Below are positions 1 to 64,000 of a DNA stretch of 64,000 bases, in pieces. The position numbers and the translations under genes were made by a program. Within the stretch, counting starts at the first letter, position 1, and each line of letters starts with the position of its first letter. Origin of the DNA: Candidatus Oxydemutatoraceae bacterium. Its GTDB lineage: Bacteria > Pseudomonadota > Gammaproteobacteria > Poriferisulfidales > Oxydemutatoraceae. Under the pieces are notes generated by a model. That model was not told where the DNA came from and ran no database searches. It saw only the letters and a program-made list of their open reading frames with translations. Where the stretch lies: positions 236,769 through 300,768 of the forward strand of contig OZ244779.1 of the NCBI GenBank assembly GCA_965219575.1, read 5' to 3'.

Positions 1-1
1 T

Positions 2-679
2 TTTGCCGGAATAGGTCTGTGGTGGCTATTATTCAGCATCCCGCTATTTCTATGGGTCGGCGAGAAACACAAACACAAATCGCCCTCTTTCGGCTTTCTA
101 AAACCACTTAAACTATTGCGTACCCAACCTGCAATTGCGTGGTTCTTATTGGCATACTGGCTTTATATAGATGCGGTAGACACGGTTATCAGGATCGCAG
201 TGCATTACGGGCAGGTTATCGGATTTTCAACGAATGATCTTTTGGCTGCTTTATTGCTGGTACAATTCATCGCCTTCCCTGCAACCTTGGTCTACGGTCG
301 TCTAGCGGAACGTTTGGGTGCGCATTTTATGATAGTCATCGGAATTGTTATTTATATCGTTATCTGCATTTGGGGGGCTTTATTAGAATCGATCTCGGGC
401 TTTTATATTTTAGTCGTTCTGATCGCCTTAGTGCAGGGTGGGCTACAAGCCCAAAGCCGTGCTTTCTATGCCGAGTTAGTACCCAAAAAGCACGCCGCTC
501 AGTTTTTCGGAATTTACAATATGTTGGGCAAGTTTGCGGTCGTCTTAGGTCCGCTGCTATTCGGTGCCACAACGCATATCGTCGATAATCCGAGGCTGGG
601 TTTGCTGTCGTTAATTTTCATGCTGGTGCCGGGGTTGATTATTTTTCTAATGCGGGTACCGCGCAAACTCGGCAATTAA
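2..679 (+). CDS. MFS transporter, UMF1/Atg22-like (5' partial)
   Basis: Frame is open from base 2; LWWLLFSIP, multiple TM helices, SRAFYAELVP and QFFGIYNMLGK motifs. Confidence 0.8.
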   Translation, partial: FAGIGLWWLLFSIPLFLWVGEKHKHKSPSFGFLKPLKLLRTQPAIAWFLLAYWLYIDAVDTVIRIAVHYGQVIGFSTNDLLAALLLVQFIAFPATLVYGRLAERLGAHFMIVIGIVIYIVICIWGALLESISGFYILVVLIALVQGGLQAQSRAFYAELVPKKHAAQFFGIYNMLGKFAVVLGPLLFGATTHIVDNPRLGLLSLIFMLVPGLIIFLMRVPRKLGN

Positions 680-685
680 ACGATA

Positions 686-936
686 ACCACCTGTCGAGAC
701 GAATCATTTCCCTCCACAGGAGAGGAATTAGCTAATGCAGATACGATGGGGCTGTTGAAAAAGTGCTGTTTCGCACAATTGCAACCGCTTTGCGCCGCAT
801 AATTATGATAACCACAAAGTCGTAGGGGCAGTATAAAGCCGCCGATTGAGCCGGTAGGTCAATCGGCAATTTAATGAAGTCCGCCCTACCACTCTATGGA
901 ATACTTTTACAACCACCCCGTCAGGAGGGGAATGTA
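686..936. repeat. Composite intergenic repeat (MITE left end at 748, 27-bp hairpin at 841-867, REP-like modules)
   Basis: GGGGCTGTTGAAAAAGT at 748, degenerate opposite end near 902-919, GCCGATTGA-N9-TCAATCGGC hairpin shared with other copies in the window. Confidence 0.8.
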
Positions 937-1575
937 CTAATCTAGGCTCAAAGGTCGTTCTAAAATTTTATTATCCAACCGACATCGCTCGGCTTTCATG
1001 GTGATGCGGTCTTCGCAGAATAGTGCCGTTGCATACGGATAAATGCGATGTTCTTGCGCAAGCACTCGGCTAGCAAGTGCTTGGGGGTTATCGTCTTCTT
1101 TTACGGCAACACGCGCTTGTATTATCACCGGTCCGCCGTCCAATTCGGAAGTCACAAAATGTACGCTACAGCCGTGAGACCGCTCACCCGCCTCCAGAAC
1201 TCGCCGATGTGTATCGAGCCCTTTATACGCCGGCAATAAAGACGGGTGAATATTGAGAATACGCGCGTCAAAAGTGTCGACAAAACGGGGACTCAATATC
1301 CTCATAAAACCTGCCAACAATATCAAATCGGGCCGATGTTGTCGTGTGTTTTCAATTAAAGCGGTTTCAAAATGCACACTGTCGGGAAAATCGGTTCGGG
1401 CATCAATCACCGCTGTGGCAATCTGCTCGTGTTGTGCTTTATGCAGCGCAACTGCATCGGCGCGATCGCTGATCACGCATACGATTTCGCCGTTGATAGA
1501 ACCTGCTTTGATTGCCGCAACGAGTGCTTCTAAATTGCTCCCGCGACCGGAAACTAAAACAACGATTCGTTTCAC
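937..1575 (-). CDS. purN: Phosphoribosylglycinamide formyltransferase
   Basis: SGRGSNL, LAGFMRIL, NIHPSLLP, ELDGGP motifs. Confidence 0.97.
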   Translation of the reverse strand: MKRIVVLVSGRGSNLEALVAAIKAGSINGEIVCVISDRADAVALHKAQHEQIATAVIDARTDFPDSVHFETALIENTRQHRPDLILLAGFMRILSPRFVDTFDARILNIHPSLLPAYKGLDTHRRVLEAGERSHGCSVHFVTSELDGGPVIIQARVAVKEDDNPQALASRVLAQEHRIYPYATALFCEDRITMKAERCRLDNKILERPLSLD

Positions 1576-1591
1576 CGACCGGCTCTGCGTG

Positions 1592-2644
1592 CTAACGATA
1601 AATTACACAGGGCTGTGCTTCATGATGCGCTGCAATCTTGCCGATTTGCCATGCAGACATCTCTGCATGTTCTAGGTGCCGCATAACTTCGGCTTGCTGT
1701 TGCGAGGCGGTAATCAACACCATACCGATACCGCAGTTATATACACTCATCATTTCTTCGTCAGGCACACTGCATTGTGTCTGCAACCAATCAAAAACTT
1801 CGGGCCTTTGCCAACTATCTGCATCGATATAAGCACAGCGGTGTTCGGGTAAAACACGCGGTAGGTTGGAAGCGATGCCGCCGCCGGTAATATGTGCGAG
1901 TGCGGCTATCAATCCTCGCCGTATCAACGGCAGTAATGTGCGTACATAAATCGTCGTCGGACGCAATAAAAGTTCTCCGAGCGTACTATCTCCCAAGGAT
2001 TCATCCAATTTGACACGCTGCTCGGCAATGAGTTTGTTGACGACCGAATAGCCGTTGGAATGCAAACCACTCGATGCAATTCCTATGACGATGTCACCCG
2101 CTTTAATGTCTTGCTTGGGTAGCAAGGTGCCGCGTTCGGCCAAACCGACGGCGAAACCGGCAAGGTCGTATTCTCCTTGCCGATAGCACCCCGGCATCTC
2201 GGCGGTCTCGCCGCCGATCAATGTGGTATTCGCTTCCTTGCATCCTTGCACGATGCCCTGAATAGTCTCGTATGCGGCATTTACCTCAAGTTTGCCGCAA
2301 GCAAGATAATCCAGAAAGATAAGCGGTTCTCCACCCTGTGCGAGGATATCGTTGACGCACATAGCAACCAAATCTATGCCTAGGGTGTCGTGTTTATTCA
2401 TTGCCTGTGCGAGTTTTAGCTTGGTACCCACACCGTCGGTTGCGGCGAGCATTACCGGTGCTTTATAGCCTGCAGCCGCTATATCGAATAGCCCTGCATA
2501 TCCGCCGATGTGGCTTACTACACCTTTGCGAACGGTTTGTTCGCAAAGTGGTTTAATTTTTTCGACCAACGCCTCGCCTGCGGCAATATCGACACCGGCT
2601 TGTTGATAATGTTTGCTTGAGTGTTTGGGGTTATAATTATCCAT
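1592..2644 (-). CDS. purM: Phosphoribosylformylglycinamidine cyclo-ligase
   Basis: YQQAGVDI, TDGVGTK, GGETAEMPG, HSNGYS, AHITGGG; start moved to ATG 2644 to avoid overlap with the divergent gene. Confidence 0.96.
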   Translation of the reverse strand: MDNYNPKHSSKHYQQAGVDIAAGEALVEKIKPLCEQTVRKGVVSHIGGYAGLFDIAAAGYKAPVMLAATDGVGTKLKLAQAMNKHDTLGIDLVAMCVNDILAQGGEPLIFLDYLACGKLEVNAAYETIQGIVQGCKEANTTLIGGETAEMPGCYRQGEYDLAGFAVGLAERGTLLPKQDIKAGDIVIGIASSGLHSNGYSVVNKLIAEQRVKLDESLGDSTLGELLLRPTTIYVRTLLPLIRRGLIAALAHITGGGIASNLPRVLPEHRCAYIDADSWQRPEVFDWLQTQCSVPDEEMMSVYNCGIGMVLITASQQQAEVMRHLEHAEMSAWQIGKIAAHHEAQPCVIYR

Positions 2645-2714
2645 TAAAATATGTTTGCTTCTTTGAGGTAAAATAGTCATTTTACCTGATTCAAGGCTAG
2701 GTTTTATAACTATA

Positions 2715-3266
2715 ATGAACTCCGTAACGAGACATATACCCAATTTATTAACCGGCATCCGACTACTGCTGATACCGGCACTGATATATCTTTTGTTGCG
2801 CGGCAGCTTTGACGGTGCGCTCTATCTGATTATTGTAATGGGCTTGACCGATGCATTCGACGGGCTCCTCGCCAAGAAGCTGAATTGTGTCTCTCGCTTC
2901 GGCGAGTTCTTCGATCCGATCTGCGATAAGTGTATGCTGATCGGCACTACGATAACTTTAGCTTATCTGGGATTGCTACCGGTTTGGTTGGTTTTGCTCA
3001 TTATTGCGCGTGATTTGATAATCGTAGCCGGTGGTTATGTCTATTATTCGTACATCGAGAAGTTTCGTGCAAGTCCCTCGATGCTGAGCAAAGCAAACAC
3101 CTTCCTTCAGCTGTTGCTGACCGTGATTGTGATATACAGCCAAATCAATTTTGTTCCGGCACAATGGATCGAGGGACTGATAAATATCGTCGCAACCACA
3201 ACTTTACTGAGCGGTATAGCTTATATGTGGACATGGGGGCGTAGTGCGATTAGAGCACGAACCTGA
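2715..3266 (+). CDS. CDP-alcohol phosphatidyltransferase family protein
   Basis: IPNLLT, DAFDGLLAK...G...DPICDK signature. Confidence 0.9.
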   Translation: MNSVTRHIPNLLTGIRLLLIPALIYLLLRGSFDGALYLIIVMGLTDAFDGLLAKKLNCVSRFGEFFDPICDKCMLIGTTITLAYLGLLPVWLVLLIIARDLIIVAGGYVYYSYIEKFRASPSMLSKANTFLQLLLTVIVIYSQINFVPAQWIEGLINIVATTTLLSGIAYMWTWGRSAIRART

Positions 3267-3289
3267 ATAAACTTGCCGTCGCCCCGACA

Positions 3290-4333
3290 ATGTCCTCAAA
3301 ACTATCGGTCATTTTGATAGGGCTGGCTTTATCGGTTCTAGCAATTTATAGTCTAAAGCCGATATTAACGCCCCTGGCCTTAAGCTTTTTATTGGCATAC
3401 CTCGGTACCCCCGGCGTGTCTTGGCTGACGCGTACGGGATTAGGTCGTACACCGTCGGCTTTGCTAATACTCACCGTCATTTTGCTTGGCTTGAGTATGG
3501 TCTTGTTACTATTGGTTCCGATCGTTCGAGTGCAGATCGGATCGATAACGATGCATTTGCCGGACCTCATACAATGGTTTCAGCAAAAGATCGGCGGACT
3601 GTTTCCGGCTTACGAACGCCAATGGAGTATAGAAAGTATCAGGCAGTTGCTAAGCGAACATTGGCGTAGTGCCGTAGTTGCCTCTGACCGACTGATCGGA
3701 TGGTTGGCAATCGGCGGCGGTGCTTTCTTTACACTACTGATAACACTGCTATTAACGCCGCTGATCAGTTTTTATCTATTGCGAGATTGGAACAAAATGC
3801 TCGATAATATCAAAGATTTATTACCTGTCGCGATCCGAACAACCGTCTGCCGGTTATGTAGTGAGACCGACAAAATCTTTTCGGCCTTTGTGCGCGGACA
3901 GCTGACCGTGATGTTGTCGCTTGCCACTCTCTATAGCATCGGTCTCTATCTCATCGGTTTAGAGCTGGCATTGGTTATAGGTATACTCACCGGATTGCTG
4001 AGCTTTATCCCATACGCCGGCTGGTTAATCGGCTTGACGGCAGCGTTGATGGCTTTGTTGTTTCAGTTCGGCTTGGATTGGACGCAGATGTTCTATTTGG
4101 TTCTATTGTTTTCCGTCGTGCAGTTCGTCGAGTCGTTTTTCTTAACTCCCAAGTTAATCGGCGACCGTCTGGGACTGCATCCGCTTGCGGTAATCTTCTC
4201 GGTAGTTGTCGGCGGGCAGCTATTCGGTTTTTTAGGGATTCTGTTGGCGTTACCCGTCGCCTCTATACTGCTTGCGCTGCTAAGAGTGTGGCGTAAAAAC
4301 TCTTCGCTCAAAATATCGGAACTTTCAACATGA
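3290..4333 (+). CDS. AI-2E (PerM) family transporter
   Basis: FYLLRDW, FVRGQL, FIPYAG, LGLHPL, GILLALP. Confidence 0.9.
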   Translation: MSSKLSVILIGLALSVLAIYSLKPILTPLALSFLLAYLGTPGVSWLTRTGLGRTPSALLILTVILLGLSMVLLLLVPIVRVQIGSITMHLPDLIQWFQQKIGGLFPAYERQWSIESIRQLLSEHWRSAVVASDRLIGWLAIGGGAFFTLLITLLLTPLISFYLLRDWNKMLDNIKDLLPVAIRTTVCRLCSETDKIFSAFVRGQLTVMLSLATLYSIGLYLIGLELALVIGILTGLLSFIPYAGWLIGLTAALMALLFQFGLDWTQMFYLVLLFSVVQFVESFFLTPKLIGDRLGLHPLAVIFSVVVGGQLFGFLGILLALPVASILLALLRVWRKNSSLKISELST

Positions 4334-5049
4334 GTTTGCCCAGGCAGTTGTTGCTACGGCTAAATCCCGAAAAAAATAAAGTCTTTGATAATTTCCTAGC
4401 GACAAATAACCGAACCGCAGTAGACCATTTGCTCGGTCTATGCCGAAACGATAGCCTTAAGGGTAATCAAACTTATCTTTGGGGAAAAGCTGCAAGCGGT
4501 AAAAGCCATTTGTTGCAAGCTGCCTGTAGCGAAGTATCACACCACGCTAAAAGTAGCATCTATCTACCTCTGCAATACATGGCACAGGAAGCCGGCCGAA
4601 TTCTCAAAGGATTAGAGGCGGTCGACCTGGTCTGTATAGACGACATCGACTTAATCACCCGCACCGAACTTAAACTCGAACATCCGCTTTTTCATTTCAT
4701 AAATCGGCTGCGTAGTGAAAACGGATGCTTGCTTATGGCCGGGCGTAGCAATCCCAAGCATTTGCCCCTTCGATTAGCCGACTTACACTCGCGTCTACTA
4801 TGGGGTAGCGTTTTTCGGTTGACGGCGATTCCCGATATAGAAAAGCCGACCGCGCTCTCTCTACACGCCAAGTTTAACGGTTCGGAGATACCGAAGACAA
4901 CGATTACTTATTTACTAAACCACTATCCTCGCGATATGGATTATTTAACTAAGGTGGTTGATCATATCAGCCGAGTTGGATTTCAGTGCAAACGACGGCT
5001 TACCGTTCCTTTCGTCAAGCAGGTCCTTGAAGAGACCGGTGATTTTTGA
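4330..5049 (+). CDS. hda: DnaA regulatory inactivator Hda
   Basis: N-terminal clamp motif QLLL, GKSHLLQA, DLHSRL; usual purM-perM-hda context. Confidence 0.92.
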   Translation: MSLPRQLLLRLNPEKNKVFDNFLATNNRTAVDHLLGLCRNDSLKGNQTYLWGKAASGKSHLLQAACSEVSHHAKSSIYLPLQYMAQEAGRILKGLEAVDLVCIDDIDLITRTELKLEHPLFHFINRLRSENGCLLMAGRSNPKHLPLRLADLHSRLLWGSVFRLTAIPDIEKPTALSLHAKFNGSEIPKTTITYLLNHYPRDMDYLTKVVDHISRVGFQCKRRLTVPFVKQVLEETGDF

Positions 5050-5050
5050 A

Positions 5051-5791
5051 TTACTCGGAACCGTCGTTCAAAATGGTTTCTAACTCGGTTTTATACGCCG
5101 ACCAATATTCTTGCATTAATTCGTATCTGTCCGAATATCCGTAATACACCTCGTCTATCATCGTCTTCGCTTTCGGATATTTGGAATATACATCATAAAG
5201 GGAAGCCGTTTTTTTAGGGCGTATACCCCCTTTTGCGTTAAGGCTCAAAAATGTTTCTAACAAACCGGGACATGCTATTTTTTCTTCCAGCTTTTTGATA
5301 TCCTCATTCAGGTGCTCATACCTAATTATAAAATCAGCGATCGACTTCCCGTCGATATGTATCTGATAATAATCCAGAAAAGGGTTGGATCTGATCCTTT
5401 TTTGACGACAGCTGGAAGCTATGAATTCTTCAAAGTCTTCTTTTATCTCGCTTAGCTTTTCACGCCTTTTTTTCCAAAAATACCATGAAATAGCTTTTTG
5501 GTATGGGTTCCGTATAATTGCTATCTTTAGGTAATTATAAAAAAGGTTCGGTCCGATTAATTCTCTTATTTTATCGGCACCTAAATGATCTATGCGATTT
5601 TGTACCATAAAAGGCTCATAGTTTTGTGCGGAAGGAAACCCTAAAGTCTTTCGTAGTTTCATGTCCGGCCCGTGTATCCTAGACAACACATCGTTAGGAC
5701 CGCAGTATTTTGAGAGTGCCGTCTCAAAAGAACTGCCGGCAACTTTGATTAACTTTATGTGTATTACTTTGAGCCTATGCGAAATAATCAC
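5051..5791 (-). CDS. Sulfotransferase family 2 protein
   Basis: KVAGSS 5'-PSB-like motif, IRNPY..AISWY 3'-PB motif, DFIIRYE; AT-rich. Confidence 0.8.
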   Translation of the reverse strand: MIISHRLKVIHIKLIKVAGSSFETALSKYCGPNDVLSRIHGPDMKLRKTLGFPSAQNYEPFMVQNRIDHLGADKIRELIGPNLFYNYLKIAIIRNPYQKAISWYFWKKRREKLSEIKEDFEEFIASSCRQKRIRSNPFLDYYQIHIDGKSIADFIIRYEHLNEDIKKLEEKIACPGLLETFLSLNAKGGIRPKKTASLYDVYSKYPKAKTMIDEVYYGYSDRYELMQEYWSAYKTELETILNDGSE

Positions 5792-6756
5792 TGATGCCCC
5801 GGGAGTCGATGGGTCTTTAGAGAGCCGATGAGTGCTTGAATATCGGATAATTTATGTTTAATCAGATAAGCGACAATATCTCGATTTATCTTTGCACAAA
5901 TCAGTGGTTCATAAAACAAAGCGGTGCCTATGCCGACTGCGGTCGCACCTGCCAGCATAAACTCAATCGCATCTTGCCCGTCGACTACACCGCCTTGCCC
6001 GATAATCGGGATGCGGTGCGCACGGCACACTTGATAAACCTCGAATACTTTAAGCAATGCTATCGGTTTAATCGCCGGACCCGATAAACCACCGCAATCG
6101 TTGCCCAACACCGGCATCCGCTTATCTATGTCTATCGTCATACCGGAAATCGTATTAATAACTGCAAAGGCATCGCTACCGGCTTCCAAACAACGTCTTG
6201 CATTCTCGGCAATATCGGTTTGATTGGGAGAAAGTTTGGTAATCAGCGGTTTGGAGGTCGCTTTGCGGCAAACTTCTACGATTTGTGCCGAGACCGTGGG
6301 GTCGTTGCCGAACTCGGTGCCACCTTTTTTTACATTAGGACACGATATATTAATCTCTATTGCATCAATGGCGGTATCGTCGAGGCGGCGTGCCAACTCG
6401 CCGTACTCTTCGATGCGCGAACCTGCGATGTTGGCAATGTAGCGTGTTTTAGAAAAATCCAATGTCGGCAATATATCGTCGACCAATGTATCTATGCCCG
6501 GATTTTGTAAGCCAATTGCATTGAGCATACCGTCATTGGTCTCGGCAACCCTATGGATAGGATTGCCGAGACGTTTTTCCAAAGTTGTGCCTTTGAGACA
6601 TACCGCACCGACCTCTTCGAGCGAGAATCCGTCTACGCGAGTATACTCGTCGCCGAAACCCACACATCCCGATAGCAGTACTAGAGGAGAATTAAAATCT
6701 AAGTCGCAAAACTCTATTCCTAATTCGGGACTTTCAGGGGCGGCATTTTTTGACAT
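5788..6756 (-). CDS. pyrD: Dihydroorotate dehydrogenase (family 1 catalytic subunit)
   Basis: NAIGLQNPG, NISCPNV, KLSPN, GGLSGPAIKP. Confidence 0.93.
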   Translation of the reverse strand: MSKNAAPESPELGIEFCDLDFNSPLVLLSGCVGFGDEYTRVDGFSLEEVGAVCLKGTTLEKRLGNPIHRVAETNDGMLNAIGLQNPGIDTLVDDILPTLDFSKTRYIANIAGSRIEEYGELARRLDDTAIDAIEINISCPNVKKGGTEFGNDPTVSAQIVEVCRKATSKPLITKLSPNQTDIAENARRCLEAGSDAFAVINTISGMTIDIDKRMPVLGNDCGGLSGPAIKPIALLKVFEVYQVCRAHRIPIIGQGGVVDGQDAIEFMLAGATAVGIGTALFYEPLICAKINRDIVAYLIKHKLSDIQALIGSLKTHRLPGHQ

Positions 6757-6794
6757 ACTTAAATATCACCGAAATTTTTTATACACGACATAAG

Positions 6795-7796
6795 TTATTG
6801 CGGTTTGAAAGGTGCTTGCCGCTGAAGCAGTTGTGCCACCGCCGCTTCGGCACGAATCCGATCGGCTAAAATCAATGCAATCTGCTCACAGATGGGCATT
6901 TCTATTTTGTGCCGATTTGCTATTTTCAACACCGCTTTTGTAGCGTCTACACCTTCAACCACCTTAGTGTTCTGCTCTCGTGCTTTGCGAGCACCCCCGT
7001 ATTCTACAATCATTCTACCGAAATTTTGATTACGGGATCGGTTGCTTGCACACGACAACACAATATCGCCTACTCCCGCCAATCCGACTATCGTCTCGGC
7101 GCGTCCTCCTACCGCTTCGGTAAAGCGAATCGCCTCGTTTATGCCTCGGGTGATAAGCGCGGCTTTGGCATTTTCTCCTAACGCCAGTCCGTCGGCTATA
7201 CCGGCGGCAATCGCAATGATGTTTTTCAACGCACCGCCACATTCTACACCGATCATATCGTCGGTTGTATAAACGCGTAGCTTGTCACCGTGCAACAATT
7301 CGGCAAGCGTATCGGCAAAAGATTTTTGTTCGCAAGCGATGACCAATGCGGTCGGTAGACCTGCCGCGACTTCGTGTGCGAAAGAGGGTCCCGACACGGC
7401 TGCCAACGGCAGTTCGCTGCCGAGCGTTTCCGAGACGACTTCGTGTATCCAACGACCGCTATCCGCTTCTACTCCCTTACACGCCCAAGCAATTCCTCGT
7501 TGCCGTTCATCGAGTATCGGGTTGATAAGCTCAATCAGACCGCGTATCGTTGCAGTCGGGGTTGCCAATAAAACGATATCACCGTCGGCAACCGCCGTCG
7601 CCAAGTCCCGGTGGCATTTAATTTCATCGGGTAATCTAGTGTCCGGCAGGTAGGCTTCGTTGTAGCGGCAGGCCGCCATTTTTTCCATGAGTGTTCGATT
7701 GCGCCCCCATAGATTGACCTTGCAACCGCGCTCGACAAATTGCACGGCAAGTGCCGTTCCCCATATACCTGCACCGATAATCGTTAAACTGTGCAT
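6795..7796 (-). CDS. gpsA: NAD(P)H-dependent glycerol-3-phosphate dehydrogenase
   Basis: GAGIWGTALA, SGPSFA, GGALKNIIAIAAG. Confidence 0.96.
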   Translation of the reverse strand: MHSLTIIGAGIWGTALAVQFVERGCKVNLWGRNRTLMEKMAACRYNEAYLPDTRLPDEIKCHRDLATAVADGDIVLLATPTATIRGLIELINPILDERQRGIAWACKGVEADSGRWIHEVVSETLGSELPLAAVSGPSFAHEVAAGLPTALVIACEQKSFADTLAELLHGDKLRVYTTDDMIGVECGGALKNIIAIAAGIADGLALGENAKAALITRGINEAIRFTEAVGGRAETIVGLAGVGDIVLSCASNRSRNQNFGRMIVEYGGARKAREQNTKVVEGVDATKAVLKIANRHKIEMPICEQIALILADRIRAEAAVAQLLQRQAPFKPQ

Positions 7797-7814
7797 CGTA
7801 TGCGGTATAGCCGC

Positions 7815-8255
7815 TTAATGGGGCTTGCTCGTCACCTGCTCGTTTTTTGCGTAGTTCTTTTGGATGTATATACTTTCAAAATTGATCGGTGCCATCAACA
7901 ACTGTGGAAACCCACCTTTAGAAACCATACTCGATATCGCTTCTCGCGCATACGGGAAAAGGATATTGGGACACTCTACCTGTAAAGTTTTATCCAAGTC
8001 TTCGCCCATAAGTTCCGATATTTGAAACACCCCGGCTTGTTCGATTTCGACCATAAAAATAGTCGTCTCGTCGTGTTTTGCGGTTACCGTGATATGAAGA
8101 ATGGATTCGTACAGATCGTCATCGTCGTCCATTTTCGTATTAAGGCTGTGCAACTTGATATCTACATTGGGGTTCCACTGCGCCTCCAGTATTTGTGGCG
8201 TATGCGGCGATTCAAAAGAAGCATCCTTAACATATATGTGTCTTATCTCTATCAT
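7815..8255 (-). CDS. secB: Protein-export chaperone SecB
   Basis: IYVKDASFESP, CPNILFPYARE, GGFPQL..PINF. Confidence 0.96.
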   Translation of the reverse strand: MIEIRHIYVKDASFESPHTPQILEAQWNPNVDIKLHSLNTKMDDDDDLYESILHITVTAKHDETTIFMVEIEQAGVFQISELMGEDLDKTLQVECPNILFPYAREAISSMVSKGGFPQLLMAPINFESIYIQKNYAKNEQVTSKPH

Positions 8256-8300
8256 GTTTTTAGTCTCGCTATGCTCTTAAACATCGATTAAAACTGAAAC

Positions 8301-8573
8301 TTATAGTGCAGACTCACCACGCAACAATTTATCCAGTTTGCCTTCCTGGTCGAGTTTGACCATATCCTGATATCCACCGACATGCAAATCATCTACGAAT
8401 ATCTGTGGCACCGATGTGCGCTTGGTGCGCGCTTGCAACTCCGCTCTAGCCACTTCGTCTTGATCTACTCTGACCTCGTCGTAGCTTACTTGTTTCTTAT
8501 CGAGCAACCGCTTAGACCACGCACAATAGGGGCAGCTTGTCGAAGTATAAATTAAAACTTTAGCTTTACTCAT
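8301..8573 (-). CDS. grxC: Glutaredoxin 3
   Basis: CPYC, SVPQIF, HVGG; start set at ATG 8573 overlapping the upstream stop. Confidence 0.93.
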   Translation of the reverse strand: MSKAKVLIYTSTSCPYCAWSKRLLDKKQVSYDEVRVDQDEVARAELQARTKRTSVPQIFVDDLHVGGYQDMVKLDQEGKLDKLLRGESAL

Positions 8574-8998
8574 TTTTTCACAACCGGCATGTTTGCTTCT
8601 TTCCATGCCGTAATACCTCCCTTCAAACTATACACTTTAGTAAAACCTTGCTTGCAAAGCAAGCCACAGGCTTTAGGCGACTTAAATCCGTTCATGCAAA
8701 AAGCAATGACCGGTTTATCCTTTAACTTTGCCAACTCGGAAAAACGCTCGCCCAGCGTGCTAAACGACACATGCTTTGCATCGCGTATGCCACTGCCACC
8801 GAGTTCGGCGGCTTCACGCACATCGAGCATAACCGCACTTTCATGATTTAGCATCTGCACCGCCTCGGTGGGTGTTAAATCCTTATATTTCTTCGTTAGC
8901 TTTTTGGCTTCCGTAATAACGATCGCCGTCAACAATATCAATAACAATGTCACCAAGAACAAATTATCGGTAACAAAATCCATATAATCGGTTTGCAT
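8570..8998 (-). CDS. Membrane-anchored rhodanese domain protein (YibN-like)
   Basis: N-terminal TM helix, LDVRE, FCMNG, LKGGITAW; conserved position before grxC-secB. Confidence 0.88.
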   Translation of the reverse strand: MQTDYMDFVTDNLFLVTLLLILLTAIVITEAKKLTKKYKDLTPTEAVQMLNHESAVMLDVREAAELGGSGIRDAKHVSFSTLGERFSELAKLKDKPVIAFCMNGFKSPKACGLLCKQGFTKVYSLKGGITAWKEANMPVVKK

Positions 8999-9001
8999 AT
9001 T

Positions 9002-9391
9002 CTATCTTAAAGTACCGCTGTCGTTAGAAGCATGCGAACAGAACACTTTATGCATCATGTCTATCAACATCAAAGTGCGCTGGTCTCCGATTCGATATAG
9101 TACACGATTGATCTTCTTTCTGCTAGCTAATACGCCTTTTTCTTTCAATATAGATAAGTGTTGCGAAACATTACTTTGAGAAGTTCCAACCTTCTCTACC
9201 AATTCCTGCACGCTCATCTCGCTGCTGTCCAAGACACAAAGTATCTTAAGACGCAGAGGATGTGCCATTGCTTTTAAGGTTTCGGCAGCCTCTTCTACAA
9301 TCTGATCCATATTGCCGGGCGGCATGGTACTACTGATATTTTGGGTGCTTTCTAGTATCTCCATATAACTACCTGGTAACATCTTCCTCAC
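9002..9391 (-). CDS. ArsR/SmtB regulator, BigR/SqrR-like (two Cys)
   Basis: LKAMAHPLRLKILC, SQSNVSQHL, C-terminal VFC; true start may lie downstream. Confidence 0.88.
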   Translation of the reverse strand: MRKMLPGSYMEILESTQNISSTMPPGNMDQIVEEAAETLKAMAHPLRLKILCVLDSSEMSVQELVEKVGTSQSNVSQHLSILKEKGVLASRKKINRVLYRIGDQRTLMLIDMMHKVFCSHASNDSGTLR

Positions 9392-9430
9392 TACATTATA
9401 ATACCTTATGGTCGCATATAATAGTTACTA

Positions 9431-10543
9431 ATGATTTTGCAACATAAATTAAGGCTAATCGCATTGTTTTTCGCATTATGCGCAGGGACGACAGCTTTCT
9501 CTCAAACCTACGATGAACGCCTACAATCGATAAAATCGCAAGTGCTCGAGAAACAACGCGGGCTAAGTTCTGCGTCTAAGGCACTCGAACAATTACAACA
9601 ACAATTAGGACACAGTGCGCGTAGTTTGAGCGATGCCAAACGCAGTTATGAAAAATCGCTTAAAAATCTTTCCGAATTACAATCAAAATTATCCACGCTC
9701 ACCGAACAAGCCGAAGACTTGTCCGAACAGCACGCCGAGCACTTATCGTTGCTTGCGTCGGGCTTGCGCTCTATGCAACACGATATGCGCACTCGGCGAT
9801 TTAGCTATTTACTCGCTGCCGACGACTGGCATAGCTTTGAACGAAGGGTGGTCTATTACGATTACTTTAATCGGGAAAGAGCAAATAAGTTATCCGAACT
9901 TTCGGAGCAATTATCGCATCTATCGGAGATACGAACGGAACTCAAAGTGCAGAACCGCGCCCTAGAATTGGAACACACACGGCAACAGCGGATAGTGCGA
10001 GAAATCGAACAGAAACGACAAAAGAAACAACAGATAATCAATGCCTTAGAACAAAAGATTGCACAAGAACAGATGGCGATTGCCACGCTACAAAAAGATG
10101 TCGAAGAACTGCAACGACTCATTGCGCAGCTCGGAACATCGTCGGCTTCGGTATTACAATTCGGCACGCTTAAGGGTAGCTTACCGTGGCCTTTGGACAG
10201 ACCCGTCACTATACGAAGCGACAATAAAAAACTGCCGGGAATTTTTTTGCCGGCTATCGCCGACACCGAAGTCAAAAGTATCCACGACGGTCATGTGGTA
10301 TTCAGTGATTGGTTTCGTAGCTACGGCATGCTACTGATCATCGATCACGGAGACGGTTATATGTCGCTTTATGCAAACAACGAAGCACTCTATAAGGAGG
10401 TAGGAGATCGTGTGCGAACCGGAGAGCGTATTGCGGAAGTAGGCAACGGTGGAACCTCCACCGATACCGGTTTGTATTTTGAAATACGCAGATTTAACGA
10501 ACAACTCGACCCCAAGTTGTGGTGCCATCGGCAAAACGCTTAA
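9431..10543 (+). CDS. envC: Murein hydrolase activator EnvC
   Basis: Signal peptide, long coiled coil, degenerate M23 domain (LPWP, IIDHGDGYMSLY, LYFEIR). Confidence 0.88.
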   Translation: MILQHKLRLIALFFALCAGTTAFSQTYDERLQSIKSQVLEKQRGLSSASKALEQLQQQLGHSARSLSDAKRSYEKSLKNLSELQSKLSTLTEQAEDLSEQHAEHLSLLASGLRSMQHDMRTRRFSYLLAADDWHSFERRVVYYDYFNRERANKLSELSEQLSHLSEIRTELKVQNRALELEHTRQQRIVREIEQKRQKKQQIINALEQKIAQEQMAIATLQKDVEELQRLIAQLGTSSASVLQFGTLKGSLPWPLDRPVTIRSDNKKLPGIFLPAIADTEVKSIHDGHVVFSDWFRSYGMLLIIDHGDGYMSLYANNEALYKEVGDRVRTGERIAEVGNGGTSTDTGLYFEIRRFNEQLDPKLWCHRQNA

Positions 10544-10571
10544 TCGCATACTCTGAAAAGGCTTTGATAAA

Positions 10572-12173
10572 TTGACGCAAACCGCAACCGATACAAAATC
10601 GCCCGGATTGGGAAAAAAGCTACTTAAATCAACGGCTTCTTTCAGCCTTTTGACGATGCTGTCGCGTGTTTTAGGCTACGCCAGAGATGCGATCATTTTT
10701 ATCGTCTTCGGTGCCGGGGGTGCTACGGACGCTTTTCTAGTCGCCTTCAGACTGCCCAATTTGATGCGCCGGCTTTTCGGAGAAGGTGCACTCTCTCAGG
10801 CTTTCGTGCCGGTGTTCCAAGAATATAAAAAACATCGTAGCCGCACCGAATTGCATCGGTTTGCGGATTGTGCTGCCGGCACCCTCGGCATGATATTGTT
10901 GGTTATCACCGTCGTCGGAATACTCGTAGCACCGGTATTGATTGCCGTCTTTGCTCCCGGCTTTATAGACGAAGGCGATAGATTTGATTTGTCGGCACAA
11001 ATGCTACGCATCACTTTTCCTTATGTATTATTTATTTCTTTAACCGCACTCGCCACCGGCATACTCAACAGCTATGGTCATTTCGGTGCGCCGGCTTTCA
11101 CACCGGTATTGATGAATCTATCCCTGATTACCGCAACACTCTGGGTGGCACCCGAGATGGGCGAACCCATAACCGCCCTTGCGTGGGGGGTTTTGGTCGC
11201 CGGCATCGTGCAACTCTCTTTTGTCGTACTTTGGCTTAAGCGCATCGATTGGACTTTCGGATTTCGGTGGGATTTCCGACATAAAGGCGTGCGACGGGTA
11301 GGACGACTGATGTTGCCGGCGATCTTTAGTTCGGCAATCGTACAAATCAATCTTCTGTTCGATACGCTGATAGCATCTTTCCTCGTTGCCGGCAGTATTA
11401 GCTGGCTTTATATCTCGGATCGCTTCGTGGAATTGCCGATGGGGGTCTTCGGGATTGCCATCAGCACGGTGTTGCTGGCACGGCTGTCCGCGCATCGGGT
11501 TGCCGCCGATCTAAAGTACTTTCAGCAAACCATGGATTGGGGAGTGCGCGCCGCAATGATGCTTGCCTTCCCTTGTGTGGTCGGACTCGTCGTATTGGCG
11601 CAACCCATACTAATCTCGTTGATACAATACCGTCAATTCACCTACGACGATACGCTGATGGTGAGTATTAGTCTAATCGCTTATGCACTGGGCTTACCCA
11701 TGTTTATGCTCATTAAGATATTTTCTTGTGCTTTTTTTGCCCATCAAAACACCAAACTTCCGATGCGGATTGCCGTCGTTGCCATGCTGAGCAACATTGC
11801 ATTGAATATCGTGCTGGTCTTATTGTGGCAATACATAGGTCTGCTTGCACCGCATGCCGCATTGGCACTGGCAACCAGTTTATCGGCACTATTGAATAGC
11901 TTTTTACTGTATCGTGCCCTCGTTCGCCATCGTATATTTCGTATCAATGCAGAAACAAGCATGCTTATCAAGAAGATACTGGTCGCCTCTTTGCTAATGG
12001 GGTTACTATTAATATACCTGATAAATTGGTTGCCCGATTGGAATGTGTGGGATGCGGCGTATCGTGTCGCCACGCTGGCAGGCACGATTATATTGGGTGC
12101 CGGTTTTTATTTCATAGTCTTATTGCTATTGAAAGTCAAACTGCGGGAAACCTTGCACTGGAACACGCAATAA
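10572..12173 (+). CDS. murJ: Lipid II flippase MurJ
   Basis: SRVLGYARD, AFRLPNLMRRLFGEGA, DRFVELP. Confidence 0.96.
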   Translation: MTQTATDTKSPGLGKKLLKSTASFSLLTMLSRVLGYARDAIIFIVFGAGGATDAFLVAFRLPNLMRRLFGEGALSQAFVPVFQEYKKHRSRTELHRFADCAAGTLGMILLVITVVGILVAPVLIAVFAPGFIDEGDRFDLSAQMLRITFPYVLFISLTALATGILNSYGHFGAPAFTPVLMNLSLITATLWVAPEMGEPITALAWGVLVAGIVQLSFVVLWLKRIDWTFGFRWDFRHKGVRRVGRLMLPAIFSSAIVQINLLFDTLIASFLVAGSISWLYISDRFVELPMGVFGIAISTVLLARLSAHRVAADLKYFQQTMDWGVRAAMMLAFPCVVGLVVLAQPILISLIQYRQFTYDDTLMVSISLIAYALGLPMFMLIKIFSCAFFAHQNTKLPMRIAVVAMLSNIALNIVLVLLWQYIGLLAPHAALALATSLSALLNSFLLYRALVRHRIFRINAETSMLIKKILVASLLMGLLLIYLINWLPDWNVWDAAYRVATLAGTIILGAGFYFIVLLLLKVKLRETLHWNTQ

Positions 12174-12181
12174 TGTCCGAA

Positions 12182-12257
12182 TGGCGCGCCCGGCAGGATT
12201 CGAACCTGCGACTTCTGCCTCCGGAGGGCAGTGCTCTATCCACTGAGCTACGGGCGC
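12182..12257 (-). tRNA. tRNA-Arg(CCG)
   Basis: Reverse complement GCGCCCGTAGCTCAG...CTGCC-CTCCGGA-GGCAG...GGTTCGAATCC...GCCA forms a cloverleaf. Confidence 0.95.
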
Positions 12258-12270
12258 ACACTTGAACCGG

Positions 12271-12343
<73 letters not shown>

Positions 12344-12384
12344 ATAAACAAAGCTAACCGAAAAGGATTTTAGCATACGGAACT

Positions 12385-12818
12385 GCCGATTGTTGCAGTA
12401 GCACAAGTGGCGTGACATTGTGCAGAACCTTTGGGGCTGTTGAAAAAGTATTTCATAAAGTGGTAGGGGCGGACTAAAATTAAATTGCCGATTGACCTAC
12501 TGGCTCAATCGGCGGCTCTATTCTGCCCGAAACGTATCATGTTTGCACGATTAACGCGTTCACCCATTAATATTATGGAAACCATTATTTGTTGGCGCAA
12601 GCGGTTGGTGTCGTGCAGAACGGTACTTAAGGGCAGACATCAGAGTTGCCGATTGACCTACCGGCTCAATCGGCGGCTTTATACTGCCCTATGGCTTGGT
12701 GGTTATTATAAATTCACGGCGTAAGCGGTTACGGTTGCACGCTGAAGATACTTTTTCAACAGTCTCCCGTAACCACCCCGTCAGGCTGCGCCTGCCACCC
12801 CTCCACAGGAGGGGAATG
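12385..12818. repeat. Composite MITE/REP-like repeat
   Basis: TIR-like ends at 12433 and 12766, two 27-bp hairpins (12487, 12648), followed by the ACCACCCCGTCAGGC...GGAGGGGAAT module; core nearly identical to the inverted copy at 61131-61325. Confidence 0.85.
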
Positions 12819-12821
12819 CGG

Positions 12822-13910
12822 TTAAAACTTTAGTTGTTCTTGACGCAACGAGCCGGAAGCGCACAGATTAGACACTGCGACTCCGAGCAAGCGTATCGGT
12901 CGTTTGCCGATTTCCGTTTTTTGTAGTAGCCCGTGTAATACAGACCACATTTCTTTCAGACCGCTCAGCGGATGGTCTAGGGTATGGCTACGGGTGATTT
13001 GCTGAAAATTCGCATATTTGACTTTTAAGGTAACCGTTCGCCCGCTCAGGTTGCGCGCCGCGAGTATGCGAGCCACCTTGGTTGCATACTGTTTTAACTC
13101 CTCTTGAATAGCTTTTTCTTTCAAAAGATCGCTTGTGAAAGTAGTCTCCGCCCCTATAGATTTACGCGGGCGTTCCGGAACCACTTCTCTGTGGTCTACG
13201 CCGCGTGCGGCATCGTAATAGTAATGGCCTGCTTTGCCGAAGGTTGCAACCAGTAACTCACGTTTGCATCGTCTAAGATCCAAGCCGTTTTCGATTCCCA
13301 TCTTTTGCATACGCTTTTGCGTAACCTTGCCTATGCCGTGAAAACGACCGATCGGCAAACGGGCAACAAAATCCAAACCGTCGTCGGGAGCGACGAGGTA
13401 GCAGCCGTCCGGCTTATCCATATCCGATGCGATTTTAGCCAAAAACTTATTATAAGAAACACCCGCCGATACGGTGAGTTGAGTCTCGTTAAGCACTTGC
13501 TTCTTAACCCGGTAGGCAAGATTACCGGCAGCTTTGATATCCGCCACCGAGTCGCCGACATCTAAATAAGCCTCGTCCAACGATAGCATTTCTACAAGGT
13601 CGGTATAGCAGTGAAAGATTTCTCGTATTTGTGCGGAGACCTGCCTATAAACTTCAAAACGAGGTTTTACAAAAATTGCTTGCGAACACAAACGGGCGGC
13701 GGTTGACGACGGCATTGCCGAATGTATGCCGAAAGGGCGCGCCTCATAACTACATGTTGCCACCACACCGCGCGCACCCGGCTTGCCTCCGACTACGATA
13801 GGTTTGCCGGCGTATTCGGGAAAATCGCGTTGTTCTATAGATGCGAAAAAAGCATCCATATCAAAATGCATAATACACCGATGTTCGGACATCTTGCTAC
13901 GGCATATCAA
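12822..13910 (-). CDS. dinB: DNA polymerase IV
   Basis: HFDMDAFFAS, SYEAR, SLDEAYLD, FLAKIASD, C-terminal clamp motif QLKF. Confidence 0.96.
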   Translation of the reverse strand: MICRSKMSEHRCIMHFDMDAFFASIEQRDFPEYAGKPIVVGGKPGARGVVATCSYEARPFGIHSAMPSSTAARLCSQAIFVKPRFEVYRQVSAQIREIFHCYTDLVEMLSLDEAYLDVGDSVADIKAAGNLAYRVKKQVLNETQLTVSAGVSYNKFLAKIASDMDKPDGCYLVAPDDGLDFVARLPIGRFHGIGKVTQKRMQKMGIENGLDLRRCKRELLVATFGKAGHYYYDAARGVDHREVVPERPRKSIGAETTFTSDLLKEKAIQEELKQYATKVARILAARNLSGRTVTLKVKYANFQQITRSHTLDHPLSGLKEMWSVLHGLLQKTEIGKRPIRLLGVAVSNLCASGSLRQEQLKF

Positions 13911-14599
13911 TTGAACGGTAGCCGGGCGCGCAGCCGTTCTCTATCGAACCACCATGTGTCGCCGGTAATAACATCTATTACTTTCGCCATTGCCGGTAAA
14001 AATTCCTCGGCATCTTTGAGTCCCAAGATTTCCATCCAGATATTGATGCTTTCCTCGTCGGTGATATTGCGATGACGACGAGCGACATCGGCAATCTTTT
14101 GTTTGGTTATAAACAACAAGCTATCCCGCTGTTCTCCCGATACTCGCAAGTCTGCAACATAATGCGCAACGACCGCCGCCACGGCACCGCCGTCCGAGTC
14201 ATCCGGGGTTTCGTCTATGACATAGTGCAGAATACGAATTGACAAAATCGGGTCGATCGGATAGGTAATCGCAAGCCAGCACGCCATACCCAATGCCGGA
14301 ATTGAATCCCCGCAGTCGCAACGGTAGACAAGTTCGCACGCTTCCACTGCGGATTGCCACTGTTCGGTTTCCAAAAAATAATCAAAGGCGGTACGGGCGA
14401 GTTTCCATGCTTGTGGTTTGTCCTCCAGTTCTACTAAAACTGCGGCTTTCTCAAGCGAGAGCATCTGTCGTTCATTCGCAGCGGCGGCGGGCAACCGTGC
14501 GAGATTTTGTTCGATCTCTCGCAAGTGATTTTCCAAGCCGGCACGGGTTTGCTTCTCGTCGCTGCCAGATATGATTTGATCTATTAGGTCACTACTCAC
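13907..14599 (-). CDS. Conserved hypothetical helical protein
   Basis: Long ORF overlapping the dinB start; WLAITYPIDP and ETPDDSDGGAVAA resemble a family I recall from sulfur oxidizers (unverified); start placed at GTG downstream of the terminator. Confidence 0.7.
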   Translation of the reverse strand: MSSDLIDQIISGSDEKQTRAGLENHLREIEQNLARLPAAAANERQMLSLEKAAVLVELEDKPQAWKLARTAFDYFLETEQWQSAVEACELVYRCDCGDSIPALGMACWLAITYPIDPILSIRILHYVIDETPDDSDGGAVAAVVAHYVADLRVSGEQRDSLLFITKQKIADVARRHRNITDEESINIWMEILGLKDAEEFLPAMAKVIDVITGDTWWFDRERLRARLPFN

Positions 14600-14619
14600 G
14601 ACAACGATTATAACCCAAT

Positions 14620-14653
14620 AAAAAAAGCCGCCGACGCACTCGCATCGGCGGCT
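14620..14653 (-). terminator. Rho-independent terminator after the monooxygenase gene
   Basis: AGCCGCCGA/TCGGCGGCT stem followed by a T-run on the minus strand. Confidence 0.8.
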
Positions 14654-14681
14654 CCTTAACATACAAATAAATACTTATAAA

Positions 14682-15824
14682 TTAAGCATAACCCGCATGT
14701 TGATTCATTGCGTCGGCAATTTGACGCTCGCCTTCTACGGCTTCGTTGTCGTCCCATTTCTTGAGTTCGGTTTCCATCAATTTATGGAACAACATCGGGA
14801 ACAATGCGATGGCAAACAACATAAAATAACCGCAGTTGGTGTTGGGTGCGCCGACTTCGTCGAGTTCCCAGAAGTGTGTCTCACCGCGATCGTGGTGATC
14901 CGCCTGACGACCGATTTCTATGAAATACCAACTGGTCAAAGCAGTAGAGTTATCCCACGAATGACGGTAGTCTATAGGCTGACCTTTCTCACGAATCAAG
15001 CCGTAATGCTCTAGATAGTTCAGTGCTTCCAATTCAAAATTGGAAATTAACCAAAGCAGCGCAAGACACGCAACACCGAGCCATCCGCCCGCCAACCAAA
15101 ACAGGAATAGAGACGGCAAGCTCATTGCATAACCTCTAAGCCAGCGGTTTTGCCACGATAAGAACGGCACACCTTTGCGTGCTAAACGATCTTTTTCCAT
15201 GCCGTAAAGGAACTTTGATTGTCCCAGATAAGACAACGGAAGATGACCGAATAGACTACGACCACGCGGTGCGGTTGCCGGGTCGTCCGAGCAACCTAGC
15301 TCTAGGTGGTGATTGTAGACATGCGCATAGCAAAAATGAGAAGAACCGCTCAGTGCCATCATCCAGCGTGCGATCACGAAGCTGAAGCCTTTGGTATGGG
15401 CCAATTCGTGTCCGTATATAATGCCTATCCCGGCAAAAATTCCGGACGAAATCGTCGCACCGACTAATTGCAGCCCGGTGATGCCTTGGTAGACGGTGAT
15501 ACCGAACATCTCGGTCGTCCCAAAAGGAACACCCGTAGCATATTCGTAAATCCGCCATGCCAAGTTTATTTGCAGTAACACAAACACCGTTAGCATGAAA
15601 TACATGACACCGTTTTGGAAATTCGGAATACCGTTGGTATCGCCGTTTTCGTCAAAACCCGCGCCCATTGTTTTCTTAGGAACTAGCGTGTCTATAAGAA
15701 TACCTGCACCTAGCATATAGACACCCAACCATACCCACGGGCCGCCGATAAAGACGCCCCACATCGCGAGTAGTATTGTGGCAGGTGCCAACATGTAGCG
15801 AGCATTTATCATAAATTTATTCAT
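14682..15824 (-). CDS. AlkB/XylM-family membrane diiron monooxygenase
   Basis: His boxes HELAH, HVYNHH, NYLEHYG, QADHH; DPATAPRG; HSWD. Confidence 0.88.
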   Translation of the reverse strand: MNKFMINARYMLAPATILLAMWGVFIGGPWVWLGVYMLGAGILIDTLVPKKTMGAGFDENGDTNGIPNFQNGVMYFMLTVFVLLQINLAWRIYEYATGVPFGTTEMFGITVYQGITGLQLVGATISSGIFAGIGIIYGHELAHTKGFSFVIARWMMALSGSSHFCYAHVYNHHLELGCSDDPATAPRGRSLFGHLPLSYLGQSKFLYGMEKDRLARKGVPFLSWQNRWLRGYAMSLPSLFLFWLAGGWLGVACLALLWLISNFELEALNYLEHYGLIREKGQPIDYRHSWDNSTALTSWYFIEIGRQADHHDRGETHFWELDEVGAPNTNCGYFMLFAIALFPMLFHKLMETELKKWDDNEAVEGERQIADAMNQHAGYA

Positions 15825-16005
15825 AATTATATCTCCTCGTTAAATGTTAAAAAATCTATTTTCATGACTAGAGCAACTTGCTCATAGACGAAATAATATC
15901 GCTTTTTGCAAAGAAAAAAAGTTTTTTTTTAGCATTTTGTACAATACAAGAGCAGTATAATTGCTATGATTACCCAAATAAAGGCATAATTAACATGAAT
16001 AATAC

Positions 16006-16944
16006 TTGTACAACATGATTCAACGAAAAAAAACATCTATACACACGATTGGTGTCGTCGCCCGCTACTGCGGTTTGAGTCCCGAGGTCATACGCGCATG
16101 GGAGACTCGTTATCGCGCCACATCACCGCAACGCACCGAGCGCGGACAACGCGTCTACAGCGATGCGGATATTCAACGTCTCATTTTATTGGCTAAGGCT
16201 TGCAGAGGCGGGCGGCGTATCAGCGACATCGTGCAACTATCCGATGCCAAATTGGTTGACATGATCGAGCAGGACGAAGGCACCAACGAACCTATCGTCA
16301 CCCGACACCAAAGACAAAGTACTTTCTTGGTGTCGGATTATATAGAGTCTTGTATCGCTGCGGTCAAGGATTTTGACTCGCACACCTTATTTCAAACTTT
16401 AACGAAGGCCGAAAGATCCCTAGGCACGGTGTTCATGGTAGAAGACCTATTAACGCCTCTGCTTACTCATATACGCGACGAATGTCGCAGAGGCAATCTG
16501 TTGGATGGACATCGCAAAATTTTTACTAATCTAATCAAAACTTATCTGATTATGTTGGGCACCCGCCGAGAAAAAGAACGATTCACGGCGGTGGTTTGTT
16601 CGTTGGAAGACGATCTGGAATTAAGTGGCTTAAAAACCCTGGCTCTGGTAGCAGCGTATAAATGGCATCCTATTTATTTAGATGCCCTAACCTCCGTAGA
16701 AGATATCGCCGACCTGATCAACCAAGCCTCGGCCGGGGTGCTTATCTTCGTGAGCTGCGGTAGCGAAACCAACGACGATGCGCCCAACCTACTTCGCAAA
16801 ATCCGCCTACGCGAACCCAAAATAGACATTATCTTGTATGCACCGACGGGAAATAGTTATAGAGACGTAACCAAAGAGATAAAACTGATCCAGTGCAAAC
16901 GTCTAAAGCAGTTGCAATTTGAGTTGGACAGATTGATGCTGTGA
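16006..16944 (+). CDS. MerR-family regulator with CarH/LitR-like C-terminal region
   Basis: IRAWETRY...P.RT.RGQRVYS HTH; helical bundle plus Rossmann-like domain. Confidence 0.82.
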   Translation: MYNMIQRKKTSIHTIGVVARYCGLSPEVIRAWETRYRATSPQRTERGQRVYSDADIQRLILLAKACRGGRRISDIVQLSDAKLVDMIEQDEGTNEPIVTRHQRQSTFLVSDYIESCIAAVKDFDSHTLFQTLTKAERSLGTVFMVEDLLTPLLTHIRDECRRGNLLDGHRKIFTNLIKTYLIMLGTRREKERFTAVVCSLEDDLELSGLKTLALVAAYKWHPIYLDALTSVEDIADLINQASAGVLIFVSCGSETNDDAPNLLRKIRLREPKIDIILYAPTGNSYRDVTKEIKLIQCKRLKQLQFELDRLML

Positions 16945-16960
16945 CGATAGCGATTATTCC

Positions 16961-17773
16961 GTGATGATTGATATTTGCTGCAACCTCACCCACACTGCGT
17001 TGAGCTCACAATTACTCGATGTGTTGGAACGCGCAAGGCAAGCCGGTGTGCAGGCTATGATTGTCCCCGGCTCCGATGTAGAGGACAGTGCCGTGGCATT
17101 GAAATTGGCACATCGACATGCAAACGTGCTGTGGGCAAATGTGGGCGTACATCCTCACCATGCCGACCGATGGACCGATACAAGCTACACAACCCTCAAA
17201 AAGCTAGCTGCCGATGTTAAAGCCATAGCAATCGGAGAAACCGGTTTGGACTATTATAGAAACTTATCCGCACCCGAAACACAGCGATTCGTTTTTGAAA
17301 AACAAATTGAGTTGGCGGTCGATACCGGCTTGCCTTTGTTTATGCATCAACGCAATGCCCACGAAGACTTTATAAAGATACTCGAACCCTACCATAAGTA
17401 TCTTAGCAATGCGGTCGTGCATTGTTTTACCGGCAATCGCTCTATGCTGGACGATTATACGGCGATGGATTTATACATCGGGGTGACCGGATGGATTTGC
17501 GACGAGCGACGGGCGGAAGACTTGCGCACCGCAGTTGTAGCGATACCCGACAACCGTTTACTGCTTGAAACCGATGCGCCTTATCTGATACCTCGGACGC
17601 TGGGGAAACACTTTCATAGCAAACCGAACGAACCCTCGTTCCTTCCGCACATCGCACAACACATTGCACAAAGACGCAATATCGAAATCGACGATTTGAT
17701 TATCCAAACTATTAATAATAGCCGTAATTTTTATGGAGACGTTATAATAGACCCGGCACAATCAAGCAGATAG
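16961..17773 (+). CDS. tatD: TatD family nuclease
   Basis: GVHPH, IGETGLDY, VVHCFTG, LETDAPYL. Confidence 0.93.
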   Translation: MMIDICCNLTHTALSSQLLDVLERARQAGVQAMIVPGSDVEDSAVALKLAHRHANVLWANVGVHPHHADRWTDTSYTTLKKLAADVKAIAIGETGLDYYRNLSAPETQRFVFEKQIELAVDTGLPLFMHQRNAHEDFIKILEPYHKYLSNAVVHCFTGNRSMLDDYTAMDLYIGVTGWICDERRAEDLRTAVVAIPDNRLLLETDAPYLIPRTLGKHFHSKPNEPSFLPHIAQHIAQRRNIEIDDLIIQTINNSRNFYGDVIIDPAQSSR

Positions 17774-17783
17774 TTTTAATGTA

Positions 17784-18104
17784 ATGAAGCAACAGCAGAT
17801 AACGGATAAACTAAACCAAAGTTTTGCACCGGATTATCTCGAAGTCGTCGACGAGAGCGGACAACACAATGTGCCGCCCGGTTCCGAGTCTCATTTCAAG
17901 GTGACCATCGTAGCAAGCGAGTTCAGACGGCTGGGATTAGTCAAACGTCATCAAGCGGTATACTCGGCACTTTCCGAACTGATGGAAGACGGCATACATG
18001 CGTTGGCATTACACACACTCAGTCCCGAAGAGTGGCAGGCTAAAAAATCACCGGTAGCCGAATCGCCGCCTTGCTTGGGCGGTTCTGCAAACGAGTCTCA
18101 ATAA
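17784..18104 (+). CDS. bolA: BolA family protein
   Basis: DESGQHNVPPGSESHFKV, IHALAL, SPPCLGG. Confidence 0.94.
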   Translation: MKQQQITDKLNQSFAPDYLEVVDESGQHNVPPGSESHFKVTIVASEFRRLGLVKRHQAVYSALSELMEDGIHALALHTLSPEEWQAKKSPVAESPPCLGGSANESQ

Positions 18105-18664
18105 CGAGTGATCTGTATTTTCCCGTCGCCGTCCCTATAGATATCGCCTTCGTGGTAACCATAAGTTTTACGGCTACGATCCTCAAAATAAAGCCTCAGT
18201 CCTTCCTTTATCACCGGAAAAGCGATTTGATCCCAGGGTATCTCGGCTTCGGCACATAACATGGCATCGTTGCTTTCTTGCCCGACACCGTAGCGTCCGT
18301 CCTTTAGAATGCCGCGGTAGAGTATATAAACTTGGTTGACATGCCTGATATTATAAAAACTGTGCATAACCAAACCCTCGCTTCCCGCACACGCTTCCTC
18401 CTCGGCTTCGCGGGCAGCCGCTTCGATAACCGATTCGCCGTTTTCCAGAAAACCGGCCGGCACCGTCCAAAAATTTACTCGCGGTTCTATTGCACGCTTG
18501 CATAATAGAATCCGTTGTTGCCATTCAAGTATGCAACCCGTTACTATTTTAGGATTATGATAGAAAATATGACCGCAGTTAGCGCATACGATGCGTTCTT
18601 TGGTGTCGCCTCTCGGCAGTTTATAAACTAAATTATCGGACCCACATGCACTGCAATACTTCAC
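18098..18664 (-). CDS. Nudix hydrolase with N-terminal zinc ribbon
   Basis: CSACG...CANCG, PAGFLENGES..AAAREAEEE. Confidence 0.92.
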   Translation of the reverse strand: MKYCSACGSDNLVYKLPRGDTKERIVCANCGHIFYHNPKIVTGCILEWQQRILLCKRAIEPRVNFWTVPAGFLENGESVIEAAAREAEEEACAGSEGLVMHSFYNIRHVNQVYILYRGILKDGRYGVGQESNDAMLCAEAEIPWDQIAFPVIKEGLRLYFEDRSRKTYGYHEGDIYRDGDGKIQITRY

Positions 18665-19203
18665 GACAAAGCCTGTTTGATAGGCTCGTCTTGTACTTTA
18701 TTCCAAGGCATCTTCGCCAACAATAAAGACATTCCACAAAAATCGGCAGCCCCCGAATACATCAGCCCGATCCCGACAAAACCGGATAAGTAGATAAAAT
18801 GAGGATGTAAGGTCAATGCCAAAAATACCCCGATGAATACTATGAACCCGATTGCAAACCGTGTTTGTCGTTCGATCGACCACGGCTGGCTCGGGGCACG
18901 GACCACGGGAAAATCTTGTTTAAGCCATGCCGACAAACCACCTTCCACACAAAACGTACGATAACCTAAAGCATCCAATTTGCGACAAAACTCCGAGGCC
19001 CGTTGTCCGCCACGACACATCGCATAAACATCGCGGGATTTGTCCAAACTCATTGCCAGTTGATCAAAATGAATCAACGGCACCGATACCGCTTGCTCTA
19101 CTCTCTCACCGATGTATTCGCCGGGCGTTCTAACATCGACGATTTGTGCGGAGGTACCTGCATCGATTTCTTTTTTCAATTCTTGTACTGTTATCTTTTC
19201 CAT
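18661..19203 (-). CDS. Rhodanese + DUF2892 membrane protein (YgaP-like)
   Basis: DVRTPGEY, CRGGQR, then ERQTR, two TM helices, FCGM..LLAKMPWN; start at MEKIT. Confidence 0.88.
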   Translation of the reverse strand: MEKITVQELKKEIDAGTSAQIVDVRTPGEYIGERVEQAVSVPLIHFDQLAMSLDKSRDVYAMCRGGQRASEFCRKLDALGYRTFCVEGGLSAWLKQDFPVVRAPSQPWSIERQTRFAIGFIVFIGVFLALTLHPHFIYLSGFVGIGLMYSGAADFCGMSLLLAKMPWNKVQDEPIKQALS

Positions 19204-19246
19204 ATCGATTTTCCATGACTGTTTGAATGTACTCGGCCTAAAATTT

Positions 19247-20107
19247 TTAGTCTCCCGTTGCTCTGGGGCGCGTTTTGTCGCGTATCCATTCACTCCAGGA
19301 ACCTACATATAATTGCTGTGAACCTAAACCCGATATTTCTATCGCCAATAAATTATGGCATGCGGTTACACCCGAACCGCAATAGTGGACAGTGCGTTCA
19401 CGGCATAGTGGCTCGTAATACTCGCGTAGTTTTTGCGATGAAAGAAAGCAACCGTCGCTCCCCATATTATCCGTCAAAGGACGACTCACCGCACCGGGAA
19501 TATGTCCGCCTACGGGGTCTACCTGCTCTTCTTCACCACAAAAACGAGCTTTGGATCGGGCATCTATTAAAACCGTATTTTCGTCTGTTCTAATTCGTTC
19601 AACCTCGGCGGTAGATACCCATAAATCATCGTTGGGACGCGATTGAAAATTACCCCTTGCTTTTTCTTCAGGCACTTCCGTACTCAACGGATGACCTGCC
19701 TCCTCCCATTTACTTAAACCGCCGTCTAGTACCGCAACCGAGGTATGTCCGAGCCAACGCAACACCCACCACATTCTGGCTGCAACCGCCCCGACCGCCT
19801 CGTCATACACCACGACCTGACTATCGGCGGACACACCCCAAGAAGCTAATTTTGCGCCTAAAGTTTGAGGGTCGGGCAACGGATGACGACCGCTATCGGG
19901 CGTAGGCGGTGAGGATAAATCCCGGTCTAAATCGCAGTAGTAAGCACCCGGTATGTGTCCCGCATTATATTGCTCCCTTCCCCATTGGGGTTGGGTTACA
20001 TTAAAACAACAATCAAAAACAATCCATTTAGGGTTATCCAGTTGTGTTGCAAGTTCTTGCGCTGAAACGATTGTAGAGTACATAGGTTCCATGATAACAC
20101 TAAACAT
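19247..20107 (-). CDS. sseA: Thiosulfate/3-mercaptopyruvate sulfurtransferase
   Basis: GHIPGA twice, SGRHPLP, YCGSGVTAC, LYVGSWSEW. Confidence 0.9.
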   Translation of the reverse strand: MFSVIMEPMYSTIVSAQELATQLDNPKWIVFDCCFNVTQPQWGREQYNAGHIPGAYYCDLDRDLSSPPTPDSGRHPLPDPQTLGAKLASWGVSADSQVVVYDEAVGAVAARMWWVLRWLGHTSVAVLDGGLSKWEEAGHPLSTEVPEEKARGNFQSRPNDDLWVSTAEVERIRTDENTVLIDARSKARFCGEEEQVDPVGGHIPGAVSRPLTDNMGSDGCFLSSQKLREYYEPLCRERTVHYCGSGVTACHNLLAIEISGLGSQQLYVGSWSEWIRDKTRPRATGD

Positions 20108-20665
20108 TCCTCAATCGGGAGCGTAATTTTCCGTGAGTGTATTCCATGATTTGATGTGTCAATAAATGAGCTTTAGGGACACTAACAAAATTCTCGGGCA
20201 GATATCTACGATACCGGTTATCAGAACCGATAAGCGAAATAATTTTGATTTCAGGATTGAAAAACCTGGTTAAATTCGAAAACGCACCTGCTGTTTTATA
20301 AATTAGATCGGTCTTAGACAAGATTAAAAGATCTATCAGTGCATCTTTTCGTTGTTGAAGTCCCGCATAATCAACATGAGTATGCAAACCTCTGTCGTCA
20401 TAAGAACGTTGGATATTTCTGGAGGAAACTCTACCGGGAAATGCCTCGTTCATTCGGTCGACAAACTGTGCTTGATCCGAGCAGATAAAAATACTGCGGT
20501 TCCTAGCTACAACTTTTTTCAAGTAAGAAATATAAGCATCTGGTTCTATATAACCTTTTCCGAGTTTCCGTTTTTCCGAATCGGTCCCCCGGAAATGAAC
20601 CCCGACCCAGTCGCCTCTTAAATGGGTGTGAACCCATTCATCGGCTTGCTTCTGTATCTTTTTTT

Positions 20666-21418
20666 GGTACTTGACTAGTTTAGGGAGTACGATTTGATAA
20701 AATAACTAGTAATGACAACACCTAACAGACATTTTAGAAGGGCACATATTTCAAACAGGAAAATAAGGCAAATTGTGAGGTATTTTGCCCTTGATCTGAG
20801 TGCAACCCAAATCGCACAAGCAGCCGGGGTCAATAGAAATACCGCGAATAGATATGTCAATATAATCCGAGAAAGAATTGCACAACACTGCGAGCAGACG
20901 AGCCTATTCTCTGGCGAGGTAGAGTTCGATGAGTCCTACTTCGGTGGTCGCAAAAAGGGAGACAAAAGAGGTAGAGGTGCACCGAACAAAGTACCGGTAT
21001 TCGGCATATTAAAAAGAGATGGGAAGGTCTATACGCAGGTGATACGCAATGCTTCAAAGAGCGAGATACGACCTATTATCAAGCGTTTAGTGGGACACAG
21101 GAGTACTATATACACAGATAAATGGAGAGCTTATGACGGGTTGGTGTTGAATGGATACAAACACTACCGCATCAATCATTCAAAGACACTGGGCAGTGGT
21201 ACTAGACATATCAATGGCATTGAAAACTTCTGGGAATGGGCCAAAAGGAGATTAACAAAGTTCTGCGGCGTGTCGAGAAAACATTTCCACCTTCATCTAA
21301 AAGAATGCGAGTGGCGATTCAATCACAGACACCTTTCAGCCTCCCAAAAGTATGAGATGCTAATGAAGATGGTAAGGGATATTTGAGTGGGACTTTGTCC
21401 CTAAACTAGTCAAGTACC
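20666..21418 (+). mobile_element. IS1595-family (IS1016-like) insertion sequence, 753 bp
   Basis: 21-bp perfect TIR GGTACTTGACTAGTTTAGGGA; 8-bp TSD CTTTTTTT at 20658-20665 and 21419-21426. Confidence 0.93.
20712..21386 (+). CDS. IS1595-family DDE transposase
   Basis: VEFDESYFGG, GRG..KVPVFG, IYTD, HINGIENFW, LKECEWRFN. Confidence 0.94.
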   Translation: MTTPNRHFRRAHISNRKIRQIVRYFALDLSATQIAQAAGVNRNTANRYVNIIRERIAQHCEQTSLFSGEVEFDESYFGGRKKGDKRGRGAPNKVPVFGILKRDGKVYTQVIRNASKSEIRPIIKRLVGHRSTIYTDKWRAYDGLVLNGYKHYRINHSKTLGSGTRHINGIENFWEWAKRRLTKFCGVSRKHFHLHLKECEWRFNHRHLSASQKYEMLMKMVRDI

Positions 21419-22186
21419 CTTTTTTTTAATGTTCAGTCTTGACATTACGCTGTATGCATATTTCGAGCTAACCCATACATAATAACGCTGAAACTGTCGC
21501 ATACATAATTGTAAAGCTATATAATTTCGGGATGAAGATTCCTGAGAAACTTCAAGAGTAGAATTTTCAAAATAATTAAAACTTTCCTTAAAAACGAACT
21601 TAATATTGCAATTCATTTTTTCAAAAAACCACGCTACGCCTATTATTGAACGAAAATAATGCCCGAAGGAAATACTAGGCTCTATGACTATCTCAAAATT
21701 AAAGGTAGCATTAGACTCGTTATTATTTGTATTCGCTAATGCCGATTTATCAATGTTTCGGCAACTTTTTGATGTGTCTAATACAGAAAGATTTTGCCTG
21801 CACCATGCTTCTACTCCGCCCTCCTCTACATAAAATGTACGATAACCTAAAGCCTCTAATCTATGACAAAATGCTTCAGCACGCGCCTCGGTATAAGATA
21901 TGAGATAAACGGGTTTAGATTTATTCCACTCCGCCTCCGGATGTTGAATATGGTCTAACAATTCAAGGGGTATAAACGGGATTTCTTCTATTCTAAAGCC
22001 AATGTATTCTCTAAGCGTCCTAACATCCAGAATCGATGTTTTTCTTCTTGCATCAATTACATTTTTCAGTTCTTGTGGCGTTATTTTTTCCATGTTTGTT
22101 CTTTCACAGCCATTTAGGTTTATTTAACTTGTACTACAAGTGCTTAAGCTGAAATAATCGTAGAATATATAGGTTTTATGATAACA

Positions 22187-23407
22187 CTAAATATTCCTCA
22201 ATCGGGCGCGTATTTTTCCGTAATAGTATTTCAAAAAGCTTTGTTTTACTAATAAATGGGCTTTAGGGACACGAACAAAATTCTTGAAAAGATATTTACG
22301 ACGAAGGTGATCACCGGAATAAGGCGCAACTATTTTGACAATAGGATTGAAAAATCTGACCAAATTCGCAAACTCACCCGTTGTTTTATAAACTAGATCG
22401 GCCTTGGATAAAATTAAAAGATCTATCAAAGCATCTATTCTTTGTTGCTGGTTCGCATAACAGGCGGTCCGATGCAAATTGCGATTGTCATAAGAACGTT
22501 GAATATCCCTAGAAAAAACTCTACCGGGAAATGTCTCATTCATTCGATCGACAAACTGTGCTTGATCCGAACATACAAAAATACTACAGTTCTTAGCTAC
22601 AACTTTTTTTAGGTAAGAAATATAAGTATCTATCTCTATAAAATACCTACTTTGTGTTGTCCTATCAGTCCCACGAAAATGAATTCCGATCCAGTGAGTT
22701 TTTAGGTTGGCGCGAACCCATTCATCGGCTTGTTCTTGTATCTCTTTCTTAATTGTTAGTCTTGAAATTACGCTACATGCATGTTTCGCAGGAATCCATA
22801 AATCATAACGGTCAAATTGTCGGATAGGCAATTGCAAAGCTATATAATTCTCGGGCGAAGATTCCCGACAGAGTTGAAGAGTAGAATTTTCAAAATAATT
22901 AAAACTTTCCTTGAAAACGAACTTAATATTGCAATTCATTTTTTCAAAAAACCAAGCAGCGCCTACTATTGAACGAAAATAATGTCCCAAAGGAATAATT
23001 GGCTTTATAGCTATCTCAAAATTAAAGCTGGAATTAGGTTTGGTGCCATTTGTATTCGCCAATTCCCATTTATTGGTGTCTCGGCAACTTTTTAATGTTT
23101 TAAGATTTTGCTTACACCATGCCTCTACTCCGCCCTCCTCTATATAAAATGTACGATAGCCGTAAGCCTCCAATTTATGACAAAATGCTTTAGCACGCGC
23201 CTCGGTATAAGATATCACATAAAAAGGTTTAGATTTATCTAATCTCGCCTCCGGATGTTGAATATGGTCTAACAACTCAAGAGGTATAAACGGTACCTTT
23301 TTTATTCCCAAGTTAATATATTCCGTAAGCGTCCTAACATCTAAAACAGATAGTCTTTTACTTGTATCAATTATATTCTTCAGTTCTTGCCGGGTTATTT
23401 TCTCCAT
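22187..23407 (-). CDS. Fusion of an inactive rhodanese-like domain and a NodZ/GT23-like fucosyltransferase domain
   Basis: N-terminus resembles the neighbouring YgaP-like rhodanese; C-terminus has WIGIHFRGTD, IFVCSD, ALIDLLILSKAD. Confidence 0.72.
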   Translation of the reverse strand: MEKITRQELKNIIDTSKRLSVLDVRTLTEYINLGIKKVPFIPLELLDHIQHPEARLDKSKPFYVISYTEARAKAFCHKLEAYGYRTFYIEEGGVEAWCKQNLKTLKSCRDTNKWELANTNGTKPNSSFNFEIAIKPIIPLGHYFRSIVGAAWFFEKMNCNIKFVFKESFNYFENSTLQLCRESSPENYIALQLPIRQFDRYDLWIPAKHACSVISRLTIKKEIQEQADEWVRANLKTHWIGIHFRGTDRTTQSRYFIEIDTYISYLKKVVAKNCSIFVCSDQAQFVDRMNETFPGRVFSRDIQRSYDNRNLHRTACYANQQQRIDALIDLLILSKADLVYKTTGEFANLVRFFNPIVKIVAPYSGDHLRRKYLFKNFVRVPKAHLLVKQSFLKYYYGKIRARLRNI

Positions 23408-23418
23408 ACTTAATCTTT

Positions 23419-23595
23419 TCAAGTATCTTTGAGCACATCTGTTCGCTTACACTCGGTAGCCCTACCTTTGCATAATCCGCAGTTGATACCGCCGCAACTC
23501 CCTTTTATCGTTTTACCCGAGATCAGCAAGCCTATTGCCAGTGCCAAAGCTACAAGCATAAACACGATAAATGCAATAACAAAAGTCAACCACAT
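23419..23595 (-). CDS. nqrM: Na+-NQR maturation factor NqrM (58 aa, absent from the ORF track)
   Basis: Translated by hand: TM helix then IKGSCGGINCGLC...C, directly after apbE. Confidence 0.85.
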   Translation of the reverse strand: MWLTFVIAFIVFMLVALALAIGLLISGKTIKGSCGGINCGLCKGRATECKRTDVLKDT

Positions 23596-23616
23596 ACGAT
23601 CACTCTATAGAAACAT

Positions 23617-24678
23617 TTATTCGTGTACCAAATAATCGGTGAACCGGCTGTTCATCGTTTGTACAAATCCGTCTTCGGACTGTTCTACATAATAGATACC
23701 CAGTTGATGTTGTTCCGAAAGCCGTAGTGCTTCATCCTTGGGCAGAATAAAAAGGGCGGTTGCCCAAGCATCCGCCGCCAGTGCGCTTTCCGTAATGACG
23801 GTTACCGATGCCCCTTTGTAGACGGTTGGCATTCCACTGCGCGGGTCTATGGTATGAGAATAGCGCATGCCGTCTATCTCTATAAAATTGCGGTAGTCTC
23901 CCGAAGTTCCAACGCCGTTGCCGCGCACCTCTACGGCGCGCATGATCTCGCGCCATCCCGGAACCGGTTTTTCAACACCGACGAGCCAGGGACGCAGTGC
24001 TTTGCTAATACCGGATGCCTTCAGTTCGCCACCGACCTCGGCAAGATAATTAACCACACCGTGCGCTTCCAACAGGGTTGCCAAGCGATCTGCAGCGTAG
24101 CCTTTGGCGATTGCGGATAAATCTATGTGGAGTTCGGGCAGAGCCTTTTTTAATGCCGGCGGTTGCTTGCGCACTTGTAAATACCGAAACCCGGTAGTCG
24201 CTTTAACACGTGCAATCTCGTCCGTGCTCGGGAAGACCATCGTCTCTGTTTCATTTCCGGAGAATCCCCACAAATCAACCAGAGGCGATACCGTTATATC
24301 GAACGCACCTTGCGATAATTCACTAATCAGAAGTGCCTGTTCAACCAAAGTGGCGAATTCATCGGAAACCGGCTGCCAGCCGAGTTCGGACGATAAATTA
24401 AAACGGGTAATCTCCGAGTCCTGTTTGTAGGTAGATAGTTTTTGGTTCAGATCGGCGAGCATGTCGATGCTCTCCGTAGAGATTAAACCGAATTGTTCGT
24501 CGGAGATAGGGCTGTATAGCTTGATAGACCATGATGTTCCCATCGTTTCACCGCCGAGACGGCGTTCGTTGTGCGGTAGTTCACTGCCACAGGCAACGAG
24601 TATCAACAAGAGTGCCGTCGACAAAACGAACTTGCCGAAATGACGATAACCGGTTATCGTCAAGTTGAATACATTCAT
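23617..24678 (-). CDS. apbE: FAD:protein FMN transferase
   Basis: Lipobox [39 protein letters not shown]. Confidence 0.94.
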
Positions 24679-25895
24679 CCGCCGAAATCGTCGAAGAGAA
24701 TATTATCGTCTTCGACACCCAATCGGTGTAGCATTTCTGTCACTGCGGTATTCATCATCGGCGGACCGCAAATATAGTACTCGCAATCCTCGGGGGCTTC
24801 GTGTTTCCCCAGATAATTATCGTACAACACTTGGTGTATAAAACCGGTGTAGCCCTGCCACCGATCTTCCGGTTGCGGATCCGATAGCGCAAGGTGCCAT
24901 TCAAAGTTGTCGAACTGTTTTTGCAGAGTGTCAAAATCTTCTATAAAAAAGGCTTCTCTATAACTACGCGCGCCGTACCAAAAGCTAATTTTACGCCGGT
25001 CGTTGTGTAGTCGTTTTAGCTGATCGAATATATGAGAGCGCATAGGTGCCATACCTGCGCCACCGCCGATAAAAATCATTTCGTTCGAAGTGTCTTTGGC
25101 AAAGAAGTCACCGAAGGGACCGGAAATTTTAACCGTGTCGCCGGGCTTCAAGGAAAACAAATAAGACGACATAATGCCGGGTGCAAAATCGCTCTTCGGC
25201 GGTGGTGTGGCAATACGCACATTCAACATAATCATGCCTTTCTCTTCGGGATAGTTCGCCATCGAATACGCGCGAGAGACCGCCTCTTTGGTCTCCGATT
25301 CGTACTGCCATAGATTAAAATTATCCCACGCATCTCTGAATTCGGTGTTGATATCAAAATCCGAAAAACAAACTCGGTGCGGTGGACATTCTATCTGTAT
25401 ATAACCGCCGGCGCGAAAATCTACAACCTCACCCTCGGGAAGCTCTAGAACTAAATTCTTAATAAAGGTTGCGACATTCTCGTTAGATCTTACTTTGCAC
25501 AACCATTGTTTGCATCCGAAGACTTCGGGCAACAACTCCAGCCGTATATCTTGCTTAACCGTCAACTGGCACGATAGCCTATAGCCTTCGTGTTGTTCTC
25601 GCTTGTTGATATAGGTTTCCTCGGTAGGTAAAATCGCACCGCCGCCGGCCAACACCTTGACGCGGCATTGACCGCAAGTGCCACCGCCGCCGCAAGCCGA
25701 AGATACGAATAAACCGTTGTTCGCAAGTGCCGGAAGCAACTTACTACCGACTTGCGCATTCAATTCGCGCTCGTCGTTCACCGTTAGCTTGACATTACCG
25801 GTCGACACCAACAAGCCGCGTGCAAAGCGGATAATCAGCACCTGCATCAAAACGATAGCGACAAAAAAACCTACACCTAAACTAATCTCCAACAT
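24675..25895 (-). CDS. nqrF: Na+-NQR subunit F
   Basis: [41 protein letters not shown]. Confidence 0.97.
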
Positions 25896-25908
25896 TTCTA
25901 TACTCCAA

Positions 25909-26517
25909 CTATAATTGTATACCGGAAAACGCCATAAAGCCCAGCGACATCAAACCCACGGTAATAAAGGTAATACCCAAACCACGCAAGCCTTCCGGTA
26001 CATCGCTGTACTTGAGCTTCTCACGGATGCCGGCAAGCGCGATAATCGCCAATGCCCATCCCAGCCCGCTACCGAAACCATAAATTACGCTCTCGTTGAA
26101 ATCGTAGCTTCGTTCAACCATAAAAAGCGAACCACCGAGGATCGCGCAGTTCACCGTGATCAACGGCAGAAAAATGCCCAGTGCATTATATAGCACCGGC
26201 ACAAAACGATCCAAAAACATCTCTAGTATCTGTACCACTGCAGCGATGATACCGATATAGCTGATGAAACCCAAAAACGACAGGTCTATCTCAGGTAAAC
26301 CCGCCCACGCTAGCGCACCCTTCTTCAGTACGAATTGGTAAATCAAATTATTGACGGGCACGGTCAGACTCTGCACGACAATCACCGCAATCCCTAAACC
26401 GATAGCATTTTCCATTTTCTTGGAGATAGCAAGAAAAGTGCACATGCCCAAAAAGAAAGCGAGTGCCAGATTTTCTATAAAGACGGCTCTGATTAATAAC
26501 GATAACTGCGCTTCCAT
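25909..26517 (-). CDS. nqrE: Na+-NQR subunit E
   Basis: [26 protein letters not shown]. Confidence 0.96.
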
Positions 26518-26519
26518 GA

Positions 26520-27176
26520 CTAAGCGGGTTTTGCGGTTTGTATCCTGAACTCGGCTTGTTCTACTTGTATCGGGCGATAAGCCCGTATAACCCAAATCAT
26601 CAAACCGATAATGAAAAAAGCACTCGGCGGTAACAGCAACAAGCCGTTGGGTTGATACCACCCACCTTCCGATAACGGTACTAGCACCGGATAACCTAAT
26701 AAAGTGCCTGATCCGAATAACTCTCGGATTGTGCCGACCACGATCAAAACAAAACTATATCCCAAACCGTTCCCCAAACCGTCCATAAAGCTCTCGGCAA
26801 CCGGGCTTTTCATTGCAAAAGCCTCGGCACGCCCCAACACGATACAGTTGGTGATGATCAACCCGACGAAGACCGATAGCGATTTGCTAGCCTCGTAAGC
26901 ATAGCCTTTGAGTATTTGATCTACCAAAATAACCAGCGACGCAATAATCGTCATTTGTATGATGATGCGTACATTGGTCGGGACATGGTTTCGGATCATG
27001 CTGATCGAACTATTGGATAATGCCAATACCGAGGTCAATGCCAGACACATAATCAGCGATGCCGCCAGGGTTGTGGTTACCGCCAACGCCGAACAAATAC
27101 CGAGTATTTGTAAAGTGATCGGGTTGTTATCAACCAGCGGATCTACCAGAACTTTTTTGCCTTGTTGCCATTCCAT
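26520..27176 (-). CDS. nqrD: Na+-NQR subunit D
   Basis: [27 protein letters not shown]. Confidence 0.96.
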
Positions 27177-27933
27177 AAAACTGTTTCTCTAAAAATTTTC
27201 TATAACCCATTTGTCCGAACCAAAAGTCTATCATGTAATCGACACCTAATCCGGTCAAAGTGGCACCCGATAATCCGTCTACTTTGTAAGAGGAGAGCGG
27301 GTCGCGTTGACTCACTTGACCCTTGACTACGGATAACTGGGGTTCGGAACCTGTTGCATAGATTTTTTTACCTTGCCACAGTGCCCGCCATTTGGGGTCG
27401 TCGACTCGCCCGCCCAGTCCGGGTGTCTCGGCGTGTTGATAAAATTGTAAGGCATACACCGTGTTGGCATCGGCTTCCAGTGTAATAAACCCGTACAACA
27501 CAGACCACAAACCATAACCATAAATAGGTAACACTATTTTATCCGGTTTGCCCTCGGAAGATATCAAGTAAATTTTGGCATAGCGGGGCAGGTAGCTTAT
27601 TCCGGCGATATCGTCCGCTTTGGACAACGGTGTACCGAAGTCGGGGGTACGCGCTGCCGAGACCATATCGAAATTGTCGGGTTCGGGAGAGTCTACATAG
27701 ACACCCTCGCTAAGATCTATTACTCTCGTCTGCACCTCTGCGAACTGTTCTTCGACGGGAACACCGGGGCGGTAGATACCGGCAACTTGCAGAACACTAA
27801 CATTGAGCGCATTTTTTTTATTTTTCTCCTGCAACGGTGATAAAACAACCGCTGCGGTGGAAACAACCAACGAGCACAGCAAGCATAAGCCGATCGTAAC
27901 CATCAGCGTTTTGGTCAAAGTATCATTGTGCAT
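27130..27933 (-). CDS. nqrC: Na+-NQR subunit C
   Basis: [23 protein letters not shown] flavinylation motif. Confidence 0.96.
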
Positions 27934-29137
27934 AACGTCTCAGCCTGCGGTGGGTATGTAAGCGAACTACACAATAATCTATCGTCGGCGCAAAGATGTT
28001 GGCGAACAAAATCGCCAGCATCATGCCTTCCGGAAAAGCGGGGTTAATTACGCGTATCAGCACTACCATAAAACCAATCAATAAACCAAAAATCCAGCGG
28101 CCGGCTTGGGTACCTGCAGCAGACACTGGGTCGGTTGCCATGTATATCATGCCGAATGCAAACCCGCCCAACACCAAATGCCAATGCCACGGCATAGAAA
28201 ACATCGGATTCGTCGTACTGCCTATCCAATTAAACAATAGCGAAGTCAGCACCATGCCGAGAAATACACCTAATATGATACGCCATGACGCAATCCTTGT
28301 ATAGACCAAAAAAATTCCGCCCAACAAACAAGCTAGGGTCGAAGTCTCGCCGAGCGATCCCGGCAACAAACCTAAAAAGGCTTGCCACCAAGTATATCCT
28401 TGTGCAATGGCACCCTCCAAGCCGGCGGTTGCGGCAATACCCAAAGGCGTTGCATAGCTATAACCGTCTACCGCCACCCATACTTCATCGCCCGACATAA
28501 AAGCCGGATAGGCAAAATAAAGAAAGGCGCGCCCGGTCAATGCCGGGTTGAGAAAATTTTTGCCAGTACCGCCGAAAACTTCTTTACCTATCACCACGCC
28601 GAAAGAGATACCCAAGGCAACCATCCATAAGGGAATATCCGGCGGCATGGTTAGTGTATAAAGCATCGAGGTCACCAGAAATCCCTCGTTGACCTCGTGC
28701 CTGCGCACCGTCGCAAATAATACTTCCCATAATCCGCCGGCGATTATCGTCACCAAATATACCGGCAGAAAATGCAAAAATCCTAACCACAAACAAGCCA
28801 AAACATTGCTCGGGTCGTAAGGGATGCCGAATTGTGTCGTCAACGCACCTCGCCACCCCGATAACACCTGCTGATTGAGTTCGAGCAATGCGAGGTTCGC
28901 TTGATAGCCGGTATTAAACCAAGACATAAACACACAAGGTAATGTTGCCAACACGACATAGCTCATCACCCGCTTGATATCGATGCCGTCGCGTATATGC
29001 GGCGCACATTGTGTAGTTTCCTTGGTCCAATACAAAAAAGTATCGACCATCTCGTAAATCGGATAGTATTTATGAAGCCGCCCGCCTTCTTCAAACAAAG
29101 GCTGACGCGATCCGAGCCAACTTCTAAAGCGTGCCAT
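27923..29137 (-). CDS. nqrB: Na+-NQR subunit B
   Basis: KEVFGGTGKNFLNPAL, DGYSYATPL, MATDPVS; start coupled to the nqrA stop. Confidence 0.96.
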   Translation of the reverse strand: MARFRSWLGSRQPLFEEGGRLHKYYPIYEMVDTFLYWTKETTQCAPHIRDGIDIKRVMSYVVLATLPCVFMSWFNTGYQANLALLELNQQVLSGWRGALTTQFGIPYDPSNVLACLWLGFLHFLPVYLVTIIAGGLWEVLFATVRRHEVNEGFLVTSMLYTLTMPPDIPLWMVALGISFGVVIGKEVFGGTGKNFLNPALTGRAFLYFAYPAFMSGDEVWVAVDGYSYATPLGIAATAGLEGAIAQGYTWWQAFLGLLPGSLGETSTLACLLGGIFLVYTRIASWRIILGVFLGMVLTSLLFNWIGSTTNPMFSMPWHWHLVLGGFAFGMIYMATDPVSAAGTQAGRWIFGLLIGFMVVLIRVINPAFPEGMMLAILFANIFAPTIDYCVVRLHTHRRLRRYAQ

Positions 29138-30498
29138 TATCCTTCCTGCTTGATTTTTTCCAAGTTCCGACGCAATATAGGACCTAAATCGTGCTTGCCG
29201 GGGCAGACATAAGAACATAAAGCCAAATCTTCTTCGTCGAGTTCCAGACACCCCAGTTGTTGCGATGTGTCGGTATCCATAACCAATAGCGATTTAATCA
29301 GTTGGGTTGCCAATAAGTCCAACGGCATTACACGTTCGTAAAGTGCTATAGGAACTACTGCGCGCTTGCTACCGTTTTGCATGCATGTAAAAGACCATTT
29401 GGGTTTGTCCTTTCCGAACGACGACAACGGGAACGCTCGGGTGATTGAAAATAAATTGAGACCCGGACGCAGCCACGCCAGCGAAGGTGTCTGCGCTTGT
29501 CGGGGTAAAACCGAAACTTGTAACTCAAAGGCACCTAGATATGCGGTTTCTTCGACAATATCGGAGCCGTCCAACGGCGAACCTGCGATGATGCGCACTG
29601 CGTCGGTATTCAATTCTCCACTACATATATCGTGCAACGGAGTGCCGATCTGCACCCGTAACAGACGCGGATTCTTAACCGCAGGGCCGGCAAAAGAAAT
29701 AACCCGATGCGCCGGATAGGTGCCGGTTAAAAACAACTCGCCTATTGCGATGACATCTTGATAACCTATTCCCCATACGGTTTTATCGCCGTGAATGGGA
29801 TCTAAAAAATGTATATGCGTTCCTAATAAACCGGCAGGATGCGGTCCGGAGAATTCTACCCGCTTTAGCTGTTGATCCTCCGGCACGGTGATTTTGGAAC
29901 CTTCGCCGACACAAACATATATCGTGTTGTCTCCCAACCGCGAGAGTATCTTTAATCCGGCATCGAAGTATCGCGATTGCTCCTCGGTGGCGGCGATTAC
30001 CACTTGCGGGTCGGCAGCGAGCGGACGACTGTCCATTGCGGTTACAAAAATAGAATGCGGGGTGCTGTCGGGTTCCGGGGCTTCGCTGTAGGGACGGGTA
30101 CGCAAGGTTGTCCATAAACCCGAGGTCAATAGCTGGTTTTGTACTTGCGCCCTATCCAGCGATATCAATTGATCTTCGGCGAATTTATCAAATTGTCTAT
30201 TGCGTTGACCCTCAACGCGTATCACCACCGATAAAAGTTTGCGTCGCTCGCCACGATGAATCGCTTCTACAACGCCGCTCACCGGCGAGGTATAGCAAAC
30301 GCCCGGTAAAACTTTATTTTCTACCAACACCTGACCTTTTGCCACCTCATCATCTACCGACACATTCAGATGTGGTTTTAGATTATGATAAGCCCTAAAT
30401 ACCACTGCGACACGCGAGGGCGGAGCACAGTCTTCTATGCGCTGTTCGGGTTCACCCGATAGCGGAATATCCAAACCTTTTTTGACTTGAATTAACAT
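29137..30498 (-). CDS. nqrA: Na+-NQR subunit A
   Basis: KKGLDIP, GPHPAG, ELDEEDLALCSYVCPGK. Confidence 0.96.
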   Translation of the reverse strand: MLIQVKKGLDIPLSGEPEQRIEDCAPPSRVAVVFRAYHNLKPHLNVSVDDEVAKGQVLVENKVLPGVCYTSPVSGVVEAIHRGERRKLLSVVIRVEGQRNRQFDKFAEDQLISLDRAQVQNQLLTSGLWTTLRTRPYSEAPEPDSTPHSIFVTAMDSRPLAADPQVVIAATEEQSRYFDAGLKILSRLGDNTIYVCVGEGSKITVPEDQQLKRVEFSGPHPAGLLGTHIHFLDPIHGDKTVWGIGYQDVIAIGELFLTGTYPAHRVISFAGPAVKNPRLLRVQIGTPLHDICSGELNTDAVRIIAGSPLDGSDIVEETAYLGAFELQVSVLPRQAQTPSLAWLRPGLNLFSITRAFPLSSFGKDKPKWSFTCMQNGSKRAVVPIALYERVMPLDLLATQLIKSLLVMDTDTSQQLGCLELDEEDLALCSYVCPGKHDLGPILRRNLEKIKQEG

Positions 30499-30634
30499 AC
30501 CAATAATCTATGAATACTAAAAACTATGTTCATGGTGTCGGGATAGTTGATTTATGCCTATATTTCGTTGCTTACGGCTTTGAACAACATAATGCATATT
30601 CACTAGTGCCTATAATACACGATATAAGAAAAAT

Positions 30635-31902
30635 GGGAATTATATAGGTAACTTGACAGACTTTGAACCTGCCTTGCCCACCCTATCTTTTTGACGCTTC
30701 ATTGACCGACTTGTGTTGCCACTGTCGCCGTCTCCACATCCGGTTGCGGTACTCCCAGCCGCCAAAATGTTTAATGCAGCATTTACATCCGCATTGTCCT
30801 CGTGTCCGCAATGCCGACACTTAAAAATTGATCGGGTCTTACGGTTTGCTTTATTTACGCTTCCGCATTGATTAAAGGTTTGACTCGTATAGGCCGGATT
30901 GACCTTTTCTGTACAGGCCTTGTAGCTTAAGCATTGCTCCAGTTTATACCAGCCACTCTTTAGTATCTCCCTGTTCAGACCCGACTTTGCCTTCACATTC
31001 TTACCCGGATTGTCTATCGTCCCCTTCGCCGACTTCGTCATGCCTGCCGTACTCAATCCTTCCATATACACAATGTCGTACTGGTCTGCTATTAACCGGC
31101 TGGTTTGATGACACCAATTCGCCCTCGCAAACCGCTCCGCTTGATACGCTTTCTGCAATCTATACTTCGCTAGCTTTCGTCTATTACTACCTTTAACCCG
31201 TCTAGCAACCATTCGCTGATAACGCCTACGCCTTGCCTCCTTACGCTTTAAGTCGGGTAAGTGATACATCGTTCCGTCCGACAATGCGACCTGACCACAA
31301 TTCCTATCTAGTCCTACCGTTGCCACCGGATGCGACCTGCCAGGCACTTCCACTTCATAGGTGATATACGCATACCATTTACCACATTCATACTTGACTT
31401 GACCGCATACAAACTTCTCACCTTGATACCTATCGCCACCGGCAAACTTTATCCAGCCTACCTTCTGTATATACAAGTGACAACCCGATATCTTTGCCGA
31501 TTGATAATTGATCGGGAATGACGGGCTATGCGTATATTTGCCGTGAAACTTCGGCAATCCGTTGTTGCCCTTGAAAAATCCTTTGTATGCTATCTCTATC
31601 CGTTGTAATGACGATTTGACGATATAAGCGGAATAACTTTGCAACCACGGGTCGCAATACTTTCGCAATGTCGTAAATTGCTTGCCTAGGGTGAAGAAGT
31701 TAAACCGGCTCTCGCCGTAATACTCGTATTCGTCCTTCAGCTTAGCTACAAAGTGATTCCAGACATAGCGGCATGCGCCTGCCGTGCCATGTAATTGCCG
31801 GTGTTTTTTCTGTGTCGCCGGGTATAAATGGTATCTAATTGTTCTATGGGTTTGCATTGATATAATTTAACATTCCTTTGTCAAGTTAACTATATAATTC
31901 CC
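30635..31902 (-). mobile_element. Non-autonomous TIR-bounded element carrying only tnpB (1268 bp)
   Basis: 24-bp TIR GGGAATTATATAG(G/T)TAACTTGACA at 30635-30658 and 31879-31902 (one mismatch); 8-bp direct repeat AGAAAAAT at 30627-30634 and 31903-31910. Confidence 0.9.
30640..31857 (-). CDS. tnpB: RNA-guided endonuclease TnpB
   Basis: CRYVWN, RuvC motifs VGLD, VYMEGL and ADVNAALNI; AKSGLNR; zinc finger SQTFNQC...CRHC. Confidence 0.93.
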   Translation of the reverse strand: MQTHRTIRYHLYPATQKKHRQLHGTAGACRYVWNHFVAKLKDEYEYYGESRFNFFTLGKQFTTLRKYCDPWLQSYSAYIVKSSLQRIEIAYKGFFKGNNGLPKFHGKYTHSPSFPINYQSAKISGCHLYIQKVGWIKFAGGDRYQGEKFVCGQVKYECGKWYAYITYEVEVPGRSHPVATVGLDRNCGQVALSDGTMYHLPDLKRKEARRRRYQRMVARRVKGSNRRKLAKYRLQKAYQAERFARANWCHQTSRLIADQYDIVYMEGLSTAGMTKSAKGTIDNPGKNVKAKSGLNREILKSGWYKLEQCLSYKACTEKVNPAYTSQTFNQCGSVNKANRKTRSIFKCRHCGHEDNADVNAALNILAAGSTATGCGDGDSGNTSRSMKRQKDRVGKAGSKSVKLPI

Positions 31903-32021
31903 AGAAAAATTACGCGCTATAAATATGTGGTACATCCTGTCTTAAATTCAATAGGTAAGGCGAACTATTTCCTTCATGGAAAGACATCTAAACCTTCCTC
32001 TGCAGAAATAATGGCAGGTAG

Positions 32022-32333
32022 TCAGATAGCCACCTCTAAACTATCCGATTGTCCTTGGTTATCAAACCAACTCAGTTTGACTACTTTGGATTCTTCCCCT
32101 CCCTTGAACTTGAAGGAGATAAACGGATTCTGAGAGACACCGGTTCCCCAGTAGGCGGTGAAGACTTTTTTACCCTCGTATTCGCCGATCACCGTTTGTA
32201 TGAAGTTTGCCGGGATCGTCTCGCCGGTCTCTTCGTCAACTCTACGCCCGGTCTCCATAGGATGCTTGATCAGTGCTTTAACGATTACTTCGTCATCGTT
32301 TTTGCTAATCCGCATTTTGATCGTTTTTTCCAT
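32022..32333 (-). CDS. soxZ: Sulfur carrier complex protein SoxZ
   Basis: LIKHPMETG, PANFIQ, VSQNPFISF, WFDNQG. Confidence 0.93.
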   Translation of the reverse strand: MEKTIKMRISKNDDEVIVKALIKHPMETGRRVDEETGETIPANFIQTVIGEYEGKKVFTAYWGTGVSQNPFISFKFKGGEESKVVKLSWFDNQGQSDSLEVAI

Positions 32334-32348
32334 TATTCACTCCCGAGG

Positions 32349-32792
32349 CTAACCACAACCGCCGGCGGTGACCTTGACTTCTTGGCTTGCACTATAATAT
32401 CGGTCGTCGGCTTTGACGAGTGCAACTACATTAGAAGTCTCACGCACTTTTATGTTCGCGGCAACAAAAGGCTCACTCTCTCCCATCATTAGAAATTGAG
32501 AAGTCAACGGCACGGGATTTTTATCGACTAAAATACTAATCCATTCTACATTGTCCATCTTAGCCTCCACTTCAACTCTGACTTGAGCTCCGTTTTCGGC
32601 AATTTTGGGTGCTACCAAAGTGATGTCTCCGTCCTGTGGATCGCCTTGTGAAATAGCGGCGATTGCCTGCGCAAAGTCGGTCTTCCCAAATGCATCTTGC
32701 GGCCACTCGGCGAATGCCAACGACGGTGCCACCAAAGAGGCAATGCCGGCGGCGATGCTTTTTTCAATAAATTCTCTACGACGATTGTCCAT
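32349..32792 (-). CDS. soxY: Sulfur carrier protein SoxY
   Basis: Tat signal RRREF, APKIAENG, NPVP, C-terminal VKVTAGGCG. Confidence 0.94.
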   Translation of the reverse strand: MDNRRREFIEKSIAAGIASLVAPSLAFAEWPQDAFGKTDFAQAIAAISQGDPQDGDITLVAPKIAENGAQVRVEVEAKMDNVEWISILVDKNPVPLTSQFLMMGESEPFVAANIKVRETSNVVALVKADDRYYSASQEVKVTAGGCG

Positions 32793-32852
32793 ATATTGCT
32801 ACCTCTCATCTGATAAACTAGGCAATTATAACATACTTAGATAGGGCTTGAT

Positions 32853-32966
32853 TTGCGAACCACCACTGCTTTTTGCTTATTGATGATATTACTGCTCGGT
32901 GCTTGCGGGCAATCGGGACCGCTGTACCTGCCGCCCGAAGAAATGCAACAAAAAGAAACGCAATGA
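32853..32966 (+). CDS. lptM: LptM/YifL-like small lipoprotein (37 aa, absent from the ORF track)
   Basis: Translated by hand: LLLGACGQSGPLYLP; stop overlaps the lysA start (ATGA). Confidence 0.85.
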   Translation: MRTTTAFCLLMILLLGACGQSGPLYLPPEEMQQKETQ

Positions 32967-34234
32967 AAGATTATACGCATACGGCACCGTCCTTACATTC
33001 GGTGCACCGACAACTATATTGCGAGGATGTTCCTCTTGAAAAAATAGCCTATGAATGTGGCACACCCGTTTATGTTTATTCCAAAGCTGCGATTGAAAAA
33101 AACTTGCATACTTTGGCCGACGCATTCAAAGGGCAACAATACCAAATCCATTATGCGGTCAAGGCGTGTTCCAATATCGCAATACTCAATTTATTAGCAC
33201 GGCTCGGTAGCGGTTTTGATATCGTCTCGGGCGGCGAACTCGAACGGGTGCGCCGAGGCGGCGGCGATACCGGAAAAACCGTATTCTCGGGCGTGGGCAA
33301 ACAACAATGGGAAATAGAAGCTGCCCTACGCGCCGGTGTTTTTTGTATCAATGTAGAATCGGAATCGGAACTGCTACTGATAGAAAAAGTTGCCGGTATG
33401 CTTGACATGAAAGCTCCGGTCGCAATACGCATCAACCCCGATGTAGATGCCGAAACACATCCTTATATTGCGACCGGCTTACACCATAATAAATTCGGCG
33501 TCGACCCGCAACAAGCGATAGCACTTTATCAAAAAATACACCGCAGTCCTTTGTTGCAGGAATGTGGCATCGCATGCCATATCGGTTCACAAATTATGTC
33601 CCCCGAACCTTATGCCGTCGCGCTACAGCAGCTTGTTGAAACGGCAGACCGACTTTGCGAGAACGGTCTACAAGTTACCCACATTGATATAGGGGGCGGC
33701 TTCGGTATTCGTTATAAGGACGAAACACCACCAGACGCTTCGGACTATGCAAACATAATTAAAAATATCATCGCCGATCGTCCCTATCGTTTATTGATAG
33801 AACCGGGGCGCTTCGTCGTCGGCAACGCCGGCGTGTTGCTTACCCGAGTGGTACATATCAAACAAACACACCAAAAGCACTTTGCGGTAGTCGACGCAGC
33901 AATGAACGATCTGTTGCGCCCTTCGTTATATCAGGCGTGGCACGACATCGTGCCGGTTACAGCGCACAAGGCCGACCTTAAAGACTACGACATCGTAGGA
34001 CCGGTATGCGAAAGTGCGGATGCTTTGGGCTATCAACGTCGGCTAATTCTGCGCCCAAACGATTTACTCGCCGTACTATCGACCGGTGCCTACGGCTTTA
34101 GTATGTCCAGCAATTACAATACCAGACCCAAGCCGATGGAGGTATTGGTGAATGGTGATACCTTTGATATTATCCGATGTCGCGAGAGCCTTCAGGATTT
34201 AATAGAAACCGAATGTCTACCGCCTCCAGAGTAA
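32963..34234 (+). CDS. lysA: Diaminopimelate decarboxylase
   Basis: YAVKA, DIVSGGE, HIGSQ, IEPGR, GPVCES, MSSNYN. Confidence 0.96.
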   Translation: MKDYTHTAPSLHSVHRQLYCEDVPLEKIAYECGTPVYVYSKAAIEKNLHTLADAFKGQQYQIHYAVKACSNIAILNLLARLGSGFDIVSGGELERVRRGGGDTGKTVFSGVGKQQWEIEAALRAGVFCINVESESELLLIEKVAGMLDMKAPVAIRINPDVDAETHPYIATGLHHNKFGVDPQQAIALYQKIHRSPLLQECGIACHIGSQIMSPEPYAVALQQLVETADRLCENGLQVTHIDIGGGFGIRYKDETPPDASDYANIIKNIIADRPYRLLIEPGRFVVGNAGVLLTRVVHIKQTHQKHFAVVDAAMNDLLRPSLYQAWHDIVPVTAHKADLKDYDIVGPVCESADALGYQRRLILRPNDLLAVLSTGAYGFSMSSNYNTRPKPMEVLVNGDTFDIIRCRESLQDLIETECLPPPE

Positions 34235-34256
34235 CCTAAAGTAAAATAGTTGACAG

Positions 34257-35204
34257 ATGCGACTCTTTAACAATATTAATCTTATGAGACATCGGCAGCG
34301 TTTATGGTTCAAGCGCAAGATTCGTGCTTTTAGAGATATAGAAATTTCTAGACTGCTTGTGAAAGCCACATGTCGTTCCATTGCTTATGGTAAAAGAATA
34401 GAACTAGGAAATTCTTCTAAAGATCTACGAATAATGTTGCAAATAGTAGGTTTTCCTAGGTCCGGCTCTTCATTACTTGGTTATTTGCTAACAGCACATC
34501 CTAATATGATTGTTGCCGACGAAGCACTGCACCCTAAACCAAATGTGCAGATGTACTCTAATTTAGACAAAATATTTAATCAAATCTTAAGGCATGATTA
34601 TGATATACAACTTAGAGCGCGCGTATGGTCAAAATTAAAAAAAATTTTTCACGATGCTATTAGTACAAAACATAGAGAAGAAAACTATATTCTTATCCAC
34701 AATCAATATCAAGGTCGTTTCAAGCAATTGAAAGTTATAGGAAATAAAGATTACTATTTAAATGTACCGATTCTTCTGAGTAATGATACATTAAAACTCC
34801 TCAAAAAGAGCACTAAGGAAAATAACATTGCATTGAAGTGGATTTTTCCAGTTCGAAATCCTTATGATATGTACTCAACCATGCTTAGATATCCTCATCC
34901 TAGAAATGAATTAATTGAAATTTGTTTGAAAAATAAAGAGTTTCTTGAACAAATTGACTCCCAAGATATATTTATAGCAAGGCATGAAGATATGGTTGCA
35001 AATCCTCGTTCACAATTAGCTAAAATTTGTGATTTTTTACAAGTACCTGCCCCCTCCGATTATCTAGATGACTGCGCCTCGGTTGTTAATAAAGAACCTC
35101 ATAAGAGTCGCTTTCAGCATAATTGGACAAAAAAAGAAAAACAGACCATAGCATCGCTCATTGAAAAATATGGTTTTTTCTCGGGATACGATTGGCACAC
35201 TTGA
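34257..35204 (+). CDS. Sulfotransferase family protein
   Basis: GFPRSGSSLL..LTAHP, VRNPYD, HEDMVANP...ICDFL; AT-rich. Confidence 0.82.
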   Translation: MRLFNNINLMRHRQRLWFKRKIRAFRDIEISRLLVKATCRSIAYGKRIELGNSSKDLRIMLQIVGFPRSGSSLLGYLLTAHPNMIVADEALHPKPNVQMYSNLDKIFNQILRHDYDIQLRARVWSKLKKIFHDAISTKHREENYILIHNQYQGRFKQLKVIGNKDYYLNVPILLSNDTLKLLKKSTKENNIALKWIFPVRNPYDMYSTMLRYPHPRNELIEICLKNKEFLEQIDSQDIFIARHEDMVANPRSQLAKICDFLQVPAPSDYLDDCASVVNKEPHKSRFQHNWTKKEKQTIASLIEKYGFFSGYDWHT

Positions 35205-35224
35205 GAAATCCGGCATAGACCTCT

Positions 35225-35881
35225 ATGAAAAGAATACCCGAAGCCGAATTGATGGACGGCGAGGAGCAAGCACGAGCTTATGCAAACGCGGATTTCAATC
35301 AGCCGCATAGTTTAGTGATGGAACATTTTACGCGTTGCATGCCCGATTTGCCCGAAACCGGTGCATGGATTGATTTGGGGTGTGGCGACGGTGAAATTAC
35401 CGTACGCTTGGCAAAGCTTTGTCCTAAAGCCTGCATAGACGCAGTAGACGGTTCCGCTGCCATGTTGCGCTATGCGAAAAAACGTTTTGAACGCGAGCGT
35501 GTTGATCGACAAATACGTTTAATCAAAGCAACCCTTCCCGAAATTCGCTTAGACAAGAATAGTTATGACGGGATTTTATCAACCAGCTTTCTGCATCATC
35601 TACATAACCCACAAGTGCTGTGGGATTGCGTGAAAATGCTTGCCAAAGATAACGCCCGTATTTTCATTGCCGACTTATGTCGACCTCAAAGCGAACAACA
35701 TGTAGACCAACTTGTAGAACGATATGCCGCAACGGAACCGCCGATATTGCAAAGAGATTTTCGCAATTCGCTCTGCGCAGCGTTTACTCCCGACGAAATC
35801 AAAGACCAGCTAAAGGATGCCGAAATTACACACCTGCATATAGAAACCATCAGCGATCGTCATCTCATCGTTCACGGCTAG
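35225..35881 (+). CDS. Class I SAM-dependent methyltransferase
   Basis: DLGCGDG, VDGSAAML, LHHL. Confidence 0.88.
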   Translation: MKRIPEAELMDGEEQARAYANADFNQPHSLVMEHFTRCMPDLPETGAWIDLGCGDGEITVRLAKLCPKACIDAVDGSAAMLRYAKKRFERERVDRQIRLIKATLPEIRLDKNSYDGILSTSFLHHLHNPQVLWDCVKMLAKDNARIFIADLCRPQSEQHVDQLVERYAATEPPILQRDFRNSLCAAFTPDEIKDQLKDAEITHLHIETISDRHLIVHG

Positions 35882-36533
35882 ACTGCCCCAAAGACAACAC
35901 AGACCAGTTGTTTTGCTTTGCGTGCTTCATTAGCATCGCATCACCGTTGACCACGACAGGACGATCAACCCACGACAAAAGCGGTATATCGTTAAAAGAG
36001 TCGCTATAGAACCAACTTTTTTGATAGTCCGGTTTGTTTTTGTTTAACCATTTTTCCAAACAGGTGATTTTTCCTTTCCCAAAGCAAGGCACGCCCGATA
36101 TGTCTCCGGTGAAACATCCTTCGCTTAACTCGGGCTCCGTAGCAATCATTGTTTGTATGCCGAACATCTTGCCTATGGGTTCGGTGATAAACGAATTGGT
36201 AGAGGTGATAATCGCCGTAAAATCGCCTTTGTCTCGATGTAGTCGGACAAGATCTATCGCTTCGGTTGTAACCATCGGTTCTATTTTTTCCGCTAAAAAT
36301 TGTTCGCGCCATTCCAACAGTTGCGGCATCGTATTTTGCGCAAGCGGTTGCAACACAAATTTAATATACTCGGTTATATCGAGTTTCCCGCGTTGATATG
36401 CTTCAAAAAATTCGTGATTACACTTTTTATAATCCGCATCTACCGCGCCGATTTCGCATAGAAATTGCCCCCAACTGAAATCGCTGTCGCCGTCTAAAAG
36501 CGTATGGTCTAAATCGAATAATACCAAGTCCAT
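35865..36533 (-). CDS. HAD-IB hydrolase (possible histidinol-phosphatase)
   Basis: FDLDHTLL, FYSDSFNDIPLL. Confidence 0.88.
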   Translation of the reverse strand: MDLVLFDLDHTLLDGDSDFSWGQFLCEIGAVDADYKKCNHEFFEAYQRGKLDITEYIKFVLQPLAQNTMPQLLEWREQFLAEKIEPMVTTEAIDLVRLHRDKGDFTAIITSTNSFITEPIGKMFGIQTMIATEPELSEGCFTGDISGVPCFGKGKITCLEKWLNKNKPDYQKSWFYSDSFNDIPLLSWVDRPVVVNGDAMLMKHAKQNNWSVLSLGQSSRER

Positions 36534-36603
36534 AATGATGATAAAGTATCTATATAATGCCCAATCGTATTATTATATGTAATCCGCAGATTGAGATAGA
36601 TCG

Positions 36604-37050
36604 ATGTTAGACGAAAATGGATATAGGCCGGGCGTAGGGATGATTATCCGCCACCGCAACGGCAAAATACTGTGGTGTAAACGCAAGGAGATCGATGCAT
36701 GGCAATTTCCTCAGGGCGGGATAGAAGCGGACGAAACACCCGAGATGGCGATGTGGCGAGAACTGCACGAGGAGACGGGTCTGCTTGCCCGGCATGTGCG
36801 CTTGGTTCGGACGACCAATCAATGGTTTCATTATGAATTTCCCGAAACATTAAAGATGAATTATAAAGGACAGAAACAGATTTGGTTCTTGTTGGAATTA
36901 TCGACCGACGATAGCCGTATCAACTTAACGGGAGTAAATGAATTCGAGCAGTGGTGCTGGGTGGATTGGTGGCATCCACTTCAAGAGATCGTGGCTTTTA
37001 AGCGAGAAACCTATAAAAAAGTGTTGGCGTATTTCGCTGCTCACGAATGA
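36604..37050 (+). CDS. rppH: RNA pyrophosphohydrolase
   Basis: GYRPGVG, WQFPQGG, RELHEETGL, GQKQIWF. Confidence 0.93.
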   Translation: MLDENGYRPGVGMIIRHRNGKILWCKRKEIDAWQFPQGGIEADETPEMAMWRELHEETGLLARHVRLVRTTNQWFHYEFPETLKMNYKGQKQIWFLLELSTDDSRINLTGVNEFEQWCWVDWWHPLQEIVAFKRETYKKVLAYFAAHE

Positions 37051-37068
37051 GATATCTATGCCTATGGT

Positions 37069-37494
37069 TTAAGCCGGTTTGAATACCGCAAGCCATATGA
37101 TGGCAACCAATGCAACAAAGGTGACCTCGTTAAACCACCGATACCATACATGACTGTGCTTATTTCTACCTTGCTTGAACGATTGTAGCAACATCCCGCA
37201 CCAAACATGGTACGCCAATAAAAGCAAAACAAAAGCGAGCTTCAAATGTAACCACCATTGCGTTTGATACGCAGCCCATCCCTCTATCAGCATAGCAAAT
37301 CCGAAAATCACCGTGAGTATCGCACTGGGGGTCATAATGCCCCAGAATAACTTGCGCTCCATAACCGTCAAACATTTAATCGTAGCATCCTCGGTAGCCA
37401 TCGCATGATAGACGAAAAGGCGCGGCAAATAAAACAAGCCGGCAAACCATGCGACCATAAATATCAAATGGAGTGCTTTGTACCAAATAAACAT
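37069..37494 (-). CDS. hemJ: Protoporphyrinogen oxidase HemJ
   Basis: KALHLI..VAWFAGLFYLPRLFVYH, RWFNE, KP. Confidence 0.93.
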   Translation of the reverse strand: MFIWYKALHLIFMVAWFAGLFYLPRLFVYHAMATEDATIKCLTVMERKLFWGIMTPSAILTVIFGFAMLIEGWAAYQTQWWLHLKLAFVLLLLAYHVWCGMLLQSFKQGRNKHSHVWYRWFNEVTFVALVAIIWLAVFKPA

Positions 37495-37801
37495 GTAAAT
37501 ATATTATCATCTCGGTCGGCTAAGACGAATAACGGTGTACGATGCCATGATATATTGGACAAATAGCGGCACAAGGAAGCACGTTGTTGTGCCGATTTTT
37601 ATAAGCCAAACCGGGGGCGATCTTTTGAAGTGATAACGCACCACTACGCTCAATATACCTACACACCCGTCGGTGAATAAAAGCCGTTTTCGGTTAAAAT
37701 ATGCTAAATCAGCCGAGCTTTGCAGGCACTTTTGCCGACTAAAGCTATTCATAACGGTAAGCTATATCAAAGATAACGGATAAAGATAGGACAAATTCAT
37801 C

Positions 37802-38914
37802 GTGGCAGACCTTCGACCAAAGAGAAAAAAATATCTATTATTTTCTATGTCCTCGAGAAACACCGGGATGGACAATGTGTTCACAATGTTGGAGCGTGTT
37901 TTTAGAGAGGCTCGGCATTTAGGTAGGATTCCCGCGGTCGGGAAATTCACTATAGGTCCGACTCATAACCTGGGTAAGGTTAAGTCCGATTTCTGCTTTG
38001 AAGATTACCTCGATCTATCGAACAGTATCACTTACAAGTTTGAAGAGGGATATCATAAAGCCGTTTCATCTCATTTGGATTGGGTCAAAGAGGAAGATTT
38101 AGATTTGAAGTCTTGTTTTTTTGATACGATGTATTTTCTTTCCGACGATGAAATCGTCGGCGAAGAAATGAATAACCATTATGATGTACTGATCAGAAGA
38201 GACCCGTCGTTTAAGTACGCTCGAACACATACACGGTATGAAGTCGACGATATCTCTATCGGTTTTCGGTATTCGGAGCGGGTCGACACATTGACCGATA
38301 AAGTACTGGATGTTTTGGGAACATCTCGGACGCATGCAACGGCGGCACAGCACTATTTTTCAAGTCGTTTCAATAGTGCCGATTGGTGTGATAGCACAAT
38401 GGCAGATGTGCTCGAACCGAACACAAATTATTATGCGTGTATGCATGTGCGTATGTCCGACCGAGAGTCTCAATGGCCTGTATTCGAGTTTAGTTCATCA
38501 AAAGAACACATTAAATCGGTGCTTGAACATTCAATTAGCAAAGGCTCGCAACTTTACATCATGTCCGACATACATCAACCCGACTTTTTTGATTTTTTGA
38601 AATCCGACTATCGTGTCTACCGCTACCACGACTTTCCCGATTTGAAACGGCTGGTCTCGGAGGAATCCGGTGGCAAAATAGACAATGTGATGCTTTATCT
38701 AGCCGAGAAAAACATTATGAAACATGCCACGGTTAAGATTTTACCACCGCATAAAGGACCGATGGTTTATCATCTAAATACGGTTTACGATCTCACTCTC
38801 TTAAAGAACCCGCCTCGCAAGAGGCTTCGTCCTACGGAGTTCCAAAAATTTTGGCGCGACGGTATGGAAAAATTAAGCCCTAAGCGGCTGTTTAACCGCA
38901 CCTTTATCGGATAA
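37802..38914 (+). CDS. O-fucosyltransferase-like (GT-B) protein, copy 1
   Basis: GMDN near the N-terminus, FEDYLDL, YACMHVR..D and LYIMSD resemble O-FucT motifs; family call is inferred. Confidence 0.55.
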   Translation: MADLRPKRKKYLLFSMSSRNTGMDNVFTMLERVFREARHLGRIPAVGKFTIGPTHNLGKVKSDFCFEDYLDLSNSITYKFEEGYHKAVSSHLDWVKEEDLDLKSCFFDTMYFLSDDEIVGEEMNNHYDVLIRRDPSFKYARTHTRYEVDDISIGFRYSERVDTLTDKVLDVLGTSRTHATAAQHYFSSRFNSADWCDSTMADVLEPNTNYYACMHVRMSDRESQWPVFEFSSSKEHIKSVLEHSISKGSQLYIMSDIHQPDFFDFLKSDYRVYRYHDFPDLKRLVSEESGGKIDNVMLYLAEKNIMKHATVKILPPHKGPMVYHLNTVYDLTLLKNPPRKRLRPTEFQKFWRDGMEKLSPKRLFNRTFIG

Positions 38915-38930
38915 AGATTTACCACCGAAT

Positions 38931-40091
38931 ATGGCAAAAAAATATCTTTTGTTTTCCATGTCTCAACGGACAACAGGCATGGATAACGTATTTAGAATGT
39001 TGAATCTTGTTTTCAAGGAAGCCCAACATCTGAACAGAATTCCTGTTGTCGGAAAATTTACTCTGAACCCGAGTCATAACCTAAATAAGCATCGCTGCGA
39101 CTTATGCTTTGAAGATTACCTCGACTTGTCGAACAGCGAGACTTGCCGACTTGAAAGAGGATATCATAGACCCGTTGCATCTTACCTCAATTGGGTTAAA
39201 GAAGAAGATTTAGATTTGAAGTCTTGTTTTTTTGATAAGGTATATTTTCTTTCCGACGATGAAATCGTTAGCGAAGAAATGAATCTGCGCTACGATGTGT
39301 TAATTCGCAGAGACCCGACATTTAAGTACGTCGGCACTTGCAAAGCGTATAGATACGGCAAGCACTTGATAGACTTTAGGTACTCCGAGAAGCTGGACAA
39401 ACTGACCGATGAAGTATTAGATGTTCTGGGAACATCTCGGGCACATGCAATGGCGGCGCAGCACTATTTTTTAAGTCGTTTCAATAGTGCCGATTGGTGT
39501 GATAGCACAATGGCAGATGTGCTCGAACCGAACACAAATTATTATGCGTGTATGCATGTGCGTATGTCCGACCGAGAGTCTCAATGGCCTGTATTCGAGT
39601 TTAGTTCATCAAAAGAACACATTAAATCGGTGCTTGAACATTCAATTAGCAAAGGCTCGCAACTTTACATCATGTCCGACATACATCAACCCGACTTTTT
39701 TGATTTTTTGAAATCCGACTATCGTGTCTACCGCTACCATGATTTTCCCGATTTGAAGCGGCTGGTCTCGGAGGAATCCGGTTGCAAAATAGACAATGTG
39801 ATGCTCTATTTAGTCGAAAAAAACATTATGAAACATGCCACGATTAAGATTTTACCACCGCATAAAGGACCGATGATCTATCATCTCAATACGGTTTACG
39901 ATCTCACTATCTTAAAAAAACTTCCAATAAGATTAGGGATGCGGACCTTGAAGCGCATGGTTCGCGATCTTATTTTCTCAAAAGAACCGCTAAGCAAGAA
40001 ACTAAGGCTTAGAACACTTCAGAAATTCCGTACAGGCTGTATAAAAAAATTAAAATTCAGGCAGCCGTCGAATAGCATTGTCGGCAAATAA
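38931..40091 (+). CDS. O-fucosyltransferase-like protein, copy 2
   Basis: Close paralog of copy 1. Confidence 0.55.
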   Translation: MAKKYLLFSMSQRTTGMDNVFRMLNLVFKEAQHLNRIPVVGKFTLNPSHNLNKHRCDLCFEDYLDLSNSETCRLERGYHRPVASYLNWVKEEDLDLKSCFFDKVYFLSDDEIVSEEMNLRYDVLIRRDPTFKYVGTCKAYRYGKHLIDFRYSEKLDKLTDEVLDVLGTSRAHAMAAQHYFLSRFNSADWCDSTMADVLEPNTNYYACMHVRMSDRESQWPVFEFSSSKEHIKSVLEHSISKGSQLYIMSDIHQPDFFDFLKSDYRVYRYHDFPDLKRLVSEESGCKIDNVMLYLVEKNIMKHATIKILPPHKGPMIYHLNTVYDLTILKKLPIRLGMRTLKRMVRDLIFSKEPLSKKLRLRTLQKFRTGCIKKLKFRQPSNSIVGK

Positions 40092-42318
40092 AAGTTTACT
40101 TAAAAACATGACAAAAAAGTACTTTTTGTTTTCGATGACCGAGCGTAAAACCGGTGTGGATAATGTGTTTAGAATGTTGAACCTTATTTTTAAGGAAGCT
40201 CGACATTTGAATAGAATTCCCGTAATCGGAAAATTCGGTATGAGCCAAAGGCATAACTTAGGTAATAGAAGAGCCAACTTTTGTTTCGAAGATTACCTCG
40301 ATTTATCAAACGGTATCACCGTCGAGCGTAAGCAAGGATGTCATAGACCGACTGCATCTCGTCTGGATTGGATTAGGGAAGAAGAGCTGGATTTAGCCGG
40401 TTATTCATCCGGCAAAGTATATAACCTTGCCGACGATGAAATCGTCGGCGAAGAAATGAACCAACGCTACGATGTATTGATTCGTAGGGACCCGACATTT
40501 AAGTATGTCGACACTTGTAAAGAATATAGATACGGCAACTACTTAATAGACTTTCCGTGTTCGGAGAAAGTAAATAAACTCAGCGACGAGGTACTAGGTG
40601 CTTTGGGTATATCTCGCCGAGATGCGATGGCAGCACAACATTATTTTCTAAATAAAGTAAATAGTAGCGAATGGAATGTGCAGCATGACTGCATTCCTCT
40701 GAATAAAGTTTATTACGCGTGTATGCATGTACGCGCATCGACTCAAGATAGAGATCACGCCCAACCCATATTTCCGTCTACGGCGACCAAGGGGCAAATA
40801 GAATCGGTGCTTAAATATGCCGTCAAAAAAAGGGCGCAGCTTTATATCATGTCCGATATACATCGGCCCGACTTCTTTGATTTTCTAAAATCCGACTATC
40901 GTGTCTACCGCTATTACGACTTTCCCGACTTAAGAAAACTTGTTTCGGGTGAGGGGGGTAGAAAAATAGATAATGTGATGCTCTACTTGGTTGAAAAAAA
41001 CATCATGAAGCATGCTACGGTTAAAATTTTGCCACCCCACAAAGGCCCGATGATTTATAACCTCAATACGGTCTACGATTTCACTTTCTCGAAGAAGCCA
41101 CTGTCCAATGAGCCAATCGATAAAAAATTGCCGAAGAAACTGTCACCCGAGAGATCACTCGCTACGGATTCATTAAACGAACCGTCGCTCAAAAGCCTTT
41201 TCACCGGAAAATTGCAGGGGATTCGGCGTACTGCACGGAAAAAAATAAGTTTTATGCAGGCGGCAATATCGTCATTGAATAAAAATTTACAAGCGAATAA
41301 ATATCTCTTATTTTCTATGGCCGAGCGTAAAACGGGTGTCGATAATGTGTTTAGAATGTTGAATCTTGTTTTTAAGGAGGCCCGACACCTCGATAGAATT
41401 CCCGTCATCGGAGAATTTACTATGAGTCCGACCCATAATTTAGGTAATCTCAGGGCCGATTTGCGTTTTGAAGATTACCTTGATTTATCAAACGGCATCA
41501 CCGTTAAATTTGAACAAGGATGTCATAAATCTAGTACACTTCATCAAGGTTGGATTAAAGAAAAGGAACTGAATTTAGCCGACTATTCGCCCGACAAAAT
41601 ATATGACCTTGCCGCCGATGAAATCGTCGGCGAAGAGATGAACCAACGCTACGATGTGTTGGTTCGTAGAGATCCGACATTTGATTATGTTAACGCCTGC
41701 AAAAAGTATAAACATAGCGACTACTTCATAGACTTTCCGTATTCGGAAAAAGTGAAGAGACTCGTAGACGAGACGCTGAATATCCTAGGCATATCTCGTA
41801 AGGATGCAATGACGGCACAACGTTATTTTCTAAATAGAACACACGACGAGGTAAGCGACGAGCAGTACGGCGGCATTTCTTTGAACAGAGTTTATTATGC
41901 GTGTATGCATGTGCGTGCATCGATTAAAGATAGAGATTACGAGCAACCGATATTCCCGTTTACGGCAGCAAAGAAGCAAATTAAATCGGTGCTGGAACAG
42001 TCGCTTAGCAAAGGCTCTCGGCTCTATATTATGTCCGATATACACAGACCCAAGTTTTTTGATTTTCTAAAATCCGATTACCGAGTATACCGCTATTATG
42101 ACTTTGCCAATTTAAGAGGACTTGTTTCAGGTGAGAATCACGAAAAAATAGACAATGTGATGCTCTATTTGGTGGAAAAAAACATCATGAAATATGCGGC
42201 GGTCAAAATTTTACCACCCCACAAAGGGCCGATGATCTATCATCTCAACACGGCTTACGATCTTTCGATCTTAAAAGAACCCCCGACAACGAGAGAAAGA
42301 CAGGATTTCGAATCGTGA
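40078..42318 (+). CDS. O-fucosyltransferase-like protein with two tandem domains
   Basis: Two complete copies of the same domain joined by a basic linker; start may be 40108. Confidence 0.55.
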   Translation: MSANKSLLKNMTKKYFLFSMTERKTGVDNVFRMLNLIFKEARHLNRIPVIGKFGMSQRHNLGNRRANFCFEDYLDLSNGITVERKQGCHRPTASRLDWIREEELDLAGYSSGKVYNLADDEIVGEEMNQRYDVLIRRDPTFKYVDTCKEYRYGNYLIDFPCSEKVNKLSDEVLGALGISRRDAMAAQHYFLNKVNSSEWNVQHDCIPLNKVYYACMHVRASTQDRDHAQPIFPSTATKGQIESVLKYAVKKRAQLYIMSDIHRPDFFDFLKSDYRVYRYYDFPDLRKLVSGEGGRKIDNVMLYLVEKNIMKHATVKILPPHKGPMIYNLNTVYDFTFSKKPLSNEPIDKKLPKKLSPERSLATDSLNEPSLKSLFTGKLQGIRRTARKKISFMQAAISSLNKNLQANKYLLFSMAERKTGVDNVFRMLNLVFKEARHLDRIPVIGEFTMSPTHNLGNLRADLRFEDYLDLSNGITVKFEQGCHKSSTLHQGWIKEKELNLADYSPDKIYDLAADEIVGEEMNQRYDVLVRRDPTFDYVNACKKYKHSDYFIDFPYSEKVKRLVDETLNILGISRKDAMTAQRYFLNRTHDEVSDEQYGGISLNRVYYACMHVRASIKDRDYEQPIFPFTAAKKQIKSVLEQSLSKGSRLYIMSDIHRPKFFDFLKSDYRVYRYYDFANLRGLVSGENHEKIDNVMLYLVEKNIMKYAAVKILPPHKGPMIYHLNTAYDLSILKEPPTTRERQDFES

Positions 42319-43241
42319 TAGATCGCATTACTTTTGCATATAGAATACTTGTTATGTCGAAAGCAAACATCAATTTCCCGATTATTAATTACGGCTTGAT
42401 AGCAAGCGTCGTCTTGCTGTTTAGCCCCCTTTGCATGGGTGCGAATATCGGTGAAGACCCCGTGTATCTTGAAGCGATAGAAAAACTTAATAATAGCGAT
42501 TGGGAAGAAGCGCACCGTTTATTCAAAAGATTACAGGAAAACTATCCCGACGAACCGGCGATACTGAACAATCTTGCGGTTATTGCGGTTCACCAAGACC
42601 AACCCGAACTTGCAATCGAGCTTCTGGAGTATGCCATTTTAAGTCACCCGACGCTCTCCGTCAGCTATAAAAACCTACAATCGCTATACAACTATCGAGC
42701 CGCACAAGAATATAAAAAAGCATTATCTTTGGATTCATTAAAAGTGACTACGCCCGAACTAAGGATCATAGACACGCCGCAGCCTACCGATGACGACGAC
42801 ACCGAAGAGGTGAGTGCGGCCAAACTGGTGCTGGCGGAAAAAGCCATAGAAAAACCTCTGGTCGAGGAAGCGCGCCCGCAACCTTCCGACACCGATATAG
42901 ATCAAATTAAAGCAAACCTAAAACAGTGGGCGGATGCCTGGAGCCGCCAAGACCTAAACGCCTATTTTGACAGCTATATCGAGGATTATCGCCCGCGCTC
43001 GGGAACCGCACATCTGCGCTGGCGCAAACTGCGAGAGACTCGCATCGTCAATCCTCAATTCATCAATATCCGAATATCGGACCTTTCCGCCGACAAACGA
43101 GACGATAACAATGCCACAGTCACGTTCAAGCAACATTACCAATCTAATTTGTTGAAAAGTACCGTCATCAAGAGACTGGAATTCTATAAAACCGAAACCG
43201 GCTGGAAGATTAAATCCGAAAGCGTTGTCAAACAGTCGTAG
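42315..43241 (+). CDS. Exported TPR + NTF2-like domain protein
   Basis: YPDEPAILNNLAVI TPR; WADAWS..D...Y...Y, VTFKQHY, WKIKSE; partner of the downstream L,D-transpeptidase. Confidence 0.75.
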   Translation: MIDRITFAYRILVMSKANINFPIINYGLIASVVLLFSPLCMGANIGEDPVYLEAIEKLNNSDWEEAHRLFKRLQENYPDEPAILNNLAVIAVHQDQPELAIELLEYAILSHPTLSVSYKNLQSLYNYRAAQEYKKALSLDSLKVTTPELRIIDTPQPTDDDDTEEVSAAKLVLAEKAIEKPLVEEARPQPSDTDIDQIKANLKQWADAWSRQDLNAYFDSYIEDYRPRSGTAHLRWRKLRETRIVNPQFINIRISDLSADKRDDNNATVTFKQHYQSNLLKSTVIKRLEFYKTETGWKIKSESVVKQS

Positions 43242-43250
43242 TATCTAAAA

Positions 43251-44420
43251 ATGAGCAGAACAATTTTTTTATCGATAGGGTGTTTTTTATTTTCGGTGGC
43301 ACTTGCCGATAGCGGGACGATAGAAAAAGAAACCGCCGAAATTAACCTAGAGAGGGCTTTTACCGCAATCTCTACGGGAGAGGTGCAAAAAGCGAAATCT
43401 ATCTTGCTCGATACCCTTGAACACCATCCGAACTTTCATCTTGCCAGAATGGTCTACGCGGATCTAATCGCTGCCCAAGCACAACATTCCCCTTTGTTGA
43501 TCGACCCCGATGCACGGAACAGAGCGCGTATCTCCGGCTTGGCGGAGGAAGCCGCTGCGCGGCTGGTATATAAGCCCCCGAAATCGAACGAACTACCTAT
43601 CAATATCGTTCGGTTGTCGCAAAATCAACACCATGCATTATTGTTCGACGCCGAGTATTCGCGTTTGTATGTATTCGAAAACCACCGAGGGACACCGCAT
43701 TTAATTGCCGACTATTACGCATCCGCCGGCAAAGACGGCATGAATAAAGAGAACGAAGGAGACAATCGCACACCCAATGGCGTATACGAAATTACCCAAA
43801 CTTTAGACGACAATCAATTGCCGGAACTCTATGGAATCGGAGCCTATGTACTCAATTATCCCAACCGATGGGATCGAACACTAAACCGTAGTGGTTCCGG
43901 TATATGGCTACACGGAGTTCCTCGTATCACCTACAGCCGTCCCCCCGAGACCAGCCGCGGTTGCATCGTTAGTAGCAACTCGGTCATGCAATGGCTAAAG
44001 CGTCGCATCGACCCGGCTAAAACATCGGTGGTGTTGGCGAACCGAGTGGACTGGCTGGATACGGTGTCGTGGCAAGCACACCGAGAGCAACTATTATCGA
44101 TAATAGCGCAATGGCAGAGCGATTGGCAAAGTTTGGATGTAGAACGATACTTAGCGCATTATTCCGAGGAATACCGAGATGTGAAACTTAATTATCGACA
44201 AATGTTGAATCAATCCCGACGCAACGCCAAAAAGAAAACTTTCGTCGAGGTGGCAATCAAAGAGATAGATGTATTCCGCTATTCAACGAAACCGGAACGT
44301 TATATCGTACATTTTGACCAAGACTATAAAAGCAATAACTACAATATCGCTTATCGCAAACAACAAATGTGGCAGCGCGAGAACGGCGAGTGGAAAATTA
44401 TTTTTGAGGGACGGGTATAA
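43251..44420 (+). CDS. L,D-transpeptidase (YkuD) with C-terminal NTF2-like domain
   Basis: EGDNRTPNGVY, LNYPN, GSGIWLHG, SRGC. Confidence 0.9.
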   Translation: MSRTIFLSIGCFLFSVALADSGTIEKETAEINLERAFTAISTGEVQKAKSILLDTLEHHPNFHLARMVYADLIAAQAQHSPLLIDPDARNRARISGLAEEAAARLVYKPPKSNELPINIVRLSQNQHHALLFDAEYSRLYVFENHRGTPHLIADYYASAGKDGMNKENEGDNRTPNGVYEITQTLDDNQLPELYGIGAYVLNYPNRWDRTLNRSGSGIWLHGVPRITYSRPPETSRGCIVSSNSVMQWLKRRIDPAKTSVVLANRVDWLDTVSWQAHREQLLSIIAQWQSDWQSLDVERYLAHYSEEYRDVKLNYRQMLNQSRRNAKKKTFVEVAIKEIDVFRYSTKPERYIVHFDQDYKSNNYNIAYRKQQMWQRENGEWKIIFEGRV

Positions 44421-44432
44421 ACGATCGAATGC

Positions 44433-45287
44433 TTATTCGGATTGCGGCACGTTATAGCGAAGCCAGCGCACCAAATCGACCCACATCGTACGCAGATCAT
44501 TATCGCTGGGCATATAACGAGACGATTTCAATTCTATCGTCAGCACCGGTATCGCCAAGTCCTCGCCGGCATAACGGCCTAGAGAGCCGGGAAAGGTTCT
44601 TAGATCGTAAAACTTCAAAGGGCCTAGAAAGGCCGGAGACTTCACCGATGTAGGGCCGTCGTAGTCGACCAAGCCGTAGGGTGCATGTAGCGAGACGATT
44701 ACATCGGGTTGAAAATTCTCAATTTCGTTTTCAAGCCAACGACTCTCGTTTTCACTGCGCGCAAATTGTCCGGGATAGCGGCGTGGATCGCTACCGGTCT
44801 GCTGCATCCAATAAGACAATGCGTTACTCTCCCAATCGGAACTCGCCAAATTTCTATTTAGATCTACTCCGTTGCCATTGGTGCGTGTAGCCGGGCTTTG
44901 CAACAAACCGTCTAGGTTGATTGCCGGCGCGAAATGCCAGTGGAATAACCCCGAATGATGACGGTCCAATATCGCCATCCACTTAAAAGAGACGCTGAAC
45001 GAAGCATACTCGTCGCCGTGAATACCACCGATAAACAAAACCCGAGCCAGCGGTTGTCTACTCGCCAGCGGTGGATATTCTTTATATAGAATTGCGCGCC
45101 CTTGCGCAGTATAAGCACCGCTTCCGACGAGTTGCAAATCCAGACATTCTTGCACACTAACCGAAGACAATTTATTGCCGAGCAAACGACACACCTGATG
45201 CACCTCGGTGTGATCTTCTGCATAAGCGAAAAATCTCGGAAGCAAAATCAACATTAAAATTAATAATCGCATAACTATAGCAAACAT
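44433..45287 (-). CDS. M14 zinc peptidase, murein peptide amidase MpaA-like
   Basis: GGIHGDE, NGNGVDLNRN, SLHAP, TIEL. Confidence 0.87.
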   Translation of the reverse strand: MFAIVMRLLILMLILLPRFFAYAEDHTEVHQVCRLLGNKLSSVSVQECLDLQLVGSGAYTAQGRAILYKEYPPLASRQPLARVLFIGGIHGDEYASFSVSFKWMAILDRHHSGLFHWHFAPAINLDGLLQSPATRTNGNGVDLNRNLASSDWESNALSYWMQQTGSDPRRYPGQFARSENESRWLENEIENFQPDVIVSLHAPYGLVDYDGPTSVKSPAFLGPLKFYDLRTFPGSLGRYAGEDLAIPVLTIELKSSRYMPSDNDLRTMWVDLVRWLRYNVPQSE

Positions 45288-45335
45288 TTTGTGAGAATTA
45301 TATACCGTTGTCCGCCTACGGCAACCTACCGTAGA

Positions 45336-45385
45336 ATCGCCGATTGAGCCGGTAGGTCAATCGGCGTGACATTATGCAGGACCTC
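45336..45385. repeat. Isolated 27-bp hairpin plus GTGACATTATGCAGGACCTC module
   Basis: Same hairpin and flanking module as in the other composite repeats. Confidence 0.75.
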
Positions 45386-45422
45386 AACCGTTGGATAATG
45401 CAATATCCGAAAATCAATCCTT

Positions 45423-47060
45423 CTATCTACGCGCGCGCATCCCGGGCATCCTACGAGCCAGCTTGGTATCGATTGATTTTGAATAGCGCGTGGTGATGGT
45501 ATTCAACGAGGAGATGTATTTACCGAAGGCCGGCAAATAATCTCGCAGTTTGGCAAAGTCCGAACGTCTTATAAACATAAGGTGGCTCTCTTCGAGTGCG
45601 ATAAGACGCCCGGTGGTCAATATATCTTTTTCTATGGTGCGTTCACCGAAGTGGTCACCCGGCAAAATTTCCCTTTTGAACATTTTGCCGTCCTCTTCCA
45701 CTACTTCTAGTTGCAGACGACCTCTGACTACGGTGTATAGGCCGCGCAGTATTTGATTTTTTCCGGCTACGACATCGCCGGCCTTGAAACGCATGAAACA
45801 AGTACTGGAAGGCAGATGTTGTTGTACATGGACGATATTGCGAGGGATGAAGTAGTCGAACAACCAGTTGAGCGCAATGCGAATCCGTGAAACGGCACTG
45901 GGGAACATTGCCAAATAGATGGCCCGCCACAATGCCCAAGCGATAAAGCCTGAGATACGAAGGCCTTTGATCTCGGCAACTCCTCTATAATCACCGATGG
46001 AGGCAAGCGAGCCGCGAGGTTTATAGGAAAAGCCGGTGAGTGGGAGGTTGTGTATCTCTGCGACGATATTCGATGCCAAAAGGCGCGCCTGACGCACTGC
46101 AAACTGCGCAGTGGGCGGGCAAGGGTTAAATTCGTCAACCGCATTCGGGACCAGCGCAACATCGCCTAATGCCCAGATGTTGGAACAGCCGACTATACGC
46201 AATTTGTCGTCTACCAATAATCTGCCGCGTTCGGTCGGAAAATCTAAGTTCTGCACCATTTTCGGCAGCGAATTTCCGACCGTGGAGACGACGGTTCTAC
46301 AGCCGATGATCTGGCCGTTATCGAGTTCTACCGCATCGGCGGTCATTCCGGTAAGCATTGTGTTGGTGACAATCTCAATACCTCTGGCTTCAAGTTTGCG
46401 CTTAACATATTCCGAAAGTTTTACACCCATCTCAGGCAGAATTCTATCGCCGCTATGCACGAGTACCATCCGTATCCAAGCTTTGCTTATGTGCGGATAG
46501 AAGCGTAAGGTGCGATGTATCATCTCCTGTAGCTCGCCGATTGTTTCGATACCGGAAAAGCCGCCTCCACCGACTACGAAACATAGATTTTTCGTAATAG
46601 CCTCTTCGTCTTTATCGCTGTCGGATTCTTCCAAACATTCGATAATATGGTTTCTAAGCGAATACGCATCGGACAGATTCTTCATTGTCAGCGCGTGTTC
46701 GGTGAAACCAGGCAACTTAGACAACTCGGGCTTTAAGCCGGTGGCAATAACCAAGTGATCGAACGGTATTTCAATCAGCTTGGAATTGGTGCCTTGGGCA
46801 ACATAGACACACCGTTTGCCTTTATCTATATCTATCACCTCTGCCGAACGTACATCTATATCCTTGAGCATCAATCGAATCGGTGTCACCGCATCCTGTA
46901 TGTTGATGACCCCCGATGCAACCTCCGGCAATAACGGCTGGAAAACAAAATAATTTTCCCTATTGATAATCTCTATTTGGTGGTTTTTCCCTAGAATTTT
47001 ATGCAGGTATTTAGCCGTGTATGCCCCACCGAAACCTGCCCCGATAATAACAATACGCAT
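45423..47060 (-). CDS. Type II NADH dehydrogenase-like oxidoreductase with C-terminal cNMP-binding domain
   Basis: GAGFGG, FQPLLPEVA, GGGFSGIE, PPTAQFA; C-terminal LYTVVRG...PGDHFGE. Confidence 0.85.
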   Translation of the reverse strand: MRIVIIGAGFGGAYTAKYLHKILGKNHQIEIINRENYFVFQPLLPEVASGVINIQDAVTPIRLMLKDIDVRSAEVIDIDKGKRCVYVAQGTNSKLIEIPFDHLVIATGLKPELSKLPGFTEHALTMKNLSDAYSLRNHIIECLEESDSDKDEEAITKNLCFVVGGGGFSGIETIGELQEMIHRTLRFYPHISKAWIRMVLVHSGDRILPEMGVKLSEYVKRKLEARGIEIVTNTMLTGMTADAVELDNGQIIGCRTVVSTVGNSLPKMVQNLDFPTERGRLLVDDKLRIVGCSNIWALGDVALVPNAVDEFNPCPPTAQFAVRQARLLASNIVAEIHNLPLTGFSYKPRGSLASIGDYRGVAEIKGLRISGFIAWALWRAIYLAMFPSAVSRIRIALNWLFDYFIPRNIVHVQQHLPSSTCFMRFKAGDVVAGKNQILRGLYTVVRGRLQLEVVEEDGKMFKREILPGDHFGERTIEKDILTTGRLIALEESHLMFIRRSDFAKLRDYLPAFGKYISSLNTITTRYSKSIDTKLARRMPGMRARR

Positions 47061-47257
47061 GTTACCGTCCGCTGATTGTTTTAGGCATAGATCGACGACC
47101 AGTGGTTTTTGAGGCCACGTACATGTTTTTTTCTGTATAATGCACCACGAATTCCCTCCGAATAAAAATTAAGGCTTGCCTATAGGCTATCATTTCGTTT
47201 ATGATAGCCTATTACTTTGAAAGAAGGAAGTAGATAAACGCGATTAAATGATAAAAA

Positions 47258-47686
47258 ATGAAAACATACAGTGCAAAAGCTAACGAAGTCGAACACGATT
47301 GGTTCGTAGTCGATGCGACCGATCAACCACTCGGCAGACTGGCATCCGAGATTGCACGGCGTTTACGCGGCAAACATAAGCCGCAATTTACACCGCATAT
47401 AGATGTCGGAGATCACATCATCGTTATCAATGCCGAAAAAGTTGCAGTGTCGGGTAATAAAATGCGCGACAAAATGTATTATCGTCATAGTGGCTATATC
47501 GGTTCTCTAAAATCACAATCTCTGCAAAAGCTGTTGGAAGCGCATCCCGAGCGAGTGATAGAAAAAGCGATTAAGGGCATGCTGCCGAGAAATTCTTTGG
47601 GACGTGCAATGTTCGGCAAACTTCGAGTGTACACCGGAAGTACGCACCGACACGACGCACAACAGCCGCAAACACTGAGGATTTAA
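47258..47686 (+). CDS. rplM: 50S ribosomal protein L13
   Basis: LGRLAS, LRGKHKP.FTPH.D.GD. Confidence 0.98.
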
Positions 47687-47688
47687 CG

Positions 47689-48177
47689 ATGGCTAAAGTA
47701 GCTAAAACGGAAACCAATACAAAAGCGACGGAAACGAAAACAAAGACGGAAACGTCGAAAACAGAAACGAAAGCAAAAAAAGAAATAAGCAAGCGTTATT
47801 ACGGCACCGGACGGCGTAAAGCATCGGTCGCCCGAGTTTATGTGACAACCGCAGGTTCCGGCAAAATGCGAGTCAACCGACGCCATGTGAACGATTACTT
47901 TAGCCGTGAGACGACTCGTATGTTAATCGATCAACCGTTGCAAGCCGTGGGAGGCAAAAAGAAATTTGATTTTCAAATCACCGTCAAAGGCGGCGGTATT
48001 AGCGGGCAAGCGGGCGCAATACAACTAGGAATCGCTCGTGCGTTGGTTCAGCACGATGAAAATTTCAGAACACTTCTGCGCAACAAAGGTTTTTTGACCC
48101 GCGACGCACGCATCGTCGAGCGTAAGAAGGTCGGCTTGCGCAAGGCACGCAAGGATGTACAATACTCCAAACGTTAA
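47689..48177 (+). CDS. rpsI: 30S ribosomal protein S9 with N-terminal extension
   Basis: [21 protein letters not shown]. Confidence 0.98.
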
Positions 48178-48184
48178 TTGAACC

Positions 48185-48568
48185 ATGTATGCGATTATTC
48201 AAACCGGTGGCAAACAGTATAAGGTCTCTAAAGGAGACAATATACAGGTTGAATTATTGCCCGCCGCCGTCGACGACACGGTGCGCTTCGACAAAGTGTT
48301 GATGCTAAACGACGAGGATCGTGTGGAAATAGGGACACCCTATCTGGAAAACACGCAGGTCTTGGGCAAAGTCGTGCGCTCGGGAAAAAAAGATAAAATT
48401 AAAGTGGTCAAGTTTAAAAGGCGCAAACGCTATACGCGCATCGCAGGACACCGACAGTCGTTTAGCCGGATAGAAATTACCGATATTCAAAAAACACCGG
48501 AACAGGCTAAGGACGAAATAAAAAGCACCGAGTTCGAAAAAACACCGGGAGAAGACAATGGCACATAA
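48185..48568 (+). CDS. rplU: 50S ribosomal protein L21
   Basis: [18 protein letters not shown]. Confidence 0.98.
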
Positions 48569-48815
48569 AAAAGCAGGTGGTAGCACCCGAAACGGGCGCG
48601 ACTCACAATCCAAACGCTTGGGTGTCAAGCGATTCGGCGGTGAAGTTGTCAAAGCCGGCAACATATTGATACGCCAACGCGGCACCCGATTTCATGCCGG
48701 CACCAATGTGGGATGCGGTAAAGACCACACGCTCTACGCACTCTCCGACGGACGAGTGATATTCGAGCGCAAGGGGGCCCTCAAAAAAAGCTATATCAGC
48801 ATCTCCCCTACTTAA
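48558..48815 (+). CDS. rpmA: 50S ribosomal protein L27
   Basis: [16 protein letters not shown]. Confidence 0.98.
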
Positions 48816-48876
48816 GCAATCTTATCATGCAACATGATGCGACCGTTTGTCGCGCCGTGTACTATACTATCTTAAA

Positions 48877-49908
48877 ATGAAATTTGTGGACGAGGCCGCT
48901 ATTACGGTACAAGCGGGAAAAGGCGGCGACGGCTGTGTTAGCTTTCGCCGAGAACGATGCTTGCCACACGGCGGTCCGGACGGTGGCGACGGTGGCGACG
49001 GTGGTTCGGTGTATCTGGTCGGTGACGAAGGACTGAACACGCTTGCCGATTTAAGACATCGGCCGCTATTCAAAGCAACCGACGGCATCGGAGGGCAAGG
49101 TTCCAACCGTTGCGGCAGGCAGGGTGACGATTTGCTGGTACGGGTGCCGACCGGCACCGCAGTGTATCATCGTCAAACCGGTGAACTCATCGGCGATGTT
49201 TTGGAACACCGAAAAAAATTACTCGTTGCCGACGGCGGCAGGCACGGTTTGGGAAACACGCGTTTCAAATCGTCCACCAACCGCACCCCGAGACAATTCA
49301 CCCACGGTGAAGCCGGCGAATGTCGCGAGCTTTATTTGGAATTGAAGCTACTCGCCGATGTCGGATTACTCGGTTTGCCGAATGCCGGCAAATCCACATT
49401 GCTCGGCGCAATCAGTTCGGCGCGTCCGCGGATTGCCGACTATCCTTTCACCACATTATATCCTGCCTTGGGTGTGGTTCGCGCATCCGAATACCGAAGT
49501 TTTGTGGTTGCCGATATTCCCGGGCTTATAGAAGGTGCCTCCGAAGGAGTGGGTCTGGGCATACAATTTCTAAGACATCTACAAAGAACAAAGTTGTTAT
49601 TACACCTACTCGATATCGGCACGATGGAATCGACGGTGACAGCAGCGCATAATATACATTGCATAGAAAAAGAATTATCTTGTTTCGATGCAGAATTAGC
49701 TACTAAAGAACGATGGCTGGTCTGCACCAAAACCGATAACATGGCGGACGACAGAGTAGTAGACTTTCGCGAGCAATTAATGCGAGACATTCACCTCGAA
49801 CAACCGTGCTTTGCAATTTCTGCGATAAGCGGGAAAGGACTTCCCGAATTGATCAATGCCGTCTGCAACCGTTTGGAACAGATGAATCATGAGCAAACAG
49901 AAAGTTAA
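48877..49908 (+). CDS. obgE: GTPase Obg/CgtA
   Basis: MKFVDEA, GGPDGGDGG, GLPNAGKST, DYPFTT, DIPGLI. Confidence 0.97.
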   Translation: MKFVDEAAITVQAGKGGDGCVSFRRERCLPHGGPDGGDGGDGGSVYLVGDEGLNTLADLRHRPLFKATDGIGGQGSNRCGRQGDDLLVRVPTGTAVYHRQTGELIGDVLEHRKKLLVADGGRHGLGNTRFKSSTNRTPRQFTHGEAGECRELYLELKLLADVGLLGLPNAGKSTLLGAISSARPRIADYPFTTLYPALGVVRASEYRSFVVADIPGLIEGASEGVGLGIQFLRHLQRTKLLLHLLDIGTMESTVTAAHNIHCIEKELSCFDAELATKERWLVCTKTDNMADDRVVDFREQLMRDIHLEQPCFAISAISGKGLPELINAVCNRLEQMNHEQTES

Positions 49909-51016
49909 AAATAAACGCTGGATTATCAAAATTGGTAGTTCTTTGGTCACCAAAAGCGGACGCGGATTAAACCTTGCCGCAATCCGAACATGGGCGGCAC
50001 AAATTAAAACTTTGCGTGCTCGAGGTTATCACCTTGCCGTAGTATCTTCCGGTTCTATTGCCGAGGGTATCTACCGTTTAGGTTGGGACGAGCGACCGGA
50101 TAGGCTACATCATTTGCAGGCAGCGGCGGCGGTCGGACAAATCGGATTGATGCAAGCCTATCATTCTATATTTGAAAAACACGGCATAGGCAGCGCACAG
50201 ATATTATTGACGCACGAAGATTTAAGCCAACGGCGACGTTATAACAATGCACGCGCAACTTTACTATCTCTGTTTGAAATCGGCATCGTGCCGATCATCA
50301 ACGAAAACGATACCGTTGCAACCGAAGAGATACAACTGGGCGACAACGACACGCTCGCCGCGCAAGTTGCCAATTTGGTCGATGCCGATGTGTTGCTGAT
50401 TCTGACCGATCAAGCCGGTTTGTACGATAAAGACCCCGCTACGAATAAGGACGCAGCCGTCATCAAACACAAAAACGCTTATGATTCCGAACTCGATGCT
50501 ATCGCCGGTCCTAGCGCAAGCGGTTTGGGGCGCGGCGGCATGATCACCAAAGTCAAAGCAGCGCGTACTGCGGCGTGGTCGGGAACTTCGACGATCATCG
50601 TTCACGGCATGAACGATGACATTATCATGCGCATTGCCGACGGAGAAAAATCGGGCACCTATTTAGAAGGCACACACCAGCCTATCGCCCTTCGTAAGCG
50701 ATGGATCGTCAATCTCAAAGCACGAGGAACCTTGGTAATCGACAGCGGGGCGGTTGCGGCACTGTGCCAACGGCAAAAAAGCCTATTACCCATTGGTGTG
50801 ATAGATGTAGAAGGCGACTTTGGTCGCGGCGATATGGTGTTATGCAAAGATACCGACGGGGCTATCGTCGCCTATGGGCTGTCAAACTACACTGCGCAAG
50901 AAGCACGCAACACCGCCGGCAAAAATAGTCGACATATCGCGCAAATCATCGGAAGCGACTGCAAACCCGAAATAATACACCGCGACAACCTCACTCTGGA
51001 AGGCACCCTAGAGTAA
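49889..51016 (+). CDS. proB: Glutamate 5-kinase
   Basis: KIGSS, INENDTV, GDNDTL, GGMITK, PUA domain. Confidence 0.96.
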   Translation: MSKQKVKNKRWIIKIGSSLVTKSGRGLNLAAIRTWAAQIKTLRARGYHLAVVSSGSIAEGIYRLGWDERPDRLHHLQAAAAVGQIGLMQAYHSIFEKHGIGSAQILLTHEDLSQRRRYNNARATLLSLFEIGIVPIINENDTVATEEIQLGDNDTLAAQVANLVDADVLLILTDQAGLYDKDPATNKDAAVIKHKNAYDSELDAIAGPSASGLGRGGMITKVKAARTAAWSGTSTIIVHGMNDDIIMRIADGEKSGTYLEGTHQPIALRKRWIVNLKARGTLVIDSGAVAALCQRQKSLLPIGVIDVEGDFGRGDMVLCKDTDGAIVAYGLSNYTAQEARNTAGKNSRHIAQIIGSDCKPEIIHRDNLTLEGTLE

Positions 51017-51047
51017 AGCGAATAATTAATAGGGGGTGGGCTGTTGA

Positions 51048-51308
51048 TTACGAATTACGCAGGAGATTATTCAAACGGCTCTTGTGGCGAGCTGCCTTGT
51101 TTTTATGGATTAAGTGCTTATTGACACTGGAGTCGATAATCGGCACCGCCTTTTTGTAGGCTTCTTCGGCAAGTGCCTTATCTTCTGCATTGACAGCCTT
51201 GATTACATTTTTGATTGCGGTTCTAAGACGCGACCGAAGTGCAACATTATGCTCTCTATGTCGCTCCGCTTGACGCACTCGCTTACGCGCCGATAAACTA
51301 TTTGCCAT
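51048..51308 (-). CDS. rpsT: 30S ribosomal protein S20
   Basis: [23 protein letters not shown]. Confidence 0.98.
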
Positions 51309-51430
51309 ATAACTATCTCCGTTGTTTGTGATAAGCGATTATAAGGCGAGCAGAGGAATTTGTCAAAAGTTCTGCGACCGATGTAAGCGCAAGGTAATAA
51401 ATCGTTATGATAGATACTATTGTGAAAAAT

Positions 51431-51457
51431 AAAAAAGCCGGGGATGTAATCCCCGGC
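51431..51457 (-). terminator. Rho-independent terminator
   Basis: GCCGGGGAT/ATCCCCGGC stem followed by a T-run on the minus strand. Confidence 0.85.
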
Positions 51458-51545
51458 AAAAGGGTCGTGGTAATCATTACCACTTTCTAAGGAGGGTTTG
51501 ACTTCCTGTCGCCGAGTTCAGGGGGGTCTCAGCAATTAATTTAGT

Positions 51546-51617
51546 TTAATCTAAATAGCCTTTTCTCATGCAAAAAAAAACTGTCGACCAAACTAAAGCT
51601 AACGTTAAAAGTTCCAT
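51546..51617 (-). CDS. Putative 23-aa hydrophobic peptide MELLTLALVWSTVFFCMRKGYLD
   Basis: AGGAG Shine-Dalgarno 8 nt before the ATG; downstream terminator. Confidence 0.5.
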   Translation of the reverse strand: MELLTLALVWSTVFFCMRKGYLD

Positions 51618-51806
51618 TGGGTTGACTCCTATATTAAATACACTACTAATCTATTTCTGTATATAAGTATATCATAATATACTTATATAGCAACATTAAT
51701 TCAAGGGTTTTTACAAAATATTTTTCATTTTTTTGATCTAAAGCAATTTATAACGAGAAATACAGGGCTTCGGGGCAAAATTCGGTTCAACTTTAAGCCG
51801 TATTTG

Positions 51807-64000: not shown

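Follow-up and report, generated by a model that had tools for sequence, protein, structure and literature searches.

How does the gene of an RNA-guided nuclease come to lie between the ends of a DDE transposon? Cas12 descends from TnpB, whose biology is known almost exclusively from IS605 and IS607 elements, which excise scarlessly. DDE transposons duplicate their target and leave a break, and what such a nuclease could do for one of them is a question raised in a 2026 review (PMC13565253); the eukaryotic Fanzors are in the same situation. The locus described here belongs to a bacterium and lies in a stretch of 64,000 nucleotides (the window) from the genome G000, which is a single contig and 98.9% complete. 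A first-pass annotation of the window described a tnpB gene inside a unit with terminal inverted repeats (TIRs) and an 8-bp target-site duplication (TSD), and proposed that an IS1595-type DDE transposase moves it in trans.

The tnpB open reading frame (positions 30640 to 31857, minus strand; 405 residues) fills a unit of 1268 bp, as had been described with coordinates at most one base off. It is the sole long reading frame, and the unit contains no transposase gene, in agreement with the stated lack of a tnpA. Two 24-bp TIRs bound the unit and, as noted at first pass, differ from each other at one position. The TIR at the tnpB 3′ end (30635 to 30658, plus strand; GGGAATTATATAGGTAACTTGACA) begins with the tip GGGAATTATATA, which is common to IS1595-family transposase elements, and contains the tnpB stop codon (30640 to 30642), an overlap also seen at first pass. 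The TIR at the tnpB 5′ end (31879 to 31902, minus strand; reverse complement GGGAATTATATAGTTAACTTGACA) carries an inward-reading TTGACA 21 nt before the ATG. The TIR pattern gives two matches in the window and none in 100 shuffles. A promoter and terminator scan gave three promoter-like sites against 3.2 expected and did not call the TTGACA, which was read by hand.

Both TIRs are flanked by the octamer AGAAAAAT, at 30627 to 30634 next to the tnpB 3′ end and at 31903 to 31910 next to the 5′ end (neither assigned to a strand). The two copies are identical over 8 bp, and the earlier description of an exact duplication stands apart from its end coordinate (31910/31911), which was one base off. The first-pass annotation had suggested looking for an empty site, and the orthologous site in G003, a genome of the same genus, is indeed empty, reading ACACGATATA, then AGGAAAAC, then TACGTGC, with a single octamer. 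The insertion therefore comprises the 1268-bp unit, and the 8-bp repeat arose by duplication of the target site.

The encoded protein scores above the Pfam cut-offs for HTH_OrfB_IS605, OrfB_IS605 and Cas12f1-like_TNB. Among the NCBIfam models it passes guided_TnpB (194.6 bits, cut-off 100) and stays below the cut-offs of IS200_TnpB (159 bits, cut-off 425) and IS607_TnpB (79.6 bits, cut-off 350). It aligns to ISDra2 TnpB over residues 9 to 376 (E=3.6e-26), and the RuvC D/E/D residues, assigned by alignment, are present. The corresponding motifs GLDRN, Y(M/V)EGL and NAD(V/I)NAALN are found in all five full-length copies of G000.

These five copies are 81 to 100% identical, and beside them G000 holds four short MITE-like copies, a copy interrupted by an IS3-family element as well as solo ends; the TIR search of this genome gave 21 matches, against none for the reversed control. 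The duplications vary among the copies, with three exact octamers (AGAAAAAT, AATGAGTG and AAATCATA) and three that agree at seven of eight positions. Copies with different octamers, which the first-pass annotation had proposed to look for, thus occur in this genome, and the TIR recurs with other 8-bp duplications in related metagenome-assembled genomes (MAGs) as well. The tnpB copies are 81 to 90% identical to one another, so that none is a very recent duplicate, and one of them is orthologous with a copy in G003 and shares its TSD AATGAGTG. No joint that skips the whole element was found in the contigs of four sequencing runs, a weak negative since the contigs are fragmented inside the multi-copy element.

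In other MAGs we examined the contigs with the 80 closest tnpB loci, the best 80 of 363 related loci. The tip is found at both ends in 69 of these best 80 of 363, and the two TIRs are identical at 19 or more of 26 positions in 56; among these 56, the TSD is exact in 28 and agrees at seven or more of eight positions in 38. The close TnpB homologues carry these TIRs, and not the IS605 ends that the first-pass annotation had named as the finding that would speak against it. In other tnpB subfamilies the tip is kept and the inner TIR differs, and for several of these subfamilies there are transposase elements with the matching inner TIR. More distant TnpB families of 409 and 458 residues also lie between such ends. 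The tnpB-centred units with recognisable ends among the best 80 of 363 loci measure 1.2 to 1.9 kb, and are thus too short to hold a transposase and tnpB together.

The short TIR-bounded copies in G000 lack tnpB and measure 140, 198, 224 and 226 bp, which is what one would expect to find if the TIRs and the duplication came from an IS1595-derived MITE that was already in place when an IS605- or IS607-type tnpB element inserted into it. The coordinates leave no room for IS605 ends, as only 21 nt separate the ATG from one TIR and the stop codon falls within the other. The 140-bp copy, which is present in the contigs of all four sequencing runs, consists of element positions 1 to 94 joined to 1223 to 1268, so that, by its junction, the supposed nested unit would begin with base two of the start codon. 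The TIR tip is part of the conserved RNA structure described below, the arrangement recurs in 56 of the 80 closest loci (best 80 of 363) with co-varying TIR subfamilies, and the search of G000 gave neither a Y1 nor a serine transposase. This nesting, which the first-pass annotation had itself named as a possible refutation, is largely refuted by the coordinates, the RNA structure and the related loci, and we consider it extremely improbable.

Members of the IS1595 family are small, have TIRs starting with GG and 8-bp, often AT-rich TSDs, and include passenger-carrying and transposase-less derivatives (MITEs, mobile insertion cassettes). Among 100 other related genomes, 14 contain the TIR of the tnpB element with at most two mismatches. 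The gene between the TIRs is tnpB in G003 and G026, and one with the Zn_ribbon_IS1595 and DDE_Tnp_IS1595 domains in G004, G006 (eight copies), G022 and G038; the proteins encoded between identical or near-identical TIRs pass DDE_Tnp_IS1595, Zn_ribbon_IS1595 and NF033547. An IS1595 transposase with the same ends, whose existence had been a suggested check, is thus found in sister genomes. At the level of genome comparison, these data show a discrete insertion with an 8-bp TSD, which belongs to a set of several copies and subfamilies and whose ends bound IS1595 transposases elsewhere.

The profile search of G000 gave five TnpB and 11 DDE_Tnp_IS1595 matches, no Y1_Tnp match at E≤0.001 and no serine-recombinase (Resolvase) match. 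A 188-residue reading frame of a different repeat family in this genome reaches 25.2 bits against Y1_Tnp when scanned alone. The only ends in G000 that are related to those of the tnpB element belong to a second IS1595 type of 1348 bp, which has a 320-residue transposase, three intact copies, two MITEs and 8-bp duplications, and which shares TIR positions 1 to 12 (12 of 12 at the tip) and scattered inner positions with the tnpB element. The first-pass annotation had compared the upstream TIR with that of the IS1595 element at window position 20666 (224-residue transposase; TIR GGTACTTGACTAGTTTAGGGA) and counted 11 matches in 17 positions. The count is correct and the comparison uninformative, as only scattered TIR positions are common to both elements and the 320-residue type matches at all 12 tip positions; we dropped the element at 20666 as a partner.

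The search for a transposase with the exact TIR succeeded in other genomes and failed in G000, whose nearest transposase is 51% identical to the cognate one of G004. One might read this, along with the 81 to 90% identity among the copies and the copy that G000 and G003 hold at the same site, as a sign that the copies in G000 have dropped out of the transposon life cycle, as host-domesticated or immobile relics that persist because of a role in the cell, for example in defence or regulation. The copies keep their RuvC residues, as inactivated TnpB-derived regulators do not, the window copy is missing from the orthologous G003 site, the 140-bp derivative is 98 to 99% identical to the ends of the window copy, and sister genomes hold a multi-copy family with fresh, exact TSDs, all of which makes such relics most unlikely.

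Co-occurrence bears on the partnership with an IS1595 transposase as well. The transposase is found in 16 of the 19 other TnpB-positive genomes against 12 of the 81 TnpB-negative ones, and in the two families with almost all of the matches, whose members are relatives and not independent samples, in 15 of 18 against 8 of 16, which supports the partnership only modestly. No unit with both a transposase and tnpB was found among the loci whose gene content was examined. The longer TIR-bounded units L204, L206, L207, L209 and L211 carry other cargo (DNA methyltransferase-like genes, by motif, in L207, L209 and L211), L060 is an IS1595 locus with a methyltransferase and a second reading frame, and L196 is a tnpB unit with extra DNA. 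Since it has no transposase inside, the tnpB element is a derivative and not an autonomous IS1595 member, and with only tnpB between IS1595 ends it would have to borrow an IS1595-family transposase to move.

The 3′ end of the gene holds the candidate guide RNA. The proposed omegaRNA scaffold of about 129 nt (30635 to 30763, minus strand) overlaps the tnpB 3′ end, includes the whole TIR and has a covarying structure. On 46 sequences, a subset of which had been used to derive the structure, 97.8% of cells pair, against 88.3% in shuffles (none of 500 reaches the observed value) and at most 58.7% when the pairing partners are slid, and 11 of 22 pairs show a compensatory change. Identity of synonymous codons rises from between 0.49 and 0.74 to between 0.77 and 0.87 over the last 75 codons (331 to 405). 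A hairpin loop GGGAGU (30751 to 30756, minus strand) is proposed to form a pseudoknot with the TIR tip AUUCCC (30635 to 30640), directly adjoining the guide, on the analogy of the ISDra2 omegaRNA, where a pseudoknot joins the guide-adjoining bases to a site about 100 to 120 nt upstream (PMC10097598). This helix (helix 3), with 98.6% of cells paired and two independent compensatory changes in one sequence each, rests on little variation; the TIR tip appears to form one of its strands, and the pairing of loop and tip also occurs in the minimum free energy fold of the window copy.

Single-sequence folds are less telling, with unremarkable z-scores of -0.22 for the window copy, like shuffles, and -0.9 to -3.6 for the others, and an Rfam scan of 30400 to 32100 at E≤10 gave only a chance snoRNA match of 15 bits. 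The first-pass annotation saw no strong subterminal hairpin. Folding of five copies predicts one at the tnpB 3′ end in each, its 3′ arm running into the inner TIR, and the remark holds to the extent that this hairpin is weakest in the window copy.

Since the scaffold reaches the last base of the element, the guide would be read from the flank and start with the duplicated octamer, the TSD copy at 30627 to 30634 then being its first 8 nt. The proposed guide segment (30615 to 30634, minus strand) consists of the TSD and adjoining flank, with an assumed length of 16 to 20 nt. Alternatively, the constant TIR might itself serve as the guide and direct TnpB against the ends of sibling or competing IS1595 elements, the cuts serving interference or aiding excision. 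The TIR is about as long as a guide, and the variable hairpin directly upstream of these 24 nt could be the last stem of the scaffold. The tip, in turn, pairs with the conserved upstream loop with compensatory changes, at the pseudoknot position of the ISDra2 scaffold; the TAM-like motif lies in the flank and not beside the TIR; and targeting all copies of itself would be costly for the element. A guide made of the TIR is thus very unlikely, and we retain the flank as the candidate source.

The flanks hold a one-sided signal. In 40 of the 41 sites a purine directly precedes the octamer on the tnpB 5′ side; the mirrored side has one in 16 of 41 (Fisher p=5e-9), and transposase-carrying control elements, of whose 19 sites 8 belong to copies of a single G006 element, have one at this position on 15 of 38 sides (p=7e-9). 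The motif is A-D-R; it is degenerate and pooled over subfamilies, and some of its sites may be orthologous. It sits where a TAM would lie and is a candidate for one; at the window locus the putative TAM is GTA on the tnpB strand (31911 to 31913, minus strand), directly 5′ of the octamer in the empty site. A -35 promoter box was ruled out as the source of the motif, as position -2 is never C in the 41 sites.

These observations also bear on whether tnpB contributes anything to the element or is an inert, decaying hitch-hiker on IS1595 ends, the 3′ conservation and the flank motif having other causes. IS1595 elements in these genomes carry other cargo (L207, L209, L211 and L060), and the C4 zinc finger between RuvC-II and RuvC-III (CNKC...CR(H/Y)C) is kept in three G000 copies and has lost a cysteine in two, the first one in the window copy (FNQC) and another in the copy at 871 kb (CNKR). 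Against a mere passenger, the reading frames are intact in all five copies and dN/dS is 0.06 to 0.22 in all tnpB pairs with unsaturated dS, across paralogues and subfamilies, a substitution pattern by which tnpB is under selection. The RNA structure covaries and synonymous-site conservation is raised at the 3′ end, and the flank asymmetry tracks the orientation of tnpB and is absent from transposase-only elements. We regard an inert passenger as unlikely.

The best explanation, which we hold to be probable with good confidence, is that the unit is a non-autonomous IS1595-family derivative in which tnpB and an overlapping omegaRNA have replaced the DDE transposase gene, and that it would be moved in trans, with a guide taken from the flank and the empty site as the target of cutting. 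The core proposal made at first pass, a tnpB/omegaRNA module in IS1595-type ends mobilised by a DDE transposase in trans, is supported by the recurring ends, the TSDs, the empty site and the transposases of sister genomes, and the parallel to Fanzors in TIR elements holds as part of it. The shared ends, the TSDs and the copy-number patterns suggest that movement of the element would depend on an IS1595-family transposase working on its ends in trans, the sole candidate mover in G000 being the 320-residue type with the common 12-nt tip. The RNA scaffold would run to the last base of the element, with the TIR tip as a pseudoknot strand, and the guide would be read from the flanking DNA, beginning with the duplicated octamer. 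TnpB with this guide may then cut the empty version of its own insertion site beside the short motif, and cutting could favour retention or copying of the element through homologous repair, as proposed for the TnpB of IS605 and IS607. DDE excision already leaves a double-strand break, which makes the rationale for homing weaker than for IS605 (PMC13565253).

A broader reading is possible, and we put it forward tentatively, at somewhat less than even chances. A TnpB lineage spread across several MAG phyla would have left IS605 and IS607 and live only as transposase-less cargo of IS1595 ends; the first six TIR bases would double as a pseudoknot strand, the guide would start with the variable 8-bp duplication, and the one-sided flank motif would be the natural population signature that TnpB homing or retention also works for target-duplicating DDE transposons. 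The system offers a compact bacterial test of what TnpB does for a DDE transposon, with matched transposase-only and tnpB-only elements that share their ends, a large number of natural insertions flanked by clean 8-bp duplications, a guide-RNA scaffold that coexists with a transposase binding site, and a candidate TAM that can be read from genomes. It would add IS1595 to the transposase families with which TnpB can partner, and the annotation of such tnpB genes as "IS200/IS605 family" misdescribes the element.

The first-pass annotation knew of no characterised example, and here a precedent exists. Altae-Tran et al. (2023, PNAS; PMC10691335) describe six DDE-associated TnpB branches (DDE-1 to DDE-6) with inverted terminal repeats, and read solo TnpBs with the ends of transposase units as "mobilized by transposases in trans". 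As in these branches, our TnpB lies inside inverted ends with its 3′ end near the transposon end, and solo copies share the ends of transposase units; unlike there, where TnpB is encoded together with the DDE transposase, the examined loci hold no two-gene unit. IS630 (DDE-6) is the sole DDE family named in the main text of that paper, which does not contain the term IS1595, and the present clade may overlap with one of the branches DDE-1 to DDE-5. The 2026 review lists ISL2, IS630 and IS1031 as TnpB-linked DDE families (PMC13565253), and no report of an IS1595 element with tnpB as cargo turned up in the parts of the sources that our literature search covered. The arrangement as such has been published before; IS1595 as the partner and several details appear to be new.

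IS605 elements have neither TIR nor TSD; their transposase is a Y1 HUH enzyme, and they insert on the 3′ side of a fixed motif of 4 to 5 nt (PMC13565253). The present element resembles the tnpB-only (IS1341-group) elements of IS200/IS605 and ISDra2 in that tnpB is the sole gene and the candidate guide RNA overlaps its 3′ end up to the boundary, and the proposed pseudoknot would join guide-adjoining bases and an upstream loop as in the ISDra2 omegaRNA. It differs from IS200/IS605 in its 24-bp TIRs, its variable 8-bp TSDs and the lack of a Y1 transposase match in G000, and from IS607 in having TIR and TSD, with no serine recombinase found in G000. The GG-starting TIRs, the 8-bp TSDs and the small size are those of the IS1595 family, of which methyltransferase-like cargo and MITEs with the same ends are also found here. 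The Fanzor1 and Fanzor2* transposons with TIR, TSD and cut-and-paste movement include the non-autonomous SfAV element (Yoon et al. 2023; PMC10711439), in which, as here, a TnpB-family nuclease is the sole gene of a TIR- and TSD-bounded non-autonomous element. In both systems, the sequence of the guide RNA has to make room for bases recognised by the transposase (PMC10711439). Fanzors belong to eukaryotic or viral hosts and to other transposase superfamilies, whereas the element described here has a bacterial host, a TnpB of ordinary size and IS1595-type ends.

The tnpB element occupies 1268 bp (window 30635-31902) and is bounded by inverted repeats (TIRs) of 24 bp at 30635-30658 and 31879-31902, which differ at one position and whose pattern matches twice in the window and in 0 of 100 shuffles. 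An exact 8-bp target-site duplication (TSD), AGAAAAAT, flanks the unit at 30627-30634 and 31903-31910. The sole long open reading frame (ORF) encodes 405 residues on the minus strand (30640-31857), with the ATG 21 nt inward of one TIR and the stop codon within the other. Each part of the anatomy described by the first-pass annotation is present in the window. The product exceeds the Pfam cut-offs for the HTH_OrfB_IS605, OrfB_IS605, and TNB domains, scores 194.6 bits against NCBIfam guided_TnpB (cut-off, 100), and aligns with ISDra2 TnpB over residues 9-376 (E=3.6e-26). At window 30639-30667, on the minus strand, the -10 box of an outward-facing promoter-like site (TTCAAA-17 nt-TATAAT) falls within the TIR tip, and transcripts from this site would begin approximately at the element boundary; the three such sites around the element are no excess over the 3.2 expected from shuffles.

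The orthologous site in G003, a genome of the same genus, is empty and carries a single octamer (AGGAAAAC), compared with octamer-element-octamer in the genome containing the window (G000). The G000 assembly, one contig and 98.9% complete, holds five full-length copies (identity 100, 90, 85, 85, and 81%), four short TIR-bounded copies of 140 to 226 bp, solo TIR ends, and one disrupted, rearranged copy (663666-665504; L065, L041), which is split by a 1.23-kb IS3-family element with rve domains, itself present in nine copies. In total, the TIR matches 21 times in G000, versus 0 for a reversed control pattern. The TSDs vary among the copies, three being exact and three matching at 7/8, with the remainder unrecognisable. 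Internal deletion accounts for the 140-bp copy, in which element positions 1-94 are joined to 1223-1268 and which is 98 to 99% identical to the window copy. Its joint was found in contigs from all four sequencing runs examined, where contigs also extend from each flank into the window element. G000 is very repeat-rich for 2.37 Mb, with 282 merged repeat intervals of at least about 300 bp in a self-comparison, including IS110, IS3, IS481/IS630-like, and PD-(D/E)XK "transposase" families and long duplicated blocks.

Two IS1595-family types are found in G000. The first (755 bp, eight copies) encodes a 224-residue transposase between 21-bp TIRs, GGTACTTGACTAGTTTAGGGA, and is represented in the window by a complete element at 20666-21420, with the TSD CTTTTTTT, lying between two paralogous genes. 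The second (1348 bp, three intact copies and two 250-bp transposase-less copies, or MITEs) encodes a 320-residue transposase with a Zn-ribbon and has 8-bp TSDs and the TIR GGGAATTATATACTTAAATACATAA, of which the first 12 nt are identical to the TIR of the tnpB element. Fourteen of 100 other related genomes contain the full 24-nt TIR with up to two mismatches. There it encloses tnpB in G003 and G026, and in G004 (same genus), G006, G022, and G038 it encloses genes for IS1595-family transposases; G006 carries eight identical transposase copies, each with a different exact TSD. Further tnpB subfamilies from sister genomes retain the tip GGGAATTATATA but have a different inner TIR; several of these have a transposase-bearing counterpart whose inner TIR matches theirs, and G001 is one genome with both. 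Searches across G000 for a Y1 transposase and a serine recombinase gave no match to either. Judged by their sequence, the ends of the tnpB element are IS1595 ends.

A profile search with one genome per species returned 363 related stretches, and the ends were analysed for the best 80, which come from metagenome-assembled genomes titled Ca. Porisulfidus, Ca. Oxydemutator, Arenicellales, Chromatiales, Thiotrichales, Thermodesulfobacteriota, and Opitutales. The tip (at most two mismatches in nine) is present at both ends in 69 of these 80, and four of the other 11 are cut at a contig end; TIR identity is at least 19/26 in 56, with the TSD exact in 28 of these and at least 7/8 in 38. Two more distant TnpB families, of 409 and 458 residues, likewise lie between such ends. 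A family of 470 to 473 residues (L248-L250; genomes G034 and G030) has different, imperfect inverted ends (...GCTTCAGGATTCCGTGTGGAAT...), with no recognisable 8-bp TSD at the hand-picked boundaries of its units. The association with IS1595-type ends is a property of the TnpB clade.

Among the units examined for gene content, none carries both a transposase and tnpB; each has one or the other. In a tally that counts the unpublished genome G091, the transposase is found in 16 of 19 other TnpB-positive genomes against 12 of 81 TnpB-negative ones, and in 15/18 against 8/16 within the two families holding nearly all matches, making the co-occurrence only mildly informative. Longer transposase units have other cargo, which is methyltransferase-like by motif in three. 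These three, IS1595 elements of 2.4 to 2.7 kb with TIRs in sister genomes (L207 134-2813, L209 88-2496, and L211 1369-3902; two with exact 8-bp TSDs), contain a 307-residue transposase and an ORF of 400 to 434 residues with a DPPF(N/S) motif. A further unit in G000 (226000-229762; L060 1-3763) is closed by an IS1595-type end (GAGAATTATATACTTTAAGTATG...) that is separated by 13 bp from the tnpB copy at 229776. Inside the unit are the truncated N-terminus of a Zn-ribbon transposase, an adenine methyltransferase of the D12 class (Pfam E=9e-34), and a 264-residue ORF without a family, a content that may represent restriction-modification cargo on ends of this type; the other side of the unit bears an inserted 755-bp IS1595 copy.

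The tnpB element is, with good confidence, a transposase-less IS1595 derivative that carries tnpB with its predicted guide RNA and is moved in trans by IS1595-family transposases, much as the first-pass annotation had proposed. We reject the alternative, an IS605 unit inserted into a MITE, from the anatomy of the element and the comparative data. The G000 transposase closest to the exact-TIR transposase is 51% identical to it, and the G000 copies may at present rely on the 12-nt tip that they share with the 320-residue type, or may be stranded.

All five G000 copies have intact tnpB ORFs with the RuvC D, E, and D residues. In the two most similar copies, those of the window (30640-31857; FNQC) and of G000 871714-872972 (CNKR), the first CxxC of the zinc finger lacks one cysteine, a different one in each; the three older copies retain CNKC. 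The dN/dS values are 0.06 to 0.22 for all pairs with unsaturated dS, paralogues included. Codon identity at shared amino acids rises from 0.49-0.74 of pairs (codons 1-345) to 0.77-0.87 (codons 331-405). These patterns indicate that tnpB and a predicted overlapping RNA are under selection. RNAalifold predicts a structure with nine compensated pairs from 13 sequences. In a 22-pair structure evaluated over 46 sequences, paired cells make up 97.8%, compared with 88.3% in shuffles (0/500 reach 97.8%) and at most 58.7% with slid partners, a control in which the structure is favoured by its derivation from a subset of the same sequences; both sides change in 11 of the 22 pairs. The TIR tip AUUCCC, at the extreme end, is complementary to a hairpin loop, GGGA(A/G)U, that is conserved 117 to 122 nt from that end. 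This helix is 98.6% paired, with compensatory changes in L196 (A-U to C-G) and L173 (U-A to C-G), and the loop glycine codon is GGG in nearly all sequences, while synonymous divergence elsewhere is saturated. The pairing resembles the ISDra2 omegaRNA, which has a 116-nt scaffold and a pseudoknot beside the guide, formed by bases -5 to -3 with -105 to -103 (PMC10097598). By analogy, the putative omegaRNA scaffold would end at the last TIR base, and the guide would be the flank, beginning with the duplicated octamer.

Insertion sites show a one-sided signature. A set of 41 non-identical sites with a TSD of at least 7/8 was oriented by tnpB and pooled over subfamilies; some of these sites may be orthologous. 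On the tnpB 5' side, a purine immediately precedes the octamer in 40 of the 41, C never occupies position -2, and A occupies position -3 in 26. The mirrored positions carry no signal, with a purine in 16/41 (Fisher p=5e-9 between sides), and neither do the two sides of 19 transposase-carrying elements (15/38; p=7e-9), eight of these 19 control sites coming from one element. An asymmetry that tracks the orientation of the cargo is not expected from a transposase whose substrate ends are nearly identical. If a flank-derived guide targets the empty site, the TnpB target-adjacent motif (TAM) would have to fall exactly at this position. TnpB so guided could cut the empty allele, which would favour retention or spread of the element; we hold this with less confidence than movement in trans.

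In a full-text literature search, no title or abstract linked tnpB, RNA-guided systems, or passengers to IS1595, and the main text of the PNAS paper of Altae-Tran et al. 2023 (PMC10691335), its supplement apart, contains no instance of "IS1595". A 2026 review names ISL2, IS630, and IS1031 (PMC13565253). The kind of arrangement, TnpB on DDE-type inverted ends with solo copies moved in trans, is known, because Altae-Tran et al. describe inverted terminal repeats in each of six DDE-associated TnpB branches, along with solo TnpBs that have the same ends and are interpreted as mobilised in trans. Subject to the supplement of that paper, what appears to be new here is the IS1595 partnership, the strict separation of transposase and tnpB into different units, the TIR tip as a putative pseudoknot strand, and the flank signature at tnpB insertion sites.
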